Below, piece after piece: positions 1 to 64,000 of a DNA stretch of 64,000 bases (position 1 is its first letter; each line of letters starts with the position of its first letter). Below the pieces are notes generated by a model that saw only the letters and a list, made by a program, of their open reading frames with translations, did no database searches and was not told the origin of the DNA. Location: the NCBI GenBank assembly GCA_965203275.1, contig OZ241865.1, forward strand, positions 2,176,001 to 2,240,000, given 5' to 3'. The stretch comes from Bdellovibrionales bacterium (lineage in GTDB: Bacteria > Bdellovibrionota > Bdellovibrionia > Bdellovibrionales > JAUICD01). The position numbers were made by a program, and so were the translations under genes.

Positions 1-2423
1 TTTGTATTTTGATAATATTTTTTTAGTAGACTATTTTCCCCTTTAAGAGAATATTCACCGTAGAGATAATAGATAAATAAATGTTGGCCAAAAACTTCAG
101 CAAGGTCTTCACTATTTATTGACTTCATTACAAATCGGTTTAAATTTTTTAAGGCAAAAATAAAATCCTTATGGAAAATTTCAAATATCTTTTTGGATAT
201 TTTATGTCGACGTAGCAAGCTAGCAAATGCAACTAACCACTTGTTAAACTCATTTTGTGGGAAAAGTTTTAAGTGATTATCAATAGTCCATTTTTTATCT
301 GTATTGTAAATGATTCCATAATGAAATCCTAAAATAGTATATTCTGGCAATGTAAGTGGATATTGAGCTTTAGGGCTAAAACGTTGATCTAAAATAGCAG
401 TCACTCTTGAAACATCTGCTTTAGGATTGTCTGTTTTTAACCGGCAACCGAAATTAATTAGATGTTTTAAAGCAAGACTTCTTGTATTATTAAAAGCCTC
501 AAAGAGATAATCTGCTTTTGATGAATATTCTAATGGTTGAAATTTACTATTATGAGGAGCTTTATCAGTTTGATTATTTTGATCTAATCCTTGATCAAAT
601 TGAGTACATAATATATCTAAAAGATCAAATACCCTATCAGTATCTTCTTGCTTATTATTTGTTTTTTCGATATACACTTCAATAAAGTCACTTACTGCTC
701 TTTTTGAACTTTGCCAGTTGGGATTGTCTTTTGATTTTTCATAAGACCATCCATTTTGCTTATTATTTATTTGATCTGACTGAGAGAGAACCCACTTTAA
801 AAAAGCAACCCATTTTTCATTTAATAGAGTATCAAAATCTTTTTCAATTATTTTTTGTTTAATTTCGATGATCATTTTGATATAGATAGGCCGTTTGATT
901 TTATGGTAGTTTTCAAGCCAAAATTCAAGTCTTCTGGGATTTTTAAGAATATAATTTTCAAAAACATCTTGAAAATTTTTAGCTAACCCCTCAATATTTA
1001 TTATTTTTATACCTTTATCCAAGTCGATACTCTCATCTTCCCAATTATTGATATAATCGAGTAACTTTTGATCTGTCATTTCAGTGAGGTCTTGTTCTAA
1101 CTTTGGACTGCGATCATCTATAACACCCATTTGAAAACGAAATGGTTTATAATCTTCATCAGAAATTTTCTGCTCACTGTTAGATTCTAATTTTTGAAAA
1201 TACTTTAAATATTTATCAAAAAGAACGACCTTAAAAGGTTGTAACCGCTTTCTATGGAAATCAGATTGATATTCCTTAAAAATATTTTCAGTAAATTTTT
1301 TGCCACACCATTGTTTATAATTTTCTTTTGAAGGACCACTTAAAATTTGCTCAAAAATTTGCTGAAGTTTTTCTTTTGTCAGTAGTTCCTTACCAAAATG
1401 TTCACAAGCTTTTTTGATCATCTTTTGCATTTCATAGCCATATCGAAATTGAGAATAATCTTTATATTTTAAAATTTCTTCTTGTATCCAAGGTTTTGTT
1501 TGTTCATTAGGATGTAAAGCATATAAATGTTGTCTGATTCTTTCAAATACCTTCCAATTTTGCTTTTTTAAAATATTATCTAATTGTGCAATAGTCAATT
1601 GGGGCGATTTTTCATACACTATTTCACAAACAGAAGTAAGGGTGAGAACAAGTGCCTTATCGTACTGCACATTGCTATTGCGAGGGCAAGTTAAGTCTTC
1701 ACACCATATTTGAGAAGCATCCTCATTTTCACTAGCAATATCTTGATGAGTTTGAAATTGAATTATTTGATTTGTTGTTTCGATCAATATACAAGCTACT
1801 TGATATGGCTCTTGTTCTGCTAATGGTTCAATGCCTTTTTTCAATATTTCAAAAAAAATCCATGATGGGCAATCTAATATATGGCGAGATCTTAAATAGG
1901 TTGTGAATGATTCTTTTTTATCTTTTATTTTGTTATAACTTTCTCTTTTTTCTCTATCTTGAGGATCTGGTTTAAATTGAATCATTCGTTTTGCTAATTT
2001 TAATGCTGGGTTTATTTGATTTTCTTCTCTCCATAAAGTTAAAAGTTTAAGCATGAATATATCTTGATTTTTCATATTTTTACAAAATTCTAATATTTTT
2101 GGTAAAAGTTTTATAGATTGTTTTCCTGGCAGTTTTAATGCAATATTTAAAATACCACTATATATGGTAGGGTTATCTATCTTTGGAAAACTTAATATTA
2201 AATTAATGACATCTTCTGGTACTTCTGTAGATATATTTTTTAAATACGACATTTGAGGCCAAAATGGAGATTGAATATAGCTATTTGGTAAATCCTTAAC
2301 TTTAGGAGGTGATTTAAAATAATCCTTTTCAATCAAATATTTAAGCCAAAGAGGATTTTTAAGTCGGGAGAAAAAGTACTGGCGTTCAGTATCTTTTTTC
2401 AGGGATTCTAAAGCTTTATTCAT
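1..2423 (-). CDS. Large hypothetical protein (>800 aa, runs off window start); possibly the C-terminal part of a frameshifted gene with 2428-3099
   Basis: ATG at 2423 reads MNKALESLKKDTERQYFFSRLKNPLWLKYL...; the same frame reads ...LKGENSLLKKYYQNT at the window edge. Absent from the ORF track because it is truncated. Interior not checked codon by codon. Confidence 0.75.
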   Translation of the reverse strand, partial: MNKALESLKKDTERQYFFSRLKNPLWLKYLIEKDYFKSPPKVKDLPNSYIQSPFWPQMSYLKNISTEVPEDVINLILSFPKIDNPTIYSGILNIALKLPGKQSIKLLPKILEFCKNMKNQDIFMLKLLTLWREENQINPALKLAKRMIQFKPDPQDREKRESYNKIKDKKESFTTYLRSRHILDCPSWIFFEILKKGIEPLAEQEPYQVACILIETTNQIIQFQTHQDIASENEDASQIWCEDLTCPRNSNVQYDKALVLTLTSVCEIVYEKSPQLTIAQLDNILKKQNWKVFERIRQHLYALHPNEQTKPWIQEEILKYKDYSQFRYGYEMQKMIKKACEHFGKELLTKEKLQQIFEQILSGPSKENYKQWCGKKFTENIFKEYQSDFHRKRLQPFKVVLFDKYLKYFQKLESNSEQKISDEDYKPFRFQMGVIDDRSPKLEQDLTEMTDQKLLDYINNWEDESIDLDKGIKIINIEGLAKNFQDVFENYILKNPRRLEFWLENYHKIKRPIYIKMIIEIKQKIIEKDFDTLLNEKWVAFLKWVLSQSDQINNKQNGWSYEKSKDNPNWQSSKRAVSDFIEVYIEKTNNKQEDTDRVFDLLDILCTQFDQGLDQNNQTDKAPHNSKFQPLEYSSKADYLFEAFNNTRSLALKHLINFGCRLKTDNPKADVSRVTAILDQRFSPKAQYPLTLPEYTILGFHYGIIYNTDKKWTIDNHLKLFPQNEFNKWLVAFASLLRRHKISKKIFEIFHKDFIFALKNLNRFVMKSINSEDLAEVFGQHLFIYYLYGEYSLKGENSLLKKYYQNT

Positions 2424-2427
2424 TGTT

Positions 2428-3099
2428 TCAATTGTTGGTTGCTTCCAAGATTTCATTAATTTCCTCCATTTTTCTTTTATATTCACCATTTGCTGCAATA
2501 TATAAGAATTCATTAAGTATTTCAAAGTGTTTTTTAATTTCAAATGATACACTTTTATCAAAAGCTTTTTCTCTAAGATGCGTACGTTTCAAAAAATATT
2601 TCTTTGTCTTGTTCCATTCTTCAAGAAATTCTTTTGAAATATTCTTTTTATCTTTGTAATCTAAAAAAGTAGTAAAGAAAAGCTCATCAGATTCTTTACT
2701 TCTCGTACAGCCTTCTTTATGTTCCTCAACGAGCTTGTTTATTTTAATACAGAGATCAAAAGGAATAAGATGACCATCGGCTTCATTTTTTATTTTTTTA
2801 TCCTTATTAAGTAAATCATACTTTATTTTTTCTGATCTTTTTCCCCAATCATTTTTCCATTGCTTTTCTATCTTATCTAAATGGTTTTTATATTGAACTT
2901 GTTGTCTTTTAATACCTTTTACAGTTTGAGGAAGACTATTCATTAATTCTCTACCTGCATGAGCTACAAAATTGATATAACCAGGTCTTTCATTATTTAA
3001 GAGATCAACTGCTCCTTTATATATTTCTGCATATATTGGCAATTGAAGGCCATCTTGTAACCAATTAAAAATAGAATCTTCTTTCCCTTTTTCTTTCAT
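2428..3099 (-). CDS. Hypothetical protein, possibly HEPN-like helical domain
   Basis: 223-aa ORF with AHAGRELMN and YFLKRTH motifs; defence-island context. Family call is inference. Confidence 0.55.
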   Translation of the reverse strand: MKEKGKEDSIFNWLQDGLQLPIYAEIYKGAVDLLNNERPGYINFVAHAGRELMNSLPQTVKGIKRQQVQYKNHLDKIEKQWKNDWGKRSEKIKYDLLNKDKKIKNEADGHLIPFDLCIKINKLVEEHKEGCTRSKESDELFFTTFLDYKDKKNISKEFLEEWNKTKKYFLKRTHLREKAFDKSVSFEIKKHFEILNEFLYIAANGEYKRKMEEINEILEATNN

Positions 3100-3242
3100 A
3101 TTAGGGTAATCATATCATTACTAAATCTAAAAAGCATTAGTGGAGGTTCTTTAGAGGACACTTTATATCCTTTTTTAGGTTGTTGTTATTTTATTCCTTC
3201 GGTTGTTGGTTATGTGAGCATTCTTATAAGGATTTTGTGGAT

Positions 3243-3461
3243 TTAAATTGTAATATTTTTGTTTTTTAATTTAGCATTTACAATATCTTTAAAGAATTCA
3301 ATAGCAAATTGTAAAAATTGTACGTTAATAAGATGAATGACTTCAATGCGATAATCTTCACCCTTAAGTAGTTTTGTAATAATATTTTTAATAACCTGTG
3401 CTTTCATATTTACCTGTGCTTTCATATTTACTTGTGCTTTCATATTTACTTGTGCTTTCAT
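3243..3461 (-). pseudogene. Truncated CfrBI-family restriction endonuclease (N-terminus only)
   Basis: VIKNIITKLLKGEDYRIEVIHLINVQFLQFAIEFFKDIVNAKL resembles the CfrBI-family N-terminus; overlaps the MTase stop (ATGA) and ends after 72 aa. Confidence 0.7.
3390..3461 (-). repeat. 4 x 18-bp tandem repeat ATGAAAGCACARGTAAAT (MKAQVN)
   Basis: Directly visible; every unit starts with ATG. Confidence 0.95.
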
Positions 3462-4921
3462 GCTTTCTCTTGAAGTAATGTTTTAAAATCTTGGATATTT
3501 ATAAACTTTGTGCAAAGCTTATTTTGACTAAATAAGGAAGCATTTTGCTTGAGATTTTCTTTTATGCGATTGATATACTTTGCATCCTTCTCAGTTAAGA
3601 AAAAGTACCTATCTAAATCTACGGCTGAACGTCCTAAAGTGCCACTACCCGCAAAAGGATCAAAAATCAAATCTTCCACAAAAGAGTAATACTTAATAAT
3701 CCGATTGCATAATTCTAAGGGGAATACAGCACTATGCACTTTATCAAAAGTAGGATCAATATGCCAAACATTTGTGGTCTCATACCCATCTAAAACTTTA
3801 CTTCTATTAACTCTTTCTAAGTTGTATTGGTGCATATTCCAATCAATCAATTGATTGGTTTTTTTCCTATAAACCATTAGCATTTCTGAAATAGCATTGG
3901 GTTTATATCCTAAAGGTTTACGATGCTGTAGAAATCCTGCATTTCTGTTTTTGACACTTGCTTCTGGTTTAACCCATACAATATCATCAATAAACTCCCA
4001 ACCCATTTTAACTAACAAAGGATGAAGATCATAAGGAATAGGATACCTCTTACTTGCGTGGGCCCGGCTCATCCTAGGAATAATAATCGGTGAGGTGTTC
4101 AGGATAAAAAACCGACCTTCTTTAGTCACTCGATGTATGGCTTTAAAAGCTTCTTCTAAAAATTTTAAATATGCCTCATAACTTTGATAAATGGAATAAT
4201 CCCTAGCGTTGTAATAAGGTGGTGATGTAAAGGTCAGATGAATAGATTCGTCAGGCATGTATTTTAATACTTCTATAACATCACCTTGTACAACTGTGTT
4301 TTTAAGACAGTCTAAACATTGATCTTGTTTATTAGTATTTTTTAAATGATCTCTGCCGTTTATTTTTTGATGGATGACTTCTCTGATTAATTCATTAGGG
4401 TGACTAAGTAATTTTGAAAGTTGTTTTTTAACTTGGATATCTTTTGAAAAAACAAACAAGCCTCTCATAGCCTGCATAACAACTTTTGGATCTTGATCAG
4501 ATAACATTTGTATCAAAATAGGAATAGCTTTTTTATCTTTTAGCCTTCCAATGGCAGAAACAGATTCACGTCGCACTTGAGTATTTTGATCTTTTTTGGC
4601 AAAGTGAGCAAATGTATCTAATAAAGAAATATCACTCATCTTAGCAAGGTTTTTTATAACAAGGATTCTGATAGCTACATTGTGATGATTTAATAACTTG
4701 AGTAGTGGCTTCTTACTGTATTCACTCTTAAGTTGCTTAAGACGTTCTAAACCATAGATAATAGCATTCTTATTATTTTGGTTCTGTAAAAAAGCTAGAA
4801 GTGCTTTTTGGTTGTCTTTTAAACTGTCAATATGTTTTTCATACATTGTAGAAACTCTCTTATAATTTTCTATGTAAGATTTGTTAATGCCATAAAAATC
4901 AAACATGAGCAAAATGGCCAA
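3458..4921 (-). CDS. N4/N6 DNA methyltransferase with N-terminal HEAT repeats (M.CfrBI-like)
   Basis: TSPPY and DPFAGSGT motifs (beta class); HEAT-like repeats such as VRRESVSAIGRLKDKKAIPILIQMLSDQDPKV. True start may be a later ATG. Confidence 0.85.
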   Translation of the reverse strand: MAILLMFDFYGINKSYIENYKRVSTMYEKHIDSLKDNQKALLAFLQNQNNKNAIIYGLERLKQLKSEYSKKPLLKLLNHHNVAIRILVIKNLAKMSDISLLDTFAHFAKKDQNTQVRRESVSAIGRLKDKKAIPILIQMLSDQDPKVVMQAMRGLFVFSKDIQVKKQLSKLLSHPNELIREVIHQKINGRDHLKNTNKQDQCLDCLKNTVVQGDVIEVLKYMPDESIHLTFTSPPYYNARDYSIYQSYEAYLKFLEEAFKAIHRVTKEGRFFILNTSPIIIPRMSRAHASKRYPIPYDLHPLLVKMGWEFIDDIVWVKPEASVKNRNAGFLQHRKPLGYKPNAISEMLMVYRKKTNQLIDWNMHQYNLERVNRSKVLDGYETTNVWHIDPTFDKVHSAVFPLELCNRIIKYYSFVEDLIFDPFAGSGTLGRSAVDLDRYFFLTEKDAKYINRIKENLKQNASLFSQNKLCTKFINIQDFKTLLQEKA

Positions 4922-5040
4922 TAAGAGTCCTTATAATAAGTAACAAGTCAACAGAGGTCAAACAGCTTTTTCAGGATATATCTATTACTTAAGAGTTAAT
5001 TTCAAAATTTTTAACTATGAATATTCTCAATTCCTTTCCT

Positions 5041-6705
5041 TCAATAGAGCATTTTGTGGATTTGAAATGGCATTTGGCAAAACACAAGACCTTTCTGTGG
5101 TAGATCCTCTGGTGGGACAAAACAAGCCATTGCAAACACGTAAGCCTTTTTGCACTTTTCTACTTTCATCGTTTGCAATATTAAAGCCTCTCTTTTAGCA
5201 TGCAAGGCTGAAGCATCACTCCTTAAAAACTCCTTATCTGGTTGATACACTACAAAAATAGCAACGTCGTTTTTGGTCTTACCTACATAATAATCACCAC
5301 GCTTTTTAAATTTTTGAAGTGCCTCACCTGTTGCTGTGTAGAAAATATACGGAGCTAGCACGTTGTATGTAGGTAGAGACTTGCATTTTAAAAAGTTTTC
5401 TTCATTGAATTCTTGACCTAAGGTGCAGTAAGCAAATGAACCACCTAAGCCTTTTTTAAATCTGTCGTCTTTAGCTGTAGGGATACCTTTAATAACTCGT
5501 CGGATACGTTCAGCAGTGATGTTATTGGCATAGTCCTCGCATTCTATAAGGATAAATTTGCGATTCCCTCCATCTTCCTTGTTAAGGTCAAGGACTGCAT
5601 GGGCAGTCGTACCACTGCCTGCAAAAGAATCTAAAATAATATAATTATTATTATCTTTTTGCTGTTGTGATTTTATTAAAAATTTTATCAAATCACTTGG
5701 TTTTGGATGTGAAAATTTTTGATCTGAAAATATATTACCAAATTCTTCAGACCCTTTTTCATTATAGAACCTAGGGTCATCAATAAGATCATGTATAGCT
5801 TTTATTTTATCTCTTTCTTCTGGTAATACATAACGACGTAGTCCAAAATTTTTAGTAATATAAATTGTTTGGTTTATAATATCTTGATTAACTCTAAATT
5901 TTCCTTTAATTCTTACTTCTCGAAATACTTTATGATCTTTAATTTCAAGATCATCTAAAAGTAAAAACACCATTGATGAGACCTTGTACTCTCCTTTTTT
6001 ATAAAGTCCATCTTGACAGTTAGCATCTGCACCTTTTGGTATATTTCTTATACATAATGAATTATTAGCATTAAATACAGGACGAGTTTCTGCACTTAGC
6101 GAATGAACACCTAGTGGTGCTGAAAGCTCATTTTTGCAATATGCTATAATGTAATCACACATATCGGACATTTTCTTAGAAAGATGGGCTGTTTTTCTTG
6201 AAGCTCTTCTTTTCATAACTCCTACAAAATTTTCTTCTCCAAAAATTTCATCTAAAATCATCCTTAAACGATGCTGTTCATTATCGTCTATACTGATAAA
6301 AATCACACCATCTTCAGCAAGTAGCACTTTGAGTAACTCTAACCGAGGCCACATCATGCAAAGCCATTTATCATGCCTTTCCATATCATCTTTGTTGATG
6401 CCACTTTCTGTAAGCCATGTTTGTATCATAGGATTGTTGACGTTATCATTGTACTTCCAGTTTTCGTTCCCTGTGTTATAAGGTGGGTCAATATAAATGC
6501 ATTTGATCTTTCCTCCATAATGAGGGATAAGGGCTTTAAGAGCATGAAGGTTGTCTCCATGGATCATTAAATTGCCTTCTAAGGATGGCTTACTAGTTTG
6601 GCTTGCAACAAAAGATTTTTTAGCATTGATCTCAAGAGGATAAAAAGGCACTGTCAGATGATGGGTACGGACAATTGATTTGCCTTTAAAATTCAACACT
6701 GGCAT
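5041..6705 (-). CDS. Type III-like (Mod) adenine DNA methyltransferase
   Basis: IHGDNLHALKAL, IYIDPPYNTG, HPKPSDLI, ILDSFAGSGTTAHAVL. Start taken as ATG 6705 (MPVLNFKGK). Confidence 0.88.
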   Translation of the reverse strand: MPVLNFKGKSIVRTHHLTVPFYPLEINAKKSFVASQTSKPSLEGNLMIHGDNLHALKALIPHYGGKIKCIYIDPPYNTGNENWKYNDNVNNPMIQTWLTESGINKDDMERHDKWLCMMWPRLELLKVLLAEDGVIFISIDDNEQHRLRMILDEIFGEENFVGVMKRRASRKTAHLSKKMSDMCDYIIAYCKNELSAPLGVHSLSAETRPVFNANNSLCIRNIPKGADANCQDGLYKKGEYKVSSMVFLLLDDLEIKDHKVFREVRIKGKFRVNQDIINQTIYITKNFGLRRYVLPEERDKIKAIHDLIDDPRFYNEKGSEEFGNIFSDQKFSHPKPSDLIKFLIKSQQQKDNNNYIILDSFAGSGTTAHAVLDLNKEDGGNRKFILIECEDYANNITAERIRRVIKGIPTAKDDRFKKGLGGSFAYCTLGQEFNEENFLKCKSLPTYNVLAPYIFYTATGEALQKFKKRGDYYVGKTKNDVAIFVVYQPDKEFLRSDASALHAKREALILQTMKVEKCKKAYVFAMACFVPPEDLPQKGLVFCQMPFQIHKMLY

Positions 6706-6974
6706 AGCACGCCTCTTTTTTGCCACAATCTTACATTTTATAGCATCTTGGTCAACAGAAAAATATATAAAAAGCCAATAAATTTGTTGTCAAATGTGGC
6801 AAATAGTGATTATAATATGAGTATAGTAGTTAGTGGTTTGTATAAAAATAAAGGGATTGACAATAGATGTAAATACTGAGAAAGAAATTTCATTTTAAAA
6901 GGTATTTTTAAGTATCTTTAAAAACAAAACAGACCAAGTATTTTTACAAAATAAACCTAAAAAAAGAGGTTAAA

Positions 6975-8066
6975 ATGTTAAAAGATATAACTATTAAAAA
7001 TTACAAGCTTTTTAAATCTTTTTCTGTCAAAGATTTGCCTCGTATTTTACTGGTTGGAGGTAAGAACAATTGCGGAAAGACCAGCTTTTTAGAAGCTATA
7101 TTTTTTGTCTTTGATTCTCAAAATCCAGATATGTTTATAAAGTCTCTTGCATGGAGAGGGTTAAATACCATCCCTAATGATCCTCAATCCATCCTTGCAC
7201 CTTCCTTTCATAATTTTCTTTTAGATCAATTAATGACTTTTGATTACGTTCTTACTCCTTCACTTAAACGAAAGCTATCTTACAAGTTTATACCATCTCA
7301 TGGGCAGGTTTCTGCTCAATATAAAAATGGAAAAAGCACTATTGAAATACCTAAGCCTCAATCACCTCAAACAAATCAACCAACTCATTTAGGTTCAATA
7401 GAAATTTCCTATCATTTAGAAAAAAATACTATTAAAAATTTTTTAACTCTTGATCAAAAAGGAATGTCTATTGAAAGGAAAGCTCAAGCATTTCAGTACA
7501 ATCAAGAAATAAATGCAACTTTTATATCTTCTGTTGTTCCTATGCTACCTATTGTAAAAAGTCAAATATATGGTGAACTTGATAAAGTCAATAATACAGA
7601 AAAACTTTTAAAAGCACTGCAAATTATAGAGCCAAAATTAAAATCTTTAAGTGTGATCACAATAGCTGATCAACCAACTCTTCATGGTGATATTGGCATG
7701 GGTATAAAGATACCTCTGGCTCTTATGGGGCAGGGTATGGATCGCTTTTTATCTATTTTATTAAGTATTTCAGTTATTAAAAATGGCATTGTGTTAATTG
7801 ATGAGATTGAAAATGGATTTCATCACTCTGTTTTGCCATCTGTATGGAAAACTATAGCCACCCATGCAAAAGCTAACAATGTGCAAGTTATTGCCACTAC
7901 CCATAGTCGGGAAATGATTATGGAGGCTGCCGATGAGATACCAAAAGATATGATCGATGACTTTAGATACATGAGAATAGACAGAGATGGTGATCAATTT
8001 GATCCTAAAATTTACGATGCTGAAATGTTGGAATCAGCTTCAAGAATGCGTTTGGCTGTACGCTGA
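6975..8066 (+). CDS. AAA_15/AAA_21-type (ABC-like) ATPase
   Basis: Walker A GKNNCGKT, signature MGQG, Walker B/D-loop LIDEIENGFH, ATTHS. Confidence 0.88.
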   Translation: MLKDITIKNYKLFKSFSVKDLPRILLVGGKNNCGKTSFLEAIFFVFDSQNPDMFIKSLAWRGLNTIPNDPQSILAPSFHNFLLDQLMTFDYVLTPSLKRKLSYKFIPSHGQVSAQYKNGKSTIEIPKPQSPQTNQPTHLGSIEISYHLEKNTIKNFLTLDQKGMSIERKAQAFQYNQEINATFISSVVPMLPIVKSQIYGELDKVNNTEKLLKALQIIEPKLKSLSVITIADQPTLHGDIGMGIKIPLALMGQGMDRFLSILLSISVIKNGIVLIDEIENGFHHSVLPSVWKTIATHAKANNVQVIATTHSREMIMEAADEIPKDMIDDFRYMRIDRDGDQFDPKIYDAEMLESASRMRLAVR

Positions 8067-8077
8067 AATTTTTAAAA

Positions 8078-8704
8078 ATGACTCAAATCAATGAACCAAA
8101 ATTTATCATAAAAAAGCAAAAAATTCTTCTTGTAGAAGGTAAAGATGAAGTTCGATTTTTTGAAGCTCTTTTCAAAGCAAAAGACATTCAGAATGTTCAA
8201 ATTATAGATTGTGGTGGTATATACAAATTTAAAAAAGATTTTCCCACTTTAAAGAACACTTCTGAATTTAATAAAGTCACCTCATTGGCTATTATACAAG
8301 ATGCCAATAATGAAGGTCCTCAAAGGAGATTTGAGAGCATTTGCTCCACACTTAAAAAGTGCGATTTAAGCACTCCCACTCAAATAGGATCATTTACTTC
8401 AACAAACCCCAAAATAGGTGTGTTTATTTTACCAGATGGTAAAAACAAAGGTATGCTAGAAACCCTTTGTTTATCCATAGTGGAATCAAAAGATATTAAC
8501 AAGTGCATTGATGACTTTATGGATTGTATGGGTAAAAACTTAAAATCAAAGCCTCCTAAAAACTCAGATAAAGCCAAACTCCATGCTTATTTAGCAACAA
8601 TGGAAGAAGACACTCCTTCCTTAGGAGTAGCTACTCAAAAAGGTTATTGGAATCTTAATTCAGACAAGCTCAAACCTTTATTAGATTTTTTACAGAAGCT
8701 GTAG
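8078..8704 (+). CDS. DUF3226-like (TOPRIM-like) protein
   Basis: LLVEGKDE, IIQDA, GMLETLCL, KAKLHAYL; lies 11 bp after the ATPase. Confidence 0.75.
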   Translation: MTQINEPKFIIKKQKILLVEGKDEVRFFEALFKAKDIQNVQIIDCGGIYKFKKDFPTLKNTSEFNKVTSLAIIQDANNEGPQRRFESICSTLKKCDLSTPTQIGSFTSTNPKIGVFILPDGKNKGMLETLCLSIVESKDINKCIDDFMDCMGKNLKSKPPKNSDKAKLHAYLATMEEDTPSLGVATQKGYWNLNSDKLKPLLDFLQKL

Positions 8705-8750
8705 CAATAAGTATATTAGGTGCTTTTAGATGTTGTAGTAAAGAATTAAC

Positions 8751-8788
8751 TGGAGTTTATGGTAGTGTCTATTTTTTGTTTGAAACAT
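8751..8788 (-). pseudogene. Short relic of the hsdS-like 3' end (CFKQKIDTTINS)
   Basis: 33/38 identity by eye with 13746-13783. Confidence 0.6.
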
Positions 8789-8871
8789 AATAGACCTCAA
8801 TTATTTCTCTTTCTTTGAATACTTTTTAACACATAGCATAAGTGGGCTTGCCTGTTTTGATATGACAAAGA

Positions 8872-8940
8872 AATATTTTTTTGTAGTGATGAGCTTATAT
8901 TGTTGATAGTAGCTACTTCTTGCCTTAAAAATTTATTTTT
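8872..8940. repeat. ~70-bp direct copy of the sequence upstream of higB (11676-11745)
   Basis: ATATTTTTTTGTAGTGATGAGCTTATATTGTTGATAGTAGCTA...CCTTAAAAATTTATTTTT is present at both sites. Confidence 0.9.
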
Positions 8941-9082
8941 CTGTCTATCCTCTTGACTTTTTAGATTATTTAGGCGAAGATTATGAAAATACACGGGTCT
9001 CTGTTCCTTATTCCCTAATGAACTTCAAGACCCTTCTAGACCATTAAAAATTATTATTAAAATTTAAAGGAGGATATGTTTT

Positions 9083-9493
9083 ATGCGTGATTATCATATA
9101 TTTATTAGTCATTCTTGGAGCCATGAAGATCAATATGAAAAGCTTATTGAACTTTTAGAGGATGCTTTATATTTTTCATTTAAAGATTATTCTGTACCAA
9201 GAGACGACCCCATTCACGATGCACCTACAAGTCAAAAACTTTATGAAGCTATAAAAGGGCAAATGACTTCTGCTAGTGTAGTGTTAATTTTAGCTGGAGT
9301 TTATGCTTCCTATAGTAAGTGGATTAATAAAGAAATTGAGATTGCAAAAAATGAATTTGAAACTCCTAAGAAAATCTTAGCTATTAAGCCATGGGGCAGT
9401 CAGAGGACTTCTGAATTTGTTAGAAAGAATGCCGATCAGATTGTAGGATGGAACGGCAATAGTATAGCTGACGCTGTTAAGGAGTTAGCATGA
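9083..9493 (+). CDS. TIR-like domain protein (ThsB/MTH538 type)
   Basis: YHIFISHSWS, DYSVP.DDPIH, SKWINKEIEIA (catalytic Glu position), IVGWN; RBS AAGGAGG. Confidence 0.85.
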   Translation: MRDYHIFISHSWSHEDQYEKLIELLEDALYFSFKDYSVPRDDPIHDAPTSQKLYEAIKGQMTSASVVLILAGVYASYSKWINKEIEIAKNEFETPKKILAIKPWGSQRTSEFVRKNADQIVGWNGNSIADAVKELA

Positions 9494-9945
9494 ATGAAAC
9501 AAAAAAACATGATCCAAAAATTTTATTAGAACAATATAAGCTTTGCGTTGAAATGGCAGACAGAATCAGTCAAAGAAGACAATCGGCTAATAATTATTGT
9601 TTAAGTGTGAATACGTTTTTATTGTCTTTTTTAGCTTATTTGACTTCTATGGAAGTAAATATTGTTGTAATGATTGTTATTTCTGTGGTTGGTATTTTAC
9701 TTTCTATTCTTTGGTTTTCTTTAATTAAGTCTTATAAAAATCTTAATACTGGTAAGTTTAAGGTGATCATTGAGATGGAAAAGCTACTTGGTGATTATCA
9801 TCCTTACGATAGAGAGTGGGATTTATTAGGACGTGGTGAAGACTCAAAGCTTTATTCTTTATTAACTTACGTTGAATCTAACATACCTTTGCTCTTTGGA
9901 TTTCTCTATATCTTCTTTATTATTTTTAATATTTGTTGCTCTTAA
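9490..9945 (+). CDS. Small multi-TM membrane protein (RipA/octameric membrane protein-like), putative effector
   Basis: LEQYKLCVEMADRISQRRQSAN followed by about 3 hydrophobic helices; ATGA overlap with the TIR gene. Confidence 0.7.
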   Translation: MNETKKHDPKILLEQYKLCVEMADRISQRRQSANNYCLSVNTFLLSFLAYLTSMEVNIVVMIVISVVGILLSILWFSLIKSYKNLNTGKFKVIIEMEKLLGDYHPYDREWDLLGRGEDSKLYSLLTYVESNIPLLFGFLYIFFIIFNICCS

Positions 9946-10023
9946 TTTGATGGGTTGTAAATACATCAACATAATAATTTTGAGAAAATATAAAATGAAT
10001 TTTTCTATCCTTGTAGATGATCC

Positions 10024-10236
10024 TTAAAAAGATGAGTATGTGTAAAACTGAACATTGCTATTATCGATTTGTTCCATTAAGTCTTCAACCTCATCATGCA
10101 CTTGTCTTAATCTGCTACACTCTTGTAAAAATGCTTGATTGGGATCCTGCTCTACTATTTTAAAAATATTCTCTTCTAATTTTGATTTGTCCATCTGATA
10201 TATCCTTTTTCTAGTTATACTTAGATTATAACACAC
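10024..10236 (-). CDS. Small hypothetical protein
   Basis: ORF only; likely starts at MDKSKL. Confidence 0.35.
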   Translation of the reverse strand: MCYNLSITRKRIYQMDKSKLEENIFKIVEQDPNQAFLQECSRLRQVHDEVEDLMEQIDNSNVQFYTYSSF

Positions 10237-10288
10237 ATATTATATTTTCTCTTAATTAATTTAAAATGCTACAAGTGTTTCATGTCTA

Positions 10289-10573
10289 TTAAGAAGCAGA
10301 TTTTTGTTGAATAGAATCAACACAATGACAAATCTGATCAATGTGAACTTCAAACCTTGAAGGCCATATAAGTCCTCTACCGTAAGAGTCCACAGAAACT
10401 TGATCCCATTCATTTGGATTGGGAAAACAATAAACACTTTCAAATCGAGTTAAATCAGCTATAAAAGTTGTTTGATTAGTTAGTGTTACTTTAATTTTTT
10501 TATATTCAAGTCCTTTAACTTTATCAATATACTTAGAAGTGCTATCTATAATTATTTTATTGGTGCTATCCAT
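10289..10573 (-). CDS. DUF2442-family protein (putative antitoxin)
   Basis: YKKIKVTLTN...QVSVDSYGRGLIWP; overlaps the DUF4160 gene. Start taken as ATG 10573. Confidence 0.7.
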   Translation of the reverse strand: MDSTNKIIIDSTSKYIDKVKGLEYKKIKVTLTNQTTFIADLTRFESVYCFPNPNEWDQVSVDSYGRGLIWPSRFEVHIDQICHCVDSIQQKSAS

Positions 10574-10818
10574 GGGATCTCTTTTCCTATAAAGGCTTGA
10601 GACCAAGCATATTTTAATTCTATTTGTCTTTCTACAGCCCATTCTTTTACAAGTTTTTCTGTTCTTATACTTAATCGGCCAGAGATCAAGTCTCTTTCTA
10701 AAGTAAATGTAGCTTCTTGTCCACTATATCTTGCATGAAAGTGAGGCATATCATGCTTTTGAGTATCCATAAAATACATATAGATAATAATACCAAAAAA
10801 CTCTGATATCCTGAGCAT
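10552..10818 (-). CDS. DUF4160-family protein (putative toxin)
   Basis: ISEFFGIIIYMYF...HDMPHFHARY...LVKEWA...IAPI. Confidence 0.85.
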   Translation of the reverse strand: MLRISEFFGIIIYMYFMDTQKHDMPHFHARYSGQEATFTLERDLISGRLSIRTEKLVKEWAVERQIELKYAWSQAFIGKEIPWIAPIK

Positions 10819-11056
10819 TTTGCAGTTCCTTATACACTCTTATTAAGTGCAATAATATATTTTATTATGATGATCAATTAAGAGATTGTCCATTTAATTT
10901 TTTATCTTATTACTTCGCCTTTGTAGAAATATTTAGCAGTTTGTGTAATGTGTAGAAGTGGTGCTTTTTCTTATTTTCTAAATCTACTGACTATTGTGTG
11001 AAACTCTGTATTGCTTATTTTGTTTGGCAGAATTATTTCTTTGAAGAAACTGTAAA

Positions 11057-11410
11057 TTAGCCCACCTTGACCTTAACTTTATTCTTAAATGCTTGCCAAA
11101 GATTTGTAGCTTCTTTTGGATGTACTGCTATGAGAATTTCTTTTTTTGATTTTTTGACTTGCTCTTCAAATATCCAATAGAAAGTAGCTAAATCATAACC
11201 AAGTATTTTTGCTGCTTTGTTGATAAAAGTTAAAGAAGGGATAAATTTGTTTTGTTCAATGTCTTTTAATTGCTGTGGTGTCACATTAAGTCGATCTGCC
11301 ATATCTTTTAAGCTTATTTTATCACCACATCTAGCAGCATTTATAGTGCCTCCTATAGTGTGAGGTCCTATTTGTTTTTTTAACCATTTAATCCTTTGTT
11401 CTGTATTCAT
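11057..11410 (-). CDS. higA: XRE-HTH antitoxin (HigA-like)
   Basis: ISLKDMADRLNVTPQQLKDIEQ HTH; overlaps the upstream toxin gene. Confidence 0.7.
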   Translation of the reverse strand: MNTEQRIKWLKKQIGPHTIGGTINAARCGDKISLKDMADRLNVTPQQLKDIEQNKFIPSLTFINKAAKILGYDLATFYWIFEEQVKKSKKEILIAVHPKEATNLWQAFKNKVKVKVG

Positions 11411-11672
11411 GTTTTGATATCCTTATAATTTTTATTATACCATTATTATAATAATAAATCACTCTGTGTGAATAGTCAAGTGATAGAGATCGGTAATCCT
11501 TCCAACGACCTTTTAATTTATGATCTTTATATCTAGGCATATTTCTGACAGCTTCATATCCTCTTTTTTCAACATCTTCGACAAAAATTAAGAATAACCT
11601 CAAAACTCTTTTTGAAAGTCTTTCTATTTCTTTATTTGCATTATTTGAAAATTCTACAATTGTTTTTTCCAT
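11388..11672 (-). CDS. higB: RelE/HigB-family mRNA interferase toxin
   Basis: KDHKLKGRWKDYRSLSLDYSHRVIY...ISKHEY. Confidence 0.8.
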   Translation of the reverse strand: MEKTIVEFSNNANKEIERLSKRVLRLFLIFVEDVEKRGYEAVRNMPRYKDHKLKGRWKDYRSLSLDYSHRVIYYYNNGIIKIIRISKHEYRTKD

Positions 11673-11825
11673 AACAATATTTTTTTGTAGTGATGAGCTT
11701 ATATTGTTGATAGTAGCTATTTCTTACCTTAAAAATTTATTTTTTACAAAAACTTCACTGATGTTTAAATTCAGAAATCAATAGATGTTATTTTAAATAT
11801 AAAACCTCTGATCAACAAAACAGCT

Positions 11826-12821
11826 TTACTTTTTAGGAGTACTCAACAAAGATTTTGATACTTCTATAACCTGAGATTGTGAAGGGTTTTTTGAATTTTT
11901 CATAAATCCTGTATCTTGTGGGCTAAACATAGCCTTAGTTAATTCTAGCAGGATGGCATTTGCTATTTCCTTCTCAGATTCATTTTCTGTTTCTTTTATC
12001 GCATTTAAAATTTCCTTATGAGAATCTAAAGCATTATGTCTATGTTGATTGAGTATGTATTGATGCCTTTGTGCTAGGTATTCATTTTTCAATACAGATA
12101 TTATTATAAAAATAACAGAAAAGATAAAAATCTTATTTATGAGGTTCCCTTTTATAATTAATTCAGGAATATTATTTACAACCATTTCAGGATCAAACAA
12201 CAAGAAATTCCAAGCTATCAAGCAAACAACGATGGAAAAAATCACTAGAGCTATTCCAAACCGCCGAGAGAGTATTTTATTGCACTTTGCCTCATTTTTA
12301 AAGAACTCCCCATAACGTTTTGCCTCTGCTCTAACTGTTCTTTCTGATAATTCACTTTGTGCTTTTTTTAGTTTCTCTACTTCTTCTTCTATTTCCTTTG
12401 TAGCTTTTTTATATTGCTGAACAACTTCTTTAGATTGCTGAATATCTCTATCAGATATTTCTGATTTTTTATCAGAGCTATATTTTTTTTGAAATTCCAA
12501 TGCTAAAAATATGTGACGATACATTTCGAAAAGAATATTTTTAAACTGAATAATTTGGCTTATTATATTTTCATTTTGACTTGTATCTCTATGGTCTTCA
12601 ATAATTTGCTTGTGATTATTAAAATCGTTAAGTATTTGTTCAAGCTGATGTATTAGTTCATTAGGAATCTCATCCTTGTTTTTGATCACATCGTCAATAG
12701 CATTTTTAATAACGTCTAAGTGAGGTTTTAGCTCTCCTAAATGGTATTCTCCTAGGTCTGGTCTTAAAAGCTTTTCCCATTTTGTTTTTTTGTATTCGTC
12801 AATGTATGTGTCAATGCTCAT
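11826..12821 (-). CDS. Hypothetical membrane protein with coiled coil and 2 TM helices
   Basis: 331 aa; coiled-coil middle, two hydrophobic segments, C-terminal NQHRHNAL...DTGF. Confidence 0.7.
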   Translation of the reverse strand: MSIDTYIDEYKKTKWEKLLRPDLGEYHLGELKPHLDVIKNAIDDVIKNKDEIPNELIHQLEQILNDFNNHKQIIEDHRDTSQNENIISQIIQFKNILFEMYRHIFLALEFQKKYSSDKKSEISDRDIQQSKEVVQQYKKATKEIEEEVEKLKKAQSELSERTVRAEAKRYGEFFKNEAKCNKILSRRFGIALVIFSIVVCLIAWNFLLFDPEMVVNNIPELIIKGNLINKIFIFSVIFIIISVLKNEYLAQRHQYILNQHRHNALDSHKEILNAIKETENESEKEIANAILLELTKAMFSPQDTGFMKNSKNPSQSQVIEVSKSLLSTPKK

Positions 12822-12835
12822 TTTGTTTTACCTTG

Positions 12836-13570
12836 CTACTTTTTATAGTTAGAAAATTGCCTATTAATATGTGTATTGCCTAACCAGACATCAGAGATAA
12901 TGCGAGCATCTTGACTACGGCTATGTGGAATCACTTTTACGATATAATCTTTTTTTAGCCATTTTTCAAGCTCTTCTTTTTTTGAGGTTTTTTCATCAAC
13001 GCCTTTAAGACGAATAAACCAAGTGCCTTCCACTTCTAAAACATTTGAACCTATTAATTTTGTAATCTTATAATACCCTGGTTTGAAATTTAATAATGAA
13101 TTCATGTCTTTTTCTCTCTTATATTCCGGACTCAAATTTTCAAAAATTTCTTTAAGACCTGTTTTTGATGCATTTTCAAAATATGTACGAATATTCTCTG
13201 CGTCTTTTATCAAGTATTTTATAGAAAGGTCCTCAATTTCTCCAAAGTCTTTAGTTTCTTGAATTTGATGTATGCATAAGAAAAGGCTTTTAAATAAATT
13301 TCTTGTCTCTAGTATAAAGTCATTAAGCCTTACATGATCTTTTTTGTGCAAATAATAGTTAAACCCATAAGGTTCTTTTAGTAGCATCTTTAAATTATGA
13401 TAGTCTTTTACATTCTTTTTTTCACACACATCTAAAAATTGAGATATTGTCATTTGATTTATATCATTTAATGTTTCTCTAACAGTTGTCGCAGGTCTTT
13501 TTTTCTCTGTGCCATCAGGAACAAATTGTCCTGTCCTAGCATCTCTTGTTCTTTTTGATTGCTTTGCCAT
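12836..13570 (-). CDS. Hypothetical protein with C-terminal thermonuclease (SNase)-like segment
   Basis: RBS AGGAGG; IRLKGVD...RIISDVWLGNTHIN resembles the SNase fold (inference). Confidence 0.6.
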   Translation of the reverse strand: MAKQSKRTRDARTGQFVPDGTEKKRPATTVRETLNDINQMTISQFLDVCEKKNVKDYHNLKMLLKEPYGFNYYLHKKDHVRLNDFILETRNLFKSLFLCIHQIQETKDFGEIEDLSIKYLIKDAENIRTYFENASKTGLKEIFENLSPEYKREKDMNSLLNFKPGYYKITKLIGSNVLEVEGTWFIRLKGVDEKTSKKEELEKWLKKDYIVKVIPHSRSQDARIISDVWLGNTHINRQFSNYKK

Positions 13571-13625
13571 AACAACCTCCTTAAATATATTTTAAATAAT
13601 CTAAATAAATTTTAATTATTAAATA

Positions 13626-13653
13626 ATTATAGTAATAAATTAAGCTTTGTCAA
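13626..13653 (-). promoter_or_regulatory. Sigma70-like promoter TTGACA-16-TATAAT
   Basis: Consensus hexamers upstream of 12836-13570. Confidence 0.65.
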
Positions 13654-13698
13654 ATATTTGTTTAAAAAATTGATAAGTAATCATGTAATTCAAAAGCT

Positions 13699-13915
13699 TC
13701 ATCTATGTTTAAAATCCTTAAGTTTTTGTAGTGGTGGGGAGTAGATGGAGGTGATGGTTGTGTTTATTTTTTGTTTGAAGCATTCAATGAGCTTTTTGTT
13801 GGCCTCGACAAATTGCCTTTCCTCCTCAATCTTACTCACAATCTTTCTTTGGACCTCCAATGGTGGTAATGGAATTTTAATTTTTGAAACATTAGTTTTT
13901 GAAACCTCCTTAAAT
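13699..13915 (-). pseudogene. 3' remnant of a type I HsdS / type IIG specificity domain
   Basis: FKEVSKTNVSKIKIPLPPLEVQRKIVSKIEEERQFVEANKKLIECFKQKI...HR*; cut at its 5' side by an IS-like end. Confidence 0.8.
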
Positions 13916-13992
13916 CCTGAGTTTGATAGCCAGCAAAAATAAATTTGAGAGATTTCAATAGGTTATAAGCGGAATAAGATTTTGTGCCACTA
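13916..13992 (-). mobile_element. Isolated end of the CCTGAGTTTGAYAG IS-derived element
   Basis: Reverse complement aligns with 17646-17721. Confidence 0.75.
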
Positions 13993-14031
13993 CAATGTGA
14001 ACTTCAAACTTTTACCAATGGAATTGAAATT

Positions 14032-14613
14032 TTATTTTTCAAGAAAATATTTGTTAAATAAGTCATTAAAAACTTGCTTATGTACTTTTTTAAGTTCCTT
14101 ATCTTTCTCTATTTCAATGGAATATAACTTAATAAAATCATCTGGTTTAGCGACCAATCTTAAATAATATCTCATAGTTTTTATTAATCCATTGCAAATC
14201 AATTGACATCCTGTTTCTCTTTCTATTTGTTTTTTGATTCTGTTGATTTTTCCTTTGTAATCTAGTGTATAGGGATAAGGTTGCTCTAAAGACCTTGTCA
14301 GCCAGCCACTTTCAGCCATTGAAGGCAAGTCTATTTTTTTCAAAACAGGAGTTATGAATTGAGTATCTACAGTTCTGCCTGAAAATCCACCTGCCATACG
14401 AGATTGATGCTTTCTTATATCTTGAGATGAATCATAAATTTTTTGAACAAGCAATGTTATAAGAACACTAAATATCCCTTTTTGATTAAAACTTTCTTTT
14501 GCAATTGTATCTAAATAAGCTTTTTCCTTTTTAGAAAGGTTATTGCAATGTGAGTTGTTTTTCTCTTGATAACACTTTAGAAGTATTTTGTCTTGCGACA
14601 GTTGCTTTTTCAT
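14032..14613 (-). pseudogene. Type II restriction endonuclease partner of the C5-MTase, apparently internally deleted
   Basis: QDIRKHQ..M.GGFSGRTVDT...SMAESGWLTRSLEQPYPY joins directly to GCQLICNG..RYYLRL; only 193 aa and no catalytic middle seen. Deletion is inferred. Confidence 0.55.
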
Positions 14614-15604
14614 TGTATTTATCCAAAATTTGTAATTTGATCTGTCTTGCCAGTTCATAAACCATTGGTACACAAACAGAATTTCCTATTTGTTTATAAG
14701 CTTCTGTATTTGATTTATGAATTTTAAAACTATCTGGAAACCCCATAATTCTATAACATTCTCGAAGTGTCAACTTTCTTACTCTATCTTTATCAGGTAG
14801 ACAAATAAAAAACCTTCCTGATATTTCTTGAGAAGGTATTGTAGGATGAACCCCATAGACAGAATATATCCGATTAGGTTGCTTGTGTACTCTTGATAAA
14901 TGTATTGTATTTGGTCGTACGCCTTTTTTGCGAATAGTTTTGTTTCTATAACCTACAAAATAAAGATGAGATTTGGTTTGCTTGATAGGCTTCTTAATAA
15001 GCGTGTAGTCTTTTTTTTCAAGATATTTCATTCTATTATTTTCTTCTTCTAAAAAATATAAAAGAGGTTTGATATGATGTGAGGTTTTGAGTTTTGAAAA
15101 ATTAAAACGATGTTTTCTAGTACCAATAATAATGACTCTTTCTCTATTTTGTGGAACACCATAATTAACAGCATTTTGTAAAGAAAAAGCAACATGATAT
15201 CCTAAATTTTCTAAGGATTCTAAAATAACTTTAAATGTTTGTCCTTTGTTGTGATAGAGTAAGTATTTAACGTTTTCTAATAACACTATTTTGGGTTTCT
15301 TTTTTGCAATAATCTTGCAAATATAGAAAAACATTGTACCTCTTGTATCATTAAACCCATCTCTTCTGCCACAAATACTAAATGGTTGACAAGGGAAGCC
15401 TGCTGTTAAAACGTCATGGTCTGGGATTAAATAAGGATCAATGTTTGCTATATCCCCTTGAGGCCATTCCCCATAATTTTCGAGGTATGATTCCTGACAA
15501 TATTTATTGATTTCACAAGACATAACACATTTGTAACCGCATCTTGTAAAACCTATTCTAAAACCACCAATACCAGCAAATAAATCTATAAATTTATAAT
15601 CCAT
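14540..15604 (-). CDS. dcm: DNA (cytosine-5)-methyltransferase
   Basis: DLFAGIGG, GFPCQ, ENV, QNRER, YKQIGNSV. Confidence 0.93.
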   Translation of the reverse strand: MDYKFIDLFAGIGGFRIGFTRCGYKCVMSCEINKYCQESYLENYGEWPQGDIANIDPYLIPDHDVLTAGFPCQPFSICGRRDGFNDTRGTMFFYICKIIAKKKPKIVLLENVKYLLYHNKGQTFKVILESLENLGYHVAFSLQNAVNYGVPQNRERVIIIGTRKHRFNFSKLKTSHHIKPLLYFLEEENNRMKYLEKKDYTLIKKPIKQTKSHLYFVGYRNKTIRKKGVRPNTIHLSRVHKQPNRIYSVYGVHPTIPSQEISGRFFICLPDKDRVRKLTLRECYRIMGFPDSFKIHKSNTEAYKQIGNSVCVPMVYELARQIKLQILDKYNEKATVARQNTSKVLSREKQLTLQ

Positions 15605-15801
15605 TAAACTCTCTCTCCTAAGAGAAAATTATTATTAATAATTACCAAATAACAACATATTTATATTTCATATAGGGTATGTTCTGTTTATTTCAAAATG
15701 AATCTCTATTTAGTTGTTTTTGTTGAATATCCCATTTGTTTTCTAAATATTCATTATAAATCCCCATAAAGAAGCTTGTTTTTGAAATTGAAAAATATTC
15801 T

Positions 15802-16020
15802 TTATTTTCTTCTTGTGTAATTGTGGGAATAGCCAGTAATTGGACCTTTGGTTTTTGGACCTCCGGCATGTTGATTTTTCTTTGTGTTTTCCCACTTTTG
15901 AGCAGCTTTTTGATTTGAAAACGTTTGTTCAATTTTAAAATTTTTCATCCCTGAAAATTCATTTTTTAACTCTTTTTCACGTCTTTCAGGATTATTTGTA
16001 ATTCCATATCTTTTAGGCAC
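15802..16020 (-). CDS. Minimal GIY-YIG-like protein
   Basis: RYGITNNPERREKE...AAQKWE; GTG start with AGGAGG RBS and TTGACA-16-TATATT promoter (TTGACA at 16098-16103). Confidence 0.6.
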   Translation of the reverse strand: MPKRYGITNNPERREKELKNEFSGMKNFKIEQTFSNQKAAQKWENTKKNQHAGGPKTKGPITGYSHNYTRRK

Positions 16021-16117
16021 TTTACACCTCCTTTAAAATTTTAAAATATAGTTTAATAATTTAATTTTGATTAAAAATATAATGTTAGATCCAATTTTGT
16101 CAAGATATTTGAGGTTT

Positions 16118-16232
16118 TTATGCTTCTACAATGGGGGAGTAGATGGAGGTGATGCTTGTGTTTATTTTTTGTTTGAAGCATTCAATGAGCTTTTTGTTGG
16201 ACTCAACAAATTGCCTTTCCTTCTCAATCTTA
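16118..16232 (-). pseudogene. Second hsdS-like 3' remnant
   Basis: KIEKERQFVESNKKLIECFKQKINTSITSIYSP, near-identical to 13735-13835. Confidence 0.75.
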
Positions 16233-16394
16233 ACTCTTTTTAATCTCATCAATAATTTAATCTTATAGTCTTGTATGTTACGCAATTTCAAATTGCAATT
16301 TTCATTTGATTTATTTAAGTTTAAATTAAATAAAAGGCTTAACTTTTTTCTAAGCATATTATATTGTAAGAAATAATAATAAAATTAAAGTTTA

Positions 16395-16613
16395 TTGTAC
16401 AAGTTATTTCACATTGATCAAAAAGATCTTTTTGATCCTTCTGTAAATATTGTTGCTGGCATAAGGTGGCTGTTTCGTAAGAAGGAGATTGCAGATGCAA
16501 AATTAGGAGAAGCTTCTTGGATAGAGACTATTATGTTCTATAAAGGCTATCCTACAATGAATGGCAACGGAGTTAGGAATTTTATCCGAGAGTATGAAAA
16601 ATTAAAAAATTAG
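16395..16613 (+). pseudogene. C-terminal fragment of an SLT lytic transglycosylase-like protein
   Basis: DLFDPSVNIVAGIRWL motif; no N-terminal catalytic part upstream. Confidence 0.55.
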
Positions 16614-16624
16614 GAAGATTAAAA

Positions 16625-17041
16625 ATGCAAAATAAGTTATTGGTTTTTATGTTCGTTTTCTTTTGTTCATTTAATGTCAATGCATTGATTATATCTCATT
16701 GTTTTAATAATCGTTCCATTAAGGTAGAATGTGTAAATTATGATAATGGCAATGCCTCCTTAGGAGGTGAATTTGTGATTAAATCTCAAGGTAAAGACAT
16801 AAAATATGGATTTGGATCCAGAAGAGCCTGGGGGCCGGATTGGTGTCCTTCTGCTTTAAAACAAATCAAGCATGTTATGTCTGCTCCTAGATTTTGTATA
16901 GAAGCCGAAATGGGTGCTATGGCTGATGGTATAGATGATATAGAATTCAGAGACCTACTAATGATAGAAGGTGTTTTTAGTTCAAAAGGTCAGTGGACTT
17001 ATTTCGACGAATATAAACGTCAAGGTGTACAACCTTTATAA
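16625..17041 (+). CDS. Secreted Cys-containing hypothetical protein
   Basis: Signal-peptide-like N-terminus; 138 aa. Confidence 0.65.
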   Translation: MQNKLLVFMFVFFCSFNVNALIISHCFNNRSIKVECVNYDNGNASLGGEFVIKSQGKDIKYGFGSRRAWGPDWCPSALKQIKHVMSAPRFCIEAEMGAMADGIDDIEFRDLLMIEGVFSSKGQWTYFDEYKRQGVQPL

Positions 17042-17139
17042 TCTTCATTCTGAATGAAGTGATATGCTTTTATTAAAGCGATGATTCAATTAAGATATTG
17101 TTCATTTTTAAGATATAAGATATTTGACTTCTTATAAGG

Positions 17140-17517
17140 TTATAGGAAAATTCTATAATCTGTATTAAAAATTTCTGCTAACTTTTTCGCAAAAGACTTG
17201 TTAATCTTTTTTTCACCTTTTTCAATTTGAGTGATAAAAGAAGGATCAACCTTTAAAATTTTTGCCAACTTTTTTTGAGATAGATTTTTTTCACGTCTTG
17301 AAGCTCTCAAAACGATAGCTTGTTGACTGGTTTCACTGATCAAATCAGTCAAAGCATCTCTCCAGGGAATACTTTCTTCACTTTTATATTCTTCTAACAT
17401 ATCAGACAAGGCTTTTGCCTTTTTCTTTGGAATAAGATATAATTTAGCCTTTTTATTTCCAATCCAAATAGACACTCTTTCGTCTTTAGTAGGGTGCTTT
17501 TTCATGGCTTCCGACAT
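17140..17517 (-). CDS. XRE-HTH antitoxin-like regulator
   Basis: MSEAMKKHPTK...LRASRREKNLSQKKLAKIL...TDYRIFL. Start reassigned to 17517 because the upstream part of the ORF-track call is MITE sequence. Confidence 0.8.
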   Translation of the reverse strand: MSEAMKKHPTKDERVSIWIGNKKAKLYLIPKKKAKALSDMLEEYKSEESIPWRDALTDLISETSQQAIVLRASRREKNLSQKKLAKILKVDPSFITQIEKGEKKINKSFAKKLAEIFNTDYRIFL

Positions 17518-17530
17518 AATAAACCTCATT
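17486..17530 (-). pseudogene. C-terminal stub of a RelE-type toxin (EVYYVGSHEKAPY*)
   Basis: Reads in an overlapping frame across the HTH start and is cut exactly at the MITE end. Confidence 0.7.
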
Positions 17531-17721
17531 CCTGAGTTTGACAGTTGATTTGCAAATTTGGGCATTTTCTTTTTTAAGAATGCTTTATTTATAGGCATTA
17601 GAGGGATTTGCAAGCTTGAATTTTTGGGATTTTGTAAAAAATCCTAGTGGCACAAAATCTCTTTCGACTCATAACCTACTGATTTTACTCAACTTTATTT
17701 TTGCAGGCTGTCAAACTCAGG
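17531..17721. mobile_element. 191-bp MITE / deleted IS with perfect 14-bp terminal inverted repeats
   Basis: CCTGAGTTTGACAG (17531-17544) and CTGTCAAACTCAGG (17708-17721); partial copies at 13916 and 63015. Confidence 0.8.
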
Positions 17722-17988
17722 ATATATTTTAAGAAAACACAAGATGTTTTTTCAAGATGGCAATTAAAGAAGCTCTAAAAGGCTTAAAATGTAGTGTAAA
17801 TTTTACAAAAAATAATTTATTTGACTCTTTGATGTTTTGATTGTTCTCTCAATATATAAAAAACAAACTATGGACTATCAATAATTTCCACAGAAGAATA
17901 GACTTTTCTTAACTTAATTTTATCAATGCAGAAATAAAACGGACATATTATAAAAATCATAGTAGAAAATAATAAAAGGTATTAATAA

Positions 17989-18972
17989 ATGAAATGCTTA
18001 GTCACAGGTGCTACAGGGTTTGTAGGTCGATACTTAACTAAACTTCTTGTGCAGAAAGGTTATCAAGTTAGGGTTTTTTGCCGGGATACTTCAAAAGCTC
18101 CTCCTCAAACAGAAGCTTATTCAGGAGATATTTGTCAGGTAGACACTCTGATGAAAGCTACCTCTGGTGTAGATATAGTTTATCATCTAGCAGGTTTTAT
18201 AGGCTACTGCCAACACCACCACAAAATTATGCAACAGGTCAATGTGCAAGGCACACAAAATGTGATTGAGGCTTGTACACATCATCGTATTCAAAGACTT
18301 GTTCATATAAGCTCTACGTCGGCAATTGGTGCTTCAATTACTCCAGTCACTCTTAATGAAGATTCTCCTTTTACTATAGCTCACCTGAATATGGGTTACT
18401 TTCAAACTAAAAAACAAGCTGAAGAACTTGTCACAAAACAAGTCAAAAAAGGCAAAATAGATGCTGTCATTCTTAATCCCTCTGCCATTTACGGAGCAGG
18501 AGATATGATCAAAGGAAGTCGTAAAATACAACAACTAGTTGCAAAAGGTTACTGTCCTTTTTACCCTCCAGGAGGTGTGAATGTAGTAGATGTGGAAAGT
18601 GTGGTTAAAGCTATCCACACTGCTACCACTAAAGGTCGTAAAGGTGAAAGATATATTTTATCCGGTGAAAATATGTTCATTAAAGATTTATTTTGTATTA
18701 TTGCAGAGGAATCTGGTTGCACTCCGCCATGGATCCCTCTTTCTAAAAAACTTTTAAAAGCACTTGGAATGCTAGGCAATCAATTAGAAAAAATAAATGA
18801 AAACTTCCCCATCACATCTTCAAATATCTTAATATCTGTGCTTTACCATTGGTTTGATGCAAGTAAGGCAAAGTCAGAATTGAATTTTAAACCTCAAGTT
18901 GCAAGGACAGCTATTCAAAAAAGTATTAAATGGGCTAAAAATAATCTTAAGTTTAATAACTCAAAAATATAA
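17989..18972 (+). CDS. NAD-dependent epimerase/dehydratase (extended SDR, HpnA/DFR-like)
   Basis: VTGATGFVG, YHLAG, YFQTK. Confidence 0.9.
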   Translation: MKCLVTGATGFVGRYLTKLLVQKGYQVRVFCRDTSKAPPQTEAYSGDICQVDTLMKATSGVDIVYHLAGFIGYCQHHHKIMQQVNVQGTQNVIEACTHHRIQRLVHISSTSAIGASITPVTLNEDSPFTIAHLNMGYFQTKKQAEELVTKQVKKGKIDAVILNPSAIYGAGDMIKGSRKIQQLVAKGYCPFYPPGGVNVVDVESVVKAIHTATTKGRKGERYILSGENMFIKDLFCIIAEESGCTPPWIPLSKKLLKALGMLGNQLEKINENFPITSSNILISVLYHWFDASKAKSELNFKPQVARTAIQKSIKWAKNNLKFNNSKI

Positions 18973-19064
18973 ACCTCACAAGAGAGTGGGAATGGTATAT
19001 ACAAAGAAACTATCCCTAACCCCACCCCCCGCCCTTCGATTCTGCTTTTCCATTTGTATGTTTT

Positions 19065-19175
19065 TTATGAGTGGAATGCGGAGGCAGGCTTCCGAAGTCC
19101 TCAACCTTCGCTTGCTTTTGGAGAGCAAGCGGGTCTGCGGAAGATCTCCAGCCTGCCTCCGCCTCCCACTCATAA
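19065..19175. other. Long GC-rich intergenic hairpin
   Basis: TTATGAGTGG..GCGGAGGCAGGCT pairs with AGCCTGCCTCCGC..CCACTCATAA; inner CGCTTGCT/AGCAAGCG. Confidence 0.75.
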
Positions 19176-19242
19176 TACTCATGCTTTTTTGAAAATTACG
19201 CAGAATCTAAAAAGAATAAAAAAACAAAAAAACGAATGCTTT

Positions 19243-19812
19243 GTTTCCTTAACATGGTATAAAGAAATGAAGGGATCCTTTTTCTGGGATCCGGCAGTCG
19301 GGCAAACCGGCAACAGAAGGAACTTTTTCCTTAACATTTCACTCAAAATGCATCATGCCTCTGGCATGTTTTTGGGCAATGACCGCAAAGGCTTTCGCCT
19401 TTGACAAAATGGTCATTGCCTCAAAAATCTATGCATTTTGAGTAGAGGAGGATCTCCTTGCTTCTGACACCATGTTAGGGAAAATTTCTTTTATTATCTC
19501 AGGAGCAAGCAGGCTACTTGTCAATCTGGGATCTGGGATCCGGGATCCGGCAGACAGGCATCAGAAAGAACTCTTTTTCCCTAACATGTAGTTAAGAGAC
19601 AAAGAGATTCTTCCTACTCAAAGTGAACAGGCTTTTGAGGGCATCAGGCAGAAAAGGCATTTTGTTTCCTTAACATGGTGTTAAGAGATGAGGAGATCCT
19701 CCCTACTAAAAGTAAACGGACTTTTGAGGTGATGACCATTTTATCGACGACGACAGTCGTCGTGGTCATCGCCCAAAAGCAACCAGAGGTTGGTTTACTT
19801 TTAGGGAAACAA
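19243..19812. repeat. Cluster 1 of the structured ~145-bp element (minus-strand unit 19341-19484, plus-strand unit 19663-19812, partial heads, GGGATCC heptamers)
   Basis: Shared CCTTAACATGGTGTTAA head and nested stems. Confidence 0.9.
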
Positions 19813-19890
19813 CGCACGTATCTCTGAAAGAGGTACGTACGGGTAGATGAGGATCAACGAAGTTAGACAATAAAAGGCCCAAACGTCCAA

Positions 19891-20838
19891 ATGAAAAAAA
19901 TTATTATTACAACAGGTGACTGTGATGGCATTGGCAGTGAAATCACTGCTAAAGCCCTCAGCGAGTTAAAGGTACGAAATGATGTTCAGTTTTTTGTATG
20001 GCGATCTCCGCATTGTCCTTTGCCAGATATTCAACGTTTATCTCAATCAGCTTGGACTTATAAAAAAGTTTCTTGTTGGCAAGAAGCTTTAAAGGCATCC
20101 CCTCAATATACATTAATTGATATTGAAAGCCGGCTTTCACCAGTTGAATGGATTGAACAGTCTGCCTTAGAAGCTCAAAAAGGACTTGTGGATGCTTTAG
20201 TGACAGCCCCTCTATCTAAAGAAGTCATTCATTTACACAACCCATTAGATAAAGGCCATACAGATATTTTAAAAAGAGTTTGTCAAAATAAAAATCTTTT
20301 TATGTCCTTTATAGGTGAATACTTTGCTGTCTTGCTTTTAACAGATCATATTGCACTTTCTCAAGTATCCCAAAAACTCAATCAAAAGTGCATTGTTCAA
20401 GGATTGCTTTTTGCTAACCACTTGCAAAAAGCTTTTTTTAAAGACATAAAGCCTATAGGACTCTTAGGATTAAACCCACATGCTGGAGAAAATAACATTC
20501 TAGGGTGTGAAGAACAAAGTATATTTATACCTGCTTTAAAAGAAGCCCAAAAACAAATCAATGTAGAAGGACCTTTGGTCTCAGATGTGGTCTTTCAAGA
20601 AAAACATAGAGAAAGGTATAACGTATTTGTAGCAAGTTATCATGATCAAGGGCTAATCCCTTTCAAAAGCCTACATAAAAGCTACACAGGAACACAGGTC
20701 ACAATGGGATTGAACTTTATCAGGACAAGTGTAGATCATGGAACAGCTAAAGATATTTTTTCAAAAGACAAAGCTCAACATCAATCTATGATCAATGCCA
20801 TAAACAACACTCTTCGCCTATTAAAATCAGACGTTTGA
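19891..20838 (+). CDS. pdxA: 4-hydroxythreonine-4-phosphate dehydrogenase
   Basis: ITTGDCDGIGSE, LVTAPLSK, GHTD, LNPHAGE, YHDQGLIP, RTSVDHGTA. Confidence 0.92.
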   Translation: MKKIIITTGDCDGIGSEITAKALSELKVRNDVQFFVWRSPHCPLPDIQRLSQSAWTYKKVSCWQEALKASPQYTLIDIESRLSPVEWIEQSALEAQKGLVDALVTAPLSKEVIHLHNPLDKGHTDILKRVCQNKNLFMSFIGEYFAVLLLTDHIALSQVSQKLNQKCIVQGLLFANHLQKAFFKDIKPIGLLGLNPHAGENNILGCEEQSIFIPALKEAQKQINVEGPLVSDVVFQEKHRERYNVFVASYHDQGLIPFKSLHKSYTGTQVTMGLNFIRTSVDHGTAKDIFSKDKAQHQSMINAINNTLRLLKSDV

Positions 20839-20850
20839 GTTAATCTTTGC

Positions 20851-21084
20851 CTAATTAACAACCTTTACCTTGATAGCACAAGGACCTTTGCGACCTTGGC
20901 CTACTTCAAACTCTACCTGATCCCCATCTTTAGGTTCGGCTCCATTGGTTTCAGAAACATGAAAGAATAAATCTTGACCAGATTCTTGCTTAATGAAACC
21001 AAAACCCTTTGAAGTATTAAAAAACTTCACTGTACCTTTTTGAAAGGCTTTTTCTTCTTTTTGTACTTCTTCTGCTTGCATCAT
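20851..21084 (-). CDS. Cold-shock protein (CspA family)
   Basis: GTVKFFNTSKGFGFI, DLFFHVS, GRKGPCA. Confidence 0.92.
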   Translation of the reverse strand: MMQAEEVQKEEKAFQKGTVKFFNTSKGFGFIKQESGQDLFFHVSETNGAEPKDGDQVEFEVGQGRKGPCAIKVKVVN

Positions 21085-21388
21085 AATCTTTATCAATCCT
21101 TATATTAATAAGTTAAAATAAACACACATTAGCTTTATATAATAGTCACATTTAACATTTATATAGTTATAAAGTGACATTTATACAAAGCCCCTTAATT
21201 GAATGTGTATTGCATACTAAAATTAAAATATTGTCAATACTATTTATTAAATTCTTAAAATAAATATAACACAGTGTGTTAGGCTAAGCTTTATAAAGCC
21301 ATTGCCTTTATGGGTTGGGGGGAGGATATAGAGGTTCAAGACTTTGATCTCTTAAGTTTAAGTGAAATTTAAAACTGATTAAGTGAAA

Positions 21389-23794
21389 TTAAAACTGATG
21401 GGAAAAAACAGAAATCCATTGAGGGTCAGAAATGAGTGTTTTGACAGCAACTCTTTTTTGAGGCTCTCCTTGTAAGCTTTGAGCTTCTAAAATTAAAGAA
21501 TTAAGCCCTGGATCTACATTGAATAAAATAAATCCATCAGCAGGCATGTTTAATGAACTTTCATCATAAGAACTTTCAAATGCATTAAAATAAATAATCT
21601 CTGTAGAAGTATTAACATCTTCCATATAAACTCTAAAAGGTAAAGAATTGGCAATATACCCCACAATCGTTGACAAATTAGGATTTTGAGTCATTTTATG
21701 TTGAGCTTTTATTTGATGAAGCCATGATCGCTGAATCACTGGGAATGAAATGGCTTTTTTATTACGGTGAGAAGTTAAAATCATCTGATGATATTTTTTT
21801 AAATCGTCAGGTTTTAACTCAAAATACAAAGGGTCTGCATTTTGGAAAAAATTAAGCTTGAAGTGTCCTGAGGATGTGATCACACTCTTTGTATCTTCTG
21901 ATCCTAAATAATTAACTTGTGCAGCTAAAAAATCCCCTGTTTGACTGTCAAAAACACAGGCATCAGCTTCTTGCTTGGGTGTTATTTCCATCTGTATACT
22001 AGAAATATAAGCCCTATCTACCCATAGAACTTTTGAAGGGATAAAATATCCAGCTCCCTGTCCTCTCAATAAATGAATTCCTGGTGGCACGTTCACATAA
22101 ACAAAATAACCTGCATTCGTAGTCGCTCTATCTTTTACAAATTGACCATTTTCTGTTAAATAATAAATATCTCCTACATCAGCTAGCTCTAAGGATACAC
22201 CTTCAAGACCTTGACCATCTTTGATGACTCTACCCCAAATCATACCCAAATCTAAACTCAAGTTGGGTATGCTGTCTTGAAGAGATATGAGAAGCTTTTT
22301 ATTGGGTATTTGCCAATCTTGAGCTTGATCATTTGTTGACCAAACAAGGGCATTCCACAAACCTTGTGTATACATCCTAGTAATAAAACTAGAATCAGAG
22401 AATATTTCAGGGATAGAAAATAAACCATTTTTATCAAGTTTTGTGATTTTTCCAATATTTTCTATTTCTGCGAGGATAGAAGTATCTGGAATATTATTTC
22501 CTTGCCCATCAATGCTGACAACTCTTATAGCGGGTACTTGATTTGAAGGTTCTACCTCTAAATTAATCTGTGTAGTATCTTCTAATTGAGATGGTAAATC
22601 TTCTTTTGCATTCTTTTTAAAAAAATCTCTTAATAATACTTGCGAAGATCCTCTTAAAATACCATCTCTACTTCTTAACTGTGCCAATAATAATCCAAAA
22701 GAAGGATCTTCTATATCAATGGTAAAATGACCTTTACCTAAATCAATATCTGCTGTTTGAACAATGGAGCAACCTTTGACATAAGCTACATTTAAATCAT
22801 CATCTTCTAATAATCCAAGTCCATTAGATAACGTAATATGTCCTGAAACTTTTATTGGAGTGGAAGAAATAAATGCATCGGGAGCAGAGTCTAAAGAAGT
22901 AGCCATAGTTGTCATACCAGCCATAGTCGTCATACTAGCCATAGCAGTTAAGTTTTTTGATGTTTTGTTCTGAAAATTATCATTGTTTAATTGTTTTGTA
23001 TCTTGATCTTGATTTAGAGGATTGATACGAGTGTTTTGAGAGATCAGCGAGGGTGAAGGTTGAGGGATAGGTTTTTGATCAGGAAGACCAACCCACACAT
23101 TACCAACCCATTTTTGTGGAGGCATAGCGACCTGTGTATTTTGATCATTGAGGAGATTTCTTTGATGGTTTATAGAAGTATCAACGTGAGAGGCCAATGC
23201 TTCCTCTGAAGATGTTGTATCTATAGCTTGTGTGTAAGCAAACCACCTTTTTTCAAAATTAGAAAGTGGCTTTGTTGAGATATTTGTTGATGGCAAAGAT
23301 TGTGCTTTATTTAAAGCGACTATGTTTTTTTGTATCTTTTGATAAATAGGTCTTTCTTCTGAAGAATAAGATAAATTAATGCCTTTAAGATATAAAGTCC
23401 TGAGAGGTTTTGATTGTAGAGAATTTTCTTTACTTTCTTGCAGGTTAATTAAAAGAGGTTTTTGAATATGTAAAATATGTTCTGGAAAGTCTAATTTTTG
23501 GGATGCTAAACGCAATACTGATAAAGGCTTTGGAGCGACTGGAGCAATTGGAGTGACTGGAGCGGAATGAGAAGGGATTTTTTGAACTTCAAAAGAGGGA
23601 TTGATCATTTCATCTTCTAGGGCTATAAAAGGCGGAGTGTTACGATTGATTTGAACCTTTATGCTATTTTTAATATGTTTTGTATTTTGGTCATCTAATA
23701 AATAAGATGGGGAAAACCAAAAAACAAAAAATGGCATAAAAAGAAAAAATATCTCATGCACATAAGCTTTTAAAAAATACTGAACGTGGTTCAT
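21389..23794 (-). CDS. Large hypothetical exported/membrane-anchored protein with beta-sandwich-like C-terminal domains
   Basis: 801-aa ORF; N-terminal TM; ATTNAGYFVYVNVPPG motif. Confidence 0.7.
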   Translation of the reverse strand: MNHVQYFLKAYVHEIFFLFMPFFVFWFSPSYLLDDQNTKHIKNSIKVQINRNTPPFIALEDEMINPSFEVQKIPSHSAPVTPIAPVAPKPLSVLRLASQKLDFPEHILHIQKPLLINLQESKENSLQSKPLRTLYLKGINLSYSSEERPIYQKIQKNIVALNKAQSLPSTNISTKPLSNFEKRWFAYTQAIDTTSSEEALASHVDTSINHQRNLLNDQNTQVAMPPQKWVGNVWVGLPDQKPIPQPSPSLISQNTRINPLNQDQDTKQLNNDNFQNKTSKNLTAMASMTTMAGMTTMATSLDSAPDAFISSTPIKVSGHITLSNGLGLLEDDDLNVAYVKGCSIVQTADIDLGKGHFTIDIEDPSFGLLLAQLRSRDGILRGSSQVLLRDFFKKNAKEDLPSQLEDTTQINLEVEPSNQVPAIRVVSIDGQGNNIPDTSILAEIENIGKITKLDKNGLFSIPEIFSDSSFITRMYTQGLWNALVWSTNDQAQDWQIPNKKLLISLQDSIPNLSLDLGMIWGRVIKDGQGLEGVSLELADVGDIYYLTENGQFVKDRATTNAGYFVYVNVPPGIHLLRGQGAGYFIPSKVLWVDRAYISSIQMEITPKQEADACVFDSQTGDFLAAQVNYLGSEDTKSVITSSGHFKLNFFQNADPLYFELKPDDLKKYHQMILTSHRNKKAISFPVIQRSWLHQIKAQHKMTQNPNLSTIVGYIANSLPFRVYMEDVNTSTEIIYFNAFESSYDESSLNMPADGFILFNVDPGLNSLILEAQSLQGEPQKRVAVKTLISDPQWISVFSHQF

Positions 23795-23845
23795 GCCTTA
23801 CCTTTTATGTTGATATTTTGTTTGAAGTATATTCTTTAAAAGTAT

Positions 23846-24331
23846 TTAAAAAGCACGGAAGTTGTCAATAATATCCCAGTTTTCATTTGCCTTTTCTATG
23901 TAATCATAAATCATCTGCCCTAGCCTTTTAGCTATTTCACCACTTCGGCCCATAGACATCCATTTTCCAGCAGTTAAGTCTCTTTGTGAATAAAATCCTT
24001 TGGAATCTTTAGATGCACGGGGACGAATTTCTATATATACCTTGAGGATTAAGTGATAAGGACGGCGATCTCCTAAAATCCAAGCACGGGCGTAAGCTCT
24101 ATAAACTCTATATTTAGATGATTTGTATTCGGGCTTATAATCACCTGGGCGAAAGTATTGGGATTGTATTTCACGATGGTTTTTGCTAACCCATTTTACA
24201 CCTTCAGGCATATTCCTCTTTACAGCAGATTGAATAAAATTTAAAGAACGATTAAGATCTCTTTTAGAATAATAAGAAACACAACCAGTCAATAATAAAC
24301 AACAGAAAAGACAAAAAACACTTTTATACAT
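23846..24331 (-). CDS. Hypothetical lipoprotein
   Basis: Lipobox LTGC. Confidence 0.75.
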   Translation of the reverse strand: MYKSVFCLFCCLLLTGCVSYYSKRDLNRSLNFIQSAVKRNMPEGVKWVSKNHREIQSQYFRPGDYKPEYKSSKYRVYRAYARAWILGDRRPYHLILKVYIEIRPRASKDSKGFYSQRDLTAGKWMSMGRSGEIAKRLGQMIYDYIEKANENWDIIDNFRAF

Positions 24332-24492
24332 AAATTGATTGTATCGTTATAATAGTTATTGATACAAATAATCAAAGCTTGTGAAAAAGAAAAACCTTTT
24401 GTAAAGTAGACCTTAGTCTACTTGCTTTACAATAATGAGCATTTAGAAATTTAAAAAATATCATTAGAGTACAAAAAACAAGAGGATCTAAA

Positions 24493-25257
24493 ATGAACGA
24501 GATATTAAAAGATAAAACATTACAACACAACAAAGTATTAGATGATCAAAAAGTGCTTTCTATCTTAGAGAGCATTTTGTTTTTTTCTGATCGTCCTGTG
24601 ACTTTAGAATCTATACAATATGCTTTTGAGGGAACAAATGTAGATCTTAAAAAAATTAAAGCAAGTCTTAAGGAATATAGCAACTTGTTACTAGAATCAA
24701 ATAGAGGTATTTATTTAGAGCAAATTGCTAGTGGTTATCAACTAAGAACAAAAAAAGATAATGTAGAATTTTTGAAAAAGCTTAAAAAGACAAAAGCCTT
24801 TCGATTGACAGCTTCGTCTTTAGAAGTGTTAGCTATTATTGCTTATGAACAACCTTGTATTAAAGCAAGGATTGATGAAGTTCGCTCTGTGGATTCAGGG
24901 CATTTACTCAGAGGTTTGATGGATAAAGGGCTTGTGGCTTTCTATGGCAAAAGTGATCTACCTGGAAAACCTATGCTTTATAAAACCACAAAGAAATTTT
25001 TAGAAGTTTTTGGATTAAAAAACCTCAAACAACTACCAGCTATGAACGAAATTGACAGCTTATTACCTGAAGGCATGCTGGAGGAACAAGACCAACAAGC
25101 AGATCAATTACCTCCCCTTGCTGATTTGTCTCAGGATTTAAAGAAAAAAACAAATAGCTTTGATAAAAATAAAGAAGATTATAAAGAGACAGAACAAAAG
25201 CTTAAAAAAGTGACACAAGAGTTATTAAAAGTGCAGGTCCCTCCATTGACTCCTTAA
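24493..25257 (+). CDS. scpB: SMC-Scp complex subunit ScpB
   Basis: LESILF, GYQLRT, LEVLAIIAYEQP, PGKPMLYKTTKKFLEVFGL. Confidence 0.93.
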   Translation: MNEILKDKTLQHNKVLDDQKVLSILESILFFSDRPVTLESIQYAFEGTNVDLKKIKASLKEYSNLLLESNRGIYLEQIASGYQLRTKKDNVEFLKKLKKTKAFRLTASSLEVLAIIAYEQPCIKARIDEVRSVDSGHLLRGLMDKGLVAFYGKSDLPGKPMLYKTTKKFLEVFGLKNLKQLPAMNEIDSLLPEGMLEEQDQQADQLPPLADLSQDLKKKTNSFDKNKEDYKETEQKLKKVTQELLKVQVPPLTP

Positions 25258-25311
25258 AGAGTGTTAAGACCTTATCGCATTTTGTTAAGAGGCTTATGGA
25301 TTAAAAAGAGA

Positions 25312-25668
25312 TTATTTATTGGATAGATGAGTTAATAACTCAAATATCTTATCAAGACGTTGATTGACGAGATCAAATCTTTGATTGGTTTGTTTTGCAT
25401 TGTCATCAATCTTTTGATTAAGTTCTTTTGCATTGTCATCAATTTTCTGATTAAGTGCCTTCATGTTGTCTTCTAGTCTTTTAATTTTATCTTCTAGTCC
25501 TCTAATTTTATCATCTAGCCCTCTAATTTGTGAAGGTAGATGATTATACAGCTGTAACTTAACACCTCCAGCTAAATAACATAAATAAAAAGCTGAAAAA
25601 AGAAGGAAAAGATGGATACTCTCTTTTGAAATAGTGAATAAAGACTCAAACCATTCTGGAAAACTCAT
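25312..25668 (-). CDS. Membrane-anchored coiled-coil protein (NHLPSQ family), copy a
   Basis: N-terminal TM, NHLPSQIRGL, heptad/hendecad repeats. Confidence 0.8.
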   Translation of the reverse strand: MSFPEWFESLFTISKESIHLFLLFSAFYLCYLAGGVKLQLYNHLPSQIRGLDDKIRGLEDKIKRLEDNMKALNQKIDDNAKELNQKIDDNAKQTNQRFDLVNQRLDKIFELLTHLSNK

Positions 25669-26033
25669 ATTTTAAAATCTCCTGTTTTTGTAAAGTGAAG
25701 AAAAGTTCATCCGTATTTATATGACTTTTATTTTATTATACCTTATTTAAGGGAAAAATCAACAGGTAGTGATAAATTATGATGCATTGTCGCAAATTGC
25801 CATAAAATCCATTAGATTGCTATTGTTCAGGACAGGAAAAGTATCTGAAATTGGCAAAAAGCACATTCTAAGGCTCATTTACCAACCAGGGCGATCACCA
25901 CCCACTTACACGAGCTCTTTAATCCAGAGAAGCTCCCACCATAAAGCAAATTAAAGTTGTGAAACGGATTAAGTTATTATAAAGCGTAATACCTTATCGC
26001 ATTTTGTTAAAAGTCTTATGGTTTAAAAAGAGA

Positions 26034-26465
26034 TTATTTATTTGGAAGATTAGTTAATAACTCAAATATCTTATCAAGACGTTGATTGACATGATCAAAT
26101 TTTTGATTGGTTTGTTTTGCATTGTCGTCAATTTTTTGATTGAGTTCCTTTGCATTGTTATCAATTTTTTGATTGAGCTCCTTTGCATTGTCGTCAACTT
26201 TCTTATCTAATGCCTGAATTTTATCTTCTAGTCTTTTAATGTTGTCATCAACTTTCTGATCCAGTGCCTTAATGTTGTCTTCTAGTCTTCTAATTTTATC
26301 TTCTAGTCCTCTAATTTGTGAGGGTAGATGATTGGTGACTTGTTCTTTAATCTCATTTTTAAAATCCTCGATCCTTTGTTCAATAGGTCTGATATAAAAT
26401 CTCACAATTCCAACTAAGCTACCAAAAAAAACCATGATAGTTACAAGTATTTGTAAAAGCTCCAT
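26034..26465 (-). CDS. Membrane-anchored coiled-coil protein (NHLPSQ family), copy b
   Basis: N-terminal TM, QVTNHLPSQ, KIDDNAKELNQ repeats. Confidence 0.8.
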   Translation of the reverse strand: MELLQILVTIMVFFGSLVGIVRFYIRPIEQRIEDFKNEIKEQVTNHLPSQIRGLEDKIRRLEDNIKALDQKVDDNIKRLEDKIQALDKKVDDNAKELNQKIDNNAKELNQKIDDNAKQTNQKFDHVNQRLDKIFELLTNLPNK

Positions 26466-27072
26466 TTAAAACCTCCTGTTTTTGTAAAGTGAAGAAAAGT
26501 TCAAACTATTCGTAATTTATATGACTTTTATTTTATTATACCTTATTTAAGGGAAAAATCAACAGGTAGTGATAAATTATGATGCATTGCCACAAATTGC
26601 CATAAAATCCAGTAGATTGTTATTGTTCAGGACAGGGAAAGTATCTGAAATTGGCAAAAAGCAAACAAAGCACACTCTAAAGCCAACCAGAGCCATCACC
26701 ACCCACTTACACGAGTTCTTTAATTCAGAGAAGCTCCACACAATTGAAAGCCTCTTTTGTCTCAAAATAAGAATGATCATCCAACGCATCCATCCAATGC
26801 CCCAATGCCAATCCAACGCCAACGCATCCAGTCCATTAACTTAAGCCAAAAGCCCTGGTAATAAATATTTTTATCAATAGTCTATTAACAAAGTTAAAAA
26901 CCCTTTAACTTCCTTAGTTTTTTTAATATCCTTTCATATCTTCTGCTATCCTCTAATATCAAAACATGGACTTTTAACCTAAAGCCCAACACAGACTGAA
27001 AGTATAGTAATCATTCAAAAAGTTTACACATAAAAGAATCTTTGAGAAAATATCATAAAAGGTGGTGAATCC

Positions 27073-30000
27073 ATGACAAATCAAAAAATTTTATCACAAT
27101 TACATTCAATCAGTGTTTTAATTTTATCTTTTGTATTCATATCCTGCGGAAGCGATAAGAATAACAATAATAATAATTTTAATAATAATATAGAGATCAA
27201 CGTAACAGGCTTATCAAATGATACCAAAGCTTTGAGAAATAAAGAGTGGCGATGGGGTTGTGAGGAATATAATAAAACAGACAAAAAGAAAAAAGCAAGT
27301 GATTGCACTTATCGACATGCTATCAATCAAAAGACCACTCATAAATTTGCTAGCAACGTAAAATATGACGATACAAGAAAAGCCACAAGAAAAGGTGAAT
27401 CTAAAGATGATCGCACAAAATATTATATTCATGTTCAGGCAAAAGCTAAAAGCAATATAGTATCAAAAATCAAAAGTGTTTATACTCTATTAGATACAAC
27501 CCCACCACAAGCTCTCAAGTCTTCTAATGTAAAAGCTCCAACTGGCAGAAGCACCGGGAAGACTTTTAGAGTGACTGTGAATGGTCTTAAAACGGGCGAC
27601 ACAGTGACTATTTATGCACCCCCCCCCCCCCCCCCCCCCCCTCAAATTTCCTAGGATTACGCTTTCTAGCCTCTCTCTTAGGTCGTAGGAATACAGAAGG
27701 TTCGAATTGTGTATCTGGTAATGCAGTAGGTAAAGCGACAGTATCTAGTGGCACTTCTGTTGTAGTAACGGTCACAGCAAGGGAAGGGACAAGTAGCTAT
27801 CACGCTCAAGTCGTGGATGAAGCAGGTAATAGAGGCCCATGTAGCCAGGTCTTTGAACATACAAATACTGGCGGAATTTTAGAGGTGACAGGGCTTACAA
27901 CTGACAAAAACCCCCGTAGGTTTAAAAGCTGGGAGTGGGGTTGCACTACAGAAAAGACCTTGCCTTGTGAATATCGTCATACAATTAATAATAAAGCGAC
28001 TCATTTATTTGATAGTAAGGCGACTTACTCTGCTAATAATAGAGCCAACACAACAGGCAAGAGCAACAACCTGTGGTATTTACATGTTCAAGCTAAAAAT
28101 ACAAAGAGAGAATCAAACGTCAAATCAGTTTCTGTGAGAATTGACAGAACAAAACCGGCAACTCCAAATTCAGGTTCGGTCACTTATAGAGTCATCGATA
28201 GTAGGCTCCATTCTTTGGAAGTGACATTTGAAGACCTTCTCTTAAATGATCGTGTTGAACTATATAATAGATCAAATTGTCAGGGTAATGCTTTAGGTAA
28301 AAGAACTGTTGGCAGTGATAATCGAGCCGTCATCACATTTAAAGCAACAGGCAATCGTCAAAAATACTATGCTAAAGTTATAGATAAAGCAAACAATAGC
28401 AGTGGGTGCGGTGCGGTGTTCACTTATCCTGATAATGTGTTGCCTGTTCTGCCTGCTGTGACAGGTCTGACAAATGATGACGTCCCACGACAGATAAAAA
28501 GATGGACGTGGGGATGTACTACAGAAGCCACCCATCCATGTGACTATAGATATGAAATAAACGACGACGCTATTTTAGACAGCGATGCCATTCGGGAATT
28601 TAATAAGAGGACTTACTCTAATGGAAACAGTGCGAGTACTAATGAAGAGGGAGATTGGTATTTACATGTTCAGGCTAGAAATAGGGCAGGTGAATCAAGC
28701 ATAAAGTCTGTCTCCGCTGAAGTGGATAGAACGCCACCTAAAACTCCAACTTCAAATTCTATGAGTTTTGTGTCTTCAGATAATCATAGGCTAACAGTGA
28801 CCTTTAGTGATAGTGGAATTCTACAAGGGGAACGTATTTCTATTTATAATGTGTCGGACTGTCGGGGACGTACTTTAGGAAGTGAACCAATGGCCAATAA
28901 CAATAGGGCCGTGATCACGTTTACAGCAACGAGCAGTCGTCAAAAATACTATGCTCAGGTTGTAGATGTAGCAGGCAATAAGGGCGGATGTGGGTTTATA
29001 TTTTCTTATCCTTCCGTGCCTGCTGTTGTGCCGGTAGTCACAGGTCTAACAAATGATGACGTCCCTCGACAGACAAAAAGATGGACGTGGGGTTGTAGTG
29101 GTTGCACTTATCGACATGCAATTAATCGAAATAGAACCCATACTTTTGAAAGTGGAGATGCTTATAGCACAACCCATGAGGCGACTAAAGGTGCAAGTCG
29201 TAGTGATGATGGCAGATGGTATATCCATGTACAGGCCAAAACAACCGAGGGTGGAGAATCAAGGGTAAGAACTGTTTATGCAAGGATAGATAGAACTCCA
29301 CCGGCTACACCGACTAAAAATTCAATAGTGTATGATGTGCTAAGGGAAGATGGAGTTGATAAACTTATGATTCAATTTTCAGACCTGGACATGGGTGATA
29401 CAGTAAAGGTTTATACAATAAGAAATGGCGGACCAAGTTCTCTCAAGGGTACGGCAACGGTTGACAGTGATGAGACCTTTATAAAATTTCGAGCACCAAT
29501 AGGTGCTACCAATTATACTGATTATTGTGTACAGGTGATTGATCAAGCTAAGAATGCAAGTACCTGTAATCTTATTTTGACGTACCCTGCCCGACCCCCT
29601 CAAATTGTTTTAACAACTCCAGTGCTAAATGAATCAAAAAACTATTTACATGATAGACCAACGTTTACAGTGGAAAAGGCAAGTGGCCATAAAATTGAAC
29701 TTTATGCTGATAGTGGTACCGGTGATGATGCTTGCGAAAATGCCAACTGCTGTAATGCTAGAGGTCATGTAGAAAAAGTTGCTGATAAAACCTGTCCTAC
29801 TACGGAGCCATGTACAATCAAGGTAGATGCAGATGAACTTTCTTATCCCGAAGGTGTAGATTATGAAACTTATAAATTCTATGTGAAAAAAGAATATGAC
29901 GGGCCTGATAGAGTTAAAGCATTTAAATGTTCCACAGAGGCAACAGAAAAAGCAAATGTAGTTTATAACCTGTGGCCTTATAATCCATTAGACTTAGGTG

Positions 30001-31280
30001 GTGATCGAGGGGGTTGTTTTTTATCTAAATTAGGTGAAATCAGTTGTTGGAAAGGAGAGACTGTGGGGCTATATGATAATTCATGGGAATTTAATCAGTG
30101 CTTACCACCAGATGGGGATTTTGAAGGAGAAAAAGAATGGATTGCCTCTTTTGATCCTATGAAATTTACTAGCTCTGTCAATTTAGGTTGTAGAAGTGGG
30201 AGCGGTTCAAATTGTCCAAAATATACAGCACTTGCTGTTTCTTTTAACTTTTACTATGACGGAGATGATCATTATATTTGTGCCATCTTAGACGATCAAA
30301 AAGTCAAATGCTGGGGAAAAAATGAGAAAGGCCAATTGGGGCTAGGCCATAAAGATGCTAAGTATGATCCTTCAGAATTCGAACCTATATTAAAGACTAA
30401 AAAGGTCAAGGCTATTTCTGCAGGGTTTGGGCATGCCTGTGTAATTCTTGATGGACCAGATGATGATAAAGATAAAGTTGGATGTTGGGGACATAATAAT
30501 AAAGGCCAATTAGGGCTAAATAGTAGTACTGATAGTAATGATAATGACAAAACTGACGTTAGGACAAATATCGATTTGGTTATTCTTGGAGGAGATAATA
30601 AAGTTAAGGCTATTTCTGCAGGTCATCTTCATACCTGTTCAATCCTGAAAGATGGTGATGATGATGGAAGGGTTAAGTGTTGGGGAGATAATGCTAATCA
30701 TCAATTAGGTACTGGAACAACTACCAATTATGGTGGTGGTACTCCTCATGTATCACATGCAAACAATATTTTTGATAAAGAAGCTACTAATCGTCCAAAT
30801 GGTACAAAAGCCAAACAAGCAGTTGCTGGGACTGGTGTTACGTGTATTATTAACGAGACTGAGACAGAGGTTATTTGTTTATCAAGCAACGGTGATTTTG
30901 ATATAAATACTACGAATTTAGGTTCAAGTACTATAGCCGTAGACGATTCTGGAGCACCTAGAAGGGTTTTCACTTTTAAAAGCGACACTACTAAAAAATT
31001 TAAAGCACTTTCTCTTACTTATCGTAGTATATGTATTTTATCAAATAGCGATGAGGTTGATTGTTTCGGGAAAAAATCACCCCCTCATAAGCATCAGTTT
31101 TCTGGTTTATTTTCTGAACAACTAGATAATAATAAAGTTAAATTTATAGCAACAGGAAGTGAAAATCAGTGTGCTTATTTAGACAATGATCAAGTGAACT
31201 GCTGGGGATTCCACGATGGCAACACCCTAAAAGAAAGACCTTTTATTTGTCCTAACGATGCTTCACAAACCAGTCTTTAA
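27073..31280 (+). CDS. ~1400-aa surface lipoprotein with four Ig-like repeats and C-terminal RCC1-like repeats, frameshifted at a C23 tract
   Basis: Lipobox FISC; four VTGL.ND...WGC...YRH.IN...HVQA repeats; CWG.N.KGQLGL and ISAG..H.C RCC1 motifs. The downstream frame is open from 27642. Confidence 0.85.
27619..27641 (+). repeat. Poly-C homopolymer (23 nt)
   Basis: Counted directly. Confidence 0.95.
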
Positions 31281-31310
31281 ACTTCAAAATATATTAAGTC
31301 ATAATACCTA

Positions 31311-31352
31311 GGGGGCCATGTTTTTTAAAGAGATTTCGTGGCCCCCTTTTTT
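31311..31352 (+). terminator. Probable intrinsic terminator
   Basis: GGGGGCCATG...CGTGGCCCCC followed by a T run; loop is long. Confidence 0.65.
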
Positions 31353-31635
31353 CAAACTGCAATACTTTCAGATCATCTTAACAATCATTAATCCTTCTTG
31401 ACTTTTTTAAAAGGTATTATAAAATAGATGACCCATCAAAATAGTATAAGGTAAGCCTGACAGCACATCACAAAGACCAAAAAAGCTGATACCATATAAA
31501 AGACTTGACCTTAATGTTGTTTTATGCTAAAATTATTACGTAGCCAGCTTTATCGACATTCAAGTAAAAAATTGTGTTAAAGTCAGACTAAAATCCTGAC
31601 GATATATAAAGGCATAACCAACCAAGGATGACATT

Positions 31636-32076
31636 ATGGAAGCTTTCATTGAAATACTTAATCAGCTAGATGCAATGACCATCTTAGCTATGTTTGGTAT
31701 AGGATATTTTTTTTATACTAAAATCACAAATGCTTTTAATGAACGAATCAACCAATCAGAGAATAACTTAAAGGAACAGATAAATAATTTAAGGGAATTG
31801 GTGAACAAATCAGAAAATAACTTAAGGGAATTGGTAAACCAATCAGAAAAGCACTTAAAGGAATATATAGATGCTAAAATGGAACCTATTCAAGAGCAGG
31901 TATACAATCATATACCTACACAGATGAAAGCCATGGAAGATAAGTTTGATCGAAGATTCGAAATTATGGAAGATAAGTTCGATCGAAAGTTCGATACATT
32001 GTATGGACTCATAGTCGATAAAGACAAAGATAAAGAGGTGAAAAAAGAACATACTAAAAAAGAAAAGCCCGTATGA
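31636..32076 (+). CDS. Array coiled-coil membrane protein 1 (146 aa)
   Basis: MEAFIEIL...TM...NHIPTQ...EDKFDRKF. Confidence 0.88.
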   Translation: MEAFIEILNQLDAMTILAMFGIGYFFYTKITNAFNERINQSENNLKEQINNLRELVNKSENNLRELVNQSEKHLKEYIDAKMEPIQEQVYNHIPTQMKAMEDKFDRRFEIMEDKFDRKFDTLYGLIVDKDKDKEVKKEHTKKEKPV

Positions 32077-32132
32077 TCATCCACATTGATTGGAAACCTT
32101 AACCCTCATAGTATGTTTCCAGTGTTTGTTGC

Positions 32133-32161
32133 TAGACGGGCCTTAGATTATGTTGTATAAT
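32133..32161 (+). promoter_or_regulatory. Putative sigma70 promoter TAGACG-17-TATAAT repeated in each array spacer
   Basis: -10 is TATAAT in the first three spacers and TATGAT in the last three; AAGGAGG RBS downstream. Confidence 0.55.
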
Positions 32162-32226
32162 GATGTACTGTTTAAATGCTTTGTTTTTTTATATTAATCA
32201 GGTGATGTATAACCAAGGAGGATATT

Positions 32227-32625
32227 ATGGAAGCTTTCATTGAAATACTTAATCAGCTAGATGCAATGACCATCTTAGCTATGTTTGGTATAGGATATTT
32301 TTTTTATACTAAAATCACAAATGCTTTTAATGAACGGATCAACCAATCAGAAAAGAACTTAAATGAGCGAATAAACCAATCAGAAAAGCACTTAAAGGAA
32401 TATATAGATGCTAAAATGGAACCTATTCAGGAGCAGGTATACAATCATATACCTACACAGATGAAAGCCATGGAAGATAAGTTTGATCGAAAGTTTGATT
32501 CGAAATTCGAAATTATGGAAGATAAGTTCGATCGAAAATTCGACACATTGTATGGACTTATAGTCAATAAAGACAAAGATAAAGAGGTGAAAAAAGAACA
32601 TACTAAAAAAGAAAAGCCCGTATGA
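32227..32625 (+). CDS. Array coiled-coil membrane protein 2 (132 aa)
   Basis: Paralogue of 31636-32076. Confidence 0.88.
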   Translation: MEAFIEILNQLDAMTILAMFGIGYFFYTKITNAFNERINQSEKNLNERINQSEKHLKEYIDAKMEPIQEQVYNHIPTQMKAMEDKFDRKFDSKFEIMEDKFDRKFDTLYGLIVNKDKDKEVKKEHTKKEKPV

Positions 32626-32776
32626 TCATCCACATTGATTGGAAACCTTAACCCTCATAGTATGTTTCCGGTGTTTGTTGCTAGACGGGCCTTAGATTAT
32701 GTTGTATAATGATATACTGTTTAAATGCTTTGTTTTTTTATATTAATCGGGTGATGGTATCACTAAGGAGGATATT

Positions 32777-33262
32777 ATGGAAGCTTTCATTGAAATACTT
32801 AATCAGCTAGATGCAATGACCATCTTAGCTATGTTTGGTATAGGATATTTTTTTTATACTAAAGTGACAAATTCTTTTAATGAACGGATCAACCAATCAG
32901 AAAATAACTTAAAGGAATGGGTAAATAAATCAGAAAATAACTTAAGGGAATTGGTGAACAAATCAGAAAATAACTTAAGGGAATTGGTAAACCAATCAGA
33001 AAAGAACTTAAATGAACGAATAAACCAATCAGAAAAGCACTTGAAACAATATATAGATGCTAAAATTGAACCTATTCAAGAGCAAGTAAACAATCATATA
33101 CCCACACAGATGAAAACCATGGAGGATAAGTTTGATCGAAGATTCGAAATTATGGAAGATAAGTTTGATCGAAAATTCGACACATTGTATGGACTTATAG
33201 TCAATAAAGACAAAGATAAAGAGGTGAAAAAAGAACATACTAAAAAAGAAAAGCCCTTATGA
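32777..33262 (+). CDS. Array coiled-coil membrane protein 3 (161 aa)
   Basis: Paralogue. Confidence 0.88.
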   Translation: MEAFIEILNQLDAMTILAMFGIGYFFYTKVTNSFNERINQSENNLKEWVNKSENNLRELVNKSENNLRELVNQSEKNLNERINQSEKHLKQYIDAKIEPIQEQVNNHIPTQMKTMEDKFDRRFEIMEDKFDRKFDTLYGLIVNKDKDKEVKKEHTKKEKPL

Positions 33263-33422
33263 TCATCTACATTGATTGGAAACTGTAACCCTATAGTATG
33301 TTTCTGGTGTTTGTTGCTAGACGGGTCTTAGATTATGTTGTATAATGATGTACTGTTTAAATGCTTTGTTTTTTTATATTATTTTATATTAATCGGGTGA
33401 TGGTATCACTAAGGAGGACATT

Positions 33423-33896
33423 ATGGAAGCTTTCATTGAAATACTTAATCAGCTAGATGCAATGACCATCTTAGCTATGTTTGGTATAGGATATTTTTTT
33501 TATACTAAAATCACAAATGCTTTTAATGAACGAATCAACCAATCAGAAAAGAACTTAAAGGAGTTGGTAAATAGCTTAAATGAGCGAATAAACCAATCAG
33601 AAAAGCACTTAAAGGAATATATAGATGCTAAAATGGAACCTATTCAAGAGCAGGTATACAATCATATACCTACACAGATGAAAGCCATGGAAGATAAGTT
33701 TGATCGAAAGTTCAACACCATAGAAGAGAAGTTTAATCGAAAGTTTGACACCATGGAGGATAAGTTTGATCGAAGATTCGAAATTATGGAAGATAAGTTT
33801 GATCGAAAATTCGACACATTGTATGGACTTATAGTCAATAAAGACAAAGATAAAGAGGTGAAAAAAGAACATACTAAAAAAGAAAAGCCCTTATGA
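33423..33896 (+). CDS. Array coiled-coil membrane protein 4 (157 aa)
   Basis: Paralogue. Confidence 0.88.
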   Translation: MEAFIEILNQLDAMTILAMFGIGYFFYTKITNAFNERINQSEKNLKELVNSLNERINQSEKHLKEYIDAKMEPIQEQVYNHIPTQMKAMEDKFDRKFNTIEEKFNRKFDTMEDKFDRRFEIMEDKFDRKFDTLYGLIVNKDKDKEVKKEHTKKEKPL

Positions 33897-34047
33897 TCAT
33901 CCACATTGATTGGAAACCTTAATCCTCATAGTATGTTTCCGGTGTTTGTTGCTAGACGGGCCTTAGATTATGTTGTATGATGATGTACTGTTTAAATGCT
34001 TTGTTTTTTTATATTAATCGGGTGATGGTATCACCAAGGAGGACATT

Positions 34048-34488
34048 ATGGAAGCTTTCATTGAAATACTTAATCAGCTAGATGCAATGACCATCTTAGC
34101 TATGTTTGGTATAGGATATTTTTTTTATACTAAAGTGACAAATGCTTTTAATGAACGGATCAACCAATCAGAAAAGAACTTAAAGGAGTTGGTAAATAGC
34201 TTAAATGAACGAATAAACCAATCAGAAAAGCACTTAAAGGAATATATAGATGCTAAAATGGAACCTATTCAGGAGCAGGTATACAATCATATACCTACAC
34301 AGATGAAAGCCATGGAAGATAAGTTTGATCGAAAGTTTGACACCATGGAAGAGAAGTTTGATCGAAGATTCGAAATTATGGAAGATAAGTTCGATCGAAA
34401 ATTCGACACATTGTATGGACTTATAGTCAATAAAGACAAAGATAAAGAGGTGAAAAAAGAACATACTAAAAAAGAAAAGCCCGTATGA
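34048..34488 (+). CDS. Array coiled-coil membrane protein 5 (146 aa)
   Basis: Paralogue. Confidence 0.88.
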   Translation: MEAFIEILNQLDAMTILAMFGIGYFFYTKVTNAFNERINQSEKNLKELVNSLNERINQSEKHLKEYIDAKMEPIQEQVYNHIPTQMKAMEDKFDRKFDTMEEKFDRRFEIMEDKFDRKFDTLYGLIVNKDKDKEVKKEHTKKEKPV

Positions 34489-34638
34489 TCATCCACATTG
34501 ATTGGAAACCTTAACCCTCATAGTATGTTTCCGGTGTTTGTTGCTAGACGGGCCTTAGATTATGTTGTATGATGATGTACTGTTTAAATGCTTTGTTTTT
34601 TTATATTAATCAGGTGATGTATAACCAAGGAGGATATT

Positions 34639-35157
34639 ATGGAAGCTTTCATTGAAATACTTAATCAGCTAGATGCAATGACCATCTTAGCTATGTTTGG
34701 TATAGGATATTTTTTTTATACTAAAATCACAAATGCTTTTAATGAACGAATCAACCAATCAGAAAATAATTTAAAGGAATGGGTAAATAAATCAGAAAAT
34801 AACTTAAGGGAATTGGTGAACAAATCAGAAAATAACTTAAGGGAATTGGTAAACCAATCAGAAAATAATTTAAGGGAATTGGTGAACAAATCAGAAAATA
34901 GCTTAAGGGAATTGGTGAACAAATCAGAAAATAGCTTAAAACAATATATAGATGCTAAAATTGAACCTATTCAAGAGCAAGTAAACAATCATATACCCAC
35001 ACAGATGAAAACCATGGAGGATAAGTTTGATCGAAAATTCGAAATTATGGAAGATAAGTTCGATCGAAAATTCGACACATTGTATGGACTTATAGTCAAT
35101 AAAGACAAAGATAAAGAGGTGAAAAAAGAACATACTAAAAAAGACAAGCCCTTATGA
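34639..35157 (+). CDS. Array coiled-coil membrane protein 6 (172 aa)
   Basis: Paralogue. Confidence 0.88.
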   Translation: MEAFIEILNQLDAMTILAMFGIGYFFYTKITNAFNERINQSENNLKEWVNKSENNLRELVNKSENNLRELVNQSENNLRELVNKSENSLRELVNKSENSLKQYIDAKIEPIQEQVNNHIPTQMKTMEDKFDRKFEIMEDKFDRKFDTLYGLIVNKDKDKEVKKEHTKKDKPL

Positions 35158-35308
35158 TCATCCACATTGATTGGAAACCTTAACCCTCATAGTATGTTTC
35201 CGGTGTTTGTTGCTAGACGGGCCTTAGATTATGTTGTATGATGATGTACTGTTTAAATGCTTTGTTTTTTTATATTAATCGGGTGATGGTATCACCAAGG
35301 AGGACATT

Positions 35309-35731
35309 ATGGAAGCTTTCATTGAAATACTTAATCAGCTAGATGCAATGACCATCTTAGCTATGTTTGGTATAGGATATTTTTTTTATACTAAAGTGAC
35401 AAATTCTTTTAATGAACGGATCAACCAATCAGAGAACAACTTAAAGGAATGGGTAAATAAATCAGAAAATAACTTAAGGGAACGAATCAACCAATCAGAA
35501 AAGCACTTAAAGGAATATATAGATGCTAAAATTGAACCTATTCAGGAGCAAGTATACAATCATATACCCACACAGATGAAAACCATGGAGGATAAGTTTG
35601 ATCGAAAGTTCGAAATTATGGAAGATAAGTTTGATCGAAAATTCGACACATTGTATGGACTTATAGTCAATAAAGACAAAGATAAAGAGGTGAAAAAAGA
35701 ACATACTAAAGATAAAGAAAAGCCCTTATGA
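35309..35731 (+). CDS. Array coiled-coil membrane protein 7 (140 aa)
   Basis: Paralogue. Confidence 0.88.
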   Translation: MEAFIEILNQLDAMTILAMFGIGYFFYTKVTNSFNERINQSENNLKEWVNKSENNLRERINQSEKHLKEYIDAKIEPIQEQVYNHIPTQMKTMEDKFDRKFEIMEDKFDRKFDTLYGLIVNKDKDKEVKKEHTKDKEKPL

Positions 35732-35935
35732 TCATCCACATTGGAAACCTTTAAGAAAAGCCTATTAAAATAAACGAGAACCCCTCACAAATCGATTGGC
35801 TTCAAGTGAGAAGGTTTCCGATGTAAAGTATCTGAAAGTGTTTTTTGTGGTTTCATGGCACTTTTAATCTTGAAAGAACTTGCAACTTAGAACATGGCTC
35901 TACAAATTGACTTATAACTAATGTGAAAACAATCC

Positions 35936-37753
35936 TTAAATATTTATTTCTTCTATAGAGCCGACTCTTGTTTGATTGTAAAAGTATTTAACAATATCAT
36001 TAGCTGTCCATGGTTGGTCAAGACGCGTTGGAACAGTAGCCTCTGGTGTAGGTCTTCTAGTTTCTGTGCTAGGCCATCCATGTTGAGCTAATTGGACGGC
36101 AGCCAATTGAGGTAAGCCACGACCATGTCCAAAAGCGACCACATCTCCATTGGGTCTTGCTTTCCTTCGTCCATTTGAACAACGATGAGAGGGAATATTT
36201 CTCACCTTCTGCTCTGTCAATGGATCCACATTAGGAAGAGAGCCAGGATCAATAGTTCTAGGACTACCACAGCTATAATATTCTGTTAAAGTCACTTTTG
36301 CACCAGTGAATAAAACTTGTTTTCTTGATTCCATAACTAGATTATAATAATCAGCTCTCTCGCTTTTCATTCCTAAATAGAGCTGACTACTTGTTGTGGG
36401 AAGAACATCCCAAACACGTCCTCGTCTTCGTGCCAAACGGCTTCTATTGACAGCATATGTTCTAGCAACTAAAATTTGAGCTTTGACAGCTTCCTCTGTA
36501 TTTGAGTTTAATTCTGATGGCACAACAGACAATAGATATACATCTAAATCTATGGAGTTAATAATCGACCAATAGTGTTGAGCAAACTGAATACGAAAAC
36601 TTCCTCTAAAAAATCCTGAATAATTGTTCCATTGTACATTTGTTGCACCCAAATCAAAGTAGTTAGAAGATGTACTAGAAGTAATATCTTGTAAAGGCAC
36701 AACAGACACTGCATCTGACTGTAAATAAAAAGTTTTATTTTGATTTTCGTCTAAGACAATGCGATTTGTTGAACAAGATGTTGTTCTATTAGGACAATCA
36801 AAAAACATTTCTACGATATGTGCTTGTCCTAAATTTTCCAATACTTGATTTGACACAGGATTTATTTTTTGTACAGCAAAGCCATTTTTGTTATGGAGTT
36901 TAGCATATTTTCTGTCTTCTCCTTCTACACTAGGGTAATGATCAAGATCATAACGGTTTGTGATTTTATTAGGGAAAAGCTTAACACGGATATGCCCATA
37001 ATCATCCAAAGAAGGATGTTCAATATGATGGATCACAGCTTCTATTTGAGATATTTCTTCTTTTTGAGTTTCTATTTTTTCTTCAAGCTCTGCTTGTCTT
37101 TCTCTCAGGTCTTCTTCTTCTAAGCCTTCTTCTGTTTCTAAGATATTTTCTGTTTCTAAGGTATCTTCTGTTATATCAGAAATCACTTCTACGACTGTTT
37201 CTCCATCGACCTGATCATGATGATCAGGAGCTATATCTGCATTCCTCCTTTCGGCTAAAATTTCATTGATCATTGAAAGTTTATTGAGCAATTCAGGAAG
37301 TCTTGCATTCAATGCTTGTTTTTCTTCTTCTGTTGTACTGTCTAACTGAAGGCTTGCATTGGTATTTTCAATATCTTCTATAAGAGTCTGCATTTGATTT
37401 TCTAAAGCCGTATCATCTAGGGCTTCTAAGGTATTCCTTACATCTTCTGCTTCTGCTTGTTGAGCTATTAAAGCTTCATTGATTTCTTCAAGTTCTCTTT
37501 GAGTTTCTTCATGCTCTCTCTTTTTTTCTTCTAGTTTTTCTTTGTTTTCTCTTTGGATTTGTCGAGGGTCAGCTTGTAAAATACGTCGATCATCTTCTGT
37601 AAAGGTGCCTAGGGGTGTATCATTTTCTATCGTTCCATCAAGAGTATAGCTTTCATTATGGGAAGCAATACAGGATATAGTAGATAAAGCCCATATACAA
37701 GTTAAGCTGACTATGCCGATATATTTTACATATTTCAAAAATTTAAGCTTCAT
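35936..37753 (-). CDS. SpoIID/LytB-domain lytic transglycosylase with N-terminal acidic coiled coil, probable lipoprotein
   Basis: YLLSVVPSEL, EAVKAQILVARTYA, SQLYLG, FGHGRGLPQ. Confidence 0.85.
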   Translation of the reverse strand: MKLKFLKYVKYIGIVSLTCIWALSTISCIASHNESYTLDGTIENDTPLGTFTEDDRRILQADPRQIQRENKEKLEEKKREHEETQRELEEINEALIAQQAEAEDVRNTLEALDDTALENQMQTLIEDIENTNASLQLDSTTEEEKQALNARLPELLNKLSMINEILAERRNADIAPDHHDQVDGETVVEVISDITEDTLETENILETEEGLEEEDLRERQAELEEKIETQKEEISQIEAVIHHIEHPSLDDYGHIRVKLFPNKITNRYDLDHYPSVEGEDRKYAKLHNKNGFAVQKINPVSNQVLENLGQAHIVEMFFDCPNRTTSCSTNRIVLDENQNKTFYLQSDAVSVVPLQDITSSTSSNYFDLGATNVQWNNYSGFFRGSFRIQFAQHYWSIINSIDLDVYLLSVVPSELNSNTEEAVKAQILVARTYAVNRSRLARRRGRVWDVLPTTSSQLYLGMKSERADYYNLVMESRKQVLFTGAKVTLTEYYSCGSPRTIDPGSLPNVDPLTEQKVRNIPSHRCSNGRRKARPNGDVVAFGHGRGLPQLAAVQLAQHGWPSTETRRPTPEATVPTRLDQPWTANDIVKYFYNQTRVGSIEEINI

Positions 37754-37986
37754 CTTTATTCCTTATTTTCTAATTTATTGAAAATTTCACTCAATATTAC
37801 TTCTAAAGAACATTCAAGAATAATGCCAAAGTTAAAAGCTTTGTAAAGTCTATAAAATAACTGTTGAAGGGTTATAGAGGTGACAAAAAACGTCTTATTT
37901 TGCCATTTTTTGTTTCTTTAAGGGGACATTTTGTTAGCTCTACAAAGGAATATATAAGTATTTTTGCCAAACGAACTGAATAAAAA

Positions 37987-38391
37987 TCCGGGATCCGGGA
38001 TCTGGCATCCGGGATCCGGCAACCCGGCAGTCAGGCATCCGAAAAACAAGCAAGGTGAAGCGAATATCTTGTTTCCTTAACATGGTGTCAAGAGAGGAAG
38101 GGATCCTTTCTACTAAAAGTAAACGGACTTTTGAGGCATTGCTCTTTTAATATAATTTTGAAAGCATTTTGTTTCCTTAACATGATGTTAAAAGAGGAAA
38201 GGATCCTTTCTACTAAAAGTGGTCAGGCTTTCTAGGTTGCCAGCAATTGAGAAGGCGATAGCCTTCGGCTGGCAACCAGAAAGTAGCCAGAGGCTATCGA
38301 CCACTTTTAGGGAAACAGAGGCTGGTTCAATTTTAGGGAAACAAACGTGGTCATCGCCAGAAAGTAGCCAGAGGCTAGACCACTTTTAGTG
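37987..38391 (+). repeat. Cluster 2 of the structured element (heptamers, partial unit, full unit 38171-38318, tail fragments)
   Basis: Same head and stems as clusters 1, 3 and 4. Confidence 0.9.
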
Positions 38392-38673
38392 AACCAAATG
38401 ATATTTTTGGAGTTGTTTTTGTAAGACAGTTCTCCAATAGAGAGGATGATAACCTAGCTTACTAGCAGCCATCTTGGCAAAATCTGGTGGAGGGAGTGCT
38501 TGTTCTTGCTCGATCATACTTAAGAAATCATTTGAAATGCCAAGCTTTTTAGCAAGTGCAGATGAAGATATTTGTTCGGACTTTCTCTCAGCCATTAAAA
38601 GATCACCAAATTTTAATGGGCCTAGTTTTTTTGCTAATATTTCTCTGGCTGTTTTATCATCTTTTTTTGTCAT
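38386..38673 (-). CDS. XRE-HTH antitoxin (HigA-like)
   Basis: GPLKFGDLL...LAKKLGISNDFLSMIE; ATGA overlap with the toxin gene. Confidence 0.75.
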   Translation of the reverse strand: MTKKDDKTAREILAKKLGPLKFGDLLMAERKSEQISSSALAKKLGISNDFLSMIEQEQALPPPDFAKMAASKLGYHPLYWRTVLQKQLQKYHLVH

Positions 38674-38945
38674 GAGGACCTCTCTACTTTGAGAATAACA
38701 ATATGATTGATTTGACCTGACTTGCTAGCTTCATAAATAACCCGATAAAGTTTGCCAAAGTAAGCAACTCTTTGCCCATTTTGTTGTCCTTTAAGGGCTG
38801 TGTCATTGTATTTTTTGACCTTTTTTACTTGAGACCAACCAATAGTCTCCATAGCTGTAACCCAAGAGTAAAGCCGTATCAAAATATACTTAGGCAGTCG
38901 ATTGATGATTTTATTGTCTGCAAAAATAATCTTATCCATAAGCAC
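38670..38945 (-). CDS. RelE/HigB-like toxin
   Basis: RLPKYI...YNDTALKGQQNGQR...YRVIY; similar to 11388-11672. Confidence 0.7.
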   Translation of the reverse strand: MLMDKIIFADNKIINRLPKYILIRLYSWVTAMETIGWSQVKKVKKYNDTALKGQQNGQRVAYFGKLYRVIYEASKSGQINHIVILKVERSS

Positions 38946-39128
38946 CTATATACTGTGCTGGCATTAAAACTTATTATAAAACAAAATAATAATTTCTTAT
39001 CAATTAATTATATATAGTTATAAAAATGCAAATAACACTTGTCAACAATTTATTAATGATGTAGTGTGCCATAAAATAAATAAAATAGTTTATTTTGAAA
39101 ATCAAATCAACAGGACAGGAGGTGTCAA

Positions 39129-40001
39129 ATGAAATACTTTATTATAATATTTATCCTTATGCAAGGAGCTTTAGCTCGAGCAGATTTATGTAGCCCTACA
39201 TGGTGGGAGGGCATAACATTTGATGAATTAACAGAATATACTGACGTTGGCCGTCACTTTTTTATGATAAATAGTACATGCCCTGATGGAAATAAACCTA
39301 TCCATTTAGCAGCTATGGCTAATGTACCTTTAAAGTCTATAAATTATTTTTTAAACCAAATAGTTCGATTGCATACTTTTACTAACCTTGCTCAAGAAAA
39401 TAATGACGGTCACACCCTTTCAAGTTTTCTTGCTAATGAAAATCAATGGGTTAGGTTCTATTCGGAGGTTACTGTAGAGATTATAACTTTAAATGATATA
39501 CCTTCATCTGATATGGATTCTTCTCCTTCTATAAATGAAGCACTCATGCAAGAAGTTTGTGATTTGACCTGGTGGGAAAACAGAATACAAAATGAATCTC
39601 AATCGGTGGAATATAATGAATCTCAATTGGTGGAATATCTAGTACAAGATGACCAAGACTTTTTAACACTTTACAATACCTGTGAAGATGGCAACATGCC
39701 TATACATCTAGCAGCTCAAGCAGGTGTATCTTTAATAGTAATGAATGTCTTTTTAGGAAGATCAGTACTCAATCATTTACATGAGGTTCTTTATCAAAAA
39801 AATCATCAAGGTCAAACACCTTCTGATCTTATGACAGAAAACAATTATCAAATAGCTACTTTTGATTTACAATTTTTCTTGGATGTCGAGATGCGTCATC
39901 GTGGACCCTTGTTAAGAGATATTGAACCTGATGATAATGATAATTTTGATGATATTGATGATGATTTTGATTTTCTAAATCCCCTTATCCCTCAACGCTA
40001 G
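39129..40001 (+). CDS. Secreted protein with duplicated ankyrin-like module
   Basis: Signal peptide; twice C..TWWE...TC.DGN.PIHLAA.A...N..G.T. Confidence 0.7.
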   Translation: MKYFIIIFILMQGALARADLCSPTWWEGITFDELTEYTDVGRHFFMINSTCPDGNKPIHLAAMANVPLKSINYFLNQIVRLHTFTNLAQENNDGHTLSSFLANENQWVRFYSEVTVEIITLNDIPSSDMDSSPSINEALMQEVCDLTWWENRIQNESQSVEYNESQLVEYLVQDDQDFLTLYNTCEDGNMPIHLAAQAGVSLIVMNVFLGRSVLNHLHEVLYQKNHQGQTPSDLMTENNYQIATFDLQFFLDVEMRHRGPLLRDIEPDDNDNFDDIDDDFDFLNPLIPQR

Positions 40002-40027
40002 TGAATATTCATGGTATATGAAAGTCA

Positions 40028-41557
40028 ATGCAAAGCCAAAGTATAAGTAAAAGATTACTTTTATTAATTTTAGATGGGGTAGGGCTTTCTAATAAAAAGC
40101 AACACAATGCTCTTTTTTTAGCAAAGACCCCTCATTTTAATACATTCCTTAAAACAGGTTTGCATAGCAGGTTAAAAGCCTCTGGATTGGCCGTAGGGCT
40201 TCCTCCTAAGGTGATGGGCAATTCTGAAGTAGGGCATCTTACAATAGGAAGTGGAAGAATCCTCCTCCAAGATTTACTTCGAATTTCTCAATTTACTCAA
40301 AAGCATTCTTTTGCTGATTTGCCTGATGTTCAAAGAATAAGTCAATTAAATGGGCATTTACATTTATTAGGACTGCTGTCTGATGGTTGCGTACATGCTT
40401 CTTTAGATCATTTAAAATCTTTGATTGTGGATATTTATAAGGCCTTTCCTCAAAAAAAGGTTTCTATTCATATTATCACTGATGGACGTGATACATCTCC
40501 TTATAGTGGGAAGAAATATGCTTTAGAATTAGAAAGTTTTATCACCCCTTTTGACAATGTAAGGATATCAAGTGTGGCAGGACGCTTTTACACTATGGAT
40601 AGAGATAAAAGATGGGACCGCATACAGGTAGCTTATCAAAATATAACAGGTTTATCACATCATAGAGGTTTTTCTCTAGCTTCAGAAGGCATTCAAGCTG
40701 GGTACGATGCAGGGATCAGCGATGAGTTTATCAAGCCATTTCAAATACAAGGTGGACAGTGTATTCAAGAAAAAGATCAATGCATTATTTTTAATTTCAG
40801 GGCAGATAGAGTGCGTCAAATCTCAGAAGCTTTGGCTAATAGTCACTTTGAGGCTTTTAAAAGACCTTTTGTGATGTCTCCACAAAACCTTTTAACTTTT
40901 ACAAAATACAGAGAAGATTTTTTATTTCCTGTGTTATTTTCAAAGGAAGTACCAGAAAATTGTCTTGGAGAAATATTATCAAAGAAGGGTTTAAAACAAT
41001 TAAGAATTGCAGAGACAGAAAAGTATGCCCATGTAACTTATTTTTTCAATGGTGGACGAGAGAGACCTTTTGAGGGGGAAGATCGTATTTTAATTCCTTC
41101 TCTACAAGATGTAGCTACTTACGATCAAAAGCCTCAAATGAGTACCTATGAGATCACAGATCAAATGTTGGCCTGTATGTCTAAATATGATGTGATCATT
41201 GCTAATTTTGCTAATGGGGATATGGTTGGCCATACAGGTAATGAAACGGCGGTTATTAAAGCAGTAGAAGTTATAGATGAATGCTTGGGCCGTATTGTCA
41301 AATATGGCAGAAATTTTCAGTATGATATTTTTATTACATCAGATCACGGCAATTGTGAAGAAATGTTTTGTTCTAAAACGCTTCTGCCTTTAACTCAACA
41401 CACAACAAACCCTGTACCTTTCATTTGGATACCTTCTCGAGATTCACAATCTCGCAAGCTGTTAGATGGGGAGCTTTCTGATATAGCTCCCACAATTTTA
41501 AGTTATTTAGGGTATGAAGTTCCTGAGCAGATGACAGGTCACAATCTTATAGCTTAG
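40028..41557 (+). CDS. gpmI: 2,3-BPG-independent phosphoglycerate mutase
   Basis: LILDG, MGNSEVGH, DGRDT, MDRDKRW, AETEKYAHVT, DMVGH, DHGN. Confidence 0.96.
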   Translation: MQSQSISKRLLLLILDGVGLSNKKQHNALFLAKTPHFNTFLKTGLHSRLKASGLAVGLPPKVMGNSEVGHLTIGSGRILLQDLLRISQFTQKHSFADLPDVQRISQLNGHLHLLGLLSDGCVHASLDHLKSLIVDIYKAFPQKKVSIHIITDGRDTSPYSGKKYALELESFITPFDNVRISSVAGRFYTMDRDKRWDRIQVAYQNITGLSHHRGFSLASEGIQAGYDAGISDEFIKPFQIQGGQCIQEKDQCIIFNFRADRVRQISEALANSHFEAFKRPFVMSPQNLLTFTKYREDFLFPVLFSKEVPENCLGEILSKKGLKQLRIAETEKYAHVTYFFNGGRERPFEGEDRILIPSLQDVATYDQKPQMSTYEITDQMLACMSKYDVIIANFANGDMVGHTGNETAVIKAVEVIDECLGRIVKYGRNFQYDIFITSDHGNCEEMFCSKTLLPLTQHTTNPVPFIWIPSRDSQSRKLLDGELSDIAPTILSYLGYEVPEQMTGHNLIA

Positions 41558-41682
41558 TATATATTTAGGTTATTGAGTACACATTCTTGCTTGACAAAAT
41601 ACCATTCATAATGATCGCAGTAATGAGTGAATTATCCCATAGAAGTATGAATTTTTGAAAGAGTTTGACAAATATAAGGCAC

Positions 41683-42518
41683 TTTCCTTAATATGTGGTT
41701 AAGAAGTGAGGAGATCCTTTTTCCGGGATCCGGGATGGCAGTCTGGGATCCGGCAACCCGGCATCAGGTCGAAAGGAAAAGGAACTTTTTCCTTAACATG
41801 GTGTTAAAAGAGGAAAGGATCCTTCCTACTAAAAGTAAACGGACTTTTGAGGTTGCCAGCCTTTGATCGACGGCGGTAGCCGTCGGGCTGGCTACCCAAA
41901 AGTGACCAGAGGTCAGTTTACTTTTAGTGAGACAAACCCTTAACATCATGTTAAGAGACGAGAGGATCCTCCTTACTAAAAATAAACGGATTTTTGAGGC
42001 ATTGCTCTTTTTAGACAGCGTAAGCTGTCAGAGCAATGCCCAAAAACAGCCAGAGGCTGGTTTATTTTTAGTGAGACAAACCCTTAACATGGTGTTAAAA
42101 GAGGAAAGGATCCTTCCTACTAAAAGTAAACGGACTTTTGAGGTTGCCAGCCTTTGATCGACGGCGGTAGCCGTCGGGCTGGCTACCCAAAAGTGACCAG
42201 AGGTCAGTTTACTTTTAGTGAGACAAACCCTTAACATCATGTTAAGAGACGAGAGGATCCTCCTTACTAAAAATAAACGGATTTTTGAGGCATTGCTCTT
42301 TTTAGACAGCGTAAGCTGTCAGAGCAATGCCCAAAAACAGCCAGAGGCTGGTTTATTTTTAGTGAGACAAACCCTTAACATGGTGTTAAAAGAGGAAAGG
42401 ATCCTTCCTACTAAAAGTAAACGGACTTTTGAGGTTGCCAGCCTTTGATCGACGGCGGTAGCCGTCGGGCTGGCTACCCAAAAGTGACCAGAGGTCAGTT
42501 TACTTTTAGTGAGACAAA
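41683..42518 (+). repeat. Cluster 3: A-B-A-B-A tandem array of the structured element (A 147 bp, B 144 bp, period 291 bp)
   Basis: Units start at 41791, 41938, 42082, 42229 and 42373; preceded by a partial head and GGGATCC heptamers. Confidence 0.95.
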
Positions 42519-42532
42519 AGAAGGATATTTTT

Positions 42533-44227
42533 ATGCGTAATATTTTCATCATTAGTTTAATCTTGAGTTTTTTTATTGTAGGTTGTGGCAATGATTCACA
42601 AAAGCCACAAGCTCCCTCTACTCCAAAAGATAACTCACTGGATACCACTAATGAAAATGCTACTGACAATGATACAGGGGATCAAACAGAGTCATCTGAT
42701 CAACTTAGCGAAAATATTATTCATGTAAATGAGGCACTAAGAAATTTACAATCACAAGAAGAAAATCAAACTTCAGATGCTACAAGTGACTCTCCTCCTC
42801 TTAAAGTTACAATCACCCCACCAATAGAACCTCCCTCTAATTCTGATACAGTTACTACTAATCCAATAACTGCAACACCGACTGAAATAACTGCTGATAT
42901 GACTAATGATATGACAAATGACACCACTACCGACATCATTGCTAATGATGTCGGTAATAGTGTCGGTAATAATGTCGGTAATAGTGTCGGTAATAATGTC
43001 GGTAATGGTGTCGGTAATAATGTCGGTAATAGTGTCGGTAATAGTGTCGGTAATAGTGTCGGTAATAATGTCGGTAATAATGTCGGTAATGATGTCGGTA
43101 ATGATGTCGGTAATGGTGTCGGTAATGATGTCGGTAATAGTGTCGGTAATGATGTCGGTAATAATGTCGGTAATGATGTCGGTAATGATGTCGGTAATGA
43201 TGTCGGTAATGATGTTGGTAGTGTAGCCACTGATACTAATAATTCTGATGTGAGTTATTCTTCTCCCTTATTTATAGAAACAATTGAAACCTTTCATCAA
43301 CTCTTAACACTTTTGATTTTGAATAACTTAGGACTTCAAGATCAAGATATTGCAAATACAAATATCACATCTACCATAAAAATCGACACTTTAAATGAAA
43401 TGTCGATTTTTCTAAATAGTGTAAGAAATCAGCGATTAAAAAATATAATAAAGCAAGAGATCATTGATACAGATGTTTTAATATTCACTATAACTAGATT
43501 AGAGCAAGAAAAAAACCACACTTTTGCTCCATTATGGTTAGAACAAATCAACGAAACACTTAAAGAAATAATTATTTCTGTGGATACTTTAAATGACATA
43601 GGAGTTTCAATAGAAGGGATTTCAAATTATTCGGAACAATTATTTAATACAAACTCTCTTAATACAAACCCTCGTTTTATAGAAATCGTTGATCATCTAC
43701 AAACAAATAAAACAAAGCTAAATGAGATTGTAAATATAGTCATTTCTGGAGACTTTAGAAGCATTGACCCTACAAATATAAAATCTTTTTTATTTAATGA
43801 AACAATACAAACTCTTAGTGAACTCCTTGCCCTTGAAGACACTATAGAAGAAATCATCATCATTCAAAGTGAAAATGAATTAAAAGAAATCATTGGTGAA
43901 CTTGATAGACAAGAGGGTCCCTATAATGACTTATGGCTATCAGAAATCAATGAATTATTAAAAGCTATCATTGATAATACAAATGATCGTAGGGAAGCAC
44001 TTGCTCAGCTAGAAGAAACAGGTGAAGAAACTACTTTTTTCAAAGTTATAACTCTGATGAAAAGATTTATAGGCTTAAGTCCACAATATGAAATTGATAG
44101 GAAATTGCTAATCAGGAAGTTAGATCGCATCACAGAGGGCATACTATCTGGAGCATTTCAAACACAAAACCCTAAAGATTATCAATTATACGATAACATT
44201 GATCAGAACCTACCCTTCCCTTTGTAG
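42533..44227 (+). CDS. Lipoprotein with (N-x-V-G)n tetrapeptide repeat
   Basis: ATG 42533 [18 protein letters not shown] lipobox; low-complexity N-half, helical C-half. Confidence 0.8.
42944..43219 (+). repeat. 23 x 12-bp coding minisatellite AATRRTGTCGGT
   Basis: Directly visible. Confidence 0.95.
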
Positions 44228-44253
44228 GGTGAAACATGATGGATTTTCTAAGT

Positions 44254-47157
44254 TCATTGATCTTTAATAAAGCAAGTGCAGAAAAGATTTTTATCACCAT
44301 AAGTGCCATCAATCCGTCTAACAGCAGGCCAAAATTTATTTTCTTTAAGATAAGGCAATGGAAAAGCTGCTTGTTGCCGGCTATAAGGATGAACCCAATG
44401 ATCCGATGAAACCTCTAAAGCTGTATGAGGTGCTTGTTTTAATGGATTGTCCTCTCGATCAAATACCCCTGATTCTACTTTTAAAAATTCTTTATAAATA
44501 GCAATCATGGCATCACAAAAACGATCCATTTCTTGCTTGGATTCACTTTCTGTAGGCTCTAACATTAGGGTCCCCATAACAGGCCAAGACATTGTAGGTG
44601 CATGAAAGCCATAATCCATCAATCTTTTAGCTACATCTTCTACTTGAATACCGGCTCTTTTTTTCCAATCCCTTAAATCTAAAATACATTCATGGGCTAC
44701 ATAACCCTTATGACCTGTATAAAGTATAGGATAATATTTTTGTAGACGTCGAGCTATGTAATTGGCATTGCTAATAGCCACTTGAGAAGAAGCTTTTAAA
44801 CCTTCCGATCCTAACATCAAGATATACATCCACGAAACAACACATACAGAGGCACTTCCATAAGGTGCTTGTGAAATAGTTCCTATAGAATCTTTGCATA
44901 ATCCTGAATCTCTAAAGTGCTGTGGCAAAAAAGGCTTAAGGTGTTTTTTAACAATCACAGGCCCTACTCCAGGGCCTCCTCCTCCATGAGGGATAGCAAA
45001 AGTTTTATGCAAATTTAAATGACAAATATCAGGACCATATTCACCAGGGAAACAAAGACCTATCTGTGCATTCATGTTTGCACCATCTAAATAAACTTGT
45101 CCACCGGCATCATGAATCCTCTGGCAAATTTCTTTGATGGCTAGCTCAAACACCCCATGTGTTGAAGGATAAGTGATCATCATAGCGGCTATTTTATTTT
45201 TATACAGATGGATCTTTGTTTTAAGGTCTTCTAAATGGATATTGCCATTTTTGTCACAGTTGACAGTAACCACTTGCAAACCTGCCATAGTTGCACTAGC
45301 TGGATTGGTTCCATGGGCCGATTGAGGAATTAAACAAATATTACGATGAGCTTGCCCTTGTGATTGATGATACTTTTTGATAATTAAAAGTCCTGTGTAT
45401 TCTCCTTGAGAACCAGCATTGGGCTGTAACGATGTGGCATCCATCCCCACACATTGTGCCAACCAGTTTTCTAGTTGAGTGAGTACCTCTAGATAACCTT
45501 GTGTTTGCTCGGGTGGTGCAAAAGGATGAATCTGAGCTATCTTAGGCCAGGTCACTGGTATCATTTCTGCTGTGGCATTTAGTTTCATTGTACAGGATCC
45601 TAGTGGAATCATAGAATAAGCTAAAGACAAATCACGAGATTGTAGTTTGAAAATATAGCGAAGCATTTCTGTCTCAGAATGATATGAATTAAAAACAGGA
45701 TGGGTTAAAAAGCAAGAAGTTCTCATTAGCTCTTGGGGAATACCTCTTTCTATTGACGGATGAGAAAATTTGTTTTTTGATTTTTCACAAGGTGTTTGTT
45801 CTTTAAAAAGTTCAATTATGTCCTCAATATCCTCTTGTGATGTCACTTCATTGAGAGCAATAGCTACTTCTTTTGGACCAATATATCTTAAGTTTATTCC
45901 CTTTTGATAAGCTTGTTCTAGAAGATCCTGAGCGTTTTGTGTTTTGATTTTGAGGGTATCAAAAAAACGATGACTTACTAAAAAGCCCATTTCTTCAAGC
46001 TTTTGCTGTAAGTCTTTTGTCATTTTTAAAATATTTTGTGCTATTTGTTTAAGTCCTTTAGGGCCATGCCAACAGGCATACATACTGGCCATAATAGCTA
46101 GAAGTGTTTGTGCTGTACAAATATTGCTTGTAGCTTTCTCTCTTCGAATATGTTGTTCTCTTGTTTGCAAAGCCAGCCGATAAGCAGGCTTTCCTGATTG
46201 ATCTTTAGAGACTCCTACAATACGCCCTGGTACATATCTTTTATATTCTTCTTGAGTAGCTAAAAAGGCAGCATGAGGACCTCCAAAGCCTATATGGACT
46301 CCAAACCTTTGAGTGTTGCCTATGACAATATCAGCTCCCATTTCACCTGGAGGCTTTAAAAGAGTCAATGCCAACAAATCTGTCGCAAAAACCACAATGC
46401 ATTTTTGTTCTTTGGCTTTCTGCACTAGGCCTGTGTGATCAGATATATCACCGTATGTATCAGGATATTGCAAAATCAAACCAAAATATTCAGAGAAGTC
46501 TTCAAGGCTATTAAAATCTTTTAAAATCATTTGCAAGTCTAGAGAGTGGATTCTGGTTTTAAGAACTTTTATTGTAGCTGGATGGCAGTTGTGAGAAACT
46601 AAAAACTTCTTCTTCAAAGGATTTGTGTTTTTTTTATAAGATTTGCCTTGTAAATGAAATGCCATACTCATAGCTTCTGATGCTGCTGTGGCTTCATCTA
46701 ACAGAGAGGCATTAGCTAAGGGCATGCCTGTAAGGTCACATACCATCGTCTGAAAATTAAGCAGTGCCTCTAATCGCCCTTGAGCAATTTCTGCTTGATA
46801 AGGGGTGTATTGGGTATACCAACCAGGATTCTCTAAGATGTTTCGTTGAATAACAGGTGGAGTCACTGTAGGATAATAGCCCATGCCTATATATGATTTG
46901 TAAACCTGATTTTTTTGGATTATTTGGGATAATTTTTGAAGAGCTTGGCTTTCTGTATGAGCAGGAGGTAGATTGATTTTTTTATAAGAGAGTATATCTT
47001 TTGGTATTGTTTGACTGATCAGCTCAGAGAGAGAACTCACACCGATCACTTCTAACATAGAAGACAAATCATTAGAGGTTACTCCAATGTGTCTGTTTTG
47101 AAAATTTGTTTGATTGACAGGTGAAATATTTGCTTTTGACATATTCACTTCCTTCAA
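44254..47157 (-). CDS. gcvP: Glycine dehydrogenase (glycine cleavage P protein)
   Basis: YTPYQAEIAQGRLE, MIPLGSCTMK, HLNLHKTF..PHGGGGPG. Confidence 0.97.
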   Translation of the reverse strand: MKEVNMSKANISPVNQTNFQNRHIGVTSNDLSSMLEVIGVSSLSELISQTIPKDILSYKKINLPPAHTESQALQKLSQIIQKNQVYKSYIGMGYYPTVTPPVIQRNILENPGWYTQYTPYQAEIAQGRLEALLNFQTMVCDLTGMPLANASLLDEATAASEAMSMAFHLQGKSYKKNTNPLKKKFLVSHNCHPATIKVLKTRIHSLDLQMILKDFNSLEDFSEYFGLILQYPDTYGDISDHTGLVQKAKEQKCIVVFATDLLALTLLKPPGEMGADIVIGNTQRFGVHIGFGGPHAAFLATQEEYKRYVPGRIVGVSKDQSGKPAYRLALQTREQHIRREKATSNICTAQTLLAIMASMYACWHGPKGLKQIAQNILKMTKDLQQKLEEMGFLVSHRFFDTLKIKTQNAQDLLEQAYQKGINLRYIGPKEVAIALNEVTSQEDIEDIIELFKEQTPCEKSKNKFSHPSIERGIPQELMRTSCFLTHPVFNSYHSETEMLRYIFKLQSRDLSLAYSMIPLGSCTMKLNATAEMIPVTWPKIAQIHPFAPPEQTQGYLEVLTQLENWLAQCVGMDATSLQPNAGSQGEYTGLLIIKKYHQSQGQAHRNICLIPQSAHGTNPASATMAGLQVVTVNCDKNGNIHLEDLKTKIHLYKNKIAAMMITYPSTHGVFELAIKEICQRIHDAGGQVYLDGANMNAQIGLCFPGEYGPDICHLNLHKTFAIPHGGGGPGVGPVIVKKHLKPFLPQHFRDSGLCKDSIGTISQAPYGSASVCVVSWMYILMLGSEGLKASSQVAISNANYIARRLQKYYPILYTGHKGYVAHECILDLRDWKKRAGIQVEDVAKRLMDYGFHAPTMSWPVMGTLMLEPTESESKQEMDRFCDAMIAIYKEFLKVESGVFDREDNPLKQAPHTALEVSSDHWVHPYSRQQAAFPLPYLKENKFWPAVRRIDGTYGDKNLFCTCFIKDQ

Positions 47158-47330
47158 AATGTATATTCATTAAATATTTGCTTGAATGACCAGTATTTAA
47201 TGAGATAATGATAATAAATGTTTCAAAGCAAGGTTTAATGCAAGGTTTAATAAAAATAAAGAAAGCTGTCAATGATCAATGTAAGTTTTATTTTGAAGGT
47301 TTATGGAAAAGCTTTTCTAAAGGGGTAAAT

Positions 47331-47888
47331 ATGTATGAAACAAATAATTTCCGCAAAGGTTTAAAAGTGCTTATTGATAATGAGCCTTATGTTGTGATTG
47401 ATTTTCAACACTCAAAGCAAGCGAGGGGCAGTCAGTTTACTCGCACAAAGTTGAAAAATTTAATCACAGGTGCTAATTTAGAGAGAACCTTTAAATCAGG
47501 GGAAAAATTTGGTGTGCCTGATATTGTTTCTAAGTTAGCTACTTTTTTGTATAAGGATGAAGCGGGTTTTCACTTCATGGATAAAGAAAATTATGAACAA
47601 TATGATCTGACAGAAGATGATGTATTTGATGTGCAGTTTTATTTAACGGACAACCTAGATGTGCATTTGTTATTTTTTAATGAAAAAGTTATTGGTATTG
47701 ATGTCCCCAATCAGGTCACTCTTAAGGTTGTTCAAACAGAGCCTGGGATTAAAGGTAATACAGTTTCAGGTGGAAGCAAGTCTGCTACTTTAGAGACTGG
47801 TCTTCTCGTCAATGTACCCTTACATATCAATGTATCTGATGTTTTGAAAATAAATACTAAAACAGGACATTATCTCGAAAGAGCCTAA
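47331..47888 (+). CDS. efp: Elongation factor P
   Basis: FRKGLKVLID...PGIKGNTV...ATLETG...YLERA. Start reassigned to ATG 47331. Confidence 0.92.
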   Translation: MYETNNFRKGLKVLIDNEPYVVIDFQHSKQARGSQFTRTKLKNLITGANLERTFKSGEKFGVPDIVSKLATFLYKDEAGFHFMDKENYEQYDLTEDDVFDVQFYLTDNLDVHLLFFNEKVIGIDVPNQVTLKVVQTEPGIKGNTVSGGSKSATLETGLLVNVPLHINVSDVLKINTKTGHYLERA

Positions 47889-47910
47889 GCCTAAAAACAA
47901 AATTTAAATT

Positions 47911-48347
47911 ATTAGCATGGTGTTGATCTGGTCTCCGGGATCAGGCAACCCGCCATCAAGTAGACAGGCAAGGATGAAGCGAATATCTTGTTTCCTTAAC
48001 ATGTAGTCAAAAAACGAAAAGATCCTCCTCTACTCAAAATGAGCAGTTTTTTGCGGCATTGCTCTTTTTAGACAGCGTAAGCTGTCAGAGCAATGCCTCA
48101 AAAATCCGCTCATTTTGAGTAGGCAGAATATCCTTCTCCCTTAACACCATGTTAAGGAAACAGTGCTTTTATTGCCTTAAAAGCAAGCACTCTGCAAATG
48201 AAACTCTTTTTCCTTAACATCATGTTAAAAGAGGAAAGGATCCTTTCTACTAAAAGTGGTCAGGCTTTCTAGGTTGCCAGCATTTAAGAAGGCGGTAGCC
48301 TTCGGCTGGCAACCAGAAAGTAGCCAGAGGCTAGACCACTTTTAGTG
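47911..48347. repeat. Cluster 4 of the structured element (head-to-head palindromic dimer 47990-48162, full unit 48207-48347)
   Basis: TTTCCTTAACATG...CATGTTAAGGAAA inverted ends; same stems. Confidence 0.9.
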
Positions 48348-48353
48348 AAATAG

Positions 48354-51128
48354 TTAATGAAAAAAGTAAGGTTTCAAATAAGGAGCAGTGGCACAACGTC
48401 TTTCTTGACACAAAAGATGAGTTGGCCCTTGAAACATCAACTTTCCTCCTTTCTTACCACCTCCAGGACCCAATTCTATCACATAATCAGCTTCTTTAAT
48501 TAAATCTAGATTGTGTTCAATCACAAGAACACTCCCCCCTTGCTTGATCAGCCTTCTCATAATAGAAACTAACATTTCTACTTCCTTAGGATGTAATCCT
48601 GTTGTAGGTTCATCTAAAATATAAATAGACGAATCCTTTTTGATATGAATCAACCTTCTGGCAAGCTTTAATCTTTGTGCTTCCCCTCCACTGAGGGTTT
48701 GTGTACTCTGGCCTATTTTCAAATACTCTAAACCAATTTCCTTTAAAAAAGCTAGTGGCTTATAAATAGCAGGCTTATCTTTAAAAAAGGACATACCTTC
48801 TAATACTGTTAAATTTAATATTTCATTGATATGTTTACCTTGATAAATAATATCAAAAACATCTTTTTGAAACTTCTGCCCCTTACAATGTTCACAAATT
48901 AATTTCACATCATCCACAAAAGCCATATCAATTGTTTCAAAGCCTTCTCCTTCGCAATAAGGACAACGTCCACCTGTTGCTGTCATCAAACTAAAGAAAC
49001 TTGCAGAGTAATTTCTTTTAAGAGCTAGTGGAGTCATAGCCATTAAATTACGTATATGATCATAAATTTTCAAGTAAGTAGCAGGAAAGCTCTTTGAAGT
49101 CCCTCCAATAGGACTCTGATCTATAAATAAAATATCTTCCAAAACATCTGGAAAGTCTATAGATTGATAAGGCAAAGGATCATAGCATTTTGTTTTTTTT
49201 ATTTGTCTTAAAATAGCAGGATATAATGTACCTTTTAACAATGAAGACTTACCAGAACCACTTACCCCTGTTACAGCTGTTAGTTGATTTAAAGGAAATG
49301 CTACATCAATAGATTTTAAATTATGACCACTACAGCCTTTTATTTTAACAAATTCTTGATTGTGATCTATTTGAGGAGCAACTGATTTTTTGGATATATC
49401 TTCTTTGAATATTTGAGATGTTACAGTAGATGCTTTTAAAAAATCTTTTGTGCAACCTGAAAAAACAACCTCTCCACCATGCTCCCCGGCACCTGGTCCC
49501 ATCTCAACAACATGATGGCAGTTTTGAATCATGGTTTTATCATGCTCTACAATCACTAAAGTATTACCTAAATCTTTTAGTTGATGTAAAATTTTAATTA
49601 AGCGGTCATTATCTTGAGGATGCAGTCCCACTGTTGGTTCATCTAATACATAAAGGGTTTGAGAGAGGGCTTTACCCAATTGATTAGCTAAATGAACTCT
49701 TTGGTACTCACCAGCAGAAAGGGTCTTGCTCAACCTATCTAAAGTGAGATAATTCACACCCACATCACATAAAAATTGCAATCGAGATATAATTTGCTGT
49801 AAAAGCTCAGAAACCACTTTTATTTTTTTTGTATCTTGCTGAGCAAACTTTTCAAAAAAGATCAATAAATCTTCTAACATCCAACTACACAATTCAGAAA
49901 TAGACTTATTTTGAATTTTGATAGCATTGGCTTCTCTCCGCAGACGAGTACCCTGGCATAGCTCACAAGTCATATTGGTTTGGTAAGATTGAATAAATCC
50001 TGGTATTTTCTCGACTGTTTTATATTCTGCACAGCTTTCAAGATATTCTATGAGTCCATAATATCGCCCTTTACCTTTCCATATTAACTCTCGCTTTTCT
50101 TCTGGAATTTGATTCCAAGGACAACCTATATCAATATTATAATAGGTGTTGCAAATACGAAAAAAATCAGATCGTTCATATTTTAAAAAAGGCTGTGTAA
50201 AAGGATGTATGGCATTGTCTGATATAGATAAATGAGGGTTTGGAATGATTTTATCTTTGTCAAACTTCAATAAATGGCCGACACCTTTACACTCAGGGCA
50301 TGCTCCTAAAGGACTAGAAAAATTAAAAATTTGATGTGTGATAGGCGGTAGAGAAAAATCACATTTTTTACACACAGGACTCTCACTTAATTTCATCTTT
50401 TGACCTTCTGTTGTGATCACTCTAGCTTTACCCTTTTGACATGAGTGAATATAATTGAAAGCAGAATAAGCTTGTGCAATAGAATCAGCAATGCGACCTC
50501 GATCTTCTAAATCAAAACTTGTGCGATCAATCACAATCTCAAAATAGTGCCGAGGCAAGTGAGCATTATAGTCAATATCAATAACCTTTTTATTATGAAA
50601 AATACGCGTGTATCCTGACCTTAACAAAAAAGGCAATAATTCTTCTGGCTTTTTTGCTTCTTCTGTAATGCCTATTAAGATATAACCTCTCTGGCCATTG
50701 AAAGCTTCAATCACTCGATCTGTAGCACTTGTCACAGTGTCAGCTACAATAGGGATTTTATGTCTAAGACATGTAGGGATGCCTATGTTTGTGAAAAGCA
50801 ATCGTAAATAATCATTGATTTCAGTTAAGGTCCCAACTGTGGAACGACTTGTGGTGACGTGATTGACTTGTTCAATAGCAATGGAAGGAGGGATATTTGT
50901 CACATCTGTGACATCAGGCTGAGGGGAACGATCTAAAAATTGCCGAGCATAACTTGAAAGACTATTGATATATTCTCTTTGCCCTTTAGCATAGAGAGTT
51001 TCAAAGGCCAGAGAACTTTTACCACTTCCACTAGGACCACAAATGACAGAGATTTGGCCTAAAGGGAATCGCACATTAATATTTTTTAAATTATTTTGTT
51101 TAACACCTATGAGTTCTATAGACTTCAT
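48354..51128 (-). CDS. uvrA: Excinuclease ABC subunit A
   Basis: Two ABC cassettes (GPSGSGKSS, GVSGSGKSS), zinc fingers, LSGGEAQRLKLA. Confidence 0.92.
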   Translation of the reverse strand: MKSIELIGVKQNNLKNINVRFPLGQISVICGPSGSGKSSLAFETLYAKGQREYINSLSSYARQFLDRSPQPDVTDVTNIPPSIAIEQVNHVTTSRSTVGTLTEINDYLRLLFTNIGIPTCLRHKIPIVADTVTSATDRVIEAFNGQRGYILIGITEEAKKPEELLPFLLRSGYTRIFHNKKVIDIDYNAHLPRHYFEIVIDRTSFDLEDRGRIADSIAQAYSAFNYIHSCQKGKARVITTEGQKMKLSESPVCKKCDFSLPPITHQIFNFSSPLGACPECKGVGHLLKFDKDKIIPNPHLSISDNAIHPFTQPFLKYERSDFFRICNTYYNIDIGCPWNQIPEEKRELIWKGKGRYYGLIEYLESCAEYKTVEKIPGFIQSYQTNMTCELCQGTRLRREANAIKIQNKSISELCSWMLEDLLIFFEKFAQQDTKKIKVVSELLQQIISRLQFLCDVGVNYLTLDRLSKTLSAGEYQRVHLANQLGKALSQTLYVLDEPTVGLHPQDNDRLIKILHQLKDLGNTLVIVEHDKTMIQNCHHVVEMGPGAGEHGGEVVFSGCTKDFLKASTVTSQIFKEDISKKSVAPQIDHNQEFVKIKGCSGHNLKSIDVAFPLNQLTAVTGVSGSGKSSLLKGTLYPAILRQIKKTKCYDPLPYQSIDFPDVLEDILFIDQSPIGGTSKSFPATYLKIYDHIRNLMAMTPLALKRNYSASFFSLMTATGGRCPYCEGEGFETIDMAFVDDVKLICEHCKGQKFQKDVFDIIYQGKHINEILNLTVLEGMSFFKDKPAIYKPLAFLKEIGLEYLKIGQSTQTLSGGEAQRLKLARRLIHIKKDSSIYILDEPTTGLHPKEVEMLVSIMRRLIKQGGSVLVIEHNLDLIKEADYVIELGPGGGKKGGKLMFQGPTHLLCQERRCATAPYLKPYFFH

Positions 51129-53968
51129 TCTGATAAATCCCTTTTATAAAAATCAACAGTTTGTCCTCCTTCAAGCAAAGTAGAATCTTCTGTATTTGCT
51201 GTCGGCTCTGTCCCCTCTAAAAAAGCTTGCATGACAACTTTTTCTGAATTTGCAGAAGCTAAAAAGCCTGTTTCATTATCAATATTGGCAAATACAATTT
51301 GATCAGGTACCATAAAATCTTTTTGAGGTAGAGCTTCATGGGATTTTTTCATGTATTCTAACCAAATAGGCAATGCTGCAAGACTACCTGTTTCGCCTCG
51401 ACCCAAAGTTCTTTCATCGTCAAAGCCAACCCAAACACCTGTAACAATTTGAGGTGTATATCCCACATACCAAGCATCAAAATAACCACTTGTGGTACCT
51501 GTCTTACCAGCAGATATTCGCCCTAGTTGCCTTGCTCTAGCTGCTGTACCACCTTGTTCTTCTACAGCAGCCCTTAAAAGACTTGTGATCAAATAAGCTG
51601 TTTGAGGTGTGATTAATTGTTGTGGATCTTCAAAAAATATAAAAGGCTTTGTACCTCTATCTACTATATTGGCATGAGATTCTTCTGCTGTGTTTCTTTC
51701 TGGTGGATCTTCTATATTTGTTTTTTCCTCTTCTAATGAAGAATCATTTATATCACTTAAATAACTAGCATTAAGAAACTTCATCCTATCGATAGCAAAT
51801 TGACTATCTAACTGTGCAAGAACATTTTGAAATCTCTGATCCATAGAAACATGTCCCAACAGGGTATCCCCTATCATATTTTCTACCTTTTGTATCATTA
51901 AAGGAGATATTTTTTGTCCAAGTCTTGCAAAATGGGCAAAAACTTTAGTGATTTCATAAAGAGTAATACTGCTAGAGCCTAAGCCAAGACTCAAATCCAT
52001 ATTCAAAGAGTGAAATATGCCCAAACGCCTCGCATATTGAGTGACCCAATCCAATCCAACTATTTCTAAAAGCTTCACAGTAGGAATATTTTTAGATTGT
52101 TTAAGAGCATTTCTTAAAAGAGTATCCCCTTCAAAGCGAGAGGCATAATTGCCAGGTCTCCAGGTAAAAGTTTCAATTTCTTCATCATCTTCGTCCTCAT
52201 TTGCTTTTCGTTCTTCTTTGTAGATAATAGGAGAATCAGTGATAATGCTATTGGGTTTAAAACCCTTATCTAAAGCACTCAAGTAAATAATAGGTTTAAA
52301 GGAAGAACCTGGTTGTCTTAAAGCTTGAATAGCTCTATTAAATTTAGATTGATTAAAATTACGTCCGCCCACCATAGCAATAATATTTTCTGTTTGAAGA
52401 TCAAAAGAGATCAAGGCTCCTTGCACGAGAGGTTCTTGTTCTAACTCTAAAAGGGCAAATTCTTCAAATTTATATTTTTTGGCCAGAGTTTGTCTGGCTT
52501 TTTTATTCATTTGTGCAATTCGTTGAGATCGGAAAGTTTCATCAACAACTTTAACTTCTATCACATCACCTTTTTTAAGGGCTTGAGAAGGTTTTTTAAT
52601 TTCTCTGAATCTCCAATGGGTTTGTGGATTGGGTTTCGTAGCCCATTTCATACTCTCTATATCAATAAGCCCTTGTGTTTCAGAAATATGAATAGTCACT
52701 AAACCCCATAAGTCGTCCACTTCCATCACCACCCCTTTTACAATGTCCCCTTTGTCCATATAGTATGGGATGTTTGAGGCTTTGTTTGCTGTTTTGTTTG
52801 TGTTTTTTTTATTGAGGTTTTGATCATCGGATAAAGCTATTTCTGTATTTTGTTTAACTTCACCATCAGGTCCAATAATATGAGAAGGGTCTTTATCTGT
52901 GATCAAGTCTTTGCGTGTTTTAGATAAAAATTCAATGATTTGTTTTGGATCTTCGAGGTGGTCCCTAGCCCCTCGATAACCTTGCCTTTTATCAACCAGT
53001 CTGAGTCCTGTTTTGAGGCTTTCCTGAGCAACTATTTGTTTCTTTAGATCAACGGATGTGTAGACTCTTACGCCTTGGTCAAGAACTGTATCTTCACCTA
53101 GTTCTTTGACTAACTGTTGGCGAACTGTTTCAACATAGTAAGGAGCAAAGTGCTGGTAGTCTTTTCTAAAATACACTTTTACATCTTTTTGAAGGGTTGT
53201 ATTTTTTTCTTCTGTTGAGATAAAACCTTGAGCTTCCATACGTGAGAGAACATATTTTTGACGATTTTTTGCAGCAGAAGGATTGATGATAGGGGAGTAA
53301 CGGCTAGGTGCTTGAGGTAAACCCGCTAAGATAGCCATTTCTGCTAATGTTAAATCTTGAAGTGCTTTTCTAAAATAAAGTTCAGAGGCTGCAATTACGC
53401 CATAAACTCCAGAACCAAGATAAATTTGATTGAGATAAAGGTAGAGAATTTCTTCTTTGTTGAGGCGTCTTTCCATGCGGTAGGCTAGTAAGATTTCCTT
53501 AATCTTACGGGTGTAGGTTTTTTCAGGAGTTAAAAGGAGAGAGCGTGCAACTTGTTGTGTGATCGTGGAACCACCTTGTACTTTACGGCCTTCTTTAAGG
53601 TTGACTGATAAAGCTCTTAGAATAGCTAGATAATTAATGCCTTGATGTTCATAGAAACTAGCGTCTTCTGCTGCAATAAAGGCTTGCATAAGTTTTTCAG
53701 GGATATCTTCAATTTTAACAAGCTTGCGTTTTTCCCTAAAAAATTCCCCTATTTTTTCACCATTTATATCGAAAACTTCAGAGACCAATTTAGGTTTATA
53801 ATCTTCTGCTGTGACAAGGTGAGGAAGTGTTGTAGAAAGGTGAAATAGATATAAGGTAGCAGCTATTGTGATCAAGCAGATAAAGAATATGCTCATAGCT
53901 AGGGAATAAAAGATAGGTTTTTTCCATGGAAGTTTAAAGACAAAATTTAAGTATTGTTTTAAATGCAT
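51125..53968 (-). CDS. mrcA: Penicillin-binding protein 1A
   Basis: AEDASF, QGGSTITQQ, RQPGSSFKP, SKN, GKTGT. Confidence 0.93.
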   Translation of the reverse strand: MHLKQYLNFVFKLPWKKPIFYSLAMSIFFICLITIAATLYLFHLSTTLPHLVTAEDYKPKLVSEVFDINGEKIGEFFREKRKLVKIEDIPEKLMQAFIAAEDASFYEHQGINYLAILRALSVNLKEGRKVQGGSTITQQVARSLLLTPEKTYTRKIKEILLAYRMERRLNKEEILYLYLNQIYLGSGVYGVIAASELYFRKALQDLTLAEMAILAGLPQAPSRYSPIINPSAAKNRQKYVLSRMEAQGFISTEEKNTTLQKDVKVYFRKDYQHFAPYYVETVRQQLVKELGEDTVLDQGVRVYTSVDLKKQIVAQESLKTGLRLVDKRQGYRGARDHLEDPKQIIEFLSKTRKDLITDKDPSHIIGPDGEVKQNTEIALSDDQNLNKKNTNKTANKASNIPYYMDKGDIVKGVVMEVDDLWGLVTIHISETQGLIDIESMKWATKPNPQTHWRFREIKKPSQALKKGDVIEVKVVDETFRSQRIAQMNKKARQTLAKKYKFEEFALLELEQEPLVQGALISFDLQTENIIAMVGGRNFNQSKFNRAIQALRQPGSSFKPIIYLSALDKGFKPNSIITDSPIIYKEERKANEDEDDEEIETFTWRPGNYASRFEGDTLLRNALKQSKNIPTVKLLEIVGLDWVTQYARRLGIFHSLNMDLSLGLGSSSITLYEITKVFAHFARLGQKISPLMIQKVENMIGDTLLGHVSMDQRFQNVLAQLDSQFAIDRMKFLNASYLSDINDSSLEEEKTNIEDPPERNTAEESHANIVDRGTKPFIFFEDPQQLITPQTAYLITSLLRAAVEEQGGTAARARQLGRISAGKTGTTSGYFDAWYVGYTPQIVTGVWVGFDDERTLGRGETGSLAALPIWLEYMKKSHEALPQKDFMVPDQIVFANIDNETGFLASANSEKVVMQAFLEGTEPTANTEDSTLLEGGQTVDFYKRDLSE

Positions 53969-54327
53969 GTTCTTTAGTACCCTCCATTAAATCTTTTGAG
54001 AAAACTTTTAATGCAGTAAATGTTCAGACTTTTTAACATCGTGTTAAAGAAATGGTAATTTATTTTAAAACTTTTGTCAAGCAGTTCATTAAGATGGTTT
54101 GAGTTTGTTTCGTTTTCATACAAAGTCTATTCTTTTAGAATTACTCTAAGCACTATGGTTATTTTTTAGAAATACACTTTTAATGTGAGATTTGACTCAA
54201 ATATCAAAATAGCTCATCGTGACATGCTATAATAATAGAATTTTTAAAGGAACTCCATAAGTTACACATCTTAAAAAGAGTTTATGGCATGACCTTCTTT
54301 ATTTTTGAGAAACCTCAAATTGAAGAA

Positions 54328-55644
54328 TTATTTCATCGGTTTAAAAGAGTACCCTGCATATTGGCCTTGTTCTTTAAGATCTTCTTCTATACGGATTAAT
54401 TGATTGTACTTTGCAAGTCTTTCACTCCGGCAAACGCTACCTGTTTTAATTTGAGAGCAAGAAAAACCAACAGCTAAATCTGCAATAATAGTATCCTCTG
54501 TCTCACCACTTCTATGAGACATAATGGTATTATATCCATGAGCTTTTGCTAAGGATATGGTTTCTTTTGTTTCTGTGATTGTTCCTATTTGATTAGGTTT
54601 AATTAAAATAGCGTCAGCGACAGATTTTTCTATCCCCATTTTGAGTCTTTGAGGATGAGTTACAAAAAGATCATCCCCTACCATTTGCAATTTGCCTTTG
54701 AGTTTGGAGGTCATCTCACGCCAAGCCTCCCAGTCATTTTCTGCAAGTGCGTCTTCTATACTGATTAACGGAAATTTTCTCTGCCAAGTTTCATAAATAG
54801 ATATCAATTCACTACCAGTTATTTCTTGACCTTCCCATAAATAAAAATATTCATTTTTTTTTGAAATAGAAAATTCTGTGGCAGCCACATCTAAAGCTAA
54901 AAATATATCTTCTCCTAATCGATATTTTGTTTTTTCAATAGCCAAACAAATAAGATCTAAAGCTTGTTGGTTATTTTGAAGAGAGGGAGCAAAACCTCCC
55001 TCATCACCTACTGCGGTTGAAAAACCTTTATTTTTAAGAATAGATTTTAAACAGTGGAAAATTTCACTGGCAGCTCTTAAAGACAGAGAAAAAGAATTTT
55101 CAACTAAAGGTACAATCATAAACTCTTGCACTTCTAAAGCATTATGGGCATGCACACCTCCATTGAGGATATTAATCAAAGGCACTGGCAATGAGTATTT
55201 TTTTTCACCTCCTAGATATTTAAACAATTGACCACTGGTTGTGTTATGAACAGTAGAACTGCCATAAGTAGAACTGCTATAAGCAGCCGCTTTGAGGCAA
55301 GCCATAGAGACACCTAAAATAGCATTGGCTCCTAACTTTGATTTATTTTCAGTAGCGTCTAGTTTTAAAAGGGTCTGATCTATTTGACTTTGATGAGAGA
55401 TGTCCATGCCTTTTATTTGAGGAGCTATGATTTGCATGATGTGCTTTATAGCTTGAGTGACCCCTTTGCCATGGAATGCGTCTGTTCCATCTCTGATTTC
55501 TAAAGCCTCAAAAGAACCTTTAGAAGCCCCTGAAGGGACAGCTGCTCTGCCAAAGATGCCATTTTCAATAATAACATCAACCTCTATAGTAGGAAATCCT
55601 CGGCTATCTAAAATTTGCCTTGCTTTGATTTGCTGGATTTTCAT
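54328..55644 (-). CDS. eno: Enolase
   Basis: ILDSRGFPT, GDEGGFAP, SHRSGETED. Confidence 0.97.
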   Translation of the reverse strand: MKIQQIKARQILDSRGFPTIEVDVIIENGIFGRAAVPSGASKGSFEALEIRDGTDAFHGKGVTQAIKHIMQIIAPQIKGMDISHQSQIDQTLLKLDATENKSKLGANAILGVSMACLKAAAYSSSTYGSSTVHNTTSGQLFKYLGGEKKYSLPVPLINILNGGVHAHNALEVQEFMIVPLVENSFSLSLRAASEIFHCLKSILKNKGFSTAVGDEGGFAPSLQNNQQALDLICLAIEKTKYRLGEDIFLALDVAATEFSISKKNEYFYLWEGQEITGSELISIYETWQRKFPLISIEDALAENDWEAWREMTSKLKGKLQMVGDDLFVTHPQRLKMGIEKSVADAILIKPNQIGTITETKETISLAKAHGYNTIMSHRSGETEDTIIADLAVGFSCSQIKTGSVCRSERLAKYNQLIRIEEDLKEQGQYAGYSFKPMK

Positions 55645-55656
55645 TATGGTGCCTCT

Positions 55657-56949
55657 TTAGCCTTCAAATATTTTTTGCGTGCGATTTTGTATATCTTTTA
55701 ATAACTTTTGATGAGAAAATATCTTGTCTAGCTCTTTTTGAGAAAGAATATCTTTGGTTTGAGGATTCTTAAGAAATACATCTTTAAGATTTTCATTCTT
55801 TCCCATCTGATGACTTAACATTTGAATTAAATGATATGCTTGTGATCGAGGTAGGCCTTTTTGAATAAGAGTAAGAAGAAGGTGGGAGCTAAAAATTTGC
55901 CCTTGAGATAAATCCATATTTTCTTTCATTTTTTGAGGATAAACACTTAAATTTTCTATGGTGTGAGCCATGCGGTGGAGAGCATAGTCAAGAAGGATGA
56001 AAGCATCTGGGAAAATAACTCTTTCCACACTAGAGTGACTGATATCTCTTTCATGCCAGAGTGCCATATTTTCTAAAACAGGGAGAGTATAACTTCTGAG
56101 GATACGAGCTATACCTGTTAAATTCTCTCCACTGATAGGATTTTTTTTATGGGGCATCACGCTACTGCCTTGTTGTCCTGGCAAAAAGGATTCTGAAATT
56201 TCTCTAATCTCTGTTCTTTGGAGATGACGTAACTCAATAGCAAGCCTTTCGAGTCCACCTGCATATAAGGCTATAGCTAGGATGACTTCTGCATGACGAT
56301 CCCTTGGCACAACTTGTGTGGCAATAGTTTCTGGTGGAAGACCTAAATTTTTAGCTACTTGTATTTCGATAGTTTCAGGAAGGGTTGCATACGTGCCAAC
56401 GGCTCCTGAAAGCTTACAAACACAGCATTGTTGAATCGCTTGCTGAAGTCTTTTTTGATGTCTTTGAAATTCACAAAGATGTCCAGCTAATTTATAACCA
56501 AAAGTGGTCGGCCCTGCATGCATGCCATGTGTCCTTCCCACACACAGAGAAGCAATGTGTTTTTGAGATTGACTTTTGAGGGCTTCTTTAAGTCGAGTGA
56601 TGCCTTTTTGTAAAACCTGAGATGCCTGAATGATTTGAAGGCTCAAAGCAGTATCAAGTACATCAGAACTTGTCAAACCATAGTGCAGATATTTACCATT
56701 GTCTCCAATATTTTCAGCAACTGTGTTGATAAAAGCTGTGACATCGTGTTGAGTGGTTTTTTCCATTTTCAAAATACCTTCAATGGAAAAATGAGATTTA
56801 TTTTGAATGTCTTGTGCAGCTTGTTGTGGGATCATTTGCATTTGAGCTTGCACATTAGCTACAGCTTTTTCAACCTGAAGGATAAAATCAAAACGAACTT
56901 TCTGTGTCCACAAGTTGGACATTTCTTTTCGGGCATATCGTGCAATCAT
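55657..56949 (-). CDS. purB: Adenylosuccinate lyase
   Basis: HYGLTSSD, GRTHG, GSSVMPHKKNP. Confidence 0.96.
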   Translation of the reverse strand: MIARYARKEMSNLWTQKVRFDFILQVEKAVANVQAQMQMIPQQAAQDIQNKSHFSIEGILKMEKTTQHDVTAFINTVAENIGDNGKYLHYGLTSSDVLDTALSLQIIQASQVLQKGITRLKEALKSQSQKHIASLCVGRTHGMHAGPTTFGYKLAGHLCEFQRHQKRLQQAIQQCCVCKLSGAVGTYATLPETIEIQVAKNLGLPPETIATQVVPRDRHAEVILAIALYAGGLERLAIELRHLQRTEIREISESFLPGQQGSSVMPHKKNPISGENLTGIARILRSYTLPVLENMALWHERDISHSSVERVIFPDAFILLDYALHRMAHTIENLSVYPQKMKENMDLSQGQIFSSHLLLTLIQKGLPRSQAYHLIQMLSHQMGKNENLKDVFLKNPQTKDILSQKELDKIFSHQKLLKDIQNRTQKIFEG

Positions 56950-57003
56950 TGAACATAGCTCCCTTTTTAGAATATGGTTATATGTTTTATTTTAAACTCT
57001 ATA

Positions 57004-57978
57004 TCAATGAACGATAGCTTCTTTAGATTTAAAGAAAATCACATTGTCCATAGCATTTTCTTTATGAAAAAGATGACGAATAAAATTTTGGATATCTTTA
57101 TGAGGTTGCAAATGAGTAGAATTAGAAGGTGTTACAATTCGAGATTTTGAAAGATGACACAAGAGCGATTTATTTAATCTTTGAACACGAATAGCTTTTT
57201 GTAAAGATTGAATGTTTTGAGTTGTGGCAGCAATGATACGTGGATAACAAAGTTTGACGCTTTGATAAGAATAAAGGGATTGAAATGCAAGATATTTTTC
57301 AAGGGATTTTTGCAAAACCTTTGAAAGATGAGTGATTTCTGGTACATAAACAGTGACATTACCTAAGTAAGAAATAAATTCAGGGTAATGTAATTGATCT
57401 TTGTTTTTTTTATCAATGGAAATAAATTGCAATGATTGAGACTGAACATGTATTTTGTAAGCTTGTTGAAGTGCTTTCTCAGGATTATTGGCTAAAATAA
57501 AAACAGGATGTTTACTAGAAAATAAAGCATGCGGTAGAGGTTGCACAGCTAAGGCTTGAGGCTTGATATGGTTTATTTGCTTTGTCTTTTTGATTTGCTC
57601 TTTTAAGAGGTTTTCAATATCACGGATCACTTGCTTTTTATGTTCAGCAATAACCACAGATCTTACAAGTAGGTCTGCTAGCATTTGTACCTTTTTTATT
57701 TTATGTGGTGGAAGAGTGATCCCATCGACTATATTAATGTATCCATAGAGATGATCATTCTTAGTGATAGGTATAAGTAGATCGTTTTGCATTGTAATCA
57801 GCTGGGCCTCTTTATGACTCAAGATAATATTAAGTATTTTGTAGGGTGGGTTTTGTTCATTATTTAAGTCAGTTAATTCTACGTGACATCCAAACTGCCT
57901 TTGAACTAGGCTTGCAAATCGATCCCAAACTATTTGAACGGGTGTAGATTGTACCATAAGCTTTGAATCCTTCCTCAT
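57004..57978 (-). CDS. Hypothetical protein, possibly a degenerate sigma54-activator-like AAA domain
   Basis: PRIIAATT and EITHLSKVLQKSL resemble bEBP elements, but no Walker A or GAFTGA. Confidence 0.55.
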   Translation of the reverse strand: MRKDSKLMVQSTPVQIVWDRFASLVQRQFGCHVELTDLNNEQNPPYKILNIILSHKEAQLITMQNDLLIPITKNDHLYGYINIVDGITLPPHKIKKVQMLADLLVRSVVIAEHKKQVIRDIENLLKEQIKKTKQINHIKPQALAVQPLPHALFSSKHPVFILANNPEKALQQAYKIHVQSQSLQFISIDKKNKDQLHYPEFISYLGNVTVYVPEITHLSKVLQKSLEKYLAFQSLYSYQSVKLCYPRIIAATTQNIQSLQKAIRVQRLNKSLLCHLSKSRIVTPSNSTHLQPHKDIQNFIRHLFHKENAMDNVIFFKSKEAIVH

Positions 57979-58400
57979 TTTATTTAGATACTCCAGTCAA
58001 CTTGATAGATTAGGGTTGTAAGTACTTTGCTTTTATTTCTGTTGTACATCATTCATACCACAACTCCAATAAAATTCTATATTTTTATGTGATTTATTAT
58101 GCAATTAATATGCAAAAACTGTGTATAAGAAGCATTTTTATTACAATCATTGTCAATTTTTCAAAATAAAGGCATATTATGTCATTTTTTTAGGATGAAA
58201 GCTTTGTATGAGGTAAAAAAACAGCTTTTTACACATTTGTTATTGGATATAGTCGTTTGATCAAAGCATGCTCTTGACATGCTCTTGCAAAAATCCAACA
58301 AAACAAGGTGAGCTTATATTGAAAAATGAACAACTTTTTGACAAGATGAGTAAGTTTTACAAAAAATAAATATGCCTTTAATTGAATATAGCCATTGATT

Positions 58401-59831
58401 TTATCCAATGCTGTTTTCTAATTTCATCTCAATAAGCTTCACAGCTTCAACTGAAAATTCTAAAGGTAGCTTTTGAAATATGTCATGACAAAAGCCATTG
58501 ACTAAAACAGAGATGGCTTCTTCTATACTTAAACCTCTGGATTGTAGATAAAAAAGTTGATCTTCGCTAATGCGAGTTGTACTGGCTTCATGCTCTAAAA
58601 TAGCTGATTTATTTTTAACTTCCATATAAGGATAAGTGTGGACACTGCTTTGATCTTCGATCAACATAGAATCACATTGAGAGTAATTTCTAGCTTGTTT
58701 TGCTGAAGGAAGGATCTTAACAAGCCCTCTATATACATTAGATGACTTGTCTGTTGAAATACTTTTAGAAATAATTGTGCTTTTGGTGTTTTTTCCAATA
58801 TGGATCATCTTTGTACCTGTATCCGCTTGCATTTTTCCATTTGTTAGAGCTACAGAATAAAAAGCTCCAGAAGAATGATCTCCTTGTAAAACACAGCTAG
58901 GATACTTCCAAGTAATGGCTGAACCTGCCTCTACCTGTGTCCATGTAATACGTGAGCTGTCCCCTAAACATTTACCTCTTTTTGTCACAAAATTGTAAAC
59001 TCCACCTTTACCTTTTTCATCTCCAGAGTACCAATTTTGTACAGTAGAATAATTAATCTGAGCATTTTTTAAGGCAATGAGTTCCACGACAGCAGCATGT
59101 AATTGATTGTTGTCATACATAGGAGCAGTGCATCCCTCTAAATAATTGACAAAGCTACCCTCCTCAGCGATGAGAAGTGTTCTTTCAAACTGCCCTGTGT
59201 CTTTTGCATTAATACGAAAATAAGTTGATAAATCCATGGGGCAACGGACATTTTTAGGAATATAACAAAAAGATCCATCACTAAAAACAGCTGCATTCAA
59301 GGTAGAGAAAAAATTATCTCCTATAGGAACAACTTTGCCCAGGTATTTTTCAATCATTTCAGGGTATTTTGTAACAGCTTCAGAAAAAGAGCAGAAAATC
59401 ACACCTGATGCTTCTAGCTCTTTTTGATGAGTTGTGCCAATAGAAACACTATCAAAAACAGCATCAATAGCTACACCTGTAAGCCTTTTCTGCTCCATTA
59501 GCGGAATACCTAATCTTTCAAAGGTTTTGATCAGTTCAGGGTCAACATCTTTTAAGGATTGAGGAGAGAGTGATTGTTTTTTAGGAGTAGAAAAATAGCT
59601 CATATTTTGATAATCAATGGGAGGGTATTGAAGGTAGGCCCAGCGAGGTTCTTTCATCTTTTGCCAGGTTTTAAAGGCCTTTAGCCTATATTGGAGTAAA
59701 AATTCTGGCTCTTTTTTTTTGTGAGAAATAGCATGAATAGTCTCTTCATTTAACCCTTTTTTAAGAGACTCAGATGTGATCGGCGTGACAAAGCCATATT
59801 TGTAATCTTGTTTTTTTAACGCAACATCCAT
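58401..59831 (-). CDS. sufB: Fe-S cluster assembly protein SufB
   Basis: [43 protein letters not shown]. Confidence 0.96.
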
Positions 59832-60183
59832 TATTTTTCCTCAAAATAAATAATAAAATAAACCATACTTTTATTTGCTTTTCAGTGTTTTTCAGATGGC
59901 TTACGCTACTTCAATTAAAAAACCATCAGAAAATGAAACACTTTGATAATGAAATCATAGCATATATATAGACTTTTGTCATAAATTTGATCTACAATGT
60001 GTAATAGGTAGAGAAATGCTCTAAAAGTATCAGAAAACACTATTTTAAGTCAAATATGTCTTATTATGATAATTTTTATATAAATTCTTGATGACTTATG
60101 TGTTTTATTATATCATTGTATTTATCATATTATTAAATTAATATTAATAATTTTAACTTTAACATGCACAAAGGAGGCGTCCC

Positions 60184-60894
60184 GTGAAATACCTTAAACA
60201 TTTAAACTATTTAATTTTATCTCTATTTGTAGCTTTTGTCTGTGTGTCTTGCACTCATGGTCAAGGAAAACCTTATGCCAATAAGGAACACAAAGGCAAG
60301 CATAAAAGCTATGAAAAACGTATGTGGAAGAAGATGGATGCTAATAAGGACCGTCAGATATCCCATGAAGAATTTATGCAATTCCATAAAAAGAAGTTTA
60401 AGAAAATGGACAAAGATGAAGATAAAGCCATTTCTAAGTCAGAAAAGAAAAAGGCATGGAAGAAATGGAAAGCAAAGAAACACAAGAAACATGCTGATTG
60501 TGACAAATGTGGCAAAAAAAAGTATAAAAAACATTACAAAAAGCGTATGTGGAAAAAAATGGATGCTGATGAGAATGGTGAAGTTTCTCATAAAGAATTT
60601 ATGGATTTCCACAAAAAGAAGTTTAAAAAGATGGATGCCGATGAGGATGGCATGATCTCTAAAGAAGAGAAGAAAGCATGGAAGAAAAAGAAAAAGAAAA
60701 AAATGAAGAAATGGTACAAAAAGCACAAAGCACATAAAGGGGAAAAGCACAGAAAAGAGAAAAAGGAAGAAGTAGCTGAAGATCAAGAAGCTCCTGCTGA
60801 TGAAGATGAAGACAGAGCTGATGATCAAGAAAAAGCTGCTCCAGAGGAAAACACTCAAGCAGAAGCTTCAGAAGAAGATAATGCTCAAGAGTAA
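60184..60894 (+). CDS. EF-hand protein, Lys/His-rich with acidic tail, probable lipoprotein
   Basis: Four EF loops (DANKDRQISHEE, DKDEDKAISKSE, DADENGEVSHKE, DADEDGMISKEE); VSC lipobox-like; GTG start with AGGAGG. Confidence 0.8.
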   Translation: MKYLKHLNYLILSLFVAFVCVSCTHGQGKPYANKEHKGKHKSYEKRMWKKMDANKDRQISHEEFMQFHKKKFKKMDKDEDKAISKSEKKKAWKKWKAKKHKKHADCDKCGKKKYKKHYKKRMWKKMDADENGEVSHKEFMDFHKKKFKKMDADEDGMISKEEKKAWKKKKKKKMKKWYKKHKAHKGEKHRKEKKEEVAEDQEAPADEDEDRADDQEKAAPEENTQAEASEEDNAQE

Positions 60895-60965
60895 GTAAAT
60901 ATTTCCTTATAAGCCTCTCTTGTGAAACGTGTTTTTCTTAGAGACTTTTTATGACTGAACTACCT

Positions 60966-61005
60966 CATTGCTATTCTGCTCTTGTAAGAAAGGCAGAATA
61001 GTGAT
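60966..61005 (+). terminator. Stable hairpin downstream of the EF-hand gene
   Basis: CATTGCTATTCTGC / GCAGAATAGTGATG; no clear U-tract. Confidence 0.4.
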
Positions 61006-61117
61006 GGAGATGGTGGTTGTTGTTTCTCATCACCAGCAAGCTTTCAAGAAAGCAAGCCTTCAAGAAAGAAGGTTTTCAAGAAACTGATCGTGTTTTTAGA
61101 CTAAAAAGTGTGACAAA

Positions 61118-61636
61118 ATGGTTATAAAACTCAATGAAATTCCAACAGAAGGACTTTTAATTCAGTTAAATCAAGAAGATCGTAGAACATCTCAAGCTCT
61201 TCAAGACCTTTTAATGCATCATCCGTTTGAGGTAGAAGCTTGTATTTTACCTATAGACCAAGGATATGAACTTTATGGAAAGATTACAGGACAAAGAACT
61301 CTTGAATGTTCTTTTTGTCTTTGTCAATTTAAGCAACCTTTTTGTGAAAAATTCCATGACATTTATTTAAAAACCAAAGCTAAAATAGCACAAAATCTTC
61401 AGATGTCAGATGTATCTTCTGATATTTCTGTCTTTCCTTTAAAAAGTATGAGGTTTTCATTTAGTGATTTTTTACATGAAATTTTAGTCCTAGCAACAGA
61501 TTTTCAAGTCTTATGTAAAAAAGATTGTAAGGGTCTTTGTTGCCACTGCGGTAAGAATCTTAACCATGAAAAATGCACTTGTTCCAAAAGTTTTTACAAG
61601 CAATCAAATCCCTTTTCTGCTCTTTTGAAAATGTGA
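61118..61636 (+). CDS. yceD: YceD/DUF177 family protein
   Basis: CSFCL, LCKKDCKGLCCHCGKNLN..C.C; upstream of rpmF. Confidence 0.88.
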   Translation: MVIKLNEIPTEGLLIQLNQEDRRTSQALQDLLMHHPFEVEACILPIDQGYELYGKITGQRTLECSFCLCQFKQPFCEKFHDIYLKTKAKIAQNLQMSDVSSDISVFPLKSMRFSFSDFLHEILVLATDFQVLCKKDCKGLCCHCGKNLNHEKCTCSKSFYKQSNPFSALLKM

Positions 61637-61763
61637 TTATATAAAAAAATGATATATTTCTGTAAAATAATTTAAGATTAATGACAGAAGGGGTTGATTT
61701 TTAATAGACGATAGATTATGTTAGTGGAATCTGATTATTAACAATGAAAACACGGGATATATT

Positions 61764-61988
61764 ATGGCAGAACCCACCAGTAAAACCACTAGGTCTAAAA
61801 GAGGTATGAGACGTTCACACCATGCCATTAAACAGACACTTTTTGCTACATGTCTTCATTGTGGGACACCTATTCGTCCACACCATGTTTGCTCTCATTG
61901 TGGGCATTATAAGGGACGTGTTTATAATGAGTTCATTAAGGTAGCAAAACCTAAAAAGAAGAAAAAAGATCAAGATAAAACCGAGTAA
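61764..61988 (+). CDS. rpmF: 50S ribosomal protein L32
   Basis: [18 protein letters not shown]...[13 protein letters not shown]. Confidence 0.95.
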
Positions 61989-61991
61989 TTT

Positions 61992-62978
61992 ATGTTATAT
62001 CAAGCTTATATTTCTGGCACAGGTTCTTATTTACCTGAAAAAACTTTAACAAACAAAGACCTTGAAACCCTCACGAATACCACAGATGAATGGATCACAG
62101 AACGAACAGGTATCAAGTCGAGACATATTGTCAATGAGCATCAAGCAACAAGTGATATGGCCTTTGAAGCTTCTGTCAAAGCTTTAGAGGTAGCAAATTT
62201 ATCTTCAGATGACATAGATCTTATTTTAGTAGCCACAACAACCCCTGACCATCTTTTACCTAATACAGCTTGTTTACTCCAAGCACGCCTCAAAGCAAAG
62301 CAAATAATGGCCTGCGATCTCTCAGCAGCTTGTTCTGGATTTTTGTATACTCTTGCTGTAGCTGATCAGTTTATTCAGACAGGCTTCCATCAAAATATTT
62401 TAGTTGTAGGAACAGATGTACTCTCTAAATGGTTACATTTTGAGGATAGACAAACTTGTATCTTATTTGGTGATGGAGCAGGTGCTGTTATAGTATCTAG
62501 AAGCTCTTCTGATCAATCAAAGCTTTTAAGCCATCATCTTTCTGCTGATGGATATTTATCTGACCTATTAATTTTACCCGCAGGTGGCAGTCGTTTACCT
62601 ATTACGCATGATGCACTTGATCAAAAACAACACCACTTACAAATGAAAGGCCGGGATGTTTTCAAACATGCTGTCCGTAGCATGTCTGAAGCTTGTACAA
62701 AAGTTTTACAAAAAGCAAATTTATCTATTGAAAGTGTAGATTGGTTTATCCCTCATCAGGCAAATTTAAGGATTATAGAAGCTATTGCTAAACAAATGGC
62801 ATTCCCTTTTGAAAAAGTCATTGTGAATATACAACACACCGGTAATACTTCAGCAGCAAGTATCCCTATGGCTATGGATGAAGCTATCCATCAAGGTCGA
62901 ATCAAAAGAGGACAAGTGATCCTTATGGCTGCATTTGGTGGAGGTTTGACATACGGTGCTTCTGTTATGCGATTTTAG
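61992..62978 (+). CDS. fabH: Beta-ketoacyl-ACP synthase III
   Basis: AACSGF, LFGDGAGA, PHQAN, GNTSAAS. Confidence 0.96.
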   Translation: MLYQAYISGTGSYLPEKTLTNKDLETLTNTTDEWITERTGIKSRHIVNEHQATSDMAFEASVKALEVANLSSDDIDLILVATTTPDHLLPNTACLLQARLKAKQIMACDLSAACSGFLYTLAVADQFIQTGFHQNILVVGTDVLSKWLHFEDRQTCILFGDGAGAVIVSRSSSDQSKLLSHHLSADGYLSDLLILPAGGSRLPITHDALDQKQHHLQMKGRDVFKHAVRSMSEACTKVLQKANLSIESVDWFIPHQANLRIIEAIAKQMAFPFEKVIVNIQHTGNTSAASIPMAMDEAIHQGRIKRGQVILMAAFGGGLTYGASVMRF

Positions 62979-63014
62979 TTTCATTATAGTACATGTAGAA
63001 TACATTATGCTTTT

Positions 63015-63146
63015 CTAGGAATTCTATCAAAATTTATAAATCAAAACTTATAATCTCTAACACCTATAAATAAAACATTCTGACTGAAAAAAGGATAATC
63101 CACATCCCTAAATCAAATGTCAAGCTCAGGAACTGTTAAACTCAGG
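63015..63146 (-). mobile_element. Diverged partial copy of the 17531 MITE, with two tandem terminal repeats
   Basis: CCTATAAATAAA.CATTCT and AAATCAAATGTCAAGCTCAGG match the reverse complement of 17531-17650; second end CTGTTAAACTCAGG at 63133-63146. Confidence 0.7.
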
Positions 63147-63148
63147 GC

Positions 63149-63565
63149 TTATAATTCAAGTTCATTAAGGACGTTTTCAGAAAGCTCTTCGATGATGCCT
63201 CTTACGTTAGTGGACAAAATTTCCCATTGTTCTTTTGTGATAGCTATAACAAGCCCTGTTTCTTCAGGATGATTCTCTTGAGCATAGTCAAAAAGCAATT
63301 GGCCACCTACAATGCTCGCACCAGCTAAAATAGCTCGAAAGGTCCATCGTCCCACAAATCTGCCAGCTCTTCGTATCCTGTGCTTTATTATTTTACCAGT
63401 AAAGGCAACACCTCTTGCTTTGAGATAATTTTCAAAAACCTGTGGATTCTTTGCTTGTAATGAATGTATCAATGTTCTTATTTTTGTCTCGTATTTTGGA
63501 AGGTCTTCTTTAAAGTCATATTTTCCATAATTAACCCATGAATACGTGTCTGACATTATGAGCAT
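63149..63565 (-). CDS. Hypothetical protein or fragment with one hydrophobic segment
   Basis: 138-aa ORF between two IS ends. Confidence 0.45.
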   Translation of the reverse strand: MLIMSDTYSWVNYGKYDFKEDLPKYETKIRTLIHSLQAKNPQVFENYLKARGVAFTGKIIKHRIRRAGRFVGRWTFRAILAGASIVGGQLLFDYAQENHPEETGLVIAITKEQWEILSTNVRGIIEELSENVLNELEL

Positions 63566-63592
63566 GTCCTATAATTCGGTGAATTTTTCTTA

Positions 63593-64000
63593 GAGAAGAT
63601 GTTAAGATAGAAGGCTCCTGGTTGGCATATTTCAGCCAACCAAATTTTATTAACAATTAACTTTTAAAAATAAAAAGAAAGGAGCCATTATGAAGTGTAC
63701 CAAAAATAGTCATTCATTTCAAGTTTCAGCCAATACTTTGTCAGAAATTCGTCAGATTGTAGAGGATGAGATCAAGTCATCTATTCTTTGTTCGGTCTAT
63801 GGTTTTTTTGAAGCAGAGCTATTAGAGCTTTGCGGTGAGCGTTATGGTCGTCATAGAGATACACCATATCATAGAGCTGGTAGTGATAAAGGTAGCATAC
63901 TTGCAGGTGGTCAAAAGTTGCAGGTTAGGAAGCCTCGTGTTAAGCAGTCAGGTCGTGAAGTGAGGCTTAAGATCTATTCAGCCCTTCAACACTATGACAT
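63593..64000 (+). mobile_element. IS256-family element, left end and transposase N-terminus (ATG 63690, runs off window)
   Basis: EAELLELCGERYGR...RAGSDKGSILAGGQKLQVRKPRV is typical of IS256 transposases; GAAGATGTTAAGAT is a candidate end. Confidence 0.8.

Follow-up and report, generated by a model that had tools for sequence, protein, structure and literature searches.

Structured extragenic repeats are known, and to our knowledge most families outside the REP-RAYT pair have no known mover. The small dispersed repeats (SDR) of the Nostocaceae, which Elhai et al. are said to have described in 2008, are reportedly short and gene-less, nest in hairpins and in one another, and show neither a target duplication nor a known enzyme; the genomes that carry them reportedly also bear heptamer tandem repeats. 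Integron attC sites are recombination sites set by a folded single strand, and it is their structure, not their sequence, that is conserved. In Pseudomonas and the enterobacteria, REP, BIME and REPIN elements are described as being moved by RAYT (TnpA-REP), a Y1 HUH enzyme (PMC3116915; PMC3337134; PMC3733652), and REP elements as bearing a GTAG or CGTC tag at one end (PMC3733652). Gene-less elements derived from IS200/IS605 (PATEs) and IS1111/IS110 elements that target palindromes have also been described (PMC12288879).

The locus considered here is an array of five full units in the order A-B-A-B-A at 41790..42518 on the + strand of the window, that is, of the whole 64-kb stretch of DNA that was analysed. 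The array consists of copies of a gene-less, lineage-restricted repeat of 145-165 nt that is probably a selfish and non-autonomous mobile element, with a Y-shaped fold that an enzyme would recognise. The array was delimited with TRF, nhmmer, the sequence and its folds; nhmmer places the five full units, all on the + strand, at 41790-41933, 41938-42077, 42082-42224, 42229-42368 and 42373-42515, and the initial annotation had likewise counted five in 41791-42518. For that interval TRF reports a 144-bp period with 5.0 copies and 75% matches, and a 291-bp period with 2.5 copies and 100% matches; since the 291-bp AB dimer repeats at 100% matches, the five units represent just two distinct sequences. 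A unit of the family measures about 141-165 nt and comprises a head hairpin with a GGATCC palindrome and then a three-way junction, in which an outer stem encloses stem 2, stem 3 and an apical c-GNNA-g hairpin, with a CCAGAGG side hairpin besides; its 3' end is TTTTAGTGAAAC. At 41684..41789 (+) the sequence reads as a 5' partner of the array, in which an orphan hairpin that resembles a head and contains GGATCC (about 41684-41717) is followed by a stretch of heptamer repeats (H7), GGGATCC/CCGGCAN (about 41724-41768), and by a leader ending ...AGGAACTTTT.

Further copies had been listed at ~19341(-), 19663, 38171, 47990 and 48207, and nhmmer finds a match at each. A full copy with an ATGCAT outer-stem allele and a GAAA loop lies at 19336..19481 (-; nhmmer E 4.6e-31) and abuts a half head, TCCTTAACAT, at 19329-19338; by sequence, this half head closes a row at 19247..19335 (+) of an orphan head with GGATCC (19247-19279), an H7-like stretch (about 19284-19316) and a leader, and the composite of half head and reversed full copy is found again at genome position 1404037. 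An H7 stretch (about 19527-19563), a leader and a 3'-truncated copy (19578-19645, model 1-68) occupy 19527..19645 (+; nhmmer), and a full copy with a GACA loop is found at 19667..19810 (+; nhmmer E 9.9e-38). The interval 37986..38150 (+) holds an H7 stretch (37986-38041; TRF period 7/14), a leader and a 3'-truncated copy (38074-38150, model 1-77); beyond it come a full copy with a GATA loop at 38174..38316 (+; nhmmer E 1.1e-37) and, at 38318..38395 (+; sequence and nhmmer), a stack of two 5'-truncated tails, one reading AGAGG...GGGAAAC (38318-38343) and the other covering model positions 94-141 (38347-38395). Three of the fragments matched by nhmmer (19578-19645, 38074-38150 and 38318-38395) are additions to the earlier list. 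A degenerate H7-like stretch with its leader (...GCGAATATCTTGTT) was read in the sequence at 47929..47992 (+), and next to it, at 47993..48158 (+), lies a double-headed copy with a head at either end, the inverted head closing the 3' end; nhmmer matches it on both strands, at 47993-48123 (+) and 48031-48158 (-), and the side hairpin is absent from it, as had been stated of the dimer at 47990. The remaining full copy, with a GGTA loop, is at 48211..48351 (+; nhmmer E 3.7e-39). All stem pairs and loops quoted in the initial annotation can be read in the window sequence.

The home genome is closed and comprises 2,567,810 bp at 35% G+C. An nhmmer profile built from seven window copies gave 1,361 raw matches in it, or 1,293 once reverse-strand shadows were removed, and 735 of these non-redundant matches are full-length; partial matches number 596 genome-wide and are chiefly 3'-truncated or 5'-truncated. 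The repeat occupies 149,009 bp, or 5.8% of the closed genome, and ORFs of at least 100 aa hold most of the match in only 5 of the 1,361 raw cases. Of the intergenic regions, 77 of the 289 between convergent genes, 80 of the 315 between divergent genes and 166 of the 988 between tandem genes contain full copies. The repeat occurs in both orientations, solitary, in tandem arrays or as nested pieces; + and - copies are balanced across all 16 genome bins with no bias between genome halves, and the GC skew is weak. The association with the heptamer repeat is oriented: an H7-like stretch (GGGATCC/CCGGCAN) is found upstream on the same strand of 218 of 1,029 heads, where the opposite strand gives 33, the downstream side 46 and a set of 5,000 random 80-mers 34, and such a stretch lies in or beside 257 of the 499 clusters, all five window clusters included.

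The distribution of the family is narrow. A covariance model detects units in 3 of the 151 sampled genomes of the order, and among five genomes of the bacterial family, namely the closed home genome (G000) and four relatives (G001-G004), units are present in G000, G001 and G004 and absent from G002 and G003; those of G004 are confined to three small contigs. Among the matches listed by a sequence-pattern scan, 23 of 25 stretches come from one Bdellovibrionales MAG, and Escherichia albertii and a Bacillus contribute one match each, both of which we took for chance. The AB dimer had no match in the phage and plasmid collections, and our literature search found neither a paper describing this repeat family nor one pairing Bdellovibrionales with the terms REP, REPIN or MITE.

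That the element belongs to no described RNA family, as first proposed, agrees with the Rfam search of the 64-kb window, which gave 0 matches at the gathering score; relaxing the threshold to E 10 added nothing but hairpin noise, with a best match of 23.9 bits where the gathering score is 211. The proposed likeness to REP/REPIN held in part: the units are extragenic, very high in copy number and found in both orientations, but the closed genome has no RAYT/Y1 gene and the architecture differs. With REP, BIME and REPIN they share being hairpin-forming, non-coding and lineage-restricted as well, forming mosaic clusters with other short modules, and a stem pairing that outlasts sequence drift. 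A REP, however, is a palindrome of 20-40 nt or an inverted pair of these, whereas the unit here is a three-way junction and only 26 copies genome-wide are double-headed; nesting of units in each other's loops and the oriented heptamer-repeat partner on the 5' side are further differences. The unit family works as REP/REPIN families do, yet has no RAYT and another architecture. Compared by description only, it resembles the SDR of the Nostocaceae in being short and gene-less, in nesting within hairpins and within its own copies and in the missing target duplication, and differs from them in sequence, size, fold and phylum.

Hairpin ends, an association with palindromic targets and the lack of a target duplication are shared with PATEs and IS1111/IS110 elements; the home genome contains no Y1, TnpB or IS110 gene, and there is no orientation bias by genome half. 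A gene-less element of IS200/IS605 type was rejected on the missing Y1, on the balance of the strands and on the location of the sole TnpB-type zinc ribbon of the closed genome, which sits in a Cas12-like ORF of 1,365 aa. Structure is kept over sequence as in integron attC sites, but the copy number is far higher and no gene cassettes lie between units. An attC array was discarded as an explanation: the units abut without ORFs, and Phage_integrase (tyrosine recombinase) matches number two in G000, two in G001 and none in the unit-bearing G004.

Folded as DNA, unit A has a computed energy of -43 kcal/mol (z = -8.77), which none of 200 shuffles equals; its energy as RNA is -70.6 kcal/mol (z = -8.13). 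The initial annotation held that base pairing is kept while the sequence changes, and this is seen in three sets of copies. From six window copies alone come 52 consensus pairs, and at 26 of these both bases have changed with pairing retained. In a structure-blind HMM alignment of 683 distinct copies, 20,194 Watson-Crick cells stand against 399 other mismatches, with 948 G.T/T.G and 159 A.C/C.A cells besides, and many positions alternate between several kinds of pair, two or three in number, as in GC 350, CG 215 and TA 90; common descent of the copies makes these cell counts larger than the true number of independent compensatory changes. A covariance model made from the six window copies found 246 matches in 400 kb of genome, and the best 150 of these, 143 of them distinct, served as the covariation set. 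Here 95.5% of cells are paired compared with 82.9% in shuffles, in an alignment that leans toward the model structure because it was fitted to it, and with which the unbiased HMM alignment agrees. Covariation scores 0.391 in these copies, a value that none of 500 shuffles attains; shuffles score 0.153 and slid partners 0.05-0.07. Among the 143 copies the four body helices are 99.2-99.8% paired, with both sides changed at 27 of 41 pairs; pairing is weaker in the head hairpin, at 87.8%, and in the GGATCC palindrome, the most variable helix, at 73.3%.

Helix alleles are discrete, with about 6-10 common ones per helix, and are partly shuffled into mosaics. Normalised mutual information between paired arms is 0.92 for the apical hairpin, 0.81 for stem 2, 0.79 for stem 3 and 0.69 for the outer stem; the arms of the outer stem are ~80 nt apart, and the 5' arms of the outer and apical helices, ~30 nt apart, reach just 0.35. 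Paired arms are therefore associated more tightly than nearer segments, so that coupling follows pairing and not distance.

Paired changes may also arise through conversion within a palindrome. On such an account the units would be passive palindromic DNA that no dedicated enzyme moves, multiplied and shuffled by replication slippage, unequal crossing-over and template switching at stalled hairpins, and quasi-palindrome conversion, not selection of a substrate, would have produced the paired changes. We consider this unlikely. The mosaic of helix alleles is in line with it, as are the several exact periods of the tandem arrays (144-148, 157-159, 181-187) and the 0 matches to Y1_Tnp, RVT_1 and IS110 in the closed genome. 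Templated correction is not expected to give the asymmetric loops, GNNA and CCAGAGG, or an excess of G.T over A.C, and it is because these asymmetric loops are conserved that we argue for constraint on the fold itself.

Some strand-specific features, as had been claimed for the element, are seen in these loops and in the pairs around them. The apical tetraloop, closed by a C-G pair, is GNNA in 608 of 649 copies (94%) and GNRA in 382 of 649 (59%), and its reverse complement occurs in about 20 copies; the side loop is CCAGAGG in 705 of 765. The closing pair of the outer stem is T.G in 652 of 683 copies, and at pairs other than this one 296 G.T/T.G cells compare with 141 A.C/C.A cells, about 2:1. 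The motif d(cGNNAg) is a named stable DNA tetraloop (Nakano et al. 2002, as cited in PMC3201870). Of 250 copies whose two strands were compared by computed energy, 187 favour the + strand under DNA parameters and 161 under RNA parameters, the difference being about 1 kcal/mol; given that both strands fold almost equally well, the folding strand is judged mainly from the loops, which are suggestive of the + strand being the one that folds, and of its doing so as DNA rather than RNA.

If the fold acted instead as RNA, the units would be a multicopy structured RNA, either an ncRNA or an element within mRNAs that might, for example, shape mRNA decay. The strong conservation of the fold, its z of -8.1 as RNA, the 59% of GNRA loops and a tolerance of G.U about twice that of A.C are all compatible with this, and so is the sense orientation of units in a ribosomal-protein operon of G004, where three units fill what is a 43-nt gap between two ribosomal-protein genes in the home genome. 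An RNA, however, does not account well for the lack of an orientation preference toward genes (100 copies in the same and 78 in the opposite orientation in ++ regions, 103 and 103 in -- regions), for upstream flanks that consist of variable leaders or H7 stretches with no conserved promoter-like sequence, for the pyrimidine at position 3 in 226 of the 608 GNNA loops, or for hundreds of truncated, nested and double-headed copies, and Rfam has no match; we hold this explanation to be decidedly improbable. More improbable still is that the units are double-stranded, BIME-like binding sites for nucleoid, gyrase or restriction-modification proteins that use the GGATCC palindrome and the head. The GATCC core and the head motif TCCTTAACAT are conserved across copies and the element is extragenic, as such sites would be, but duplex binding needs neither arms that co-vary over 80 nt nor fixed hairpin loops, and the GGATCC palindrome is the least well-paired helix.

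Our preferred reading, that of a mobile element, draws further on the ends of the copies and on where they are found. Identical cores occur at 33 sets of sites more than 5 kb apart in the closed genome. Mobility is also in line with the three units that G004 has in what is a 43-nt gap between ribosomal-protein genes of the home genome. Their similarity stops a few bases past GTGAAAC on the 3' side and on the 5' side reaches 12-30 nt upstream of TCCTTAACAT into the leader, which ends ...CTTTT or ...CTTGTT and helps to build an extended head hairpin in the predicted fold. Newly joined copies always begin at leader plus head and end at GTGAAAC; homologous switching would not yield such a fixed start and stop, and the identical cores at 33 distant site sets likewise count against a passive palindrome.

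Insertion is best seen in a four-helix-bundle gene (101 aa; PF05635 55.7 bits, TIGR02436 58.9 bits), which has nine near-identical intact copies. The intact gene reads TCTCTAA-GAGA-AGTTCAGGC at the target, a stretch whose TCTC-TAA-GAGA makes a small hairpin of its own; another five copies of the gene each carry an interruption at TCTCTAA^GAGA. At genome position 2497927 an insert of 165 nt (a 20-nt leader and the unit) replaces GAGA, after which the gene resumes for 134 nt, and at this filled site, the one clean site compared, there is no target duplication. A MITE of DDE type was rejected on this ground and on the anatomy of the typical copy, which has a head at one end only: the single clean site replaces 4 nt and duplicates nothing. 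The passive account has no ready place for this insertion into unrelated coding DNA, and is favoured by another aspect of the same genes, in that the five interrupted copies share one target and one common leader and carry different helix alleles. Either the site was hit repeatedly or, as the simpler account, a single event was followed by exchange between copies. An automatic search for filled and empty sites by their flanks recovered mostly differences in copy number of tandem arrays. It is the anatomy of the copies that suggests that the unit is mobile.

Nested rows, in which a full copy stands between the 5' and the 3' piece of an older one, are present at 32 places genome-wide; where checked, the outer-stem alleles of the flanking pieces match, which indicates that the two pieces once formed a single copy. 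Its sequence resumes within 6 positions in 13 cases, loses at least 8 positions in 10 and repeats at least 20 in 9, so that an entire hairpin then stands on either side; breaks are located close to loops and to the limits of helices. A second tail, beginning exactly at the side-loop AGAGG, trails 111-114 of 740 full copies. Because many joints recur as copies of one composite, the joint counts are not counts of independent events. Such mixed junctions, with losses and duplications, also fit break-and-repair or template switching and not a precise transposase, and this heterogeneity counts in favour of passive palindromic DNA.

Under the mobile-element reading, an enzyme would recognise the Y-shaped fold in single-stranded or cruciform DNA, insertion would be aimed at hairpin loops of unwound DNA, and the fold would be kept for being the substrate; copies would also swap helices by recombination. 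The mover would not be an HUH enzyme of RAYT/IS200 type. The initial annotation had envisaged an HUH nuclease encoded elsewhere, or a reverse transcriptase gene near the element, and neither was found in the closed genome: Y1_Tnp (PF01797) has 0 matches there, with 6 candidates scored and a control search positive in 6 of 14 genomes, and RVT_1 has 0 matches, as has the IS110 profile. In the relatives, Y1_Tnp matches number one in G001, three in G002, and none in G003 or G004.

The mover may instead belong to the Rpn-family PD-(D/E)XK nucleases, a group expanded in the home genome, where 35 Rpn-family PD-(D/E)XK genes annotated as 'putative transposase' each lie within 300 bp of a unit. The more specific proposal, a structure-guided DNA transposition in which Y-shaped ssDNA is cut out and put into hairpin loops by a non-HUH enzyme with these nucleases as the candidates, is speculative, and we think it quite unlikely as it stands; if it were true, orphan Rpn-family nucleases would gain their first natural substrate. 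Genes within 300 bp of a unit make up 30% of all genes in the closed genome, and four multi-copy groups lie within that distance throughout: Transposase_31 (19/19), PDDEXK_2 (16/16; Rpn family by NCBIfam), an HTH-repeat protein (11/11) and the four-helix-bundle gene (9/9).

The distribution of these genes across the five genomes is uneven. Transposase_31 (16 matches in G000, 19 in G001, 1 in G004, 0 in G002, 16 in G003) does not track the units and was dismissed as a partner on the 16 matches in G003, which has no units, and on the single one in G004. PDDEXK_2 (14 in G000, 5 in G001, 1 in G004, 0 in G002 and G003) tracks them in its presence, but the link is weakened by the single G004 locus and one G001 locus, neither of which has a unit within 2.5 kb; it is because the partner links weaken on inspection that the Rpn-family nucleases are named as candidates. 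PF05635 (14 in G000, 19 in G001, 19 in G004, 0 in G002 and G003) tracks the units as well, and in G000 eight of the nine near-identical four-helix-bundle genes have a unit in the same orientation 69-105 bp downstream. A unit lies within about 1 kb of 6 of 10 four-helix-bundle loci in G001, in mixed orientation, and of 0 of 10 sampled loci in G004; in G000, G001 and G004 alike the gene belongs to a conserved cassette of its own that includes heptamer repeats. Since the G004 loci have no units nearby and units there are found only on three small contigs, we ranked this gene as a neighbour cassette and not as a partner. PF05635 is described as resembling the DGR accessory protein Avd (PMC10053308); our literature search on the PF05635/S23 protein and repeats found nothing beyond this Avd/DGR link. 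The HTH-repeat protein, whose 11 copies all adjoin units, consists of tandem winged-helix-like repeats in which no transposase domain was found, and three multi-copy proteins (556, 172 and 333 aa) had no match in Pfam or NCBIfam.

What sets this family apart is a small, closed genome without the enzymes known to move such repeats, and a repeat that is unusually large, elaborate (five co-varying helices) and recent (identical copies at distant sites). Together with its defined ends and apparent preference for hairpin loops, this makes it a tractable case in which to look for a new DNA-structure-specific recombination activity, and it helps to ask how a host-associated bacterium tolerates 6% of what would be selfish hairpin DNA.

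Intervening sequences that carry a PF05635 gene sit in a helix tip of 23S rRNA. The single 23S gene of the home genome contains no unit matches; it measures 3,017 nt against 2,925 model positions, and over about the first 650 positions its alignment shows only tip expansions of 17, 27 and 21 nt. Contigs from four sequencing runs, compared over 14 kb, gave no usable insertion polymorphism or transcript ends and break at every repeat cluster; in practice, the repeat family breaks short-read assemblies of this lineage.

In the closed 2.57-Mb genome that contains the window (G000), the Y-shaped hairpin unit accompanies a family of helix-turn-helix-like repeat proteins: all 11 of the genes, comprising that at G000:C1 2512136-2514877 (L013) and its 10 paralogues, have a unit no more than 300 bp away. 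The encoded proteins span 270-914 aa, with a signal-peptide-like N-terminus and up to about 10 tandem helix-turn-helix-like repeats of ~60 aa. Within the window, an ORF with a lipoprotein-like signal at its start (42509-44227) directly follows the five-unit array and contains a 12-bp tandem repeat (42943-43220; 23 copies, 92% matches). Numerous 33-bp (11-codon) and 21-bp tandem repeats are found in long ORFs at window 25372-26317 and 31777-35516, suggesting that the predicted products would be large coiled-coil or repeat proteins.

Several gene families are expanded in the same genome. Rpn-like PD-(D/E)XK genes are represented by 19 Transposase_31 ORFs and 16 PDDEXK_2 ORFs; there are 31 ankyrin-repeat genes, and nine IS256-type (Transposase_mut) genes, all of equal length.

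Every unit found in G004, a relative within the same taxonomic family, sits on one of three small contigs (C1, C4 and C11, 12-52 kb; L110-L113), where gene identity to G000 is 70-78%, as against 67-70% at loci sampled on the large contigs; this could reflect either mis-binning or a real difference. In a second relative, G001, a 60-kb stretch (G001:C1 2740000-2800000; L107-L109) is crowded with genes of the Transposase_31 and PDDEXK_2 types and with pieces of such genes; it holds only two units, both adjoining PDDEXK_2 fragments with stop codons.

Both relatives also keep a four-helix-bundle gene cassette, including its upstream heptamer repeats. In G000 the cassette lies elsewhere than in the window, at C1 2111684-2112229 and at eight other loci that are almost the same in sequence. 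Heptamer repeats come first, followed by a promoter-like stretch and then by an inverted repeat that would mask the ribosome-binding site; the gene itself, which encodes a 101-aa four-helix-bundle protein (PF05635/TIGR02436), is next, and a second set of heptamer repeats follows it.

The single-copy 23S rRNA gene of G000 (C1 972841-975857; L053) exceeds the model by 92 nt in total length, with helix-tip expansions of 17, 27 and 21 nt within its first ~650 positions.
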